A DNA stretch of 63,987 nucleotides, the filler included, from Salisapilia sapeloensis CBS 127946 (taxonomy: Eukaryota > Protista > Oomycota), in the NCBI GenBank assembly GCA_023334545.1. It is 6 parts of 6 records of this genome, joined end to end, with 100 filler letters (N's around TTAATTAATTAA, not from the genome) between each part and the next. Parts side by side here need not be neighbours in the genome. Positions count along the whole stretch, not along the records: positions 29,032 to 56,338 come from JAADVB010000237.1; 5 more parts are not named here. One strand, 5' to 3'. The notes beneath the pieces were generated by a model, which saw only the letters and a list, made by a program, of their open reading frames with translations, made no database searches and was not told the DNA's origin. Numbering within the stretch: position 1 is the stretch's first letter; each line of letters opens with the position of its first letter. Made by a program: the position numbers and the translations under genes. Shown piece after piece: positions 1 to 63,987 of this stretch.

Positions 1-385
1 CATATTACCCGCTCAATATTACCCGCTTTTCTGCTCGACATACATAGTCTTTTCTATTCTTGCTTGCTTTTGGTTATGCTGCCAGGTTGACTTTTAGATA
101 CAGTGGAAATTGCCCTCGAATAATACCATGATTTCTCATCTCCTTTCCTTATGGCCATGATACATAGATATTGCTGGAAAATGGACGGGGAATTTTCCAA
201 ACCCTGCCGGAGACTCCTTCATCTGTCAATCGCACGTATAAGAAAATAGAATCGAAAGTCCCATAGGCTCTACGCCTCTAGGTAGTCGACAATCGACCTA
301 GAACATTTTCCAGTCGTACATCTATACAAACGATTGGCAAGTGCTAGTCCAAACAAAAATGGTATTGCGAATCTAAAATCAAGTC

Positions 386-2282
386 CTATTTCTTTCCTTT
401 TCCCTTTCCTTTCTTTCCCTTGGACGCTTCCTCCTCCTTCTTCTTCTTCCACGCCAGCTTCTTCTGCTTGGCCACCTCCTTCTTCTCTCTCTTCTCCGTC
501 GCCTTCTTATCCTCCGGCTCATCATCACTATCCTCCTTCACCTCCGCATTCACATCCTCCGCAGCCTTCTGTTGCTCCTTCTTCATCTTTCTCTTGGCTT
601 TCTTCGACATCGTCTCTTCTTCCTCCTCATCTTCCTTCTCTTCCTTGCTCTTCTTACCTTCCTCCAGCTCCTCCGGAAGGACATTCGCATACTTTTTCAA
701 CTTGGCGACGAAGAAGCCATCCATATTGTGGACATGCGGGTAAAATCGACGTGTGTTCGTCATGCTCGGATGGAAACGCTGCTGCTGATACCTCGTGAAC
801 CCTTCCTTACCATGCTCCAACCCTTCACAAGGCACGATCTTCACACAACGTTTCTTCAAAGCGTAGTCAATCACCCCTTCATTCTCATCCACCATGACAG
901 AACACGTCGAGTAGAGGACGTAACCACCTGTCTTACTCTTCGCATCAACAGCATCAATCGCTGCAAGCAAAAGTTCCTTTTGCAAGTGACTCATACGCAC
1001 GACGTCTTTAGCTGTCTTTTGCGTCTTAATCGATTGGTCTCGCGAAATCACTCCGAGACCAGTGCATGGCGCATCCAACAGGACTCGATCGAAGCCCTTG
1101 AAGAGTGTCGGGAGCTTCCGGCCATCATAAGCGCACACCGTCGTGTTCTTCACACCTAGACGATGGAGATTCGCAACAGTCGCCTTTAGACGCTGCTTCT
1201 TCAGGTCGTTCGCGACGATCGTACCAGTGTTCTTCATCAACTGCGCAATGTACGTCGTCTTCCCGCCGGGAGCACACGCGACGTCCAAGACGCGTTCATT
1301 CGGCTGAGGCGCCATGGCCATGACTGCACAGATAGAAGACGCAGACTGGAGCATGTAGTGTCCTGCCAAGTATTCTGGCGTCGCTCCAATCGGCACGGGA
1401 CTGTCGTAGATCTTGAGTCCGACCTTGGACCACTTCGCCAATGGATCGAGGTTCACGCCTCGTTGGATCAACGCTTGTGCCAAGTCTCGTCGACGAGCTT
1501 TGAGCGTATTCGTTCGAATGACAAGCGGACGAGGCTGTTCATTCGCTTCGATGAACTCAACGCACTCGGCTGGTGCGAGCATTTGTAAAAACAAATCGAT
1601 CAGTTCTCTGTTGTAACCATAGTAAGACGCCAGGTCCTTTGCCAGAGTCTCCATGTACTCACTACGAGATCGACCTGCTTCTCGACGTTCTTTAAAGTGC
1701 GAAAGAACTTCGACAATGTCTTTAATACGCTGATGGACCTCGGCAGGGTCCGAACGGTTCGCGTCCTCTTCTTCACCGTCAGACGTTTCCAAGTGGTACT
1801 TTTCGTTCGAGGCGATGTGTAGCTGCATCTCTTCCTCGGCGTCAGCAGCTTCCTGCGCGGCTTCTTCGTCGAGCTCACGAGCCTTGCGCTCAATGTCCAG
1901 TTCGTCATCACTGTCACTGTCGTCCATAGCAACGTCTTCAGAGCCCTTGGGCTTCAGCCACTTCTTGTTCGAGTCGGAGAAAGCGACAGGTTGCTCGCCA
2001 TCGTCCGAAGCATCGTCATCCGAGTCGAACAGGTCCGCCTTGTTTGACTCCTCCTGCTCTTCCTCCGCGTCACTTTCGCTGTCGGAAGATGAAAGCTGTT
2101 CCTGCTTCTTCTGTGGCTTGGCCGTCTGCTTTGCAGCTGCCTTGGCGTACTTGTTGGCACCCTTTTGCCCGTTGGAAGTAGCTCTAGTGGTTCATGCGTA
2201 TCAGTTAGTAGACTATTACGAGATGCAGAGAGCGCATTAGCGTATAAAATATTGCATACTTGCGCTTCGAAGCTGGTGGCAT
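386..2282 (-). CDS. NOP2: Nucleolar 25S rRNA m5C methyltransferase (NOP2/NSUN1); 2 exons, intron 2184-2259
   Basis: ORF 386-1927 has DVACAPGGKT (SAM binding), VLLDAPCTGLG and YSTCS (the two catalytic Cys motifs) and a Lys-rich tail. The frame extends upstream through an acidic N-terminus to an AG at 2184; GT at 2259; ATG at 2282 (MPPASKRK). Confidence 0.95.
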
Positions 2283-4344
2283 TGTGATATATCAAAAGAT
2301 GGCTCGGTCGTGGAGCGTGTGCAGCGTAAGGTGCACGAGAAGACAATCTACTGACGCTTAATGGCGTTTATCAGTCGATGGTTTACTGGAGCAGGAGCTT
2401 TATCTTATTTCGACCAATCATGATTTAGTATGTTGAATAACTGCCAATCACCGATTTCCTATGTGATATTCGCACGTTGGGTATGTTGGGTTTTGTTCAA
2501 ATATTCTATTTTTAAAGTGATGATGTACATTGAAAAAGTTTAATTGAGGATGTACGTTTATCATGACAACGAAAATGAACAACAGTACTGTCAAAGGAAG
2601 TATGAGCCATGTCGAAGTGGTATGATGCCCAAATGTCCATAAGCGACGCATAAAGCCATCTTCGGATTGTATCAAATAGATCTAGTATCAACTTCGCTCG
2701 ATAGAAAAGCGAAAGTAGTATTTAAATTAGAAATTGTCGTTACGATAGGGTTTATTTATCTGCATGCCTTTGCAAAAGGGAATATTGATGATGTGAGTCT
2801 GTTTCTTCATGTCTATGAGGCCCTAGACGCAAAATACTTTATCACAGTCACTTTTGGTAATACATCCAGTTGACTTAAACATATAGCATGCACATCACGC
2901 GCTCATCGTGGTTCGAGCTGATCGTCTAAATCGCGTGATAAGAGGTATCATAGACATTTGCAATTCATCCTAAAGTAGTTCGTGCTTGTGACTATTTGCT
3001 TTTAAATAAAGCTATCGTAGAAGCTAAATTGGTGGGGCCTGTCGGTAGCATGATCGAAGAAGACAGTGATGCTCAATGTACATCGTCGAATACTTTGACA
3101 AGTTACTAGCTGCAATTTAGTGCATACGTATATATTGTCACAGTAGAGAGCTACAAAGACATTCTAGGGCGGCATAGCAGTAGAGTTTTCTATAATACTA
3201 AATTAATCTACATCAAGTAGAATGCGGTATTAATGCTCCAGTCGGTTTGACAATATCTCCGTTAACACCTTTTAAGTCAGTACTAAAGCATGAATGATAG
3301 CAGCAGTCTCGACCTCTGGGTATATGACATTCTCGCCAATGGAATAAAGAGAAATGTGCAACACACAAGCATAACATCACCTGCTAGCTTTTTCGTCGAT
3401 CAAGAGGCGACACCCAGTCAAATTTCAAGGGACCCTGACGCGACTCCTGCAACAAGCAGTGGGAGAAGCTACAAAGCACTCAAGGGATCAGGCGACCACT
3501 CTCTGGCTAATGCATAGCTGTCCTTCCAAAGAGACGATACTGCGAGCACTCAAGAACTAGGCATCCTTCAAACATCTTGAATGGCGCATCTGATTAACGT
3601 CTTTCACTGGATACGTGAAGAGATACAAAAATGCAGCCCAGCAACGGATGTGCGCTCAAAAGTCTCACCAACACATTCGATCATTACAAAAGAGCGCGGA
3701 TCCCAACATCGGGAGCTCTGGAATTTTGTATCGGCCTCCCTCCAGTCGAAAGACTGCGGAAGAACCGAGCAACCACATCTCCATATCTCGGAATGGCTGA
3801 GCCCACCTCCGGTGGGCTCCAAGGGTAGTCGTGTAATAAGTAGCTGTTAATATACTTCCGCTCTTGCAATAACACATAAAGAGAAATGTGCATAATAGTG
3901 TATGTGGAAACTCAGAAGCGATGCAGGACCACTCCGGCAATACGCGAGTATAATTGCATTCTTGTAAGCTTGACCTGCCTGCTATGTGCATTTAGAGACC
4001 TCAGCTGTTCTCATCGTTGCGTACATTCCACACCGACTCCATATAAATAACCAAAAAACCAGCAAATAGCCTTGGTAACCTAAACAAAACAAACACTTCA
4101 TCCTTCCCACCTCTTGAATCTCTACTTCCAATGAATCACTATTCGCAAAGAAAGCACAAATATATATATACTATCCCTCCAATCTACTCGAACCATGCTG
4201 TCTAACGCCTGCTTGCACCATGTCTATCCCCGAGAGCTACTCCATCTACCTTCCTCCTTCCCATTTGACTCGCTTAAACTATGATATACCCAACTCAAGT
4301 CTAAATGCCGATCGAAAACAACCAAGGACAGCACCAAAGGAGCG

Positions 4345-6715
4345 ATGGCCGTGATCACGTTCACGCCGCTGTATGGCGTCAAGTCGGAGCATCGATGCTG
4401 TGCCTACTTGCTCGAAGTAGACGAGGTCTGTATCCTGCTCGACTGTGGCTGGACGGACGAGTACGATACGGCATTGCTCGAGCCATTGGCTCGTGTCATT
4501 GATCGCATCGACCTCGTCCTCGTCTCCCACCTCGACTTGGCACACATCGGTGCTCTACCGTACGCCATTGGGAAGCTCGGGCTCAATGCACCTATCTACG
4601 GCACACTCCCTGTCCATCGTATGGCCCAAATCGCACTCTATGACGCCTATCAGGCGAAAACACGAAGCGACGGTGACTTTGATCTCTTTACGCTCGACGA
4701 CGTCGATGCTGTCTTTGAGAACTTCAAGCAGCTCAAGTACTCTGAGAAACTCACACTCACCAGCAGCGGTGAAGGCATCGTCATTACACCTCACGTGGCC
4801 GGTCACTTGATCGGAGGCGCAATTTGGCGCATCGTTAAAGAGACCGTAAGCTTGCTGCGTACGACACTTTAGACGAAGAACTTATACATGTATGGTAGGA
4901 CGACATCGTCTATGCAGTGGACTATAACCATCGATCGGAGCATGTCCTCCAGAAGACGATCTTAGACTCCTTGACGTACACCTCCTTTCTATTCCTAGAT
5001 ACACAGTACACTCATGTAGATATAGACGCCCGACGCTACTCATCACCGATTCAATGAACATGCAGACGGAACAAGCAAAGCGAAAGGATCGAGATAGCAA
5101 GGTGAGTCTATCTTTATACCAGACCCAGTACGCGTCTAACTCGATCTAGATTATGATGGAAGTCATCAAAACCGTTCGGAATGGAGGCAACGTCCTCTTA
5201 CCTACCGACGCCTCTGGTCGTGTCCTAGAACTCCTACGTGTCTTGGATCAATACTGGATCCAGAATAAACTAAAACATCCCATCGCTCTCCTCCACGACA
5301 TGAGCTACTACACACCGAAAGCAGCTCAAGCGATGCTTGAGTGGTGTAACGACAGTATCGCCAAGAACTTTGATGTCGGTCGACAGAACCCTTTTCAATT
5401 CACAAACGTCCATCTCGTCCACACATTTGCCGAGTTGGACGCACTACCAAACCCAAAGGTTGTACTCGCAACTTCGAGTAGTCTAGAAAGTGGTTTTTCT
5501 AAAGATCTTTTCCTTCGTTGGGCATCCGATGAACGCAATTGCGTCATCTTCACGATGTCTTCTCCTCCGCACTCCCTTGCGTCTCGTGTCCAAGCTCTTC
5601 GTCACGATGCACAAGACGATCGATACGTATCGTGCATCGTCAGTCGAAAAGTACCACTAGAAGGCGCGGAACTGGCGCTACATGAGGCCAAAGAACGACG
5701 TCGACAGCGTGTTGAGGCTGAGGCCAAGGCCAAGGAACTAGCCGATGCCGAGATGGAGGACATGATGATGGGGATTGAGGACTATGAGAGTGAAGAGGAG
5801 GAAGGTGCGCAGGACGTCAAGCAGCTGCGAGGTACCTTTAAAGTCGGTCTAGGTCATCTAGCAGACGTCCGACACCCCATGTTCTTCGCGACGGAGCCAA
5901 AGCTCGAGTGGGACGAGTATGGCGAAACGATAGACCCAGAGGCGTATAAAGATAAAGCCACTTTACAGAACGCATCGACGCATGCGCGCCATAAGCGCAT
6001 GAATCATGAACTCGAAGGTGCAGAGACGGAGGAAGAGGATGTCGTGATGGAAGAGCGAGAAGACGAGGATGCGTCTCGACCGACGAAAACGATTTCGAGT
6101 GAATTAACGGTTGAAGTCCGAGCTCGACTCGTGCATGTCGACTTTGATGGTTTAGCTGATGGTCGAGCGATACGAAACTCCTTGTCGAATGTCAAGCCTC
6201 GGAAATTGATCCTGGTGAAAGGTACGAACGAAACGACGGACGAGTTGCATGATTTCGTCGATAAGAATATCCCGATGTGTGAAGCTATCTTTACGCCAGA
6301 CATACTGGAATGCATTGACATTGAAAGCGATACCAACGTATACAAACTCATCGTCAAAGAAGCGCTGTATACGTCCGCGGCATTTAAGAAAGTAGGCAGT
6401 CATGAAGTCGCGTATGTGAATGGACAGATCGACATGAACGGACACAAGTCCCTGCCAGTGTTACAGACACCAGCGGACGGACCGACACCGCATATCCCGG
6501 TCTTGCTTAGTGACGGCAAGACCAAGTTAGATGTGATGAAGCAAGTTCTTGGTCGTGCTGGTTTCCACGCCAAATTCCGAGGCGGTATGCTCGTCTGCAG
6601 TGATGGTGTCGTCCTCAAGCGTGCTCCGAATAACGAGGTCGTTGTCGAAGGCGCGCTGACGCCGAGCTACTACCGCATCCGGCAGCTCCTCTACGACCAA
6701 TTTACACTTGTGTAG
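4345..6715 (+). CDS. CPSF2: Cleavage and polyadenylation specificity factor 100 kDa subunit; 3 short introns between 4846 and 5150
   Basis: MAVITFTPLYG...CYLLEVDEVCILLDCGW, degenerate metallo-beta-lactamase motif SHLDLAHIGALP, GNVLLPTDASGRVLELL, KLEWDEYGE, VDFDGLADGR, C-terminal YYRIRQLLYDQF; canonical GT-AG introns join the ORFs. Confidence 0.95.
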
Positions 6716-6888
6716 GCTATACGACGTTTCCAGATACGCATGGTACTTCCCACCTCTCGATAAGATAACTTGAACACGCACCATTTCGGGACGTTGTCCA
6801 CTTTCACGGTTGATTTGCATGGAAAGTGTCTCGTTTATACTGACAGGTACGGTAGTTGGTACCTGTATAACTGCACCGAATCGACTGT

Positions 6889-7662
6889 ATGGACATAAAA
6901 TTAGTGGCAAGCAGGATGATGCACTTGCGCCGGCCTCTCGTGCGTGCGTTCTCGTCCGCAGCAGCGACCAGTACGTCGTCTGCCCCGACGAACGTACTCC
7001 AGCTGCAGCTGCGGGATGTGGAAGGTTCAAAAGCCTCCCGTCGCTTGCGTAAACAGGGGCTATTGCCTGGTATCATTTACGGTGACGATGGCACTGGTGC
7101 GCCGGAGGACCGAACGCTCGTGACGATCGAGCGTAGGCAATTCGAACGCATTCATCGTAAACTCTGGACGTCCATCGAGAACCACGTTTTTGAGCTACAG
7201 GTGGATGGCAAGGACGAACCGATCCAAGCGCTCATGCGTGACGCGCAGTTCGATCCAGTGACCGATCTTGCCGTCTCGGTCAACTTCCTCCGGTACAAAC
7301 CTGGTCGGAAGGTCAGCATCCCGATCTCGTACTTGAATGAAGAGGGAAGTCCAGGTCTCAAGCGTGGCGGGTACATCAATCCGATCATCCAGGAGCTCGA
7401 GTGCGAGATTTCCACCACACACGTCCCGGAGGCACTCCCCATCGATGTCTTTGGTCTTCACGTCGGTGATAAAGTCTACTTGGACGCGATTACGTTCCCC
7501 GAGGGTGTCAAGCCTCTGGTCAAGGAAGGCAGTATGGTCGCCAAGATTGCTGGTAGAAGACAGCTGATGCCACGGAAGGAAGTCGTGGAGCAGGTCGTGG
7601 AACAAGTCGTAGAGGAAGAGGAGGAGGACGAAGAGTTTGACGAGTGGAACGACATTTTCTAA
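6889..7662 (+). CDS. rplY: Ribosomal protein bL25/TL5/CTC family, probably mitochondrial
   Basis: GSKASRRLRKQGLLPGIIYG, DAQFDPVTD, PGLKRGG, LHVGD motifs; Arg/Ser-rich N-terminal extension resembling a mitochondrial presequence. Confidence 0.88.
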   Translation: MDIKLVASRMMHLRRPLVRAFSSAAATSTSSAPTNVLQLQLRDVEGSKASRRLRKQGLLPGIIYGDDGTGAPEDRTLVTIERRQFERIHRKLWTSIENHVFELQVDGKDEPIQALMRDAQFDPVTDLAVSVNFLRYKPGRKVSIPISYLNEEGSPGLKRGGYINPIIQELECEISTTHVPEALPIDVFGLHVGDKVYLDAITFPEGVKPLVKEGSMVAKIAGRRQLMPRKEVVEQVVEQVVEEEEEDEEFDEWNDIF

Positions 7663-7695
7663 GAAAAGAAAAAGAATGCTTTCTTAGACGAATTC

Positions 7696-8449
7696 TTACG
7701 TGTCTCGAGGTTGGAAGAAGGTCGATGCTTGTCGGGCTGGCGTAGATGTGGATGGCGTCTTTGCTGGTTTCGACGCTTCAGACGATCGCTGTGTGTCTGG
7801 AAAATCTGTTCGGAGCCAGTCGAGCGACGGGGTTGTGTGGATGGCCCGAGACACGTCCGAGTCTCGGATCTGTCGTTTATTACGGAACAAGGCGTTCTCA
7901 TAGCTCTTGTTCCCTACATACTGTGCAAATAATTCCTATCGGCCTGTTAGTACTCATGCATGTAGGTACAAGGTAGAAAATGGACATACAGAAGCTTTGG
8001 CAATGGCCACAAGTGCGTCTTTCGAAACTTTACTCGCGTCCGGATCACTCTGTACGACTTTTCGGACGCGATTTATAGGATAGATGCACGTATTGCTCGG
8101 CTCTTCCTCCTTTTTATCCTCGATTACGACTGGATTCTCAGCCACTTCCTTCTGATACCGTTCTTTGTCTTGTGCCGCCAGGTCGTCATACCGCTATATC
8201 CATTGTGAGGTAAAGTGCTTGTAGACTTTCAATGCTGTATAAAGCTACCTTGCGATCCTCTGGCGTCAGTGCTTTCCACTTGGCACTCAACACCTTTTGC
8301 ACCTCTCCAATAGGCTGTCCTACTCGTACAATTAATAAAAACGCATACACAACGAATAGAAGCTCTGGACCCGGTTGTTCAGCAATCACATCCTTCCGAT
8401 GCTCGTTACAAAAGTGAAAGTACGCGCTCTGCGGACGCTTGATCGCCAT
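7696..8449 (-). CDS. HMG-box plus H2A-like histone-fold (NF-YC/Dpb3/CHRAC-like) fusion protein; 4 exons
   Basis: Spliced model: MAIKRPQSAYFHFCNEHRK...LSAKWKALTPEDRKRYDDLAAQDKERYQKEV (HMG box), then YPINRVRKVVQSDPDASKVSKDALVAIAKASELFAQY...IRDSDVSRAI...LDWL (histone fold). Confidence 0.8.
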
Positions 8450-8642
8450 ACCACCTCCAAGACGTTTTGGCGCCAAACTAGCCTGTCGGATAATCCCACA
8501 TCTTAAGCACACTAAAGCAATCATTTTACAATTTGTTATAAACACGAACATAGGTGTCAATATCTAAAAGCAGTGTGCAATTAAGGATAACATGTACCTC
8601 GGATGTACCACCTGGGTACCACTAGGACACGAACAAGACGAA

Positions 8643-9922
8643 ATGGGGGCGAGCGAGAGCAAGCCGGAGCAGCAGCAGGCTGCGCCTACGGAGAATTCAC
8701 CAAGCACTGAGCGTCAGTATTCGCTCCGGGATGAAGTAACAGGCCTGGTGATTGACAGTTTGATGCTATATGGCATGTTCCTCAGCGCAAAATTCCTCTA
8801 CAAGACGCTCAAGCCAACGATCGACGAGTTCCGACAGGGTGAGAACAGTCGATCGAAGCTTTCCAAGCGTCTCACTCGATCTGGTCGACCGCAGATCTCG
8901 ACAACACACTTTGAAGAAGTCATTGCACAAGACCTCGTTGATCCACAGGATATGGAAGTCCTATTCAGTGACATCGGAGGTCTCTCGCATCAAAAGCAAG
9001 AGATCCATGACCTCGTCATCCTGCCTTTGAAAAAGCCAGAGTTCTTCGCATCCAAAGGCCGGTTGCTACAGGCACCCAAAGGTATCTTGCTCTACGGCCG
9101 ACCTGGCACAGGGAAGACGATGCTCGCGAAAGCGATTGCCAAGGAGAGTGGTGCGTTCTTCATCGACCTCAAGATCAGTACGATCATGAGCAAGTGGTTT
9201 GGCGAGAGCCAGAAGCTCGTGAAAGCCGCTTTTACACTCGCGAGGAAGCTGGCGCCTTGTATCATCTTCATTGATGAAGTCGACTCGTTCATGGGCAAAC
9301 GAGGCGGCGGATCGGACCAGACGTACGCGTACATGAAAACGGTAGACACTAGCCTCCTTCTAATTGCTTTATCTCTACTTATATATAAATCTATCATCAG
9401 GAATTTCTCGCGCTATGGGATGGATTTACGGAGATGAACAGCAGCGACACGAACAATGGCTTTGGCGTCCTGATCATTGGCGCAACAAATCGCCCGGCAG
9501 ATGTCGATCCAGCCTTCCTCCGTCGCATGCCACGTACATTCGAGATCCCGCTACCAGATCGTAGTCAACGGGAAGACATCCTTCGTCTACTCCTTCGAGA
9601 CGAACAAGTCTCGTCGGACTTTAGTATCCGCCAATTGAGCGTCCAGACGGTGGATTATAGTGGTAGCGATTTGAAAGAATTATGTCGAGCTGCACTCATG
9701 CTTCCCTTACGAGAACACCTGCAATCGACGCCTGATAGCCCCATGCGACCTCTTTGTATGGACGACTTTGTCCAGGGCATGAAGATGGTCCAACCGACGG
9801 GCGCGACGGCGTATGATTATGCGACGCAGAATGAAGACGAGATGCCGCAGATGGATATGAATGCCTTTGCGACACTCATGGCTGCGGGAATGCAAAACCT
9901 CATGCAACAACGACGTAGTTAG
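8643..9922 (+). CDS. ATAD1: Membrane-anchored AAA ATPase, Msp1/ATAD1 family; intron 9342-9400
   Basis: N-terminal hydrophobic segment, DIGGL, Walker A GRPGTGKT, SKWFGES, Walker B IIFIDE, spliced MKT-EFLALWDG, GATNRP, AFLRR. Confidence 0.9.
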
Positions 9923-9946
9923 ATCTAGAAACTATCTCTTGTCTTG

Positions 9947-10935
9947 CTATTGCCTTAAAGAAACCATCGTACGTTTGCCGAGACGATAGTGTCCATCGAC
10001 ATGCTTGAGGACACTTGTTCCTTGAAACGTTTCGTTCGCGTACACTCGTACGACATCACAGGAAGGAACACTTGGATCGGGTACTCGGACGGTACCGCCA
10101 ACTTTCCATAGATGCAGCTCGTCTGGAGTCAGCGTGATGAAAGGGAGGTGGTGGAGGATACTATCGGCAGGGGACAGGATTGGCTCATTCGATTCTAGTC
10201 GGGTCTCGATCTCCTCGAGCGTCAAGCTCTTGTCGATGGTGAAAACGCCGCTGCGAGTACGCTGTAGGTGGGATAGTGTACCTCCAGCGTACTGCTGGGT
10301 AGAAGTATAGGACGACGGAAGGTTTATCTTTTCACCACTCTCCCGAGCGATTGACCGAATGTACGTTCCTCCACCACATGCCACTCGGATAGTTGCCTAG
10401 GTCGAATGAGAGAGATGTTTGTGGGAGTTAGAGGTATAGTCGTACCTCAGGGTAGTCTCCAGGTGTAAAGTCGAGGAGATCGATACGATCGATATGCACT
10501 CTTCGAGGTTTGATATGTACTTCCTAATCATGTCTAAGCTGCTAGCAAAGAGATAAGAAGTACACAAGAGACCTACCTGATTGCTACGGACGAGTCGGTA
10601 GAGTCTCTCGCCATTGGACTTGAGGGCACTGATACGAGGAGGCAGTTGGTCGATGTCTCCTACAAAGCTACTGGACATTTAGACACTTGGAAGGCAAATT
10701 ACTGAAGCTACAATACCTCTGTAGGACAGGCTCTAGCATGTCTTTTGTAATCCAGGAAGAAGGCTGCTGAGTTAGGACTTGTCTACACCAATAGTATCGT
10801 CAATTAGACTGTCAATGCTGCCATGACAGACTCGGCGTACCCTGTGATGTCGTCCGAGTCGGTCGTGATACCGTACCGAATGACGCCTTCATACTCTTTG
10901 TCAGTCTTTGCATGCTTCATGCAACAGTAGAAACA
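9947..10935 (-). CDS. truB: tRNA pseudouridine-55 synthase, bacterial TruB type; multi-exon, 5' end lost at the gap
   Basis: Exons give DKEYEGVIRYGITTDSDDITG, QLPPRISALKSNGERLYRLVR, IKPRRVHIDRI, ACGGGTYIRSIARE, GTLSHLQRTRSG. The catalytic Asp motif is not in the window. Confidence 0.85.
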
Positions 10936-11035
10936 NNNNNNNNNNNNNNNNNNNNNNNNNNNNNNNNNNNNNNNNNNNNTTAATTAATTAANNNNNNNNN
11001 NNNNNNNNNNNNNNNNNNNNNNNNNNNNNNNNNNN
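10936..11035. other. Assembly spacer: N run with TTAATTAATTAA linker
   Basis: 100-nt block with the linker at 10980-10991; the same design recurs at four other gaps. Confidence 0.97.
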
Positions 11036-11204
11036 AGAGGACCGTCCGTTCATGACGAAAGCCGTCGGTAACGCAGGCGAAGTTCGCTCTTTCGCCAACC
11101 TCGCCTTCCTCCGCATCTACGACGCTGGGCACATGGTCCCGATGAACCAGCCTGCTGTCAGTCTTGAGATGATCAACACCTTCCTCCGTGGTGACGACTA
11201 CTAA
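11036..11204 (+). CDS. Serine carboxypeptidase (S10) C-terminal fragment, copy 1
   Basis: EDRPFMTKAVGNAGEVRSFANLAFLRIYDAGHMVPMNQPAVSLEMINTFLRGDDY*; AGHMVP is the catalytic His motif. Confidence 0.9.
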
Positions 11205-11476
11205 CTCAATTGCAAGAGATTGTGGATATCTGGTAGATCGTGACCGTAACTACCAACAACAGAGATACTCGCATTGTCATCTACTTATATCGTACGACTG
11301 CAACATCGAGCAATCAGATCGAATGGATATCTAGCTCTGTTTAACTTATCACTGTCTTTGTACCGAAGTGGCATCCCATGGCTGCATATCGGCACCAGTC
11401 TCATCCTATTCGACGTCTAGTTGCTACTTTACTCTTCTCACGCAAAACATATATCGTCACACATCTTGCTACTTGT

Positions 11477-13132
11477 CTACGACTGATGCATCATCATGAT
11501 CCGATGCGTTAGATCACTTGATCGTACCACCTCCTGTGCTTTCTTAAACCGATCGCCAAGTCGAGCACAGATGATATCGTGCAACTGGAGCGATACGCCC
11601 ATGTCCTCTCGTTCATACTTTTCAAATGGTTTGGTGGAAAACGTTCCGGGTACATCAGGATGCGCTACTTGTTCACGCTCTTCGATCTTGTACTGGGCCA
11701 AGGCCGTTTCACTAATAATGATCTGACCTCCATGACCCATGTCTCCTAGTTCCCCAGCAACGAGTTCACTCACACCAAGGTACGTCATTTTGCCAGTAGT
11801 CGGATGCTTGGAGCAAACGAGATTCTCGTCTCCATCATGAATCGCCATGCGGACACGAAGACCACTAAAGATCGGCTGCCCCCACATATCTGTGACCCTT
11901 CTAGCACTCTCTTCATCTAGCAAACCTTCTGGCCAGTCTGCCTTTAACAACTTTTGCTGCACACTTAGACACCATCCGATGGCATCGGATACGGTGTAGA
12001 AAGCTAGTTGGAAAGCATCACCGACGGTTGTGATCTCGTAGCCGTAAAAATGTAATAGCTCCGTCCGTAAGAGATCGTCATGGACTGACTGTGCCTCCGC
12101 CATTGCCTGTGGCGCATTTGACCACAGAGCTGTGCTGCCTTCGATGTCAGTATAGACAAAGACGGGCTTTTCGAGTGGCGGATCGACCACGAGCGCTGTT
12201 TCCAAGACTTGTGCTTCTGGAAGGTAGCCATTCTCGAGCAAGTCCTCATACACGTATGGCGGCATGATCGGTCGTAACGCTCGAAAGCAGCATGGGAGAC
12301 TGGCACCGATCACCAGGGCAGACGCGCCTCCTGACAGGTAGAACATGCAGAGACTGATGCCGACCCACGTGGGGAAGTTGCTGTCCGACGCCTGTAAAAC
12401 GACATTGACGATACCACTGGGAATGACTAGAACGCAGTATACACGCACGAGGTTCTTCATGCGTCGGTGGAGCAAGAGGGACGACGGGTCGACGACCATG
12501 TCCAAGCGCTTGCGTAATGAAATGAGGATGGTGCAGTAGCTAGCGTACAAAAGGGAGATCCAGACAAAGATGGTTTGCAGAATAAACGCCACTGTGCGTA
12601 CGGTATACCCATCATCCGGCGCTGCGAGGGCTGCACCAACGAGTGCAAAGAGAATGATGAGAGTCGAGAGGTACGTCCTTACACAATATCGACGGATGTT
12701 GACTCGTTCCTTTTCCTTGCCGCGGTCCATGGACAGCGTGATGAGTCGCTTGAGCTCGTAGGCGATGGTGATGACCCACAGCGTCGTGGACAAGAGGGCA
12801 AAGTCGCCAATTAAGGCGAAAATGACCATAATCGGTTTCGTGCTCGTGCCATAGTAGTATATAACTCGTACGCCGATAAATTGTCCATGGTCCGAGTCTT
12901 CCATGACCTCGCCAATTCCTCCTAAATCCACGAGTACACCGACATAGAAGGCAAGTCTCGCGACGGCAAAGAGCAAATACATTTGCACGAGTGCACAAGT
13001 AATGTACTGCGCGGCACTGTCTTTAATTTGCGTCGTTCGAAAGGAAAAGAGGAGCGTCATGCCCGTAGCGATAATGACAAAGACAAGAATCGCCATATAC
13101 GCGACGGTCCATACCGACTCCTGTGTATTCAT
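11477..13132 (-). CDS. 7TM receptor-like domain fused to a class III adenylate/guanylate cyclase domain (GPCR-AC type)
   Basis: Seven hydrophobic segments in the first 290 aa or so, then VFVYTDIEGST, GYEITTVGDAFQLAF, GLRVRMAIH, GHGGQII. Confidence 0.88.
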   Translation of the reverse strand: MNTQESVWTVAYMAILVFVIIATGMTLLFSFRTTQIKDSAAQYITCALVQMYLLFAVARLAFYVGVLVDLGGIGEVMEDSDHGQFIGVRVIYYYGTSTKPIMVIFALIGDFALLSTTLWVITIAYELKRLITLSMDRGKEKERVNIRRYCVRTYLSTLIILFALVGAALAAPDDGYTVRTVAFILQTIFVWISLLYASYCTILISLRKRLDMVVDPSSLLLHRRMKNLVRVYCVLVIPSGIVNVVLQASDSNFPTWVGISLCMFYLSGGASALVIGASLPCCFRALRPIMPPYVYEDLLENGYLPEAQVLETALVVDPPLEKPVFVYTDIEGSTALWSNAPQAMAEAQSVHDDLLRTELLHFYGYEITTVGDAFQLAFYTVSDAIGWCLSVQQKLLKADWPEGLLDEESARRVTDMWGQPIFSGLRVRMAIHDGDENLVCSKHPTTGKMTYLGVSELVAGELGDMGHGGQIIISETALAQYKIEEREQVAHPDVPGTFSTKPFEKYEREDMGVSLQLHDIICARLGDRFKKAQEVVRSSDLTHRIMMMHQS

Positions 13133-13460
13133 CTTCTTCCTACGTTGGAAAAGACACAATGGGATTTCATCCGATCGTTGTAAATTTTAACGACGAGATT
13201 TTTAACACTTATAAGAACGCCTGTTCCACTACGTTCGACCTGTTTTCATTGGTGCAAGGACCAAAGTTGGATCAGTGGCTGCACGATTTCATTACGTCTC
13301 GAAGAGATTGTGCAATGGTAGGTGGGCATAGGTAGAGGAAACGACGTTCGCTTTCGCCGCCCAGCAAGTGCGGAAGTGAGGACATGGCGGATGCGGCTCT
13401 ACTTGAAAAGCTTGATTACAGGCCAAGAGGCCGATCGAGTGGATCTACGGGTAGGTTTAG

Positions 13461-16400
13461 TCACGATACTAATGCTCGAACGAAATTTCCAACGGATCTG
13501 GGATCAACTTCAACCTCAGCCATGGACAAGACTTGGCGGTCGCACGTCTGTTCGATCCCACGTCCGATGTGATGGAGAATTCGTAGCAAGGTCGTTTCAA
13601 GGAAAGAGGTGTCGTTGACAATGGGCAGTTTCTGGAGGAATGCGAGGAAGCGGACGCCTGCGAGGTAGCACAGCTGGTACGCGTTGATCTAGAGTGCAGG
13701 TCGGAAGATGAGAATATTAAGCTAGATATGAAGACATACCTCTTGCGTTGCTTTGGTGAGGATGTCGGGATCAAAGTAGAGTGCATGGCAACGTTGACGC
13801 ACAGACGCGAGTACCTTTGGTACTAAAATTTCATTCACGCTTTGACGCGCATCGATCGAAATCGCCTTCTCGACACTTTGACGCGTGATTCTACTCCATG
13901 CATGTCAATCGTACAAGAATTCCATCATATGTCTACTAGTCATGAGCATACCGGTCGTAGCTGACGTGAAGTTGAAGGTTGGTTGGATCGAACAAGATGC
14001 CACACCAAGCAACAGCGTTTTTACCATCTCCATCCAAGTTTGTTCGACTCTTGGATGCATTCACGACACATCCGTACGACGCATCTCTTTCCTCTAATAC
14101 TCGTTGGAACGTTTCCACACGATCTCTTTGTGTCGAAACGAAGAAAAAGTCATCCGTAAAACGTAATAGAATCTCATGCGTACATCCACTACGTTTAGAG
14201 CATTGTGCATCCATCTTCTTCCACAACACTCTTCTTTCAAAATCCGCCAAATACATGTTACACAACGTCGTCGACAGAACAGAACCTTGTGCGATCCCTT
14301 GTATCTGTTCAAATTGGTGTTCTCCAAGCTGTACTCGATTACCAAGTAGATGCTCTTTCAATATTTCCATCGCAGTCTTGCGATCGATATAGTCATGGAC
14401 GACACCATCCACATAGACTGCATTCACACGTGTAGCACTAGCAACGAGGGTCTCAAAGTGTTGCAAGTCGCCTGCTACAAACGCTTTCTTCTCGAGTTTC
14501 GAGTACGTCGTCTCTTGTTCTTGTGGACTGGATGTGTCCAAGTGAATGTGTCGCTTCTTGCCTTGCCATTTAGAAACCCATTGGCGTCTAATCATGTACT
14601 CATGTTCCTTTAAGAGCTTTTTGACGATATGGTAGACTTTACGAGGTCGCATGGTGTCGAAACATCTTTCAATGTCCATGGCAGCACAGTGCACTCGTGG
14701 CTGAGAATCTTGGCAGTGTGGACATGTCTGGAGGTTCAATAGGAACGACTTGAGGCGAGAGTGGATTTCGTCCAGATTGCGCACGGTGCTGCCCACGTAC
14801 GACGTCGCTTGGCGTTGAATCTCGAACTTTAGCACAGCATGCAACGGATCGAGTGTCTGGTTGACGGACTTGCGGTCTTTCTCGACTGCTTTCGATAGGT
14901 TCATGAGTGGTCGGACGCCTCGTGCTTTTGGTAACACACGTAGTCGAGAGGTGGCTAGACTTGACGGCTCTAAAGTAGATGAAAGAGGTCGAAGATGGGT
15001 CTTCTGGAGATCCGACATTGTGACAGAGCTATGCATTGTACGACATCAGCTGAGACATAAGAAGACTGGATGGATGGAATGTACATGATTATGTTCCAGA
15101 CGGAGCGTTGGTAGTAGAAAATATCATTTCCTTCTCCTTCCCGATCGGTAATGTAAAACTGATGTCGAAGGATGGGAAATATGAACTGATCAAAGAGAAA
15201 GTGGAGGATGCATCCGAAGAGCTCTCGACGCTTGCAAAGTTCATTTGGTGGACTAGATCATCAGATTTCAAGGTAAGCTGTAGGTATATAAGAGTTCAAT
15301 TCAAAGCTATTTCTTACCAGTCAGATACTTTAGTAGCCTGTGAATTCATCCAAGGTACATCCTTTACTTGAAATTGATGCATGTACTACAGCATATTAAT
15401 GATGATATATATGCATACGATTGGTATTGTTAAAGTACCTTTTGGAGTGAGATCGTATCGTACTTTTGAGCAGTGATGAACATTTGAATGAGTTGCTTCA
15501 CCAGTTTCCAATTCTTTTCACTCGTTTCTGTTCCCCAAAGCTCCTTTGGTACGACCATCGTCACCACCTTTCGGATGAAACGATACACTTGCTTAGGTGG
15601 TGTCGTATACTGCATCAACTCTGTGACTTCCTCTTTATGCTCCTGGAGTTGCTCCACCATGATGCTGGACGTTGCAAACTTTTCTTGGTCAATTTTGTTT
15701 GCTACCTTTTGCTTCTTACGATGAAAAAGAGGAAAGGAAGATGCTTTGGACACATTATCAATCGCATGCTCACGTCGATGTCGTTTCCGATCCTCCCGAT
15801 CGTACACGTCTTCTTCCTGAGTAATATAACCATCTCCAAATATTTCCCCATCCGCTGATTCCATCATACTGTTATCATTTTTCCCATTCCTAAAGGTAGA
15901 CCCTGCGTCCTGAATCGATGGATTTGCCTGCATCAGCTTATGAACGCCGGAAGGTAGTCGAAATAGCTTTTCAGATAGTTCTTTCATACGAAACGATTGG
16001 AATCGAGAAAGCAAGTGTTGTATGATAGGGATGAGACTTATCAATCTTTTCGGCAATCTCTTTTGATCCGACGATATAGAAAAGATGACTTTAATTACCC
16101 GAGTGGCAGCTCCTCGACTGATACATTCCGTTCCAGACTCGGAACGTAGAATATGGGACGTAGAAAACGCCTTGGACGTTGTATAGTGCTGAGCATAAAG
16201 CACGTGGTTAATGGATAGTCCTGTTTCGATGAAGGATATCGCCTTGGATGTCTTTTTATCGATCTGCGTTGACTTCCGACGACCAACACTCTGCCCTGCA
16301 ACCTGCATTGTTTTCGTGTTGTCATATAGTGATGCTGTACTTGTAATAAAGGCGGTACCTGAATGTAAACATTGTTCTTATCCTTGACTTGGAGAAAGAT

Positions 16401-17071
16401 GTTGTAGTTGAGCAGGATATGGTAGAGGGCATCACTGCCAATCATGTTGTGCAGTGCCACCCACTCTGGTTTTTTCAATGTCTCCACGTTGGAGTTTGGA
16501 CTATAACATATGAGACCATTCGAATGGATTAATGTCTCTCCTTTCGAAGTCGGTGTCGGCTCCGAAAACCCGAGCGTTAGTAGGTTTGGATGCTCGTCAT
16601 TACGTCGCTTACGTCGGAGAAGAACCTATTCATTCATTGGTATAGCGTGTATAAAGTTATATACAGGGTCTAAACGAAAAGTACCTGGATTGCTCCTCGG
16701 ATGAGGTCGGTCTGTTAGGTAGCAACCATATTCGGTATGAACAAATCGAAGTGTAAAATGGGAGTAATGAGATGTACATGTGGTAGTGTCGTTTCTGTAT
16801 GCCACTTTCCACTTTCCAAACAAGCTTCAGTGTGTCTGGAAATGATCGTCGTGTCCAAGAGATACAGAACGGTGGGATCCTCCACTGTGGTCAACTGAGT
16901 TTCAATGCTTGGATGCTCTAAGCAGCAACAATCCAAGCTTTTCAATGCAAAAATGGCAATATAAGATATCGAAAATTAGTGTCCATGTACTGAATGAGGA
17001 AATCGGTATCGAAAGAGCTTATAGGCGACATACCTTGTCAAGAAGCTCCGCAAAGTGTGCTCCCAATGCAT
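13461..17071 (-). CDS. TERT: Telomerase reverse transcriptase, multi-exon (start and end inferred from splice sites)
   Basis: GQ-like WVALHNMIGSDALYHILLNY, CP-like VYRFIRKVV..VVPKELWG, T motif FPILRHQFYITD...FYYQRSVW, motifs 1/2 LRVLPKARGVRPLMN, A DIERCFD, B' GIAQGSVLS, C RFTDDF, E WCG, CTE-like INAYQLCYLAGVRF. Confidence 0.93.
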
Positions 17072-17201
17072 TTTGACAGCTTATTGTCAGAAGTTGTGTC
17101 TTCGATGAATATTTTCATCCAATCATATAAATACATTATTAAAAGGAGCATATATTATTGGTAGAAATAACTTCGCTGGTCAAAACCTTGAGCAATTAGC
17201 C

Positions 17202-18671
17202 ATGAGACTTCCAACGATGGCCATGGGCAGCGTCTATCGCAGCTTGCTGCGACCTCGCACTCGAGTTTCAACTTGTAAATACTTTCATGTAAGAATAGCA
17301 TGACACACCTTTCATTTGATAGCTTTAAATAATGCTTGTGATGTCTCTTTGGTCATATATGCACTGATATACAGACAGCGTCGACATTGCAAGCTTCCAA
17401 TGCTGTCCAGGATATGACAAACGTACCATACAATTAATTAGTCTATCTCTTGATTACATTTTATTCATTTATACTTTTAGAGGTCTTCAATGAACGATCC
17501 AGTCATTCATCCCACTGCCGTTGTCCATCCAGACACCACCATAGGCGATGGCGTACGGATTGGACCATATAGTGTGGTCAGCGAACGTACTCCCAATGCA
17601 TGTGCATTTGACTGCGTCTTCAAATAGCTAAAAGTTTATTGGTTCCATGTATAGACGTCGTATTGGCGGATGGAGTACATTTGCGCTCTCATGTCGTGAT
17701 CGAAGGCAGCACATACATTGGCTCGAACACCACCATCCACTCCTTTGCCAGTATCGGTGGCGACCCACAAGACAAGAAGCATGATCCCGACACATTTTCA
17801 TCTCTAGGCGATACTCATCAATACCAAAAAGGCGCGACCTCTAAACTGTCTAGTTTTACGCTTCACATTGGCGCTGACTGCGTCATCCGTGAGCACGCTA
17901 CTATCCATGGCTGTACATCGTACTCGAATGGCCAGCCCACGTACGTTGGCAATGGTTGCTGGATCTTATGTGGAGCTCATATCGGTCATGATGCTCACGT
18001 CGGAGATCGAGTCGTCTTGTCAAACAACGCATGTCTAGCTGGTCATGTGACAGTCGGTGATGATGCAGTGGTTGGAGGACAAGTCGGAATTCAACAGCAT
18101 GTGCATATTGGAAAGAGAGTTATGATCGGTGGACACAGTGCCGTGGATAGTGACGTGATCCCGTACGGTCTTGTCATGGGCAATCGCGCGAAGCTGGCAG
18201 GCTTAAACCTTGTCGGTTTGAGACGTGCAAAGGTGGGTAGCGTCTAGCTCTAGGACTACACATTTTACTCATGTTAAAGTATAGATTCCACGTGAAGAGA
18301 TTAAGCTGCTATTACGAGTGTATCGCTACCTCTTCACTCCATCCATGACGTCCGGTACTGGATTCGCACCAGCATTAGCGTAAAGATTATTCTCCATAGA
18401 CATGATGCTAGATAACACTAAGAGAGATTATGTATGAGAGCAGACTGACAAGTCACACGAGCACAGTGGAACGTGCGAAGGAAGTGGAACGGTATTTAAA
18501 GCAGCATATACATAGCGTAGCAGGCACATCACTAGCCCATGAACTGGTAAGCATTCTGTCTTATCTGCTTATAAGACGTCTCACATTGCTAATGACATAC
18601 TTTTGTAGATTGAGTTCGTATTGAAGGCACCTGAACGATATCGCACTGCACTGTGCCTGCCACAGCAATAG
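17202..18671 (+). CDS. lpxA: UDP-N-acetylglucosamine O-acyltransferase (LpxA), multi-exon, probable mitochondrial presequence
   Basis: IHPTAVVHP, hexapeptide repeats, [50 protein letters not shown]; upstream exon [21 protein letters not shown]. Confidence 0.9.
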
Positions 18672-18822
18672 ATCCAGTTTCCATTTTTGTCTATGCGCTA
18701 AATCTTTTTTCAAGCAACCCGTTTCATGGGATTTGGAATAGTTTATAGAATCGGTTACTTGCTCAACGACGCTTTATAGCGTAGCTTCGCGTTGGAAAGT
18801 AGCAATCCTCCGTTCGTTCGAG

Positions 18823-21223
18823 ATGGGAAAGCCAAAGGCAGTGCTCTCTTCCTTACAGTCTTTTCGTCGTTTGTCTCTACAAAAGAAGATACCGGTACAG
18901 AATGAAGTGAAACACGAGGAACAGGCGTTGCTCGATTCATCCCCGACTGTCCGATCACCGGTCAGTGGCTATGCCAATGCCGATGATAGAGATGCTTCCA
19001 CTTTGCTACATCGACCACAGCAAGTTGATAACCAAGAGCTTGAGGCAGGTAACACTACTCAACGTCGTGGGTCGAAGATGTCACTCCCGACTCCATCGAT
19101 GTCGTCAATTCCTTGGCTAAGTACATTCGGAACTCTAGCACCCAAGAAACGAGTTTCTGACTTGCCAATACTAAACAAAGAGGCCAACTCTGCCTTGCTG
19201 CAGCCACGCCTTCATGAGTCAAATGTTCATATCTTCTTCTACGGTATGCACAAGTTGGATGCATGGTTCTCAGTATCGGACCTTGATGCTCGAGTACATC
19301 TTGTTGATATTGTAACTGGAGAAAGTCTTACTGCATCGCAGGCGGTGTGCATCCCGGATGATGACAATCCAAACTCGTATGCTATGGTTCATTTTGACAT
19401 GCCTGCAGCTGATTTATTATCGCCACGGGTATTAATCCTCGTGGAGTTGTTTTATGCCGTGCCTGCAATGAATTCGTTCTCCAGGTTAGAATCAAACAAC
19501 GATTCTATACGATCCATCAGTGATGGCACGGACGGATTTACGTATCATTGCAAGGAAGAGCATGTCGGCTGGGCGTTCCTTCGACCGATTAATGATGCTG
19601 GCGAAATCGTGCCTGAGTCTCTTATATGGGAACCAAGCGATGAAAACAGAACATCGTTAAGTAACTTCAAGCTTTACTTGCAAGTGTACAAACGTCAGAA
19701 TCTAACATGGCCGGACATGGCTCAAGCCAGAGCAAAGTGGTCGATCGGAGAAGGTGTGGACATCCCATCTGTGTATTTACAATACTTGAAGCGATCGAAA
19801 GTTGATATGCCACTAGTTCTACCAATCTCATGTCAAGCAAGCCACAACACATACTCATTATCCACGTCTTATCTGCCTCACCAGGGTGAACTTCCAGGTA
19901 CTAGTCCTAACGGCAGTCCCAAAAATGCCATGCAAGTTCTGAAAGAAAACGATGATGATGCTTTATCTCTTTATCACCGGCAAGACGGTGAGCCTTGCCT
20001 ATTACCACATCGTGTGCTTTGCCAATTTCCATCAACTGCGAAAGGAACTTGCAAATTGACTTTCTCGTCAAGTGGAAACTTACTCGCGGTCGCTGGCGAC
20101 TGTGGCAATGGTGATTATCCAATCTACTTATATGATGTTGTGCATGGGAAGGTGAACTGTGTTGCTCGTGGTCATCGAGGTTTCATTCGTGCTATCCAGT
20201 GGGAGCCCGGAAGCAATGAACGCTTCGTATCGTCATCGGACGATGGCACTGGACGTTTATGGCAGGTTGAAGACGACTCAAATAGTGTGATAGAGAAAGC
20301 TATATGGGTTCACCAGCCAGCTCCTTGTATCGTTCACTGCATATTGTTCGACCCTCGAGATGCCAAGTTTGTATTTACAGGTGCATCGGATTGGCATGTC
20401 CGAGTTTGGCGAACTGATGTGCAAGACCACTTTACTGAAGTGATGCGATGGAAAGTTGGCAAACAAGCTATTAATAGTATACAAATCCATGCGGCTTCCA
20501 ATCGTGTATTTTGTGGCGACGCCCATGGTGCGATTACGATTTGGTCACTTAGTACGCCTAGCAATGACCTTAATCGTCCGACGCTACTGAAACATATCGA
20601 CGCTGGGGGAGGTGGGATTATGAATTTTCAACTTCATCCGCGACGGCAGCATCTCCTTGTCTATACTCTTAACGGTAGTGTGCTTCAATTTGAACTGCGC
20701 TCGTATCTCTTGCTTCATCGCCGTGACAATCTGTCATCACCTCGAGGGACAAATCTCGAGTGCAACTATAGTCCAGACGGAAAATATACTTGCATCGATA
20801 CCGACGTTGGTGCTCCAGTACTTGTTGAAAGTCTGCGCGATTTGCCTGAGGTCGACGATAAAGCAGAAAAAGTTACTTGCTGGAATACAAAAGTGCTTAA
20901 CGGAGTATCGCTGGTCAAAATGGCGTGGAGTCCGAGTGCGCACATCGTCGCCGCAGCTGGATATGGTAACTTCGATTTTGTCGAATACATCACGTAACCA
21001 ATTTGCTAAAGCTCAACTGCTTATATATGTAGGTGCAAATACTCCGATCGTTTTGCTGTGTGCTCATCGACAAGATGCTCGTACATCTGACGTAAATACT
21101 CAAAGCAAGAACATCAACGCGTGGCAAAATACTGTGTCATTGACAGCTCCGAATGCAGCATTTAATAATGCGTCAGACGAGGGTAACCTTGGCCGATATG
21201 TCCCCGTTGAAAAGACATTGTAG
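18823..21223 (+). CDS. AHI1: Jouberin/AHI1-like ciliary transition-zone protein (C2-like region plus WD40 repeats)
   Basis: RVHLVDIVTG, RVLILVEL, VGWAFLRP followed by WD40 repeats (GHRGFIRAIQW, SSSDDGTGRLW, TGASDWHVRVW); last exon joined after an intron near 20975-21032. Confidence 0.72.
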
Positions 21224-22811
21224 AGAAGGGATGAGATACTATACTGCCAAGTTTCTAATGGTGAAGAATGAACTTGGTAGCTCAGCGTTGGCATCATAGC
21301 TTCTACGAGACTAGCATCGCAAATCTAGCATTGCCGGCTCCCTCCTATGTCGCTCCTATGAGCTAGTCCTGTACATAATAGATTGCAATTTGATTTTGAT
21401 TTTTTTAACCTTAGAAACTACGATGCGAAGCGTTTTATGCTGTGGCGCGACTTGTAGCTTATTCGAAAGGTTAATAACTTTAATTTTTTGAGATATATGT
21501 AAAATCGGAGATAGAATGCATTGATGAAAGCCACTGGATGTAAGCAGCTCGCTCAAATACAAGCTAAGGCGCGCTATGCCAATATCACCTATCGATTCGC
21601 AATCTTAAAAGTATTTTGTCGTTTACTGCAAAGTTAAAGAGGACTTCGTTGTTGTAATTAATCTTGTGCTGAGCAACTTGGGTGTCTGACTTTAGTGGGA
21701 GCTACCAAACTTTTCTCGTTTGACTATAAACTTTCATAAAAGTATCACAAATCCATGAGCGCATCATCTAGCAGCTTGTTGGATTCCTTTATAATATTAA
21801 TTAATCAAAAGTGGCTTCGATGCGGTATAAGATGATGGCATTGAAGGCAGTAGATCGTTTATAATCTTCCAAGCGTACCATGAAGGAATCCAGATCCCGA
21901 CGAAGCTAGAAATAGGTCGAATCCAACATCCACCATTGGGTGGAGCTAAACATGTTTGAGCTACAAGACAACAACTATTCTGCGAACGATAGAACTACAG
22001 GTATCGTTGTACTTGGAATACCTACTGCCCATATCATCGTGACGAAAGACGCACATAGACTGATAGAAGTATCTTTTCGACACGTATGCAACAGTTTACG
22101 GTTACACTACTCTCTTCGATCCATGACTGACTCAGAAAACATCATGGATTCGAGAACCAGAGGTAATCAAAACGACGCTGAGGTGAATAACGAAAGTCCA
22201 TAAACATATTCATATGGCAAAGCGCATCCTGTAACCCGCATCTTGTGCCGACGTTTGGCTCTCGGTATCCGCTTTAGAAATAGATACAGATAATCAGCCA
22301 TCAATCTGCTAGCTTTCACGTTCGACACCAGCCATGTCCTACTGCAAGATGCCAAGGAAGAGAGAAATGTGTGGCGAGCACGCCTCCAAGTTCCAAGACT
22401 ATGAAAGTATCGTCACATAGTGATACGTAAAGCACCGTAAAGAACAAATGGTATCGTGCTGATGGCAATATGATCTCCCAGAACTCTATTGTTGTCAATG
22501 TAGATGATTGTGATGTGTGGGCTACAATCAGCATCATGCATAGAGACACTGCTTGCTCTCTTCTCTGTCGCTACGTCAGCCAGAAACTTGTGTCACGAAG
22601 TGACTATTTCGTCGTTAGGAGCCGAATTGTTTGCCTTGGATACTTTTTAGATCCTGAAGCTCAACCTTCCTCATCGCATACGAACTCAAAGTTGTATATA
22701 CATATTCAACGCATGTGAAAGAATTAAGCACTATCTATTAGTATCCGAAGCACTTGCGAATTCTAGCTAATTACCATTTCTAGACGCTCCGACATTTTCT
22801 CCATTTAACTT

Positions 22812-25800
22812 TTAGTTCGTACAATCATCGTCGTTGCAAAGGACATCGACAAGTTTATCACAATCTCCGATTGTACGTGTAAGTGACATGATCTGGTCGC
22901 CACTCATCAAGTAAGTGTCAGTACAAGCGCATGTCACTTGCTTTCTCCTTCCCTTCTCTTCCTCCTGGTTCGACTGATGAACTTCAAACGTTGCGTTGAA
23001 GTCAACTGTCACCGAGTATCCGCTCGAGTGAAAGCTTACAGCGTCACATGCGACAACTCGAAAGCTCTGTCGAAATAGCGAGACATACTTTCTCAACTCC
23101 TGTGCTCCTTGGTACGATCCCCAGAACGGGATCTCTTCCGGTACATCCGAATCGAGTACGAAGCTACTGGCGATGACAGGCGAAAGGAGCGAGATTTCTG
23201 GAATCACTCGGTACTTTATCTGTCCACCATCGTGTACAGTGGCAACGGACTTGATCAACGCGACATTAGTCATCTCACTTGTCTCGATACTATCGTGTCG
23301 ACCAGTACGGAACTGTGCTATTGCTTGTTGCATGATCTGTTGCCACTTCTTTTGCATCGCCTCCGATCTCGTGACAAACGTGAACGTTTCATTCATCTCT
23401 TTCGTCTTATCAAACACTTCGACTTGGAAGCCAAAAGCACCGACAGTAGGGTCCTTAGCATCTCGGCCGAACGAGATCCATTCATGTACGTTGCAGACGA
23501 CGACACGTTGGATGCTTGGACTTAATATGGATGAAGCGCTTTTACTTAAAAGGAACTGCTTAAGCTTCGCAGCTGCCGATGCCGCACTCGTGACATCTTT
23601 GAATCCTAAAGTACCACTAAGCATCTCGTGATACTCGCGTACTTCCATCTCACAAGTCTGTTGGTTAAAAACCAATCGAACCTTTTTCCACTCGCCATCT
23701 TTCTGGTACACACACCCAGACGACATGCTCTCTTGCTTAATCTCAAACTGATTCGCTGGATCCTTTCGTATCTCATCTGCAACCGACCATGTCTTGTTCG
23801 TCTCGGACTTCCAAACATTCTCTTGAGAAGGCTGTCGATGCTGTGTATCGACTGCATTCTGCCACGAACTGATATTATCTCCCTCGATCGACGGACGACG
23901 GAAAGGTTCCAGGTCTGGAGGTAGAAATTCACATCCAGAGGACGCTCGTCGATTGATTTCAAACAGATCGTCGTCATCACTCACGCGTCGATACAGGGTG
24001 ACATCGTCCTCAGTGTTAATCAGTCGAAGGCTATTGGCCCAATCATCCAGCGCGTTCAAGTGCTTGTAGTGCGCAGCGACGAGAGACGCTGCTAGATCAC
24101 GCCACCCGTGCACTGCCTTGCAGTACTGGACGATGAGTTCTTGCGGCAACGTCGGAGAGCTACATACTTTGTGTATTTTAATCGCCAGGACAGTCAAATG
24201 CGGATCGTACGGACGTGCTCGACGCTTTGACTGGAGTCTGTCCATGATAAAGGACAGTATGGAGGATGGAGGTCGAAAGAAACTACGCAAGAGAGGGTTG
24301 TTCACACTAGTACTGCGGTCCGTGACGTCCAGTATGACTTGGACGAGGCGACAATGAAGGATATTAGCAGTTGGAAACTTTGTAAATAAGTTGATGAGGA
24401 CTGGACCGAGGTCTAGTCTGGCTAATTTCGTATCAATGCGATCATTCGATAGACGGATGATGGAGCGTAAGAGCTCCACGACGTGGATGACAAGGAGACA
24501 CGACGTTAGTGGTCGCTGATTTAGCATTTGTTTCGTCGGCACAGCAGGCTTCACGGCCGGTGGTGACGTCTCTTCCTGCGGAGATACAGGTATGTCCTCA
24601 TCATCGATGGACGAGCTGTCCGAGTCCGAGAATCGCTCTTGATTCGCTAGCTCGCTAATGGTGCTTAGATGCTGTTCGTAGCTAATACTCCCACATAACG
24701 TATCCAGGATAGACTGTATTGCAGGAAGGACTCTGTCGACTGCTCCTTCCTCCTTGACACAGTGATTAAGACACTCTGTCAAGATATCTATAACCAGGAC
24801 TGTCGGACTCGCTTTCTGATCCTGTGTTTCTGCATCTAGATAAAAGATTTCAGCCATCGCGAGGTCAGCTAACTTGGTCATGGTCTCGTGCTTCTCCAAG
24901 ACAGCTGCCAACGCTGCCTCCTTAATTTCTTCATGTAGTATCGACTCGTCTTTCGGAATACGCTTTGGTACGATTTCACGCTCAAATTCTTGTACTGGTT
25001 CGAACGATGCCAAGTGAAGACGAGAACGATAGTAATAACGAAAGGTATTGGGGAAGTGCTGGGCAAAGGTATCGCGTAGGATCGAAGCACACCAGCCAAC
25101 GCGTTCATAGACAAAAGGTTCGTCGTAAAAGATAGAACTTTTCCAACTCGGCGATGGACTGTACGTCGAGTGTGTCGAAGTGATGGAGCTTGTAGATGCT
25201 GTCGAGGCAGACGATACGGAACGTAGAGGACTTACTGGACCAGTCACGCGCTGGACGATGCTTTGGAAGATTGGAACGAGAGGATGCAGTCGCTTCTGTG
25301 CCAAGTGAATAAGACCATGTAATAAAGACGCGAGCTCGGCGTTGTACGAGTGTTGTGCCATGCGAGAGAAGAGAGAATCATGGCCTGGTTCCTGGATCTC
25401 ACTTATCATCGCATGGACGGATGGGTACACAACGAGTCGCTTCGTGATTCGACAAAGATTGGAAATGATCGTCGGATCTATCTGTTGACGCTCGCTACTG
25501 ATGCCACTGGATTCACGTCTGTACATGGTCTTTAAACCAGAGATAGCTCCGGCATCCCGATGCTCTCTCTCGCCATACATCCATAGGACTCGATATAGAC
25601 CTGCAAACACTTTCTTCCATTCGCTCGCAGACAGCTCTTCTAGTCGAACGACATATGACCGGTCTGAAATGCTACCACTGGATGCTCGCAACATGGCAAA
25701 CGCTCTGTCGCTATTCGAATCGGAACGTTTAGACGATGACGAAGACGTCCATGGTGCCTCTGCAATCAAATCAGTAATAGACGGCGGCTCAACAGGATTT

Positions 25801-26090
25801 AAAGCAGACACATGTTCCCTCTCCTCTTCTTCGCTTTCACTCTCGGACTGTCCATTGTCCGTTGTCTGATTCGTGTCACTTTCCCCTGCGTCAGATGTCT
25901 TCTCCTCTTCATCCTCTTCCTCTGGTGTACATTTCGGCTGTCCATACCACGAGACCACTTGAAGGTAGAATTGGAGGATGATCTCGGTAGCTAACATCGC
26001 TCGCCGATGATGTCCTCCCACCGGTCGTTCAGCATTATCGGACGAATCGCTGTCATCAGCTGCCTGCGCGTTTGCCGGCTCTTCAGCCAT
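22812..26090 (-). CDS. SAPS/PP6-regulatory-subunit-like protein with PH-like and C-terminal SnoaL/NTF2-like domains
   Basis: Single long ORF; LINLFTKFPTANILHCRLVQVI resembles SAPS F.KYPWNNFLH; PH-like segment ending RSEAMQKKWQQIMQQAI; terminal PEEIPFWGSYQG...DTYLMSGDQI. Start codon uncertain. Confidence 0.6.
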   Translation of the reverse strand: MAEEPANAQAADDSDSSDNAERPVGGHHRRAMLATEIILQFYLQVVSWYGQPKCTPEEEDEEEKTSDAGESDTNQTTDNGQSESESEEEEREHVSALNPVEPPSITDLIAEAPWTSSSSSKRSDSNSDRAFAMLRASSGSISDRSYVVRLEELSASEWKKVFAGLYRVLWMYGEREHRDAGAISGLKTMYRRESSGISSERQQIDPTIISNLCRITKRLVVYPSVHAMISEIQEPGHDSLFSRMAQHSYNAELASLLHGLIHLAQKRLHPLVPIFQSIVQRVTGPVSPLRSVSSASTASTSSITSTHSTYSPSPSWKSSIFYDEPFVYERVGWCASILRDTFAQHFPNTFRYYYRSRLHLASFEPVQEFEREIVPKRIPKDESILHEEIKEAALAAVLEKHETMTKLADLAMAEIFYLDAETQDQKASPTVLVIDILTECLNHCVKEEGAVDRVLPAIQSILDTLCGSISYEQHLSTISELANQERFSDSDSSSIDDEDIPVSPQEETSPPAVKPAVPTKQMLNQRPLTSCLLVIHVVELLRSIIRLSNDRIDTKLARLDLGPVLINLFTKFPTANILHCRLVQVILDVTDRSTSVNNPLLRSFFRPPSSILSFIMDRLQSKRRARPYDPHLTVLAIKIHKVCSSPTLPQELIVQYCKAVHGWRDLAASLVAAHYKHLNALDDWANSLRLINTEDDVTLYRRVSDDDDLFEINRRASSGCEFLPPDLEPFRRPSIEGDNISSWQNAVDTQHRQPSQENVWKSETNKTWSVADEIRKDPANQFEIKQESMSSGCVYQKDGEWKKVRLVFNQQTCEMEVREYHEMLSGTLGFKDVTSAASAAAKLKQFLLSKSASSILSPSIQRVVVCNVHEWISFGRDAKDPTVGAFGFQVEVFDKTKEMNETFTFVTRSEAMQKKWQQIMQQAIAQFRTGRHDSIETSEMTNVALIKSVATVHDGGQIKYRVIPEISLLSPVIASSFVLDSDVPEEIPFWGSYQGAQELRKYVSLFRQSFRVVACDAVSFHSSGYSVTVDFNATFEVHQSNQEEEKGRRKQVTCACTDTYLMSGDQIMSLTRTIGDCDKLVDVLCNDDDCTN

Positions 26091-26832
26091 CGTTGCAAAC
26101 CGGAAGATGATGCTCATGCTTTCAGGTGTTAACAATAACCGTTGCAATGGAGTGAACCCTCGTTCACGCGATTGGAGGTTGCCTGTGATCGTCGCGGATG
26201 CATATCGAGGGCAGAAGACAGTAGATAGTGAAGAAGCACATCGTAGATCAGTATATGTGTGACCTATAACATCGCTTCCTACGTGATCCTCCGGACGTGA
26301 ACGTACAGAGTGCTGGCACGTACAAACTGGCATTGTGCCTTCTGAATTGCGACCTTGTCGATGGGAGTTCGTAACGTGGGTTGAGATGGCAGCTGGGTTT
26401 CAGTTAGAAACACCTAACTCATGTACGCACACCGCGTTCCGACTTTCCGTCTGTTGTGATGTCCTACCCACGATCTGATCGCAGCTGTTAAGTAGTGTGT
26501 CGCTGCCCACAAATTATGGTAGAAAAGATACTTTTAAAGAGACACTGATCAGAAAGCACCCATGATCATCCGCCCCTAAATAAAATAGACATAGCAAACA
26601 TCCCACGGTCATCTGCCCTTTCGACAGGCCGAAGTATCAGAAAAAACATGTGGAGATCGACTGGAACTGTAGTCTCGAACGGAGCTGTCGTTGGCTTCAA
26701 ATAAAGTCGTACCAGCCGACAAACGCGAATCGCCCGCACGTCAGCTTGTTAACTTGGAGCGAGAATCATCTCCCGTCGACCTTCCTACAGCTCATTCTTA
26801 AATCTGCCCCGGTCAGCTCAGTCTCGACTATC

Positions 26833-28566
26833 ATGAAGCTTGCCTATGCCCTTGCAACGATTCCGGCGCTGTGCGCTTTGATCGCTGAGCCAGTCCAAAG
26901 TCGACAGATGCATGCGAAGCTTGACTATGATCGCTACTTGCAGGAAAAGGAGACCGTCGAGGATGAATACAAAGCCTGGATGTCTCGCTACCGTGATGTC
27001 GCTGAAATGAACGGCTTCATTCCGCACAAGAATGGAAAGTACTTTAAGGTCAAGACCCGAAAGGCCAACCGGAAAGTTGGAGGAGAAGCTGATCCTGCTA
27101 TGCTCGGCAACGACGGTGATAGCGACGATGATGACAGTGATGACGACGAAGATGAAGACGAGAAGGAGGATCGCCTCCAACGTTATCAGGTTGCCAAGCA
27201 AGAAGTGGAGGAGCTAAACAAGACAAACCCCGATGCCGTCTTCTCGCTCGACACGCCATTTACGCTCATGTCTGACGAAGAGTTTACTGCATTCGTCCAA
27301 AGAGGCTTCGGAAGCTTCGTTCCTGGGCAAGGAGGTGCTGCTGACGCCATTCACAACGAGCGTCGTCTCCGAGGACAATACGATTCCAATGACAACGGCT
27401 TCGGCTGGAGCATCAAGAATCTATTCAACTTTGGAAACCGTGCCAGTGACGACCAGGGCGAGAAGACGACTGGAGGCCCTTACCAAGGTGGATTCGGTGG
27501 AGCTCCTCAAGGTGGATTCGGTGGAGCTCCTCAAGGTGGATTCGGTGGTGCGCCTCAAGGTGGTAGCACCCAGAGTCGCACGTTCCACAAAAGCTTTGGC
27601 TCATTTGCAGACCTGCAAAAGTGGTTCCAAGACTATATGAGCGGCAAGGTCACCCCAGACTCGAACGGTGGTGGTGATGACTCGCCCAGCCCGGAACCTG
27701 TTGGTCCTGTCGCTCCAACGTACGCCCCGACGAGTGCTCCTGAGCCCACGACGGAAACGCCTGCTGCCGATGACAACCGACCAGTGGCTCCGACATACTC
27801 TCCGTCTAGTGATGACTCGAACTTGCCCGTCGCACCGACGTACGCCCCGACTTCGGCTCCAACAGGAAACGAGGCAACGCCGGAAGCTGCGACGAATGGA
27901 GATAAAGCACCTGGCCCGGACATGAATGGAGCAGACGCTCATGACTGGACGGAAACGCCATGCATTACGACCCCGAGAAACCAGGGTCAGTGCGGTTCTT
28001 GCTGGGCTTTTGCTGCGACGGCAGCCATGGAAGCGGCTGTGTGCATTAAAAATGGCGAGAAGTCTGCCGCGACGTACTCTCCTCAACAGATCATCGACTG
28101 TGACCAGCAGAATTTGGGATGCCAGGGTGGTGCTACCATGTACGCGTTGCAGTATACGCAGGAGACTGGTCTGTGTCTGGAACAGGATTACCCATACACA
28201 TCGGAGAACGGCCAGTCCGGTAGGTGTGACAACTCGTGCTCCAAGGTACAGACTGGCATGACTGGCATCAAAAGACCTGATGGTGAACAGGGACTCGTTG
28301 AAGCCGTGAAAACCCGTCCGGTCATTGTCGGAGTTGCTGCTGGTAACCCAGCTTGGAAGCAGTACGTTCGAGGTACGATTTCCGACTGCCCATCCAGTCA
28401 AATCGATCACGCTGTCGTTGTTGTCGGCTACGACGAGAAATCCTTCAAGATTAAGAACTCGTGGGGTGAAGAGTGGGGTGAGGAAGGCTTCGCACGTATC
28501 GCCCGAGGCGGTGGGGCTGCTGGAACATGCCAAATGTACACGGACATGTATCAGCCTGAGATGTAA
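26833..28566 (+). CDS. Secreted papain-family (C1A) cysteine protease with I29-like prodomain and long low-complexity insert
   Basis: Signal peptide MKLAYALATIPALCALIA; NQGQCGSCWAF, IDHAVVVVGY and KIKNSWG carry the catalytic Q/C/H/N residues. Confidence 0.95.
   Translation: MKLAYALATIPALCALIAEPVQSRQMHAKLDYDRYLQEKETVEDEYKAWMSRYRDVAEMNGFIPHKNGKYFKVKTRKANRKVGGEADPAMLGNDGDSDDDDSDDDEDEDEKEDRLQRYQVAKQEVEELNKTNPDAVFSLDTPFTLMSDEEFTAFVQRGFGSFVPGQGGAADAIHNERRLRGQYDSNDNGFGWSIKNLFNFGNRASDDQGEKTTGGPYQGGFGGAPQGGFGGAPQGGFGGAPQGGSTQSRTFHKSFGSFADLQKWFQDYMSGKVTPDSNGGGDDSPSPEPVGPVAPTYAPTSAPEPTTETPAADDNRPVAPTYSPSSDDSNLPVAPTYAPTSAPTGNEATPEAATNGDKAPGPDMNGADAHDWTETPCITTPRNQGQCGSCWAFAATAAMEAAVCIKNGEKSAATYSPQQIIDCDQQNLGCQGGATMYALQYTQETGLCLEQDYPYTSENGQSGRCDNSCSKVQTGMTGIKRPDGEQGLVEAVKTRPVIVGVAAGNPAWKQYVRGTISDCPSSQIDHAVVVVGYDEKSFKIKNSWGEEWGEEGFARIARGGGAAGTCQMYTDMYQPEM
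27484..27564 (+). repeat. Coding tandem repeat, 3 x 24 nt (QGGFGGAP) plus a partial unit
   Basis: caaggtggattcggtggagctcct twice, then a near-identical third unit. Confidence 0.95.
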
Positions 28567-28762
28567 ATGCGCGGACTGTCTAGATTGGGCGTTCCCTTTC
28601 CTGTATATGCTGCTTGTGCACGAGTAATAAAACACATTTGTGACCATAACCTACTTTGCTTTGGACCTCTCAATGCTTTCATCTAGTTTCAAGGGAACGT
28701 AGAGGTAGCTTATCTACCAGAGCACAAACATTGCGATGTTGGCAATAGTGTACTTGCTTAGC

Positions 28763-28931
28763 CTAATAGTCGTCGCCACGGAGAAAGGTATTGATCATCT
28801 CAAGACTGACAGCAGGCTGGTTCATCGGGACCATGTGCCCAGCGTCGTAGATGCGGAGGAAGGCGAGGTTGGCGAAAGAGCGAACTTCGCCTGCGTTACC
28901 GACGGCTTTCGTCATGAACGGACGGTCCTCT
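28763..28931 (-). CDS. Serine carboxypeptidase (S10) C-terminal fragment, copy 2 (inverted relative to copy 1)
   Basis: 28791-28931 is the exact reverse complement of 11036-11176; the rest differs by synonymous changes and ends in TAG instead of TAA. Confidence 0.9.
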
Positions 28932-29031
28932 NNNNNNNNNNNNNNNNNNNNNNNNNNNNNNNNNNNNNNNNNNNNTTAATTAATTAANNNNNNNNNNNNN
29001 NNNNNNNNNNNNNNNNNNNNNNNNNNNNNNN
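28932..29031. other. Assembly spacer: N run with TTAATTAATTAA linker
   Basis: Same 100-nt spacer design. Confidence 0.97.
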
Positions 29032-29726
29032 AACATGTTGAAGCACTGCTCGACTGGGTTCATTGCTCTCTACCTGCACATAATGAAGGAAAGGCTTAGT
29101 GAAAAGTGGGATAGCATCTTTAAGGGCACCAAGCAAAGCTCAAGCTTGGGCTATGCAAAGAATGGAGTAAAATGACATATTTCTGTATTAGCATGCGCAA
29201 GGCAGATCAATTCTCCACGACATTTTCATTCGCTCTATAGATTGCATGATAGCAGCATACACAAAGCGTTTTTTATAAATAGCTGCTTGGACTGCTGTTT
29301 CCTAGCAAATTAGAGTAAGCCTTCCGTACGATTGTGTAAATACGAGTAGTGCAAATGAAGGACGTTAAACTCTTTTACGTGCGTATACTTGTCGAGACAG
29401 TAAGGCAATGGCAAGATCAGACGTACTGTTCATGAAGTCATCTCTTCGATCGAATACTGATTTAACAGTAATCCAAGTTCTGTACCACGAAATCTCCTAC
29501 ATACCTTGCTTTTATGGGCACACACTAACGCAATAGCTCTACCCAGTCATCGTGTTCGTTGCCATACACACATTCAGCAATTCTCGTATCAGCTAGACAG
29601 CGACTTTAGACTTGTAGCAGGTCCAGTTTCCGCAACCGAATCCATTCCCCTGCAGAGTAGATCGATTTATTGATCGCACTCAAGAGCTGCAAATTATGCC
29701 GGACGTTTATGACACAAACACAAAAG

Positions 29727-30493
29727 ATGGCAGCTCGAGCTCTCGCAGCGCTTCCTGTCCTTGCCGTCGCTGGTTGGAGCTCCAATGCTGCATACCAGCG
29801 TCTGCAACTGCAGTCAAATCAATCGACCCTCGAGTTCCGCACTGGCAGCATGGACGAAACGGTTATGGAGACGCTCAACACGGGCGACCTCGTGCTCTTT
29901 CGTCGCCGACTCACTTCTCTGCAGCCTCTCGCGGCACTTTATACATGGGCAATTCGCCGAGCGTACAACCCTCGCTTTGACCAGTGTGGTATCATCTACG
30001 AAGACAGTCTCGGGCGTAAGTTTGTAGCTGAAGAAACATTGTCACAAGTGCATAGTCGACCGTATAGTGCGCGAGTGCTGACTTCTGCTTCGGACGAGAT
30101 TGTCATCCTGCCTCTAAAGACGGAACGGTCTCAGGAGTTTAACAAGAAGATCAAGGAATACATTGACACGCACGTCGATCGACCTAGTCGAGTGTCCGGA
30201 AGGCATCTGCTGCATGCTCTCGTGGACTGCGTGCGCCCTCCCCGCACAGGCACCTCTCCTATTGACCAGAACAAACTCTCTCCTCTCATGCCATGCGCAG
30301 GTACAGTCTAAAACCATCCAATTCAATGCAAACTAGTCATCATTTCTTATCGTCCGTAGGCTTTGTCGCGGAAGCGTACGAGACCATTGGGCTTTTGCCT
30401 TCTAGTCCGTCCATCACGCCTAGAGAGTTCTTCCGTCAGCCTCTCGACGCATCCGCCAAATTCGGTCGTCAGCTCCCGATCCGACTCCTCTAG
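29727..30493 (+). CDS. Permuted papain-like (NlpC/P60, YiiX/C92-like) protein; one intron near 30302-30359
   Basis: LNTGDLVLF...FDQCGII...spliced MPCAGFVAEAYETIGLL...TPREF follows the GDL.LF / H.GI / CSELVA.AY...GLL / P.DF order of permuted NlpC/P60 proteins. Confidence 0.6.
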
Positions 30494-31961
30494 ACTTCCT
30501 TCGGAAGGCACTTAAGGTGGTAGGCCTGACCGGTGCCATAGTCTCGGAAAGCCGGTGGGACCATGCCCCACTGCTCTCCTTCCTTCGTCAGGACACTCTT
30601 GCAGACGCTGCAGGTCGTCTGATAGAGCTTATCGTAGCACCCAAGCCACGTAAACAAATGGTAAAAGGCTGTCTCCGGAGCTTGCTTTCGAAACTGATCC
30701 ATCGCCCTTCTCGCGTTCAGCGACACGAGTTGGAAGAGTGCGTGCTTGGGCTCGGTCCAGGCACCGAGCTTGGCCTCTTCATTAAATGGAAGCACCGTGA
30801 TGCGTTGCATGTACTTGCTCACCTGCGTCCCTGCTGCTCTGGCCTGCTCCTGCTCCTTCGCCGCCTCCCTTGACTCGGTCAGTCGCTGCTTGAGTTCCTC
30901 CATCTCGTTCTTCGTCGCCTCTTCCGCCGCCAGTCGCGCCTTGGTGAGCATATCCGCCTTCTTCTTTTTGACCAGTTGCTGCTGCTGCTTCTTCTGTTTG
31001 TTGCGACTGCTGCGCAAACGACCCTGGGTGACGGCAGGAGACTGCGGGGTGGAAGGAGTCATGGGAGATGCAGCCACCCCCGTCTCACCACTAGGACCAG
31101 ACTCGGGGATCGCAGGGCTAAAGGACAGATAGACCGTCACCTCTCGACTGATCTCGCACCGGATGGACCGAATGACTCGTCGCCCTCCTCTCGTCGTCTC
31201 CACTTGCTTAAAAAACTTGAGCTTCCGGTTGCGTCCAGCCATGTAATCCAGCATCTCGTTCAACGTCCTATCGTCCTCATCAGAAACGTACTCTTTTGTA
31301 CGACAAGATACAGAAGGCATACCCTGGCTGCTTTTCTCCGTACGGATCAAAGACTCGACCGCGCTTGTGCGATTTCGGAACAAAAAACGGGTTGGGAGAC
31401 GGTGGACAGCGCACATCTCCCAGCGTCTCCAGGCGAGGGAAGGCGCCGCCAAGCTGCTCTAGGAAGACGTTCTGGGCCTTTGTCCCCATCTCCTGCACCT
31501 GATTCTTCCAGTGGTACTCGAGCATCAAGTTCCTATTCTCATCTACTTAGAATGATGCTATTTCGTATTTTGTGCATGCGTGATAGTACCGATGGGTCTG
31601 AGTCACATTCTCTATGGGCTTGGTCTTGTTGTCTAGAGGCACCTTGTTAGGCGAATGGTGCCTGGAAGGATACGAACAAAGCACACATACCAAATTCAGG
31701 AACCAGTTTGCGTAATAGCTTGAGATTCGTCTGCACACGCTCCAGCTTGCCTTTGATGGCAAGACGCATGGCATCATCGCCCGTTGTGCCGCTGCCGCTC
31801 GTTCCGGCAGAAGCCTCCCCATTGCTACTTCCGGCGTCACTCGCAACACCGGTGCTCTTGGTTTGGTCCTGACACAAGTCGAGCACGATGCTCTCGGCCG
31901 TCGACCGCAGCACGCCGACCCTGCCGAGCAAGATGTCGGCCAAGTAGAACGGGTCGCCCAT
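30490..31961 (-). CDS. MED27: Mediator subunit 27, multi-exon
   Basis: C-terminal LFTWLGCYDKLYQTTCSVCKSVL...PPAFRDYGTGQAYHLKC matches the MED27 zinc-binding tail; upstream exons begin MGDPFYLADILL. Confidence 0.8.
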
Positions 31962-32233
31962 CCTATTCGTTGCCTGCGATCGATCGGACAATAGCGGTGG
32001 ATTTCAATTTAGATCGACGGCTAATTTGACGAGGCATTCCAAAGAAAAAGAAAAGAGTTTGCGTTCTTTCGTGACGGAGAAGTCTCTCCTCGAGATCTCC
32101 CGTCGGATCCACATTCATGACAAGAAACGATTCCAATACCACTATGCTAACAAGATACCATCCATAGTTAACGTTTATAATTGCATTATTTATTTTGTAC
32201 ACGCTTGCTTCCACGTTCTTGTAACTATGCAAA

Positions 32234-32806
32234 TTATCGCCTCGACCAGGCACTGCGGATCGATACGACAATCATCGGTTCGTTCTCGGGGACCACTGCT
32301 AGATCGTTCCTTATTTGAGCCAGCTTCCGTTTGAACACAAAATTGGTATACATTACGTATCGGCCACCCACTAGGACGCCGCCACTACGGTCCTGCATAC
32401 GATACATGGCCGGGACTGTCACTGGCGGTTCGACGTGGTTTTCCCTGTAAAACTCGCACGGCGAGTCGTCCGAGTCCACCGGCTCCGTGTCGGCCTCACT
32501 CTCCCCGCTGGACGATAAGCTCTTTTCCGTCTTGCTCGGGGCTGCATACATGCCTGTGAGGTCTTCATCACTCAAATACCGGAGCCACTCTTCCTTCGAG
32601 TACTCCTTCGTGGACTCTTTCTCCTTTTTCGACTTAAAATGCAAGTGTGACTGCGCATTCTTGATTGCAGCCTTCAACTTCTTCCGGCGGCTCCCCTTCG
32701 TTGGACTGGAAGCGTCCTGGTTCCGATGCAGCCACCGGTGGAGCGAAGGCCTATCCGCGCGACTGACCGCCACCGAGGACTCGGAGGAAGGACGACGAAG
32801 CTGCAT
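32234..32806 (-). CDS. Hypothetical basic/Ser-rich protein
   Basis: ATG-initiated 190-aa ORF; no recognised domain. Confidence 0.5.
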   Translation of the reverse strand: MQLRRPSSESSVAVSRADRPSLHRWLHRNQDASSPTKGSRRKKLKAAIKNAQSHLHFKSKKEKESTKEYSKEEWLRYLSDEDLTGMYAAPSKTEKSLSSSGESEADTEPVDSDDSPCEFYRENHVEPPVTVPAMYRMQDRSGGVLVGGRYVMYTNFVFKRKLAQIRNDLAVVPENEPMIVVSIRSAWSRR

Positions 32807-33223
32807 TTCCGCTCCTGGGGTTTATAACGCAACTCAGCAAGTGGCTTTTCCCTCTAGCAGAAAAAAATCACTCTTTTCGAACCAGAAAAAGCATAGGTTT
32901 GGGTAAACTTCGACAGTCTCATACCAAGTGATTGGTCCCGTGATGACTTCAACCCCGGACCGACCAGGTCCAAGACTGATAGGCGCTGCGGCGAGGGCGT
33001 TACGTCTTGAGAACATCGATGTAGGTGCATGCGGGCCACGAGTCTGCGTCCATCCCGTATCCGTATCTACCTTTTTATCCACATAACGTGTAAGCTCGGT
33101 TTCGAGCCGTAGAGGCGAAGCCATCACCTTCAACGACTCCATCAGGAGAAAATTGTATGCGAGTTCTTTTGAAAAATGTTTCACCTAAAATTTATTATGT
33201 CAATTCGTTCGCTAAAGTACCCA

Positions 33224-33640
33224 CTACCGCTTGCTTGATTTCGCTTTCTTTTGGTGATAGCCGCCCGGGTAGTACGCGCTGCTTATAAACTTCTCAGCTT
33301 TCGTACGTCGACGACCATTATGCCCGAGTTCCGGTAGTGTCGGCAACCCTTTGTCCTTGCGTTGCAACTGTCGCCGTCGATGCGCCTCCAAGTCAAACGG
33401 CACTCGTCGTCCGCCAACCATACACCACCCGTGATGCTTACGAAGCAAAAAGGGCTGGCGGAGCACTGTCGGTTCCACTTCCGTTGATGTTGCCTCTGCC
33501 TTGGCCCGCCGAGTGTCTCGGACGCGGCGTTTCTTGCCAATCAGCACCTCCCACAAGCTCCGATGCTTGGCGACGGTCAAGTCCTGCTTGGTCGGTAGCT
33601 GGGCAGCATTCCCATGCTTGGATTTGACGCCCAGGACCAT
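33224..33640 (-). CDS. Hypothetical basic protein
   Basis: ATG-initiated 138-aa ORF; shares a short VGGR-containing motif with the previous ORF. Confidence 0.45.
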   Translation of the reverse strand: MVLGVKSKHGNAAQLPTKQDLTVAKHRSLWEVLIGKKRRVRDTRRAKAEATSTEVEPTVLRQPFLLRKHHGWCMVGGRRVPFDLEAHRRRQLQRKDKGLPTLPELGHNGRRRTKAEKFISSAYYPGGYHQKKAKSSKR

Positions 33641-34326
33641 GGAGAGGTGGTGGCTTGGTAGAACAGGTGCGAGTCGGAAAGTGCGCTCTGCCTTGAGCCC
33701 CGTAACTCTACGCCGGACTCATCCTCAGATTCAATTGCGGTAGACGAGGCACACCGGTGTAGTACAATTGCGAACACTAGGAATTTGTATCGCTTCGCAG
33801 GTGATTGGCTCCGTTCGTAGCGACATGGACGTCGAAGGGACGCCTGCGATCACGGATGGGTGGCTGCGGCAAACTCTACCGCCGAGGAGGTTGCCAAGTC
33901 GGCTCGTTTCATGATTAAACATGCATCGAGGGGACTTCCCGTGGAACGGATGAAAGGAAACTTCCCAGTTATGGTCGGTGGAAAATCTCATCTTTGTAAG
34001 CATTTAGGAGGAAGACTACAGGAAGGCAAACAGGCACCTTTGGACCAGCTCAGCTACATCAAGGTGGATCTGCATAACGATAAATCAAGCCAGGTCAACG
34101 AACACACTACGTTGCACAAACTTTCGCAGAGAACACAAGCAAGTGCAAGTCCTTCCTACAAAGCAGATTAATAGCAGTTGTTTCCGCGAGCCTTTTGTCG
34201 CCAAACAATCTACACCCTGTACAGAAGACGCACCTCATACGTTTTAAAGTAGAACCGGCGAATCTCCAAGCGACGCAAAACCTTCACTCATCTAGAAGAT
34301 ACAGTGTGAGTTCAGACTCTATCAAG

Positions 34327-35538
34327 ATGAGTGCAGCGCCAACGAGCGAGCTGCCGACAGCTCCAGCCCACCCTATTTCGGCCATCACTCATACTCCACC
34401 CACATTGCATGCCGGCAATGCTACAAGCGACACCACGGAAACAAAGCCAGCGCACCCACTAAAGAGCAAAAAGCCTCGTCGCAGCTGCCGCTTTCGCCTA
34501 ATGAACACTATGCTGAGCACGTGCTTCAATCGACGATGGCGAGAAGCCGAGTCAGCAGACAGTTGCACCGATTTTTGGCAGGATGTTGCTTCGAAATACA
34601 CAAGCGAGGACGAGCAGCTTTCGACGCTCCACTTCTACGATCCGCTCTTTTCGTCCATCGATCCATCCTACATCTACTCGTATCCACCTCACCAGCTGCA
34701 AAATATGTGGGCGGGGATCATTGTCGTGTACAAGCACGCAGTCGAAAAGTATGATGCAAGGGGCGTTAAAGATCCATTCGGCTGTTTCTTCGAAGAGTGC
34801 CATGGCCGACTTGACATTCTCTATTTGCACATGGCATTGTCTCTCGAGCCAAAGCTCGCAGCTTTTGTTCTCTCTACGGATCCACTTTCATACAAAGAGC
34901 TGAAGCGAAAAGAAATCGCATCGAATACAGACGGAAAACGGACAAAAGTATCCAAAACGCAGCACCTGCCGTCGGCTGCGACACAACAAACTTCTAATGT
35001 CGCTCCGTATGTAGCATCCTCCATCTCTCTGTGTGAACGACCAAAGGCATTGCAAATTAATCCTCCTCCAATCCCGCAAAGTGTCGATCCAGTTGCGAAT
35101 GGCCGACATGTGCAGGAAGAGTTACCGGCTCCAGGTGAAAACGACAGTCCACTCGACACCAGCTTTGATTTCGTCGGCTTCGTAACGTCTCCATCGCAGT
35201 CGGGCACGTGGGTAGATACGGATAGTGTATACAGCGATCACGCCGGTGCTCAAAGTGCATCTGGAAATCGTTCTGTCGTGTCGTATGGGTCGTACAGCCA
35301 ACGACAGCCATCCTTTTCATCCCCGTCTACATCCAAGTCAAATGCGATGACGAACGACTGGGATGTGATCGAAAGTCGGCTACGAAAAGTCAGCGATTAT
35401 GTCGATCATCTATTCCGTCTGCTCCACAATAATGACGTCGTGCTAGCGCCCCGGCACAAAGGAGAGGTGGAGCGTGATTTGGACTTCTACATGACCATCA
35501 AAAAGAAATTGCAGGCCCAACTGCTCCAAATGATGTAG
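34327..35538 (+). CDS. Hypothetical protein with a Myb/SANT-like helical domain of a family common in oomycetes
   Basis: FRLMNTML...FWQDVA...LQNMW...Y..A..KY...F...CHGRLDILYLH pattern (recalled family resemblance, not searched); C-terminal amphipathic helices. Confidence 0.6.
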   Translation: MSAAPTSELPTAPAHPISAITHTPPTLHAGNATSDTTETKPAHPLKSKKPRRSCRFRLMNTMLSTCFNRRWREAESADSCTDFWQDVASKYTSEDEQLSTLHFYDPLFSSIDPSYIYSYPPHQLQNMWAGIIVVYKHAVEKYDARGVKDPFGCFFEECHGRLDILYLHMALSLEPKLAAFVLSTDPLSYKELKRKEIASNTDGKRTKVSKTQHLPSAATQQTSNVAPYVASSISLCERPKALQINPPPIPQSVDPVANGRHVQEELPAPGENDSPLDTSFDFVGFVTSPSQSGTWVDTDSVYSDHAGAQSASGNRSVVSYGSYSQRQPSFSSPSTSKSNAMTNDWDVIESRLRKVSDYVDHLFRLLHNNDVVLAPRHKGEVERDLDFYMTIKKKLQAQLLQMM

Positions 35539-35792
35539 ATCCATGTAGGACGTGCATCAAATCAAAGCTATTTTTATCCCTGAATCAGCCAAGTCACCGA
35601 AGTAGGCTCGTTACCTCTTCCCTACCTACAACCTTTCGTTCTTGTGCAAAAGTCCTGAAGCGGAGGTGACCACTTAGACACGCACATTATCCAATTTCCC
35701 CAGCGCCCGCCACATCAGCAACCATAGCAGCCACCGCTACGCTTACGCTACCGTCGCTGACCCCTCCATCTTCTGCTCGCCACTCTTCCAAC

Positions 35793-37103
35793 ATGAACCT
35801 CGCCGGACGATCTGCAGGACTGGAAGATGCGATCGAGTTTCTACGAGGAAGACTCTACTACGTCTATCTCAAGAAGCACCCTTCACGCACCAGCGGCGCA
35901 CAGTTTCTCTGCATTGACGACGAGCTCATCTACTGGAACTTCTACCTTGACTTTGGTCCACTTCATTTAGGACACACCTTTGTCTTCGCCGACATGCTCA
36001 ACAAGAAGCTCGCCGAGTGCGACCGAGCTGGAGAACGACTGTATTTTTACTCGTCTGCCCACGGTCAGCGCAGAGCGAACGCAGTGTGCATTCTAGCTTG
36101 CTACGGTATACTCTTTCAGAAGATGACTCCGAAAGCAGCCTTCAGTCCGTTCGCAGACATGAAGTTCCCTCCGTTCCACGACGCCACACCTTCCGTGTGT
36201 ACATTCAACTTAAGCATCCTCGACTGCCTCGAAGGACTCGATCGAGCAATCCGGAGCAACTACATTTCAGTCAAGACATTTGACACACGTGAGTTTCTCC
36301 ACTTTGAAAAGGTTGAAAACGGAGATCTCACGTGGGTTTCACCAAAGTTCATCGCCTTCGCCGGTCCTCACAACCAGTACAAGCGTACACCGCAGGGTCA
36401 CGTGATGCTTCCTCCAGAGCACTACATCCCGTACTTTAAACAGAAGAATGTGACACTCGTGGTGCGTCTCAACGAAAAGCAGTACGACGAGAAAAAGTTC
36501 TTGGCAGCAGGCATCGACCACTTGGATCTAGTATATCCGGATGGAACCAACGCTCCTTTCCCCATCTTGCTCAAGTTCATCGAAGCGTGTGAACGCACTC
36601 CGGGTGCCGTCGCTGTCCATTGCAAGGCCGGGCTTGGACGCACTGGTACGTGCATTGGCGCGTACATGATGAAGCACGATCTGTTCACGGCCCACGAGTT
36701 GATCGGATGGCTCCGACTGTGCCGACCAGGAAGTATCATTGGTCCTCAACAGCAATACATGGAAGCGATCGAGTCACGCATTCATCAGCTTAACCCGAAG
36801 TTTAATGCCCCAGATAACCTACGGAGCTCTTCCGGCGGCTCAAGTGGTATTCGTGGACTAGCGAATGGACTTCGCAACTCCCTCTCCTCCATCCATCCCG
36901 TCAGAGGCAGTCCATCCAGCAGACCAAACTCTGGGAGTCTACTGAGTCCACTGGCATCCAGTAAGCTGCTTCCTTCGCTCGGAGATGGTGTCACGAACAG
37001 CAATAAGCTCATCGGACTCGACACGACACAAGGGGATCGGCTGAATGATCAGAAGAAGGCACGGGGTAGCGTTGGCAGCTCCATGCTAAAATTCAACCGC
37101 TAA
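35793..37103 (+). CDS. CDC14: Dual-specificity phosphatase Cdc14
   Basis: YWNFYLDFGPLHL, ENGDLTWV..KFIAFAGP, VHCKAGLGRT, LRLCRPGSIIGPQQ. Confidence 0.96.
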   Translation: MNLAGRSAGLEDAIEFLRGRLYYVYLKKHPSRTSGAQFLCIDDELIYWNFYLDFGPLHLGHTFVFADMLNKKLAECDRAGERLYFYSSAHGQRRANAVCILACYGILFQKMTPKAAFSPFADMKFPPFHDATPSVCTFNLSILDCLEGLDRAIRSNYISVKTFDTREFLHFEKVENGDLTWVSPKFIAFAGPHNQYKRTPQGHVMLPPEHYIPYFKQKNVTLVVRLNEKQYDEKKFLAAGIDHLDLVYPDGTNAPFPILLKFIEACERTPGAVAVHCKAGLGRTGTCIGAYMMKHDLFTAHELIGWLRLCRPGSIIGPQQQYMEAIESRIHQLNPKFNAPDNLRSSSGGSSGIRGLANGLRNSLSSIHPVRGSPSSRPNSGSLLSPLASSKLLPSLGDGVTNSNKLIGLDTTQGDRLNDQKKARGSVGSSMLKFNR

Positions 37104-37333
37104 GGTCTCTGAAATGACGAGGCTCTGTATACAAAGGCTTATTGATTATCATTTTAAAGAGAGGTCATTTACTTTAATACTGTAAAGAATCGTTGAAATT
37201 TATCATGCACTATAGCTTTCGCTCCCATTCGCATCCTTGTACAAAGTCACAAAGGAAAAGAAAGGATACAAACTCGCTACAGGCAGATACACACTTTGCA
37301 GTAACGAACAGACGAAGGCCATATCAGAAACAC

Positions 37334-38480
37334 TCATATAATTCTTGGACGCACGTGCTTCTCGCGTATACCATTTAGCTGCTCTTTGTCCATTGAAAAC
37401 CAGCGCGGTGAAGCTGTAGACACGTACGCGCGCGTGTTTTTTCCAAAAATCGGTTCAGAACACGCTTTTCGGTACATCGTGTTCGTTGTGACAAGCACTA
37501 GAAGGTAGAAGTGAAAGTTTAAGACTGATTTTCTTGTCACCCAAGTGTGCCGCGTATGTGTTTGATCCAAGCAAATATCTTCACCTGGTGGCCAAATTTT
37601 ATAATCATTAATTATCCTGGATCTTGCTGGCGCTAGATGAAAAAGCGCGTTTCTCATACGAACGATTGGTCTTTTACAATAGCTGGATATTTCGAAAACT
37701 TTGTATTTTGCTCCTGCATAGTCAGCAACTCGTTGCAGGATGCTGCTGCATGTGATCGGTGTGTTATAGTCTCACGAATGTTAGATCGAATTAAAATGCC
37801 CGACCCATCGTGTACAATGGTAACATCGAAGCGCTCAGTAGAGCGTATGGGTACAGCGTATCCACCATATTGTGTACGTCTTTTTGTATCAAGTTTTGCA
37901 GCTCTCTTCGACATGTCACGACGTTATCTTCCCGCCGCGAATCAGATAGGCACTTTGGGTTTCTGCCCTAGCTTTTCCATCCGCTTCGTTTTCTCATCCT
38001 GTTCGGGTTAACTTGGTTTGGCACCTCTCTATCGTTGCCAATGCAACTGGCTACCAAATAAGCTTTACATGTCTACCGTCATGTACTTTCATAAAGACTA
38101 TTTCCGTGTTGGAAAACCCGGTACATTCTTTGCGCTTGGCGACAAAGATACATACCCTTCCTTCATCCTGTATCTTACATGGTAGCTTTATAAGTCGTAG
38201 AAAGGAGCAAAATTGCCTTGTATATGTAGAAGAGTACGAACCGTTCATGTACTGCACTTCTAGAAATGACCATCGCATGTGACAACGATTTCCATCGGAC
38301 TGCAATTTCCAGAAGATGCGAGTCGAGAGCACCATCGTGTCATCTTCAACTGTAGAACTCGTCTCTGTCCCAGATGGCTACACTAACTTCAACCTGGTGA
38401 TATGGCTACATTTTCGTCCCCGAGGCAACCAAGTAAATCCCAGGTTTGAGTTTTTCCGGTATGCGCAGCCTTCCTGTCTA
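37334..38480 (-). CDS. Possible multi-exon hypothetical gene; boundaries unresolved
   Basis: Several GT-AG-bounded open segments can be joined in frame (ELQNLIQKDVHNMVDTLYPY / SILQRVADYAGAKYKVFEI / RIINDYKIWPPGE); no family recognised. Confidence 0.3.
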
Positions 38481-38833
38481 TGTAGGCCATGTGCATGTGC
38501 GTAAAGGGAATGCAATGTGGGAGAAAGACTCTATCAAGGTTATGTAAACGTTTGAATTGCTGAATTGCTACTTGAATGAGAAGGACAATGGGTGGTGCTG
38601 AAGGAAGCAGAATAAGATTGGAAGAGTAGTATGGCTGATTTGCCTGATCAAGTGGGTGTTAAGGAATGTATAGTAGTTGTTGGATGTCAAGACCGTAAAT
38701 AGCACTCACTGCCGAAACGGCAAATCCATATAACGACGCACGCACGCTTATCAACGCATACAATACAACTATTACCCATCTAAAAGCCATCTAAGTCTGT
38801 GCCTTTTGCGCCAACCTCCGTGGTGTTTAACTT

Positions 38834-39139
38834 TCACCGAACGCAAACGGGTGAGGTACTTGCTGCGCTTGAGATCCTGAATAGATGCATCAGGTACGCG
38901 TTATGCTCCGGAATTCCAGGATATGGCATCTGTTCTGGTGACGTCAGCTGGAGGTGGGACGGATTTGCAACTCCAGCCGAAAACTGGCCTTGACTGGCTG
39001 CACGCCGATTTCTCAAGGATCCAGTCGTGGACGACGACACAATATCCTCCCGCGGACGCCATGAGACTTCGTTTTCCTGGCCGAGCTGCTCGGTAAGTTC
39101 TAGAAGTGTTTCGCCTGTGCGCTCGCTCGAAGTAGACAC
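38834..39139 (-). CDS. Small hypothetical ORF
   Basis: ATG-initiated 101-aa ORF; no motif recognised. Confidence 0.25.
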   Translation of the reverse strand: MSTSSERTGETLLELTEQLGQENEVSWRPREDIVSSSTTGSLRNRRAASQGQFSAGVANPSHLQLTSPEQMPYPGIPEHNAYLMHLFRISSAASTSPVCVR

Positions 39140-39653
39140 TTGCGTGAACAGAAACGTCTTGAAACCACTCGACGTTTCAATGCCAAGATTTGCAAGGGTA
39201 TCAAGTCATACTCGTGCGCTTGTGGGCCGTGTAATTGTCAGTCAAGTTCGGATTGTGTCGCTATCCCCATAGTGATTGCCTTACGTCTCGGCCTGGCTTG
39301 TTCAGGAGCTTTTTCTCGGCACTCGTAAAAAAAGAGGCAGCCGGCCGCCACGTAGTTACTCATACCCTACTAACGTCGTGTTGGGACTCGAGTTGCTTTT
39401 GGGCAGCCCCAAAGGGCGCTGGCATACAAACGCCGAGTGTAAATGCGGTCCAGATATATGTTACTGAACCCGTCCTGCAATGCAAGTGTCGCTTAGTACG
39501 CTAGGCCAACTTGTGCGTCTGCGAAAACCAGCCAAAGGAACTGCTTCGATGGCTCATTCCGGAATTTGCCCAGACCAGATCAAAGTACACTAGCCAGTGA
39601 CGCCAACCAGCGCCTTCGCGCACCAACCTACCTCTTCATCACCTCCCAACACA

Positions 39654-40976
39654 ATGCCGTACCTGGTGACCGCTCCCGAAGAGAGCTACGTCGAACAAGT
39701 TACCACGCCCGGACCGACCAAGCTCGACATTTCGGCAGTCGAGTTGTCCGCGGACGAAGAGGAGACCGTCGGCTGGTTTGAAAACACCAGCTCCTCCGCA
39801 GATCGAAGACTCCTCCACCAATATGAGGAGCTCAAGACAGAAATCAACCGACTCCGCCGTCGGGTGTCCATTGTCGAAAGCGACAGGGACACGGTCGTCT
39901 CAGAAGACGATGACGACGCGGATGAAGACGATGCGGGCGAGTTCCAGCGTGTACGGGAGGAAATTGCCCGTAGCCGCAAAGAATCTCGAGCTCTGCTGGA
40001 AGAGCAGACGGAATTGCTGGACGAAATGAACCAGCAGGAACGCTCGTCCATGGCGCGCTTCTTTAACCTGTCCTTTGACACGCACTCGAACGATAACAAA
40101 GCTGCTCTTGCGGAGAGCCTTACGAAGAGCTTGACGGTGGATGCCAACCTACAAGACTTGGAGCGCAGAGCTGCTTGGCTACAGGAAGACCGCTCGGCTC
40201 TGGCACCACTCGGCTCTGCTGGTTCTCAGACGTTCCCTGCGTTTACGACGGTTCGTACTGCTCACAACGGGCGTGACCGGTGTCGTAGCGTTGGAGTCAT
40301 TCGAGAACGCAGCTTGAGCAACAGGCAACTTCTGTCCGAGCTCGAGCGTGAAAAGGAAGGCATCGTCCACGCTTGCCTCCGATCGCGCCATGCAGTGCCA
40401 GAGACGCAGCCGCTCACGTCTGCTTTGGAGATGCATTCGGCCGAACTCCGATCCTGCGACAACATTGCCAAGCAAGTGAAAGTGGTTCGTAGCAACTACC
40501 TTCGCGCCGTTCAACTCCTTCGTCAGGCGAGTCTCATGATCCTGTCTTCGGACTACGACCACAGCCTTCGTAGCTTTATCAAGATTATCTACCCTGCCGT
40601 CGTGGAAGCCGCCCAGGTCGTTCACACTGCCGCAAACCTGCTGCAGCCGGAGGCAAGACGCAAGTACCGCGACTGGGGCCCTCGCATGAAAGTGCAGCTT
40701 CCTAAATTCCCTTCCATCATCACCGAGTTGACCAAGCGATCCCGTGTCAAGGTCGCCGCAAGAAGCACCGTGGCCATGGAAGCTTCCAAGAAGCTGCCGC
40801 AGGCTGAACAGACTGTGCTGCTGTGCCTCGAATCCGTGCTGCGTGTCGTGCAGGAGTCGGATCGATGGCACGAGGCAGTGCTCAAGGACAGCGCCGTGGC
40901 TGCGCAGAACAAGCAAAAGACCGAGGCGCTTTTGCACGAGAAGCTGGCGGTCGCTGTTCGCGCCAACTCGGTTTAG
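39654..40976 (+). CDS. Hypothetical coiled-coil protein
   Basis: 440-aa ORF with coding-like GC3; heptad-rich segments (YEELKTEINRLRRR, ARSRKESRALLEEQ). Confidence 0.75.
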   Translation: MPYLVTAPEESYVEQVTTPGPTKLDISAVELSADEEETVGWFENTSSSADRRLLHQYEELKTEINRLRRRVSIVESDRDTVVSEDDDDADEDDAGEFQRVREEIARSRKESRALLEEQTELLDEMNQQERSSMARFFNLSFDTHSNDNKAALAESLTKSLTVDANLQDLERRAAWLQEDRSALAPLGSAGSQTFPAFTTVRTAHNGRDRCRSVGVIRERSLSNRQLLSELEREKEGIVHACLRSRHAVPETQPLTSALEMHSAELRSCDNIAKQVKVVRSNYLRAVQLLRQASLMILSSDYDHSLRSFIKIIYPAVVEAAQVVHTAANLLQPEARRKYRDWGPRMKVQLPKFPSIITELTKRSRVKVAARSTVAMEASKKLPQAEQTVLLCLESVLRVVQESDRWHEAVLKDSAVAAQNKQKTEALLHEKLAVAVRANSV

Positions 40977-41088
40977 AGACCCCTAGTATCGAGGCTATTT
41001 AAAGATAAGCAGAATGTGCATGTGTGCGTAAATAAGAAAACGTTTTATCTTCTAAATGTGTTTGGTTCGAGTACATGGGAAAATCTTC

Positions 41089-41430
41089 ATGGAGAAGAAC
41101 GTCGTGGTCGAATGCCTATTATCATACGCTCGTTGCGGTTGGGAGAACTATGTCTCTGCCAGCGCCCTGAATCGCACGCTGGTGACTGATGCTGAAGAGG
41201 GTTTTATGCACGACCAACCGTCGAAGAGGACTTCAAAGTCGGGAAAGAAAAGAGGAAGACGAGGCGATGTGGGCGTTACAAAGCGTGTTGTTATATCAGC
41301 GTCGGCAGCCATCTCAGACAGAGAAAGACGTGCACGACATAAACTCAGACGACAACACATGTCTGTTAGTCAATGGAAGAGCGACCATCTGCCACGACCA
41401 CCTTCACCTCCCTACAGACCGATCCAGTAG
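41089..41430 (+). CDS. Possible small basic protein overlapping the PRMT5 stop
   Basis: ATG-initiated ORF only; may be spurious. Confidence 0.25.
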   Translation: MEKNVVVECLLSYARCGWENYVSASALNRTLVTDAEEGFMHDQPSKRTSKSGKKRGRRGDVGVTKRVVISASAAISDRERRARHKLRRQHMSVSQWKSDHLPRPPSPPYRPIQ

Positions 41431-43564
41431 CTCCGTCCGTTCGGATTGTGGATGGGCGCCTGCCGCTTGCCAAGATCCGTCGCCAGCGTCCATTCGTACC
41501 AAACCTTTTGCGCCGTCACGAGTCGCCAGAAGCTCACCTCCATCTTCTCGTCTCGCTCCACGCGCATGGGTGTGCGCAATGGAAAGTAGATTGGGAACCA
41601 ACTGAACATACCGTCCGAGTGCGTCTCCGGGTTAATGCTCAGCGTCACGTCCTTGTACAGCACAGACTCAAAGTAACCTGCGAATCCGTAGACGACACCG
41701 GCCTCGGACGCATGGAACTCCATCTTGCGATATCGCCGGTTGTCAATCTTCTGCTCCCACTTTGGATGCTCAAAAGTGAAGCACGGTTGGACGCCAGCAA
41801 GCGAGTAAAAGTTGTGCAGACGGACGACGTACGGCGTCTCGAACGCCTTGAGACTGTCCTGCTCCTTGACATTGTTCCACAATCGAGACGACATGATCGG
41901 AACTACGTACGACGTGTAGTTGAGCGGAATGCTGATACCGTCTCGCTTAAGGAACCGCTGGGCACCGTCAAGGCACTCTGGACTGAGCTCATTGTCGCCA
42001 AAGGAGCCCAGGAGCTCACTCACCATTATATCCGCCTTCTCGCTCGTCTCCCAGTGCCGCATGTCGCTCGAGACAATCGTCACGTTATCCCACTTCTCTG
42101 CGATCTTCAAATTCCGCAGCGTCACCACCGCATTCGGGTTCTTCTCCACGGCAAACACCCGAATGGTCTTATCAGCGACAGAAGATGCGCGCAGAGCAGC
42201 TCGAACCAGAGGTCCTCGACCTGCGCCAACGACCATGACAACAGTCTCCTCCCTGTCACTGTCTTGAAGCGCTAACGTAATAGCTCGTTCGTACTGGTTG
42301 TACTTGAAGTCGTCCTGCTCAAACGTCTCGTACGTCTGGCTCTCCAGGTTGTCCATGAGTGGCTGAAGAGGAGACTGAAGGTAGTCCAGGTACGGAGCTT
42401 CGAAGCGAGCCTTGGCACTGCTCTCCGCCCCCTCTCTTTTGCTGTAGAGAAAGTGGAGGTACTGGACGTACGGGAGGAACTTGCCCTTGTGCTTCGGACG
42501 GCCCTTGAGGTAGTACTGGATGTTATACTTGAACAGGGCGTGGAGGAACTTTTGGTGTCGCTGGGACAGAGTCGGATATCCCTTTCGGTTCGTCAAGAAG
42601 ACGCTGGTCGGGATGATGACGGCTCGAACAGGTTCTCCCAGCCAGCGAACTAGCTCTTCGGATGGAGGGAGGTCGGCAGTCACTTCCAACGCTACCATCA
42701 GCTTCGGGTTGGACTCGCACATGGAGCGCATGGCGTCCCACGCCTCCCACGGACTCGCTTCCATCGACTCTGCCGATCGGATTGGAAGTGCAAAGCCACC
42801 TCCTGGACTCTCTTCATCTTCTGGGATGGAAGAAGACGCCGCCTTGTCTACTGGACGATATGTAAGTGGAATCCGAAGCCAGAACTGCAAGTACTGCGCT
42901 TGGGTAATGCACTGGTTGACTGCTCGTGCGTAGTTGCTGCATTGGAAGTGATGCCGCGGGGGAGGGAGAAGCACTGCTGGAACGGACAAGTGGGTGGCCC
43001 ACGCCACTTCCTGCTTGAGAGCTTTATCAGCACCTTGACGAGTCGTGCTGCAAGGCGAGTCGAGGTCAAGCCAAGGAGATAGTTTGCCGATCACAGACGA
43101 GGTCCAGCCTCGACTGTCCAACACCAAGTCTGATCCTATTGATGGTAGATAAGACACGTAGATTAGATGCCAAGGTGAGCGACATGGTGGGGATAAGTAG
43201 CTACTGTACGGCATTGTGGGCCGGTTCGATTGTCTGTGATGTCGTCCTCGCTTCGCTTAAATCTATACAAATGCTGTCAGTATTCCATCTCCAATACGTA
43301 TCGGCAATTCCATTCTATTTGTCGGGTAGCTGATGCAGGGAAGAAGTAAAAAGTAAGCATATAGTACTACCTTGGATGGAAGAGGGGTGCCATGATGGCG
43401 ACCATTTTGTCTTCATAAACCTACCAAACCATGCATATATCAGAATTACGTGACTTTATTGCGTCTTCCAGCTTGGTAAATATCAAGTATACCTTGTCCA
43501 GCGTTTCCGGCAAGTCATGGACGAAAGTGGCCTCATACCCGACGAAAATCCGGTCGCTCGCCAT
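41412..43564 (-). CDS. PRMT5: Protein arginine N-methyltransferase 5, with several 5' introns
   Basis: APLFHPR, LQSPLQPLMDNLESQTYETFE, VGAGRGPL, double-E loop SELLGSFGDNELSPECL, MFSWFP, IHNPNGRSY. Confidence 0.96.
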
Positions 43565-43718
43565 CGTCCTGTCTTGGATGTCAATTTCTTGGTTGGCTTC
43601 CGGCTGCATACAAATTGCAAGTATAGAGGTAGGTTTACGACCATACAGGTCAGGTTACCAAAAAGAGTTTTTTGGTGCAATTTGCAATCGATTTCTTGTC
43701 TTTACTTCTTCCTCCGAC

Positions 43719-45026
43719 CTACAGCTCATCCTTGTGGCTGATAGTCCTCTCTAGTTTCCCAGTAGCTTCGCCAGTCGATTTGATCTCCGCTTCATCCACA
43801 TCACCGCTGTGAATGGACGACATGATCCGGTTCCAACCTTCCTTTGTCCCTTTTGCCACTGTCGAGAATTGCTGTTGAAGGGCCTCCATCTGGTGTCCAT
43901 CTAGCTCATTCGCGACAATCAAACTTTTCACAAACGCCTCTCGTTTCTTTGTACCGACTGGCCATTTCGACTTGTCAACGAGCTCCAGGACATTGCGCCA
44001 GGTGTCCGCAATTGAGTTATCCACTTGCAGCTGGACTTTACTCTCTCCTGCCTCGAGCATCTGACGTAACTTGCTAGCAGTCGCCTCAGAGATAGCAAGG
44101 ACAGACAGAGTGACATTGTATCCTTGCCAGGTTTCTGGAGCCGCTGGATGGAGGCCCATGGTGCTATTGTCTACTTCCATCAGCACAACACGAGCTTCGC
44201 TCATCTCAGCAACGTATGCGCGATCCAATATGGAGCATGCACTCGTCGCAGGCAATAGGATCACTTTTCCCTTCACATTCTTGTCCTCGATCCCTTTGCA
44301 TGTTTCCAGTGCGTCTATTGGATTGGCGAGAGAAAGCTCTTCGATTGCAGGCACAATGCCACCGTAGAGCGCAGATACGAAAGGACCAATTGCATTGCCT
44401 TGAGCAGTCTTTAGATGGCCACTGCGAGCAAGACTATGCTCCATGTACTCCTTTCCCATGGCTGTCATTGCCGAACACGAATACGGGCGATTCTGACATA
44501 GCATTGGGAGTAGCTTTCCCTTAATCTGGCCAAATGCTGCTTGTGCACGCATCATGACACCGGCAGTGTGGCGGACCATGACGGCTACTGCTTTGATCTC
44601 ATCCGTGTCTTCGGCAGCCGGAGCCTCGACTGTCTCGTCCGTGCTGACAATGACCACACCAGCAGCACCCATGTCTTGGGCAACTCTCGTCTTCTCCTCA
44701 AACGTACATTCTCCACGGTCAACTACGACCATCACACTGATCCCAGCATTCTTGATGTAATCTACTTCGACCGACGGGAGTGCCTGGCATCCAAAGCGGT
44801 CTTCATCGTATCTCGGGACATAAAACTCTACTTCTTTGTCTAGTATCGGGCCTCCAAAGTCACCACGGAAGTACTGGATCGGAGCATGTCCGTGCCAGAG
44901 GTAGATGCGCCCCCAATGCGGCTCTTTTGGTGGGTCATTTTCTTCAGCATGCACTTCGGCTCCATTCACAGCGCTTGCGGTATGAAGTGCGTATAATGCC
45001 AACGCAAGTAGGCTAGCTAGTCTCAT
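43719..45026 (-). CDS. Signal peptide, two tandem PA (protease-associated) domains and C-terminal KDEL
   Basis: MRLASLLALALYALHTASA; VVVDRGECTFEEKTRVAQDMGAAGVVIV and VILL....CSILDRAYVAEMSEARVVL; ends HKDEL*. Confidence 0.8.
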   Translation of the reverse strand: MRLASLLALALYALHTASAVNGAEVHAEENDPPKEPHWGRIYLWHGHAPIQYFRGDFGGPILDKEVEFYVPRYDEDRFGCQALPSVEVDYIKNAGISVMVVVDRGECTFEEKTRVAQDMGAAGVVIVSTDETVEAPAAEDTDEIKAVAVMVRHTAGVMMRAQAAFGQIKGKLLPMLCQNRPYSCSAMTAMGKEYMEHSLARSGHLKTAQGNAIGPFVSALYGGIVPAIEELSLANPIDALETCKGIEDKNVKGKVILLPATSACSILDRAYVAEMSEARVVLMEVDNSTMGLHPAAPETWQGYNVTLSVLAISEATASKLRQMLEAGESKVQLQVDNSIADTWRNVLELVDKSKWPVGTKKREAFVKSLIVANELDGHQMEALQQQFSTVAKGTKEGWNRIMSSIHSGDVDEAEIKSTGEATGKLERTISHKDEL

Positions 45027-45262
45027 CTCTGCTGTGTCGTACGGGTCGAAAAGGATATTGTGCCAATGTCTCGTGGCGGCCACGCGCGACCTTTCACCAG
45101 ACATATCTTTTCGTACGACTCCTCCGGATATATGTCTTCAACCAAACTTCAAAATCTTACAAGCATACTCTTACGATATACATCTACAGCGAGGTAGAAG
45201 GCTGAAGGAATGATTCAATATGCAACTAGGCCCAAAACAAGCGACTGTACTTTCGTTCATAT

Positions 45263-46072
45263 CTACGAGTCACCATCAAAGTCGCCATCCATGTCACCCA
45301 TGTCGCCCGTATCGCCCATATCGCCCATAAAGTCTCCCGTATCACCTGCAAACTCCTGCGTCGTAGGCTCTTGACGTCCCCAGTCCCCGCGCATGGCTGA
45401 ATCCAAAAGCATGCCTGTCGCCAGTCCACCTACAGCCCCCGTTGCTCCAGCAGCCCACGAGTTTCCTGTGCCTCGTTGCTCGTACATGGGTGGCGCAGAC
45501 GGCTGCGCGTACCCAGGAGTCGACTGCTGAGGCCCATAATACCCCTGAGGAGGAGCAGTACCATATTGCTGAGCCGGGTACATTGGCTGCGCATACGGCA
45601 CACCTGCGTCGCCACGGCCATGTTCGTGAACATGTTCATAACCATGATGATCTCCATGATGCGACTCGCGATTCGAGCAGCAGCAACATAGACAGCAGGC
45701 TAGTAAAAGTACTGGTAGGATCCAAGACATAGAGCTCGAATGAGATGCTTGTGAGTGAGGATATCCTTGGTGGTACGCGGCGCGCCGACAACGACAGTCA
45801 TATGTGTTATACACACATTCCGCATCAGCAGGACAGCAGCATGGTGAGCCGGATCCGACGGTCTTGCAAAACTTGCCTGGAGCGCCATGGAATGCATGTT
45901 GACAATCCCCTCGAATCATACAAGCGTTGCAACCGGCTGACGATGCTCGCAGTGTCGAGTCAACGGTGAACTCTGTCATGGTCATGTTGCTAAAGCTTTG
46001 CTCCAGTCCAAATGCAGGAAGGTAGCATAAGAGTGTAACGAGCCCTGCCAAAAGTAGCTTCTGTCGGATCAT
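45263..46072 (-). CDS. Single-pass membrane protein: signal peptide, Cys-rich ectodomain, TM with Cys cluster, Pro/Tyr/Gln/Gly-rich tail
   Basis: MIRQKLLLAGLVTLLCYLPAFG; CNAC...C...C...CCCP..AEC...CRC; WILPVLLLACCLCCCC; PPMY; GD-repeat C-terminus. Confidence 0.75.
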   Translation of the reverse strand: MIRQKLLLAGLVTLLCYLPAFGLEQSFSNMTMTEFTVDSTLRASSAGCNACMIRGDCQHAFHGAPGKFCKTVGSGSPCCCPADAECVYNTYDCRCRRAAYHQGYPHSQASHSSSMSWILPVLLLACCLCCCCSNRESHHGDHHGYEHVHEHGRGDAGVPYAQPMYPAQQYGTAPPQGYYGPQQSTPGYAQPSAPPMYEQRGTGNSWAAGATGAVGGLATGMLLDSAMRGDWGRQEPTTQEFAGDTGDFMGDMGDTGDMGDMDGDFDGDS

Positions 46073-46218
46073 TAGGGCGATCGATTTCTTTGACTTGACG
46101 ATGGATTGGCAGAGAAAGACAAAACGGCGTGATGATTGGATAAAACACAGTATCTTGAAGAGATGTAGCCTCGGACTATGTCGCTTCATCCAAGTGACAG
46201 TACTCCGTTACCAGTAGC

Positions 46219-46752
46219 CTACTTGCTACAAGTCTGCAGGATCGACGGTAGGTCGTTCATTTGGTACGCGAGGAATTCAGACATTGTGCCTTCTTCCCCG
46301 TACAGATCTTGGTCCAAGTCGTGAAGAGCAGTGTCGAGTGTGTAGAGCTCCGCCATTGCTTCCTCCTCCGCCTTGGCTTCAGATAGAATCCGATGAACAT
46401 TTTCTCCATACGTCGACAAGAACGATCCCAATACGGCCTCTCCAGTGTCTTGCATACCAGAAAGTATCTTGGACTTGTCAGCCTCAAACTTGGAATTATA
46501 GATGACTGCAGTGGCAACTTTCTCTCTCTTGCTGAAAACCACAGCAATACAATAGCCATTTTCTGTTTCAAAATCCAGGAACTCAAACTCTTGTTCGCTT
46601 GCTACGCTGCTAGAGAACTGTAGCAAACTCGCGACAAACATACACAGTCGATCGTACCGAAACGCAGCACCCGAGCTCTCACGCTCCCACTGGACGATAC
46701 GTTTCCCAGATCCTGTTAGAATTAAGCACGCTGACACTTGGGGCGAATTCAT
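46219..46752 (-). CDS. Hypothetical protein, possibly longin-like fold
   Basis: 177-aa ORF with a beta-beta-alpha-beta-beta-beta-alpha-like hydrophobic pattern; fold is a guess. Confidence 0.5.
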   Translation of the reverse strand: MNSPQVSACLILTGSGKRIVQWERESSGAAFRYDRLCMFVASLLQFSSSVASEQEFEFLDFETENGYCIAVVFSKREKVATAVIYNSKFEADKSKILSGMQDTGEAVLGSFLSTYGENVHRILSEAKAEEEAMAELYTLDTALHDLDQDLYGEEGTMSEFLAYQMNDLPSILQTCSK

Positions 46753-47065
46753 TCCCTTTTTGGTATGCGCTAATCTCGAGGCGATCGAAACGGTCACTCA
46801 GCCCGGTCTGAGATCAACTTCGAGAAAGCCAAATTACTACACCAGTAAAGTGAGAATATAGGATTGCGATGCTCATATCAAAGCTATATGAACAATATGA
46901 AGCACTTGAGACTCATGCGCAAGGTCCTGGTCTGAAGCGGAAACTCTCGTACCGCCCAATAGAACCTCTATCCGTTCTACTAAATTGACGCTTTCGGAAG
47001 ATGTTGAGTTGAGTATGGGAGTCGCAAAGATAGGGAAGAAAAATAGTGCTCGGACACGAGGAAGA

Positions 47066-49699
47066 ATGCTGCGATCGTCTGGGCAGTCGGCCCTCTTGGA
47101 GGAGGCCAAGCGCAGCGTGCGTGAATGTGGCTTCCGGATGGAGCAGCAGATCGAGTCCAATGACGTCGCTGCTGCTGTCGACGATGCCGTCCACCTTCTC
47201 AAAGAGCTGCGGACGAGCCAACTTTCGCCTACGAATTACTACGAGCTCTGTATGAGTGCAGCTCACTTTTCATCAATACTTTTGCTCATTCCTAATTGAC
47301 TATTGATAACAGATATGCTGGCAGTAAACGAGCTACGAAAGCTGGAAGTGTATTTTGAGAAGTTACAGAAGTCTGGCACAAGTATCCAAAGTCTATACGA
47401 CCGCGTCGAAAGCTCTTCTAGTGTCCTACCACGATTGTACCTACTCTTTTATATCAAAACGGTACAATGACCTCACCCTTGATCCTATCCTAGATACCTT
47501 CTCTTCACAGTGGGCTCCGTGGATCTCAAATCGAACAACGACAATGCTCTCGCGATTCTAACGGACCTCGCAGACATGGCCAAAGGCGTCCAACACCCTC
47601 TCAGAGGTCTATTCCTTCGCGAATACTTCTCCAACTGTGTGAATGACGACTTGTTTACTTCAAACGACCTTTTGCACCTCCTGTTGCAAAATTTTCGCGA
47701 AATGAACCGCCTCTGGATCCGTATCAAGCATCAGAAGCTGAGCTCTGAGACACAAACAGAGGCTCTAGTCAGAGAACAGGAACGGTACGACCTTCGTGTG
47801 CTCGTGGGAACCAGTCTCAACCGTCTCAGCCAGTCGGATCAAACCTCTCTTGACCTCTACACGAGTCAGATCTTACCACAGGTGCTCGAGATCCTCGTCA
47901 CATGCAAAGACGCGGTAGCACAGGAGTACATTTTGGATTGCATTATCCAGGCCTTTCCTGTAAACTTCCATCTGCCTACACTCGACAGACTTTTGATGTG
48001 CATGAAAGAGCTGAAACCAGAGATGAACTGGCCGAGTGTTCTGCAGTCACTACTGCAGCGTCTCACGCTGTACATGAGTGCTCTAGAGGAAGCCGCAAGA
48101 GAGGACGTCATGATGTCAACCAGTGGCGACGGACAAGGCAAAGATCTCTTCGCCAAACTCTTGTCAGGAACCAAGAAACTCCAGAAGAAGCACCCGAAGG
48201 AATGCGCAGACGAGAACTTGCTTGGTCTTTTCCACACCCTTGTCAACTTTGTTTTAGAGGCTGGGAATCAGTCTATGTCACGACTTAACGCAGTCTCATC
48301 CTTCGTCCTGCCTCTCCTCCAGGAAGGATACACAGACGAAGACGCGTCGGACGACGGACGGAAAGCGATTCGAAAGGTCATAGACTCCATTGCCACCTCC
48401 CTCCTCCGTTCGCTTCACCTAAGTGAATTGATGCAGCTGGAGTACTTTCCACCCATGCTCCAGCTACTCCCGTACAAGACCAGTCGACGGAAGATCGCAC
48501 TGACGACCATCGACTGCCTCTTTGACCGGAAAGAACACGTCGACAGCGTTCCCCAAGTCTCCTTCCTCTTGCAGACGCTACTTGCTCCTCTGGTCTATGA
48601 CGACCGGAATTCGTCTCCGACCAGTCCAGAGGTGTTTGGGTATGAGGCTTTTGACAAAGAGCAGCAGAAGGTCTCCAAGGTCATCTCGCTCCTGCAGACC
48701 GACGACCTGGACACTCTCTTCCTCATGTTTTCCACCGCCCGCAAGTGCTTTGGCCAAGGAGGTGTCCACCGCATCAAGCACACGCTCACGCCACTCGTCT
48801 ACAGATCCCTCCCACTCGCTCGACAGCTACATGCGCAAGAAGAGGAGAAGTACACTGTCAGCAGTCGACAGGTGCTCCAGTTTGTGCACGAGATGGTGAC
48901 GGCGCTGGCGTCCAAGCTGGAGATGATGAGCTTGGGCTGCATATCGCTCTTTACGCACAGTGCATTAGCTGCAGATGCGTGTGAAGACCATGAGAACATT
49001 GCGTACGAGTTCATGACACAAGCCTTCATCGTATACGAAGACCAGGTGACTGCTTCGAGAGACCAGTGGCGGGCGCTAGAGCTCGTGACGGGAGCTCTGA
49101 GGAGCATCCAGAACCTGTCGAGAGAGAACTACGAGGTGCTGGCCACCAAAGCGACGCAGTACGGAGCCAAGCTGCTTCGGAAGAATGAGCAGGGCGCCAT
49201 GATCCTACGCTGCGCCCACCTCTTTTGGGTATTCATGTGTCTTATAGGCAACTTGTATCCAACTCTAACGTACTTGTGAATGCAGCACCCAAAGTATCAG
49301 GACGGGAAGAGTGTGCTGGAGTGTCTGCAGCGGTCGCTTCGGATTGCAGATGCCTGTAGTGATTCGTCGTCTTCCGTCCAAGTGGTCTTATTCCTCGAGT
49401 GCCTCGAAGCGGTATGTCCGGTCTTTGGTCCATCCTCACTACTCTTTGTTGCTGACGTCTTGATGTTTGTGTAGTATGTGTACTTTTACGCCCAAAAGAC
49501 ACCGGAGGTAACGGCGAACTACGTGAATGGCCTCTTGGCTCTCGTGAATGAACACTTGGAGAACATGGAGCCTGGGCAGGCGAGAGAAGAAGGAGAAGAC
49601 AGGTATTATGCCATCGTGCACTACTTGAAAACGAAGGGCCTCATGTCCGGTGGTGTCCTCGTCACAGCTACGGCGGAACAAGTCTCTTTTCCCTTCTAG
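47066..49699 (+). CDS. VPS35: Retromer subunit VPS35, multi-exon
   Basis: LLEEAKRSVR...ELRTSQLSPTNYYELY, spliced PRLYLLFTVG, KGVQHPLRGLFLREY, NFREMNRLWIR, LRVLVGTSL, FGQGGVHRIKHTL, CAHLFW, VLECLQRSLRIAD. Confidence 0.92.
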
Positions 49700-50048
49700 A
49701 GCCTCTTTCCTCGCATCCTGTCCGCAGCCACAAGAGTCGTCGGCATAATTAAGTAGAAAATGAAGTATACGTTGCCATTATACTGGTCTGTAGGTCTATC
49801 ATTACCTCGCACACAGACATTCTCAGTACAATCTCCTCTGCCCACAAGGGCTTCTGAGCAGTCCGTGCCTATTACGTCGAACTATGACCGGAATGGTGGT
49901 AAAACTGCTGACGATACGCCTGTTTGCGGCACAGGACTCGGCATCTGGTCGTATTACAAATCGCAATGCGCTTCGTAGTCATGCTCAATGTCCGTCAAAC
50001 CTGAGCTCACTATAATTTTAACTCGACAGAAGACATATTACTTGTGAG

Positions 50049-51044
50049 ATGTCTGCGAACGAAAACACCGACGTACCGGCTGAATGGACCATCGACCAGG
50101 TCCCACCGCAAACGGGCAAGGTTGCCATTGTCACTGGGGCCAATTGTGGCATCGGCTACGTCGAGGCAAGAGAGCTTGCTCGGAAAGGGGCGCATGTCAT
50201 CTGCGCTTGTCGTAGCAAGGAGCGAGGCGAGAAAGCTGTCAAAGACATTCAAGAAGAGCTCAAGGCTGACGAAAATGCTACTGGCAAAGTCGAATTTATG
50301 CAACTGGATGTAGCTGACTTGGACAGCGTTCGTAAATTCGCGGACGGATTCCGCCAATCGTTCAGCAAGCTGGACATCCTATTGAATAACGCCGGTGTGA
50401 TGGCCATTGGGTATCAAGAGACACCGCAGGGATATGAGACTCAGTTTACTGTCAACCATCTCGGCCACTTCGCATTGACTGCCCAGCTCTTCGACCTCTT
50501 GCGTAAGAGCGACAGCGCACGTGTAGTGAACGTGAGTAGCATCATGCACTGGTATGCGCGCGACTTTAACGAGGACGAGATCATGCGCCCACAGTCTAAG
50601 TACTCTCCAAACTCGGTCTACAGCGACTCCAAGCTCTGCAACCTCCTATTCACTCTCGAGCTTGACCGTCGCCTGAAGGCTGCTGGCATTGACAACGTCA
50701 AGTCGGTATCTGCCCACCCTGGCATTACCGACTCCAATCTAACGGGACCGCCGAGTGAAAATAACTCGTGGCACTGGCGTCTCCTCTACAAGATTAATGT
50801 CGCCATCATGCAAATATTCAGGCTGAAAAGCCCAACGACTATGGGAGCAGCACCCGAACTCTACGCTGCTACCGGCGAAAACATGAATGGAGGCGATTAT
50901 GTCGGTCCAAACGGATTTAGGCACATTCGCGGGTACCCAGCGAAAGAAGAACCCACGGTACAAGCCAAGTCCGAGACTGCTGCCAAGAAGCTTTGGGCGT
51001 ATAGCGAACAGCTAGCAAGCGTCAACTTCAAGATAAGTAAATAA
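50049..51044 (+). CDS. Short-chain dehydrogenase/reductase, RDH/WWOX-like
   Basis: TGANCGIG, LLNNAGVM, NHLGHFALT, VVNVSS, YSDSK catalytic motif, HPG. Confidence 0.95.
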   Translation: MSANENTDVPAEWTIDQVPPQTGKVAIVTGANCGIGYVEARELARKGAHVICACRSKERGEKAVKDIQEELKADENATGKVEFMQLDVADLDSVRKFADGFRQSFSKLDILLNNAGVMAIGYQETPQGYETQFTVNHLGHFALTAQLFDLLRKSDSARVVNVSSIMHWYARDFNEDEIMRPQSKYSPNSVYSDSKLCNLLFTLELDRRLKAAGIDNVKSVSAHPGITDSNLTGPPSENNSWHWRLLYKINVAIMQIFRLKSPTTMGAAPELYAATGENMNGGDYVGPNGFRHIRGYPAKEEPTVQAKSETAAKKLWAYSEQLASVNFKISK

Positions 51045-51448
51045 ACAAGCTTACTAGCGACCATTTGCTTCCATGTCGAGGTGCCAACGAGTGTTCAAAG
51101 TCATCGATTGCATGCAAAGTTCGACTACTAAAATTATCATATCTGATCCCATATTCCATCTAATCTATCGCCCAATCGAGTTTCTGGTGGAAACCTGGGT
51201 TGGGACCACCGACTATAGCTATCGAGTATGCGATGCAACGTTTATCGACGGTATGCTCATCGTGTGTCTATTGACAGCAATATGGACCTACTTTAACCTA
51301 AGCTACCGTGCTTATCGATGGGAATTAAAATCAAGTACAGATCGTCATCAGCGTTGAGAACAGAATATCTACTGGAATGTCATGTGATGCTTACCCGCTC
51401 ACCGTACACTCTTGCCTTCATCATATTTCATTTTCCCTTGAACGAAAG

Positions 51449-53375
51449 ATGCCGCCAAGCACTCTCACGCCCCTTTGCATTGCGATTCTCCTACTCTTGA
51501 CACGCGTCCAAGGAAATCAAACCGCTATCATTGACGGTATCAGCGGAGAATCGCTTGCAGAGCTTCTCTTGGGAGCCAAAAAAATGTGCTTATTTGCAAT
51601 TCTGCTGCTATTTCGTCTACTGATGCAATGCTACCATAATAGAGTGCTTAAAAACGAAGGATGGAAAACGCTCAACGCTGCAGACGTCCCAAAAGCAGAA
51701 GAATTGTACGTCAATTCGATACGAAGTACTTGGATAGGTCTGACTGAGTCTCAACCGGTTTGTTTCTATGAGCAGACATCTACAAGGCAATCCCATTGAA
51801 TCGATAAATGGCGTCTTTGAGCATCTAAAAATCTTGTAAGCTGCCCTGGAAACGATCAACCAATTCTATTGTCCTCACTTGAGTGCATAGGAAATTGAAT
51901 CATGCGAAGATGAAAGAGTTGGATGCGGAAATGTTTCCAAAGCTAAAATCCTTGTATGTCCCTGCAATCGTATTAATACAATTCAGGCAATGCTTTTACT
52001 GATGCCGTTAATTAGAATGTACATCAATGGGGAGCTTGAGGAGTTTTCTGGCGAGTGGAAGCATCTGGAGTATTTGTACGTTGCATTCAAACTTTAGATG
52101 AAGATATAAAAAATCTTTTCAAGGTGTTAATGTGCTCTTTTGAACAGAGATTTGGCTGCCAACAAACTGGCAAAGTTTGACAATAAACTTCCAAATATTA
52201 GATGGCTGTAGGTTACGTTTATTCGACTCTTAGGATACCACTCCCTTATGCACGACTTTGACTGTAGGCGGCTGAGCAAGAACCAATTGACAGAATTCAA
52301 TTGCAAATACGACAAGCTAAAAAGCCTGTATGCCTTCATATTTTCCGCTCACACCATCTTGATGACATTTAATAAATATAGACGTATTGCGGACAACAAG
52401 TTGGCGACGAGCACGATAAAGACCAAATGCTCGAAGCTTAAAACGCTGTAAGCTAATCTTTACTATTGGGTCCGAGGCTTATCTAATGAACGCTTGTATC
52501 GTATATAGAGATTTGGGGGGCAACAAAATGAATCACTTTGGCGATGGAATTGCTGCAAAGTTTGGAAAGCATCTTCGAGTTCTGTACGCCTCGCTCTTAT
52601 GAATGGCCAAAACCAAGTTCTAAGACTATCTATATACGTGTGCGTGTAGATATGCCGGTCACAACGAAATGAAGATATTTGATGGCATGTGGGAGGAACT
52701 GAAAGAGCTGTAAGCTCCTTTTTTGCCTCAAATACTTTCGATGGATACTAACTTGATTTATGGTGCTACCAGGTACATTGACCACAATGAGATCATTCGA
52801 GTCAAGGCCTATCTTCCCAAGATCATCAAGATGTAAGTGGAGTAACGATGCTACAAGCTATACATATACCAACATCTGGACGTGTAGAGATGCTAGTCAT
52901 AATAAGCTATACGGAGAAGGTTTTCAGATCAAGCCACGAGACGAGTGGGGACAAACATCGGTGACGACGCTCGATTCATTGTACATATCATTTTGCGCTT
53001 TCGTCTCCATGAGGTTTAGAGATTAACTGATGATCGAGTAGAGACTTGTCTTACAATGACGAAGGAGAGGCTTTGAAAGTTCGGTTCGCCTCCGGACAAC
53101 ATCTAAAATACCTGTAGATTTGTCTGACTTACTCATTGGCAAGCCTGCACTAACTTGTATGAATGATAGGAATGTTAAGAAGAGCAGGACGAAGGATTGT
53201 AAGTTCTACATGTCCCGAGGCTATGACAAGCTGTAAGTTTACATATAGATGACCAAAACGTCCATTTGCTGACTTGTTATGTAGTATCCTGCCCAACGGC
53301 AATGAAATGACGAACAGAGACATGCCATACAAGGATTGGTCTGGCATGTACGATGGAACGAATAAGATTAAGTAG
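51449..53375 (+). CDS. Secreted leucine-rich-repeat protein, 15 exons, about 360 aa, one repeat per exon
   Basis: Exons 51449-51585, 51643-51705, 51776-51835, 51891-51953, 52016-52075, 52148-52207, 52268-52327, 52382-52447, 52509-52583, 52650-52709, 52773-52832, 52888-52980, 53042-53113, 53170-53232, 53285-53375 splice GT-AG into one open frame with a signal peptide and xLxxNxLxxF...LxxL repeats. Confidence 0.88.
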
Positions 53376-53491
53376 CATGTGATCAAGGGAGATTGACTAC
53401 CTACGAGTCTATTCGAATCGACTTTTCAACAAGCACAAGCGTTTAATTTCGAAATCACTTTGATGTTTCCTTCTCCTTTCTGTCGACATGA

Positions 53492-55037
53492 TCACTTCTC
53501 CAGCTTCTCTTCTGCCAGCTCCGCCGCCATCTTCTGCTGCTGTCCTAGAATCCGGCCAGCATCCAGCTCCAGCAGATGCAAGTACCTCGCCTGCAGCGCC
53601 GTCGGTTTCCTCAGCACTTCTTCCAGCTGATCCACCCTCTTCTTGGTCGTCAAGACTGCGGCCTCCACTTCGGCCAGTCGAGCAGCATCCATACCTCTCT
53701 TCTTGATCAACTTTTTTAATCGACTCTGATACACATAGTCGTAAATGTTCTCATATTCGTACTCTTGGTTCGTGATGCTCCACCACAGGTACCCGATGAT
53801 GGATACACCGAAGCCTGTGAAGTACGTAACAGGTTCCATGATATCCCATGAAAAATGAATGAACGACAGGTAGAAGTACAAGCCGAAGCCGCCGACGAGG
53901 GTCGTCGTCATGGCGGCAGAGGTACCGTTGGCGGCCCGTACGGCGGCCTTCTCCAGCTCTTTTTCCAAACCTTTGAGCGCTTTGTACTCTGGTTCCCTTT
54001 CGTCGATAAAGGCACGAAGGCGGTCTCGTTCCTTCATGAAGAGTTGGGTCGAGACAGGGGTGAGGCCGATGGACTTGAGGTAGGAGTCGAGGATGCTTCG
54101 AGGCTGGAGGAAGATCGAGTGCTCCAGGTCCTCGTCACCAGACTGTCCAAAGTAAAAGACCGTTCCAGCATGATGGAATGCGTTGAGCACCTCTGCTGCC
54201 TGCGTCTTGGCGATCCCATGTTCTTCACACATCAAGCTGAATTCCTACTAACGAATTAGAGCGAGAGGAGACACGATTGAATACAAAAGGCATACAGAGT
54301 ACGAGATCTTCCACTTGTGGAGCGTGCTGAGCGTGTGGCGGAGTGCGATGACAGCAGACTTTTGAGTGACGGCACGGACGTCGAGGTCGCCACTGTCCAT
54401 AATGCTAGTATACGCATCTCCTACGTGCGTTGTTAGTCAAAATTACACTTACATAAGCCGTTCAACGTACCGATGAACACTGGAGCTCGGACGGAGTACA
54501 CTTTATCGTTGATGGCTAGCTTGAAGTCGTCGCTTAGAACGGAATGCAGCGAATCGCTCGAGAGATACGGGTCTCCTTTCCTCGTCTGCAGAACAATTTC
54601 CTGGATAGAACTGTCCTCGCTTTTGATCTGAGCTGCCACATCCTTCACCGTCGAGTCTATAAAGAAATTATTTATCATCCAAAAGCACATGCCGACGGAA
54701 TGCAACGAACCCAACGAAAGACTGAAGACTCGCTGCTCTTCATTGCCTTTAAGAGGCAATGGGATCGAAATCGCACACGCTCCATTCATGTACTGCATCT
54801 CGAGCGACTGGCGAGCTAAACCAGTGCACAATGAGCTATTTAGTTGCTAGAGAGAGCGTCAGATTGAGTACCATAGGGAGACGATAGGATCGAGGTAGTG
54901 GAAATGGGACTCGTCATAAGCTGTGGGCTGAATCTGAGCTGATGCTTGGACTCTGTCAGAAAGCCATGTCGGACTGAGCTCGAGGAGGAAAAGGAAGGAC
55001 GAATTCGCCCTAGGGAGCGCACGGTGGACCGGATCAT
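53492..55037 (-). CDS. MCU: Mitochondrial calcium uniporter, multi-exon
   Basis: Two TM helices flanking FSWDIMEPVTYF, coiled coils on both sides, presequence-like MIRSTVRSLGRIRPSFSS. Confidence 0.93.
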
Positions 55038-55266
55038 CCTCGATGTGGATTGCAATGTGCAGCTCGTCGTGAGCTCGTGGCATCGTCGTCTCGATATATT
55101 ACACTCCTAAATACCCAGTTCGGCGTTTTCAGTGACACCATTATTCTCGACTATCCGAATTTTATGTCTTCGGATCTACCTCATACAAAACCAAAGTGTA
55201 GTAATCCGAAAAGCGGTGCGTTCGGTCACCTGAGATCCGAAACGAATCGGCGTGGCACAAGTAAAA

Positions 55267-56080
55267 ATGTCGGGAGTTGGTGCTGTCGTCGATGCTGTCT
55301 TCGGCTCCTACGATCTTAAGAATGCCAAGCAGTGGCGTGATGAAGACTTACAATTCCGCGAGCAAGAAAAGCAGTGGAGAGAGGACACCATCTCTCGGGA
55401 ACTCGCCTGGCGGCAGGACGACCTGGAGCGCCGGCGTCGAGTGCTCAAACTCGAGAACGAGAAGCGTGCTATTGATGCTCGTCATAAGCAGTTGTCGGCT
55501 CTGTCTCAGCTGACTGCCATGATCGGAGGTTTCTCCATGGTCTCGCTCGTTGAGATCAATCTTCCTGAGGACTTGAACGAATTCCTCTTGTTCATATACG
55601 GCGCCATCGTCTGCCTACAGGTAGCATTCTATATCGTACAGCCACATTCGACCAAACTAACCCCTTTGAATCTAGTTTATCTGCATGCTATTGTGCATGC
55701 TTATGTGTACTCTGCTGCTTCTAGCTGTGACTCGATACGTTACGCACAAGTTGGAAGCGGAAGTGCTGTCCTTGAGCTCCATCGAGCTAGACCTCCACTC
55801 TCCGTTTGCACACTTTTGGATGAAGACTTGTGAGAACGAATGGTTGGGTGCGTTCCGTCTATTTAGACTAGGCGTTCACTTCTTACTCATGGAGGTGTCG
55901 CTCTTAGGATGGGTAGTCTTTGGTCAATCGTTAGCGGCAGCCATTTGCATCACAATCCTCAGTGCCGTCGCCATGCTGTACTTTTACCTGCATATCTCCA
56001 GTCGATGGAGGTACCTCGTCAAGCCACCAAAACTCCACTCTATTAACCGAACCGACTCTGTATTTGAAAATGCTCCCTGA
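55267..56080 (+). CDS. ORAI: Orai/CRAC-type Ca2+ channel; intron 55621-55675
   Basis: TM1 LTAMIGGFSMVSLVE aligns to Orai1 SALLSGFAMVAMVE (E106); TM3 LGVHFLLMEVSLLGWVVF aligns to IGTLLFLAEVVLLCWVKF (E190); four TM segments. Confidence 0.85.
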
Positions 56081-56197
56081 GTATAAATCCGCATCGAAAT
56101 AAATTGTAGCGATCGTGTATTTAACATGAACTTTTATCCGTCACTCTCCTGATTCCACCACAACTACTTGGTTTATACTTTATACCTGTGCGACTAG

Positions 56198-56338
56198 TTA
56201 TCTTTCATATCGCACCTCTGTGTCCATCGAACGAGGGGAGGCAGACTGTCGGAGGAGATCGAGAAGCATCTCGCGAACGATCTTGGTGTCGTTGGCGAGC
56301 TGTTGGGCTTCCCGCTGGATTTCCTCTGGGGAAAGGTT
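56198..56338 (-). CDS. C-terminal fragment of an unidentified gene
   Basis: Open frame from the gap: NLSPEEIQREAQQLANDTKIVREMLLDLLRQSASPRSMDTEVRYER*. Confidence 0.45.
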   Translation of the reverse strand, partial: NLSPEEIQREAQQLANDTKIVREMLLDLLRQSASPRSMDTEVRYER

Positions 56339-56438
56339 NNNNNNNNNNNNNNNNNNNNNNNNNNNNNNNNNNNNNNNNNNNNTTAATTAATTAANNNNNN
56401 NNNNNNNNNNNNNNNNNNNNNNNNNNNNNNNNNNNNNN
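56339..56438. other. Assembly spacer: N run with TTAATTAATTAA linker
   Basis: Same 100-nt spacer design. Confidence 0.97.
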
Positions 56439-56579
56439 CTCTTCCGCACCGTTGGCTCCGAGCCGCTTTGTAGGGTCTCGAATCAGTAATTCTACACGAA
56501 AGCGTTAAAGTCGTATCCAAATGCACACTACAAGGTAGACAAAGCAACGTACGTTGGATGAGCTCCACAGCATCTGGGG
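56439..56579 (-). repeat. 141-bp inverted copy of 59340-59480 (GRK exon-intron-exon segment)
   Basis: Exact reverse complement by direct comparison; identity stops at a poly-C tract. Confidence 0.95.
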
Positions 56580-57508
56580 AAGTGAATGCTGCTTGGAAAT
56601 TTAGGCATCATGCTGGTAATATACGAGGAAATTTTGTCGGGAATCAACTTACCAATTTCCGAGATGGTTGACTCGACGAGAGGTGGACTCCAAAGGTTGA
56701 GGTAGATTGTATTTCTAGCTTACTACATGTCTTATCCTTTGCAAGAGTAACAACACCGTGTGGAAATCTCATCGCCTTCTTTAAATTAATCTAACATGTT
56801 GATGTATTACTTTATGAAAGTGGTCATTACGACCGTAAACTCTTGGTTATGTTTCTTGGACTAAACGAGTTTAGCTCTCGTCAAAAAGGCTTGAGGAATG
56901 GAGCACAGAACGTGCATATGTAGAAGCTTTGATTACTCCCATTCATTGAAAACAACGAAGTAGACTTAGTCAATAGAGATGACAAGGGATGATTTCTAAC
57001 CTATGCATTGTATATTTGACTCTTTGGCAGCATTTTGATCACTCATTCTTTATGAGTAGATATAAGTTGGGATGATGAATCCACCAGTTTTTTAAGTTTA
57101 TCTAGAGATCGGTCTTACTCGTTGTCTGAGCTAAGGATAGGGTACAATTTCGACATCGTGATGAGCTCTTTTGTGTCAAAGAGTCATTTATAGATGCACT
57201 CTACTTGGACAAACACGAGCATAACAACTTGCGGTTCCAGTGCTATTTTTATTCACCTATGAAGAGTCTGTTCACCCTCGTCCTCTGTCTCGCGTTCCTT
57301 TAAAAAGCTATTCCCCTCTAACACTCACGTATTCGTTCAGCTCAACTAGCACTTAATTCTTACCTTTTTCAGGAAAGGAAGAGTTTGGAATAATATAGCA
57401 GCTATAGCACTCAATCGGACAGTGTCTGAACAGCTCCAACTTGAGTACGCCCTGCGAAAGGCGTTTCCTGTTACCCCTTCCGCCCCTGCCACTTCGCGAC
57501 GCTCAAAA

Positions 57509-59480
57509 ATGGACGAACTACATGATGCAATTCAAGATGCCCAGTACATCGGTGCGATCACCAACGGTCAACGTGGGCCATCAGCATCGTTCGCTACACC
57601 AAGCTCTGCTGAACTCAGTGCTTTCGTAGAGAAAATGGAGCGCATATACGGTCCGGAGTGGCTTAGTCTGGAGAATATTTTACACGAACCGCTGGGTTTC
57701 TATCTACTGCAGCGATATTGCGAAGCTAATCAGGGTGAAAGTTGTCAGCTGAAGTTTCTTATCGAAGTCACCAAGTATCGAGACTTGATGCTGCCTGAAC
57801 TACGCTTGAAAAAGGCCAAAGAGATTTGGACCAAATTCTGTGCCCCTTCCGCCATGAACGCTTCATCTCATACTTCTAATCCTACAGGTGCAGGTGGAAA
57901 GGTTGCCAACGCATCCAACCATGCCGCCGTGACACCTTCGTGTGCTGTGAACGGTAGTGCATCCGCCTCTACAATTCACCCGACAAATGTTGATAGAGCT
58001 ACAAATCACGATCCTCAATCGCCGAGCGCTCGGCGTTCCGTCGCACCTTTAGAAAACATGAACGTTGCTTCGATGACACCAAATGGTATCGTTTTCTGGA
58101 AGAAAGGCATGTCCACGGTCAATATGCGAGACGTTGCTGGTGTATATTTCCTCGCAGCTGATAACTCAAATCCCGTTGGTGTCGGTGGTGCTGTCATTAG
58201 ACGACTTGATGAAGTTATAAATTACAAATCGGCCGCAGTCCGACCAATAATGCGTTCGCCGTCACTCACTGCTAGCTCTAGTACCAGTTGTCGTGAAAGT
58301 GGTGTTGTCGCTGCCATCGCGGATTACGATGACAGTTTGTACGAGTTATCTACCCGTTCTCCTAAAGTCAGCCAAAGCAGTCGAGGCCGAACGAGTGATG
58401 TGTCTTCCGCGCCCATAAAGAGTGCATCGAGTACGGATCCACGATTGGACAGTGCATCGGATAAAAATGGAAAAGAACACCGTCTATTCAATTGCTCTTC
58501 CTCTCTATTCGACGAGCTAGAAGCTTGTGTACTGTGCAGTATCGAGCATCAGTATCTAAAAGGCTTTCGAGCAAGCCCGTACCATCGTCGGCTCCTCTGC
58601 TTCTTATGTCTACAAAGCAAAAAGGTAGCCGAAGAAGATTTCACCTGCCTACGGGTACTTGGTCGTGGTGGCTTCGGTGTTGTCAACGGCTGCCTCAAAA
58701 GGACATCTGGGTCTCTATACGCCATGAAAGTGATGAATAAGAAAATGATCAAGAAGAAACATGCTGAGAAGCTATGTATAGCAGAAAGACAGATTCTGTC
58801 GATGATCTCTTCTCCTTTCGTTGTCTGTCTTAAATACGCTTTCCAGACGGCGGAGGAACTATTTCTCGTACTGGACTTGAGAACAGGTGGAGACCTATCC
58901 TACCACTTAAACCGGTCTCGATTCTCGATTGAACAAGTACGATATTGGTCTGCTCAAGTACTGCTTGGATTGCAACACCTGCACGAAAAGAATATTGTCT
59001 ACCGTGACCTCAAGCCAGAGAATATCCTGCTGGATGATCAAGGCAACTGCAGTATCTCTGACTTGGGATTGGCAGTCGAAATCACTCCACAGTTAACAGG
59101 ACGGTGTGGAACGCGAGGGTACTGGGCGCCGGAAATGCTACTCCGCGACGACGATGGAAATCGTATTGTCTATAACCATGCCGTCGACTGGTGGAGCTAT
59201 GGCTGTCTAGTATACGAACTATTCTATGGCAAATGCCCCTTTCGAACGACCAAAGCAAAGGCATTACATGAAGACAAGCAACAGGCATACGATAAAGCTA
59301 CTCTAGAACTAACACCGTCCTACGAAGCCAAGTACTTTCCCCCAGATGCTGTGGAGCTCATCCAACGTACGTTGCTTTGTCTACCTTGTAGTGTGCATTT
59401 GGATACGACTTTAACGCTTTCGTGTAGAATTACTGATTCGAGACCCTACAAAGCGGCTCGGAGCCAACGGTGCGGAAGAG
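57509..59480 (+). CDS. GRK: G protein-coupled receptor kinase (RGS-homology plus AGC kinase), 3' end lost at the gap
   Basis: N-terminal MDELHDAIQDAQYI (GRK alphaN-like), LENILHEPLGFYLL (RH), LGRGGFG, YAMK, YRDLKPEN, GRK-typical DLGLA, GTRGYWAPE; intron near the end gives ELIQ-QLLIRDPTKRLG. Confidence 0.9.
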
Positions 59481-59580
59481 NNNNNNNNNNNNNNNNNNNN
59501 NNNNNNNNNNNNNNNNNNNNNNNNTTAATTAATTAANNNNNNNNNNNNNNNNNNNNNNNNNNNNNNNNNNNNNNNNNNNN
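59481..59580. other. Assembly spacer: N run with TTAATTAATTAA linker
   Basis: Same 100-nt spacer design. Confidence 0.97.
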
Positions 59581-59581
59581 G

Positions 59582-61510
59582 ATGCTACGGTCAGCACGTT
59601 CAATTGCTCGCGCCGTGCCACGGACATCGTTGTCCCGGTTCTCTCGGGCAGCCTGCTCGTTCCTTCCGAACGCGAATGTCGCGCGCAGTTTCTCCGCCGG
59701 CACGCAGGCCATTGAAATGGCGGATGCTCGACGAGAGGCCGAGTACACGGACGAGTTCATCGGCAAGACAGGAGCGGAGATTTTCCACCAGACGCTCGCG
59801 GAATTGGGCGTCGAGTGCGTCTTCGGATACCCCGGTGGTGCCATCCTGCCGGTCTTTGACGCCATCTACGAGAGCGAGCACTTTGACTTTGTCCTCACTC
59901 GGCATGAACAGGGCGCGGGGCACATGGCCCAGGGCTTTGCCCGTGCGACCGGCAAGCCTGGCGTGGTGCTGGTGACGTCCGGGCCGGGAGCCACGAACAC
60001 CGTGACGCCGCTGCAGGACGCCTTGATGGACGGCACGCCGATGGTGGTGTTCAGCGGGCAAGTGGCGACGCAGGTGCTTGGGACGGACGCCTTCCAGGAA
60101 GCCGACATCATGGGCATCACGCGGCCGTGCACCAAGTGGAACGTCCAGGTGCGCAGCGTCAAGGATATGGCGCGGAACATCCGCGAGGCTTTCCACATCG
60201 CGACGACAGGGCGTCCGGGGCCGGTGCTCGTGGACCTGCCGAAGGACATCACGGCCGGCCTGTGCCGGTCTCCCGTGATCAAGGAGCCGCAGCTGCTGGG
60301 GTACTATGGGCAGAAGAAGATCGACGGCAACCGGACGAACCAGGAGGCGAACCTGAAGAAGGCGGCGCAGCTGCTGAACAAGGCCAAGAAGCCGTTGATC
60401 TTTGCCGGCGCCGGCGCTCTCCACGCGTCCGAGGAGCTGCGGGAGCTGGCGCGCGCGGGAAACATCCCTGTGACCACGAGTCTGCAGGGCCTCGGGTCGA
60501 TGGACGAGCGAGATCCGCTGAGCCTGCACATGCTCGGCATGCACGGCTCGGTGTACGCGAACAAGGCGATCCAGGACGCCGACGTGATTCTGACGGTGGG
60601 CGCGCGCTTCGACGACCGCGTGACGGGCCGCGTGGCGGACTTTGCGCCGGAAGCCCGACGCGCCGGCGTGGAAGGCCGCGGAGGCATCATCCACATGGAG
60701 ATCTCCGGGAAGCAGATCGGGAAGATCATTCCGGCGGACGTGGCGGTGCTGGGCGACACCAAGTACAACCTCAAGCACCTGTTGCCGCAGGTGCAGACGA
60801 AGCCTCGGAGCGAGTGGCACAAGAAGCTGCAGGAGTGGAAGGCGAGGTACCCGTTCCGGTACCGTCCGGCGGCGGAGGGCGCGCCGCTGAAGCCGCAGCG
60901 GGTGATCGAAGAGCTGTACACGCAGACCAAGCACCGGGACGACGTGGTGATCACGACGGGCGTGGGGCAGCACCAGATGTGGGCGGCGCAGTTCTACCGG
61001 TGGCACCGGCCCATGTCCTGGATCTCGTCCGGAGGCGCCGGGACGATGGGGTACGGCCTTCCCGCGGCCATCGGCGCCAAGGCAGCGATGCCGGATGCCA
61101 TGGTGGTGGACATCGACGGTGACGCGTCGTTCTGCATGACGCTGACGGAGATGGCGACGGCGGCCGAGTTCGGCCTGAACGTCAAGGTGCTCCTGCTGAA
61201 CAACGACTTCCAGGGCATGGTCAAGCAGTGGCAGGACCTCTTCTACGAGGAGCGGTACTCGAGCACGGTGATGAAGAACCCGGACTTTGTCAAGTTCGCC
61301 GAGAGCATGAACTGCGAGGGCTTCCGGTGCACGAGCGAGGACGACCTGGAGGCGTCGATGCGGCGCTTCATCGAGGCGGAGGGTCCGATCCTGGGCGAGT
61401 TCATTGTGGAAAAGCACGAGCACTGCTACCCGATGGTGGGCGCCGGCCGAGCCTTGGATGAGATGATCATCGGCGAGTTCGACGACTGTCCGCCCACGAC
61501 GTCCGTGTGA
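59582..61510 (+). CDS. ILV2: Acetolactate synthase catalytic subunit, mitochondrial-type presequence
   Basis: FGYPGGAILP, RHEQGAGHMA, TSGPGATN, GTDAFQE, MLGMHG, RFDDRVTG, GVGQHQMW, ThDP motif GDASF...LNN, GMVKQWQ. Confidence 0.97.
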   Translation: MLRSARSIARAVPRTSLSRFSRAACSFLPNANVARSFSAGTQAIEMADARREAEYTDEFIGKTGAEIFHQTLAELGVECVFGYPGGAILPVFDAIYESEHFDFVLTRHEQGAGHMAQGFARATGKPGVVLVTSGPGATNTVTPLQDALMDGTPMVVFSGQVATQVLGTDAFQEADIMGITRPCTKWNVQVRSVKDMARNIREAFHIATTGRPGPVLVDLPKDITAGLCRSPVIKEPQLLGYYGQKKIDGNRTNQEANLKKAAQLLNKAKKPLIFAGAGALHASEELRELARAGNIPVTTSLQGLGSMDERDPLSLHMLGMHGSVYANKAIQDADVILTVGARFDDRVTGRVADFAPEARRAGVEGRGGIIHMEISGKQIGKIIPADVAVLGDTKYNLKHLLPQVQTKPRSEWHKKLQEWKARYPFRYRPAAEGAPLKPQRVIEELYTQTKHRDDVVITTGVGQHQMWAAQFYRWHRPMSWISSGGAGTMGYGLPAAIGAKAAMPDAMVVDIDGDASFCMTLTEMATAAEFGLNVKVLLLNNDFQGMVKQWQDLFYEERYSSTVMKNPDFVKFAESMNCEGFRCTSEDDLEASMRRFIEAEGPILGEFIVEKHEHCYPMVGAGRALDEMIIGEFDDCPPTTSV

Positions 61511-61587
61511 TGTGGTCGGAGGAGATAAATGCATAGGAGAAATAGTCTGGTCAAGAGATGTTGGTGTGATTCTTGGTTTCCATAGTT

Positions 61588-62160
61588 CTAGTTCTTTTCG
61601 AAAAGAGGGAGCAGCTTCTTCTGGTCGTGGAGGGAGAGCGTCTCGTCGCATCCGCCGATGTGCTGTCCTCTGAGCATGGGAATGCGGTCGTTAGAGACGG
61701 AGAGGATGCTAGACAAAGTCAGACGTACTTGATGAAGACGTTGGGCACCGTCCGCTGGCCTGTCATCTTGAGCAGCAGGTCCTGGATCTCGGCTCCGTTG
61801 TCTATTGTCCCACCATGTCAGTCCGGAAGCGATATTCGCCTCATTCAAGTCCTATTGTACCAAGCTCGTTGAGCTCCGCCGCCGTGTACGGAATGTCCAG
61901 CGTGTCGAACAGGTCCTTCACGCGAGCACAGAACGGGCAGGTCGTCTTGGTGAAGAGCATCACGTCGTTCTCTTCGATCGCAGTCTGCGGCCACAGAGCA
62001 CAAGCGATGAGCTACCATCACGGTACCAATAGGAAAGCAACAAGACCTGGATGGAAGACGTAGACGCCTCCACATGCACACTGCGGGTGGCAAGGGCAGA
62101 CGCGCGCGCCACCTTCGCCGCACCCACGCGCGCCGTCGCTCGAGATACTAGTCGAAGCAT
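61588..62160 (-). CDS. Dithiol glutaredoxin (CPFC) with presequence, 4 exons
   Basis: Spliced MLRLVSRATARVG...FTKTTCPFCARVKDLF...TGQRTVPNVFIKGQHIGGCD. Confidence 0.9.
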
Positions 62161-62263
62161 ATTCCTTTTCTTGGCAGAAGATTCCGTGTCGATCCAAAGT
62201 GTCTTGGTGTTCGTATGTCGCCTACAACATCTCCCAGCCAACTTCAAGACCGAGAGCGCCGGC

Positions 62264-62476
62264 ATGAGCGACCGGCCGATCGTCGAGAGAGCCGTCTTCG
62301 CCATCCTCCAGGAGCCCTACTTTTACGCCGGCATCGGAGCCGCCCTCTTCCTCCTGCTCTCGGCAGCTGGGATATGGGCAGCCAGAGACCTCATGGCGCA
62401 GATCGACGCAGAGGAGGCCGCCGCCGCCGCCGAAGCCGAAGCCAAAGCGAAACGTAAAGCAAAGAAAACCAACTAG
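62264..62476 (+). CDS. Small single-TM hypothetical protein
   Basis: 70 aa: YFYAGIGAALFLLLSAAGIWAA followed by a charged helix. Confidence 0.6.
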   Translation: MSDRPIVERAVFAILQEPYFYAGIGAALFLLLSAAGIWAARDLMAQIDAEEAAAAAEAEAKAKRKAKKTN

Positions 62477-62501
62477 CCTCACTCATCCACCAAACCTCCT
62501 T

Positions 62502-62835
62502 CTATTCCTTCTTCGACACCACCGCTGCCACCGGAAGCTGCGGGTGGAGAGAAAAGTCCAGGTCCAGCACGACGTCCGGCCCCGCCGTCTTCGTCAGCTC
62601 CTGCGCGTTCGCCACGCAGACTCGGACCACGCTCTCCGCCTCGCTCCCGTGGACGCACCCGGTCTCGTCGTCACTACCGCTAAACACGCGACTCGGACCC
62701 ACTAGCTGCTCGCCGTGCTTCTTCGCCACCTTGAAGCACTCTTCGGCAGACTTGCGCACGAGCTGCGGCTCGTACGATGAAAAGTCCGAGTTCTGGACAA
62801 AGTCCTCGTACGCCAGTGGCGACGGAAAGTGGACC
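62502..62835 (-). CDS. NAA35: Probable NatC auxiliary subunit (NAA35/MAK10) C-terminal fragment
   Basis: Y.DFVQNSDFS...AEECFKVAK...LDFSLHPQLPV resembles the NAA35 C-terminus (FDFSAHKYFPV). Confidence 0.55.
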
Positions 62836-62935
62836 NNNNNNNNNNNNNNNNNNNNNNNNNNNNNNNNNNNNNNNNNNNNTTAATTAATTAANNNNNNNNN
62901 NNNNNNNNNNNNNNNNNNNNNNNNNNNNNNNNNNN
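62836..62935. other. Assembly spacer: N run with TTAATTAATTAA linker
   Basis: Same 100-nt spacer design. Confidence 0.97.
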
Positions 62936-63632
62936 AAAGGAAGCTGCGCAAGGCCTTCAGTTCTTGCACAGCAAGGAGATTGTTCATGGAGACCTCAAGT
63001 GTAACAACATTCTCGTATGTGGAAACGACTACGTTGCTAAACTTACGGACTTTGGGCTCAGTATGACAAAGGACGACGTCACTGTCTTTAATGACTCAAA
63101 TCCTACTGGCGCCAAGCAATGGGTCGCTCCAGAGTGCTTAAACGGAGAGCCTAGCTCTTATGAGTCGGACGTTTATTCGCTCGGAATGTGTGTGGTTGAG
63201 GCTATAAGTGGCAGAACACCTTGGGGTCGTCTTGATGCACCTGCGGTCAAGATGCATGTGTCGAGTGGAAAGCTTCCAGCAAAAAGTGATCATGAACGCA
63301 TTTCTGACCAGGCCTGGGATCTTGTTCACCGCATGTGTGCGTGTAATCCAGGCGACAGGCTAAAGCTTGACGAGGTTATTAGCGAGTTGATCAAATTGGA
63401 AGTTTCAGACGACACAGTATTGCCTCCTCCTGAGCGTAATGAACTGGAAGGTGGCTTATCTTCAAGTGTAAGATTTTCTAGCTGCACGTTTGAATCGAGG
63501 ACATCTTCCGCACTGAGCCGTAGACCACAACAAACGTCTCATTATGCTTCCATGTACACCTCGGAAATTGAGGAGGAGGCTGAGGGTAGTGCGTCTGCAT
63601 GCACAACGGCCACTTCTGAGGAAGTTTTTTAG
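62936..63632 (+). CDS. Tyrosine-kinase-like (TKL) protein kinase, C-terminal part
   Basis: EAAQGLQFLHSKEIVHGDLKCNNILV, DFGLS, WVAPE, SDVYSLG, PWG. Confidence 0.9.
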
Positions 63633-63987
63633 CAAGATCAGTTATCAGAGCAGCGAGAGAGAATGGTCGTAATGAAAAAGTTATATTTTGACTACCTCGT
63701 GAGGATCTAGCTTTCGTGGTGTAGTGCTTTTGTTAATTTGGATCATTGCATGTATTTGTGCAGGTGTTAATTTCATACTCCTTTTCGAATCTAGCTACTT
63801 GAAAGTGGAATGTGCAGTCACGCAAATGTCGTAGCACATCAATGTGCTATCTTTCAGTGTTTCTACCTATCCAAATTATCTCATGAACGATATGATAAGG
63901 CTTTAGTCGAAGTTGAAAACTATCAATACTGTCAAAAGAGCACTTAACTTTCCAACTAGTTTATAAATGTAAGTTTTAATCCTTTAT

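Follow-up and report, generated by a model that had tools for sequence, protein, structure and literature searches.

The interval 51449-53375 on the plus strand of the window (the whole stretch of DNA that was analysed, 63,987 nt in length) raises the question of whether a gene of many small exons lies there, what kind of protein it would encode, and whether its exon design is used to vary that protein. A preliminary description had proposed that 15 exons, with all introns in phase 2, are joined at this place into a secreted leucine-rich-repeat (LRR) protein carrying one repeat per exon. As stated there, the region has no long ORF; the single ORF above 90 aa has 140 aa (51377-51799) and corresponds to exon 1, intron 1 and exon 2 in read-through. 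To rebuild the gene model, GT..AG introns of 40-130 nt were enumerated under the constraint of the 13 predicted internal exon sizes. This enumeration reproduced the predicted model, i.e., 15 GT-AG exons that yield a stop-free protein of 360 aa, together with a second solution that has a different last acceptor and is otherwise identical.

In the reproduced model, exon 1 (51449-51585) contains the start codon, a predicted signal peptide and the beginning of the N-terminal cap, and is separated by the putative intron 1 (51586-51642; 57 nt, with the donor GTGCTT and a branch-like ACTGATG as in introns 4 and 12) from exon 2 (51643-51705; 63 nt), which encodes part of the cap or a degenerate first repeat. 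Exons 3-5 (51776-51835, 51891-51953 and 52016-52075) encode one LRR each. The core LRRs are found in exons 6-8 (52148-52207, 52268-52327 and 52382-52447) and exons 9-11 (52509-52583, 52650-52709 and 52773-52832), followed by longer, degenerate repeats and the C-terminal cap in exons 12-14 (52888-52980, 53042-53113 and 53170-53232). Exon 15 (53285-53375) ends the gene with a hydrophilic C-terminal tail and the stop codon, and has no TM/GPI-like hydrophobic end.

The frame-preserving design was confirmed in full, with exon sizes as they had been claimed. All 13 internal exons are multiples of three (63, 60, 63, 60, 60, 60, 66, 75, 60, 60, 93, 72 and 63 nt), six to seven of them being exactly 60 nt and the others 63-93 nt, and all 14 introns are in phase 2, with lengths of 52-72 nt and a GC content of 0.31-0.45. 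The codon split by the introns is Leu in 12 cases (TT followed by A or G, or CT followed by N) and Ile in two, which agrees with the earlier remark that it is nearly always a Leu codon. Since the first base of the downstream exon is a purine in 13 of 14 cases, Leu would usually be kept after any exon swap. Donors of introns 2-14 are of the GTA type, and several introns (4, 10, 12, 13 and 14, and also 1) have a CTAAC/CTGAC/CTGAT-like motif located 11-26 nt before the AG. Introns 1 (51586-51642) and 7 (52328-52381) are themselves multiples of three without an in-frame stop, so that their retention would keep the reading frame. A stop-free frame of 360 codons over 15 pieces, with every intron in one phase, is far beyond chance.

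Transcription and splicing were assessed with RNA contigs of four public runs from one organism, aligned to 51250-53550; the runs represent two samples, of which one gave X1 and X3 and the other (S2) gave X2 and X4. Contigs of the four runs contain 13 of the 14 predicted junctions (all except that of intron 1) exactly and with no mismatches, including 51705/51776, 51835/51891 and 51953/52016 and likewise all junctions of exons 6-11. Exons 2-15 are therefore real, transcribed and spliced as predicted, and the multi-exon gene that had been described as hidden exists at least over this part. Beyond 53550 the long contigs continue for about 1.2 kb and enter the MCU gene, which is convergent and on the minus strand, and because of this merging their depth is not that of the LRR gene; the contig over exons 2-5 stands alone only in X2, where its depth is 9.6. 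The MCU stop codon lies 116 nt from the end of the LRR gene, and since contigs continue from the last LRR exon into MCU, the 3' UTRs of the two genes overlap or abut.

The exon-encoded pieces can be aligned in register (alignment A1) as x-L-x-x-N-x-L-x-x-F-(5-6 x)-L-x-x followed by the split Leu, having Leu at position 2, Asn at 5 and Leu at 7, then an aromatic or aliphatic residue and a terminal L-x-x-L. As judged from sequence, this pattern is that of the LRR core L-x-x-L-x-L-x-x-N-x-L; the exon boundary falls on the Leu ahead of x-L-x-x-N. The ladder Asn at exon position 5 is kept in nine of the 11 core repeats. A repeat profile of 19 positions, built from the exon-encoded repeats and searched against 1.84 billion cluster representatives (E ≤ 1e-3), matched 10 proteins; six of the 10 were scanned with Pfam, and all six passed the LRR_4/LRR_8 thresholds. 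The best three matches (P0218, P0222 and P0223) are metagenomic proteins with a 20-aa unit and an N-x-L-T-x-F motif. When the spliced protein was compared by phmmer, it reached 67-75 bits with these three and 52-75 bits with the best four, in comparison to at most 12 bits for 200 shuffles. Within the spliced protein the profile recognises 13 units, with 9-18 bits per repeat in exons 6-11, whereas the last repeats are degenerate. With this profile the spliced protein would score 136.5 bits at equal library size and the best library match scored 79, which indicates that the searched representatives include neither this protein nor any close relative of it. A comparison of the profile with the PDB gave no significant match. 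The predicted product is thus an LRR-superfamily protein composed of LRRs only, and the proposal of one repeat per exon, mostly as short 20-aa units, holds for each internal exon. In P0222, an F-box-like motif apparently precedes the repeats, although the Pfam scan listed no F-box family at E ≤ 0.001, and the 20-aa-unit class of repeats may also occur in intracellular adaptor-type proteins.

The LRR gene is part of a series of Med27, a CDC14-like phosphatase, PRMT5, a PA-domain protein, a weak SARAF-like ORF, Vps35, a short-chain dehydrogenase (SDR), the LRR gene itself, MCU (convergent with it) and an Orai-like gene. The neighbouring genes are uninterrupted ORFs of 300-600 aa, which makes 14 introns in 1.9 kb a local outlier. 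The best named homologues of SDR (up to 58% identity) and Vps35 (up to 46%) are all from oomycetes, with Saprolegniales more distant, and by sequence the host is a divergent, intron-poor, oomycete-like stramenopile. A GC trough coincides with the LRR gene (51032-53031), where the region has a GC content of 0.41-0.43 and the CDS has a GC of 0.44 and a GC3 of 0.53; three of four neighbouring genes have a GC of about 0.53 and a GC3 of 0.61-0.69, and the fourth, the ORF at 45263-46189, has a GC3 of 0.50. Three calcium-handling genes lie within 11 kb, i.e., the weak SARAF-like ORF (45263-46189, minus strand), MCU (53492-54831, minus strand) and an Orai-1-like channel (55252-55833, plus strand), the last two being divergent and about 420 nt apart. 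Part of the MCU ORF (53495-54235, minus strand) has a sub-threshold Pfam COR-A match (E 8e-4, 19.8 bits vs a cut-off of 35.3), which is probably due to chance.

Four loci of relatives (L001-L004) were reached through the Vps35 and SDR homologues and searched with the repeat profile in six frames and by tblastn; none of them contains an LRR exon array, and their gene order matches that of the window only in part. One of these loci (L001, 1-11827, on a relative's Logan genomic contig) has the order PRMT5-PA domain-Vps35 in common with the window. Another Logan contig of a relative (L002, 692-5382) has MCU directly upstream of Vps35, unlike the window. Neither L001 nor L002 encodes an SDR or an LRR gene at the corresponding place.

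A different reading would take the locus as a relic, decaying or without function although still transcribed, or the gene model as over-fitted. Consistent with such a reading, no orthologue was detected by the repeat profile among the 1.84 billion representatives or in the four relatives' loci, GC3 is low relative to the neighbours, and the last repeats have degenerated. Nevertheless, the 360-codon frame is intact over 15 exons, 13 junctions are precisely spliced in RNA, and the Asn ladder and the Leu scaffold are kept in most repeats; a relic or a fitting artefact is hardly credible.

The 5' end is the part of the model where the RNA contigs are split. Exon 1 is covered by contigs in all four runs, at a depth of about 5-9 (4.6 in X2), and the junction of exon 1 with exon 2 (51585/51643) was found in no contig of the four runs. 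Contigs over exon 1 end at 51559, 51584, 51598 and 51618, two of them reaching into intron 1, and the main contigs start at 51639, 51645, 51665 and 51666, the first of these positions being within intron 1. The donor of intron 1 (GTGCTT) scores -0.7 with a matrix made from the other 13 donors, which themselves score 8-12, whereas in length, GC content, ACTGATG branch motif and phase 2 this intron is like the other introns of the gene. The breaks of the contigs between exons 1 and 2 would be accounted for if such a weak intron were partially retained; intron 1, if retained, would add a second hydrophobic stretch to the protein. An alternative 5' model, with a donor at 51537 and an exon start at 51645, is in frame and was rejected because its donor scores worse than that at 51586. 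A further uncertainty for the predicted N-terminus comes from an alternative in-frame ATG upstream (51377-51379), which adds 24 aa; RNA contigs in three runs start upstream of this ATG, and the first in-frame stop above it is at 51326.

Hydropathy analysis of the 360-aa protein revealed a single hydrophobic stretch, at the N-terminus (core residues ~6-17), and neither a TM segment nor a GPI-like end. The stretch is followed by V-Q-G ahead of a likely cleavage site (V and G at -3/-1) and then by an N-Q-T sequon. Based on the contig breaks, it could be argued that the main transcript begins at about 51639-51666 and is translated from the AUG of exon 4 into a cytosolic LRR scaffold of 267 aa without a signal peptide, while exon 1 would form part of an upstream transcript that is minor or unspliced. 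In each of the four runs the main contigs do begin within that range, no contig joins exons 1 and 2 across the atypical donor, and the mature protein has only three Cys and, unlike typical extracellular LRR proteins, no Cys-rich caps. However, such a transcript would carry three out-of-frame AUGs with short ORFs before its first in-frame AUG, while exon 1 is an open frame with the textbook shape of a signal peptide that joins exon 2 in phase 2 through an intron resembling the others. In X2, moreover, the depth of exon 1 is close to that of the contig over exons 2-5, and a graph branch resulting from partial intron retention would break the contigs at the same place. We therefore regard the cytosolic scaffold as unlikely, and the form with the signal peptide as the probable one. 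Secretion of the LRR protein is plausible given the predicted signal peptide and the lack of an anchor. As to the earlier claim of a secreted protein, the sequence has the shape of a signal peptide and no TM segment and exon 1 is transcribed, but the donor proved weak and the splice from exon 1 to exon 2 is present in no contig of the four runs.

The RNA contigs also revealed an alternative isoform. A contig of X4 joins 52069 to 52268 with six letters, ATGGCT, in between, a contig of X2 stops exactly at 52069, and in the sample of these two runs exon 6 has a contig depth of 0. Within the interval, ATGGCT occurs only once (52202-52207), with an AG before it and the normal donor of intron 6 after it. 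The alternative intron (52070-52201, plus strand, 132 nt) uses a cryptic donor, GTATTT, at 52070, which cuts off the last 6 nt of exon 5, together with a cryptic acceptor (..TTAG) ending at 52201, which leaves only the last 6 nt of exon 6. Although 132 nt of the genome are removed, the net loss from the mRNA is 60 nt, which is exactly one repeat and in register; the 6-nt exon ATGGCT keeps the frame and the predicted product, of 340 aa, contains one repeat that is a hybrid of exons 5 and 6. In the other sample (X1 and X3) the contigs, which can show presence and not absence, contain the canonical path alone. A genomic deletion and a template switch of the reverse transcriptase were both rejected as the source, in view of the GT..AG ends, the lack of microhomology and the otherwise 100% identity of both samples to the window. 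The short isoform arises by splicing at cryptic in-register sites, not by the skipping of a whole exon, and the modular exon design yields at least one in-frame variant in repeat number.

How the array was formed is indicated by its uniformity in structure and its divergence in sequence. Pairwise comparison showed that the exons and introns of the LRR gene are hardly more alike than shuffled sequence, and no DNA tandem repeat was found in the gene, from which it follows that the array is old. Recent duplication of the LRR exons was rejected on the basis of these tests, in accordance with the preliminary description. Given that all 14 introns share the same phase and the same position in the repeat in an otherwise intron-poor genome, the array most likely goes back to an exon-intron unit that was duplicated in tandem in the distant past; the long uninterrupted ORFs of the neighbours likewise make the 14 introns fit a propagation by unit duplication. 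The paralogue search that had been suggested was carried out on the 27-kb piece that contains the gene and on the four relatives' loci, and no paralogue was found there.

The preliminary description had gone further and suggested a combinatorially variable secreted recognition protein, made so by exon skipping or shuffling. On this view, regulated skipping or swapping of the LRR exons, or shuffling among paralogues, would generate many binding specificities in the manner of DSCAM or of the brown-algal ROCO genes. The design would permit this, as the internal exons are all symmetric (2-2) multiples of three and Leu is usually kept after a swap; the short in-register isoform is dominant or co-dominant among the contigs of one sample and unseen in the other, and alternative splicing of a similar array has been reported in Ectocarpus (PMC11378527). 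Only a single variant was seen, though, and it results from cryptic sites instead of exon skipping, while the other 11 confirmed junctions are canonical only in every run, in contigs that drop rare variants. In addition, the 27-kb piece contains no paralogue, and there is no nucleotide similarity among exons or introns to promote recombination. Of the suggested variability, what stands is one in-frame isoform shorter by one repeat in one of two samples, with no exon skipping or swapping seen, and we consider a combinatorial recognition protein quite unlikely.

Taken together, the locus is probably a functional, expressed gene for an LRR-only solenoid of about 360 aa, in which the repeats are placed on symmetric phase-2 exons and which likely serves as an extracellular binding module. 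In such a protein, an N-terminal cap, about 11-12 repeats (mostly of 20 aa, with L-x-x-L before and x-L-x-x-N-x-L-x-x-F after the exon boundary) and a C-terminal cap would form the solenoid. The array would have grown long ago by tandem duplication of the exon-plus-intron unit, with subsequent divergence of the copies, and its symmetric exons would let repeat units disappear or be added with the frame intact; alternative splicing makes at least one variant of this kind, which has 340 aa and one repeat fewer. With exon 1 attached, the signal peptide and the lack of an anchor suggest that the protein would most likely act extracellularly or within the secretory pathway, presumably in binding. 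It is also conceivable, although decidedly improbable, that the array stays intron-rich for in-register splicing which alters, condition by condition, the repeat number and the binding surface of a secreted LRR protein belonging to a family that diversifies in this way; if true, this would be a counterpart, at the level of splicing, to variable LRR receptors.

Genes with exons of 20 codons escape ordinary gene callers of the ORF-based or prokaryote-style kind, and would not be revealed by ORF-style calls on the relatives' genomic contigs. Should the organism be pathogenic or be parasitised itself, a secreted LRR-only protein would be a candidate binding or recognition factor. With the present gene, the phase-2 design with one LRR per exon is now also seen for a unit of 60 nt/20 aa and in an oomycete-like lineage, where the introns are very short, and the RNA evidence adds that the design does give an in-frame variant one repeat shorter; the current understanding of LRR gene evolution is not changed by it.

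The closest known systems are the ROCO and LRR-only genes of brown algae, in which 72-bp phase-2 exons encode one repeat each and are subject to exon shuffling and alternative splicing (PMC3341825, PMC11378527). The comparison with Ectocarpus ROCO genes that had been drawn beforehand is apt. The type I LRR exon arrays of Ectocarpus and Saccharina have in common with the present gene the stramenopile host, one LRR per exon, phase 2, exons in multiples of three, the existence of LRR-only genes and splicing that changes the LRR content. They differ in the unit, which is 72 bp with a 24-aa period (23 whole codons and the split codon) in brown algae and 60 bp with 20 aa here, and, unlike the brown-algal arrays, the present one has introns of only 52-72 nt and strongly diverged repeats with no sign of recent shuffling. 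A ROC-COR region after the LRRs is absent, as the ORF ends 29 aa past the last repeat exon and the next gene is MCU on the opposite strand.

Tandem LRR exons, phase-2 introns and an amino acid split between exons are also found in the LRR genes of Tetrahymena, which have 90-bp exons, more than 96% of introns in phase 2, a split 'junction' amino acid and an origin explained by clonal exon duplication (PMC6564038). In this ciliate, the unit is 90 bp, the genes number in the thousands and recent expansions are visible in the nucleotides, whereas a single old array was seen here. For vertebrates, PMC11378527 cites the LRR exons of gonadotropin receptors as all being in phase 2. The glycoprotein-hormone receptors have LRR exons of similar size in one phase, a modular arrangement in which in-frame splice variants are possible; unlike the LRR gene here, they are receptor ectodomains with other domains, longer repeats and long introns. 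The LRR exons of the NLRP genes are likewise of similar size, in one phase and modular, and belong to NLR sensors, in which other domains are present, the repeats are longer and the introns are long.

With regard to the repeat itself, PMC3986869 and the reference cited there give the 20-residue repeat of YopM as the lower limit of known LRR length. The present repeats share this 20-aa unit with the YopM-type LRRs. YopM and IpaH repeats carry a proline-rich 'LP' motif, and no conserved Pro motif was found in the repeats of the LRR gene in alignment A1. Furthermore, YopM and IpaH are intronless bacterial type III effectors, in contrast to a gene with 14 predicted introns. The N-x-L-T-x-F motif of P0218, P0222 and P0223 is common to the LRR gene. 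Among oomycetes, the LRR receptors reported to date are kinases that have about two LRRs (PMC2939053); they combine extracellular LRRs with a TM segment and a kinase, while the protein described here is LRR-only with about 12 repeats. Phase-2 arrays with one LRR per exon and alternative splicing have already been published, and the LRR gene is a further example, whose distinctive features are the 60-nt unit, the very short introns, the lineage and the isoform made from in-register cryptic sites.
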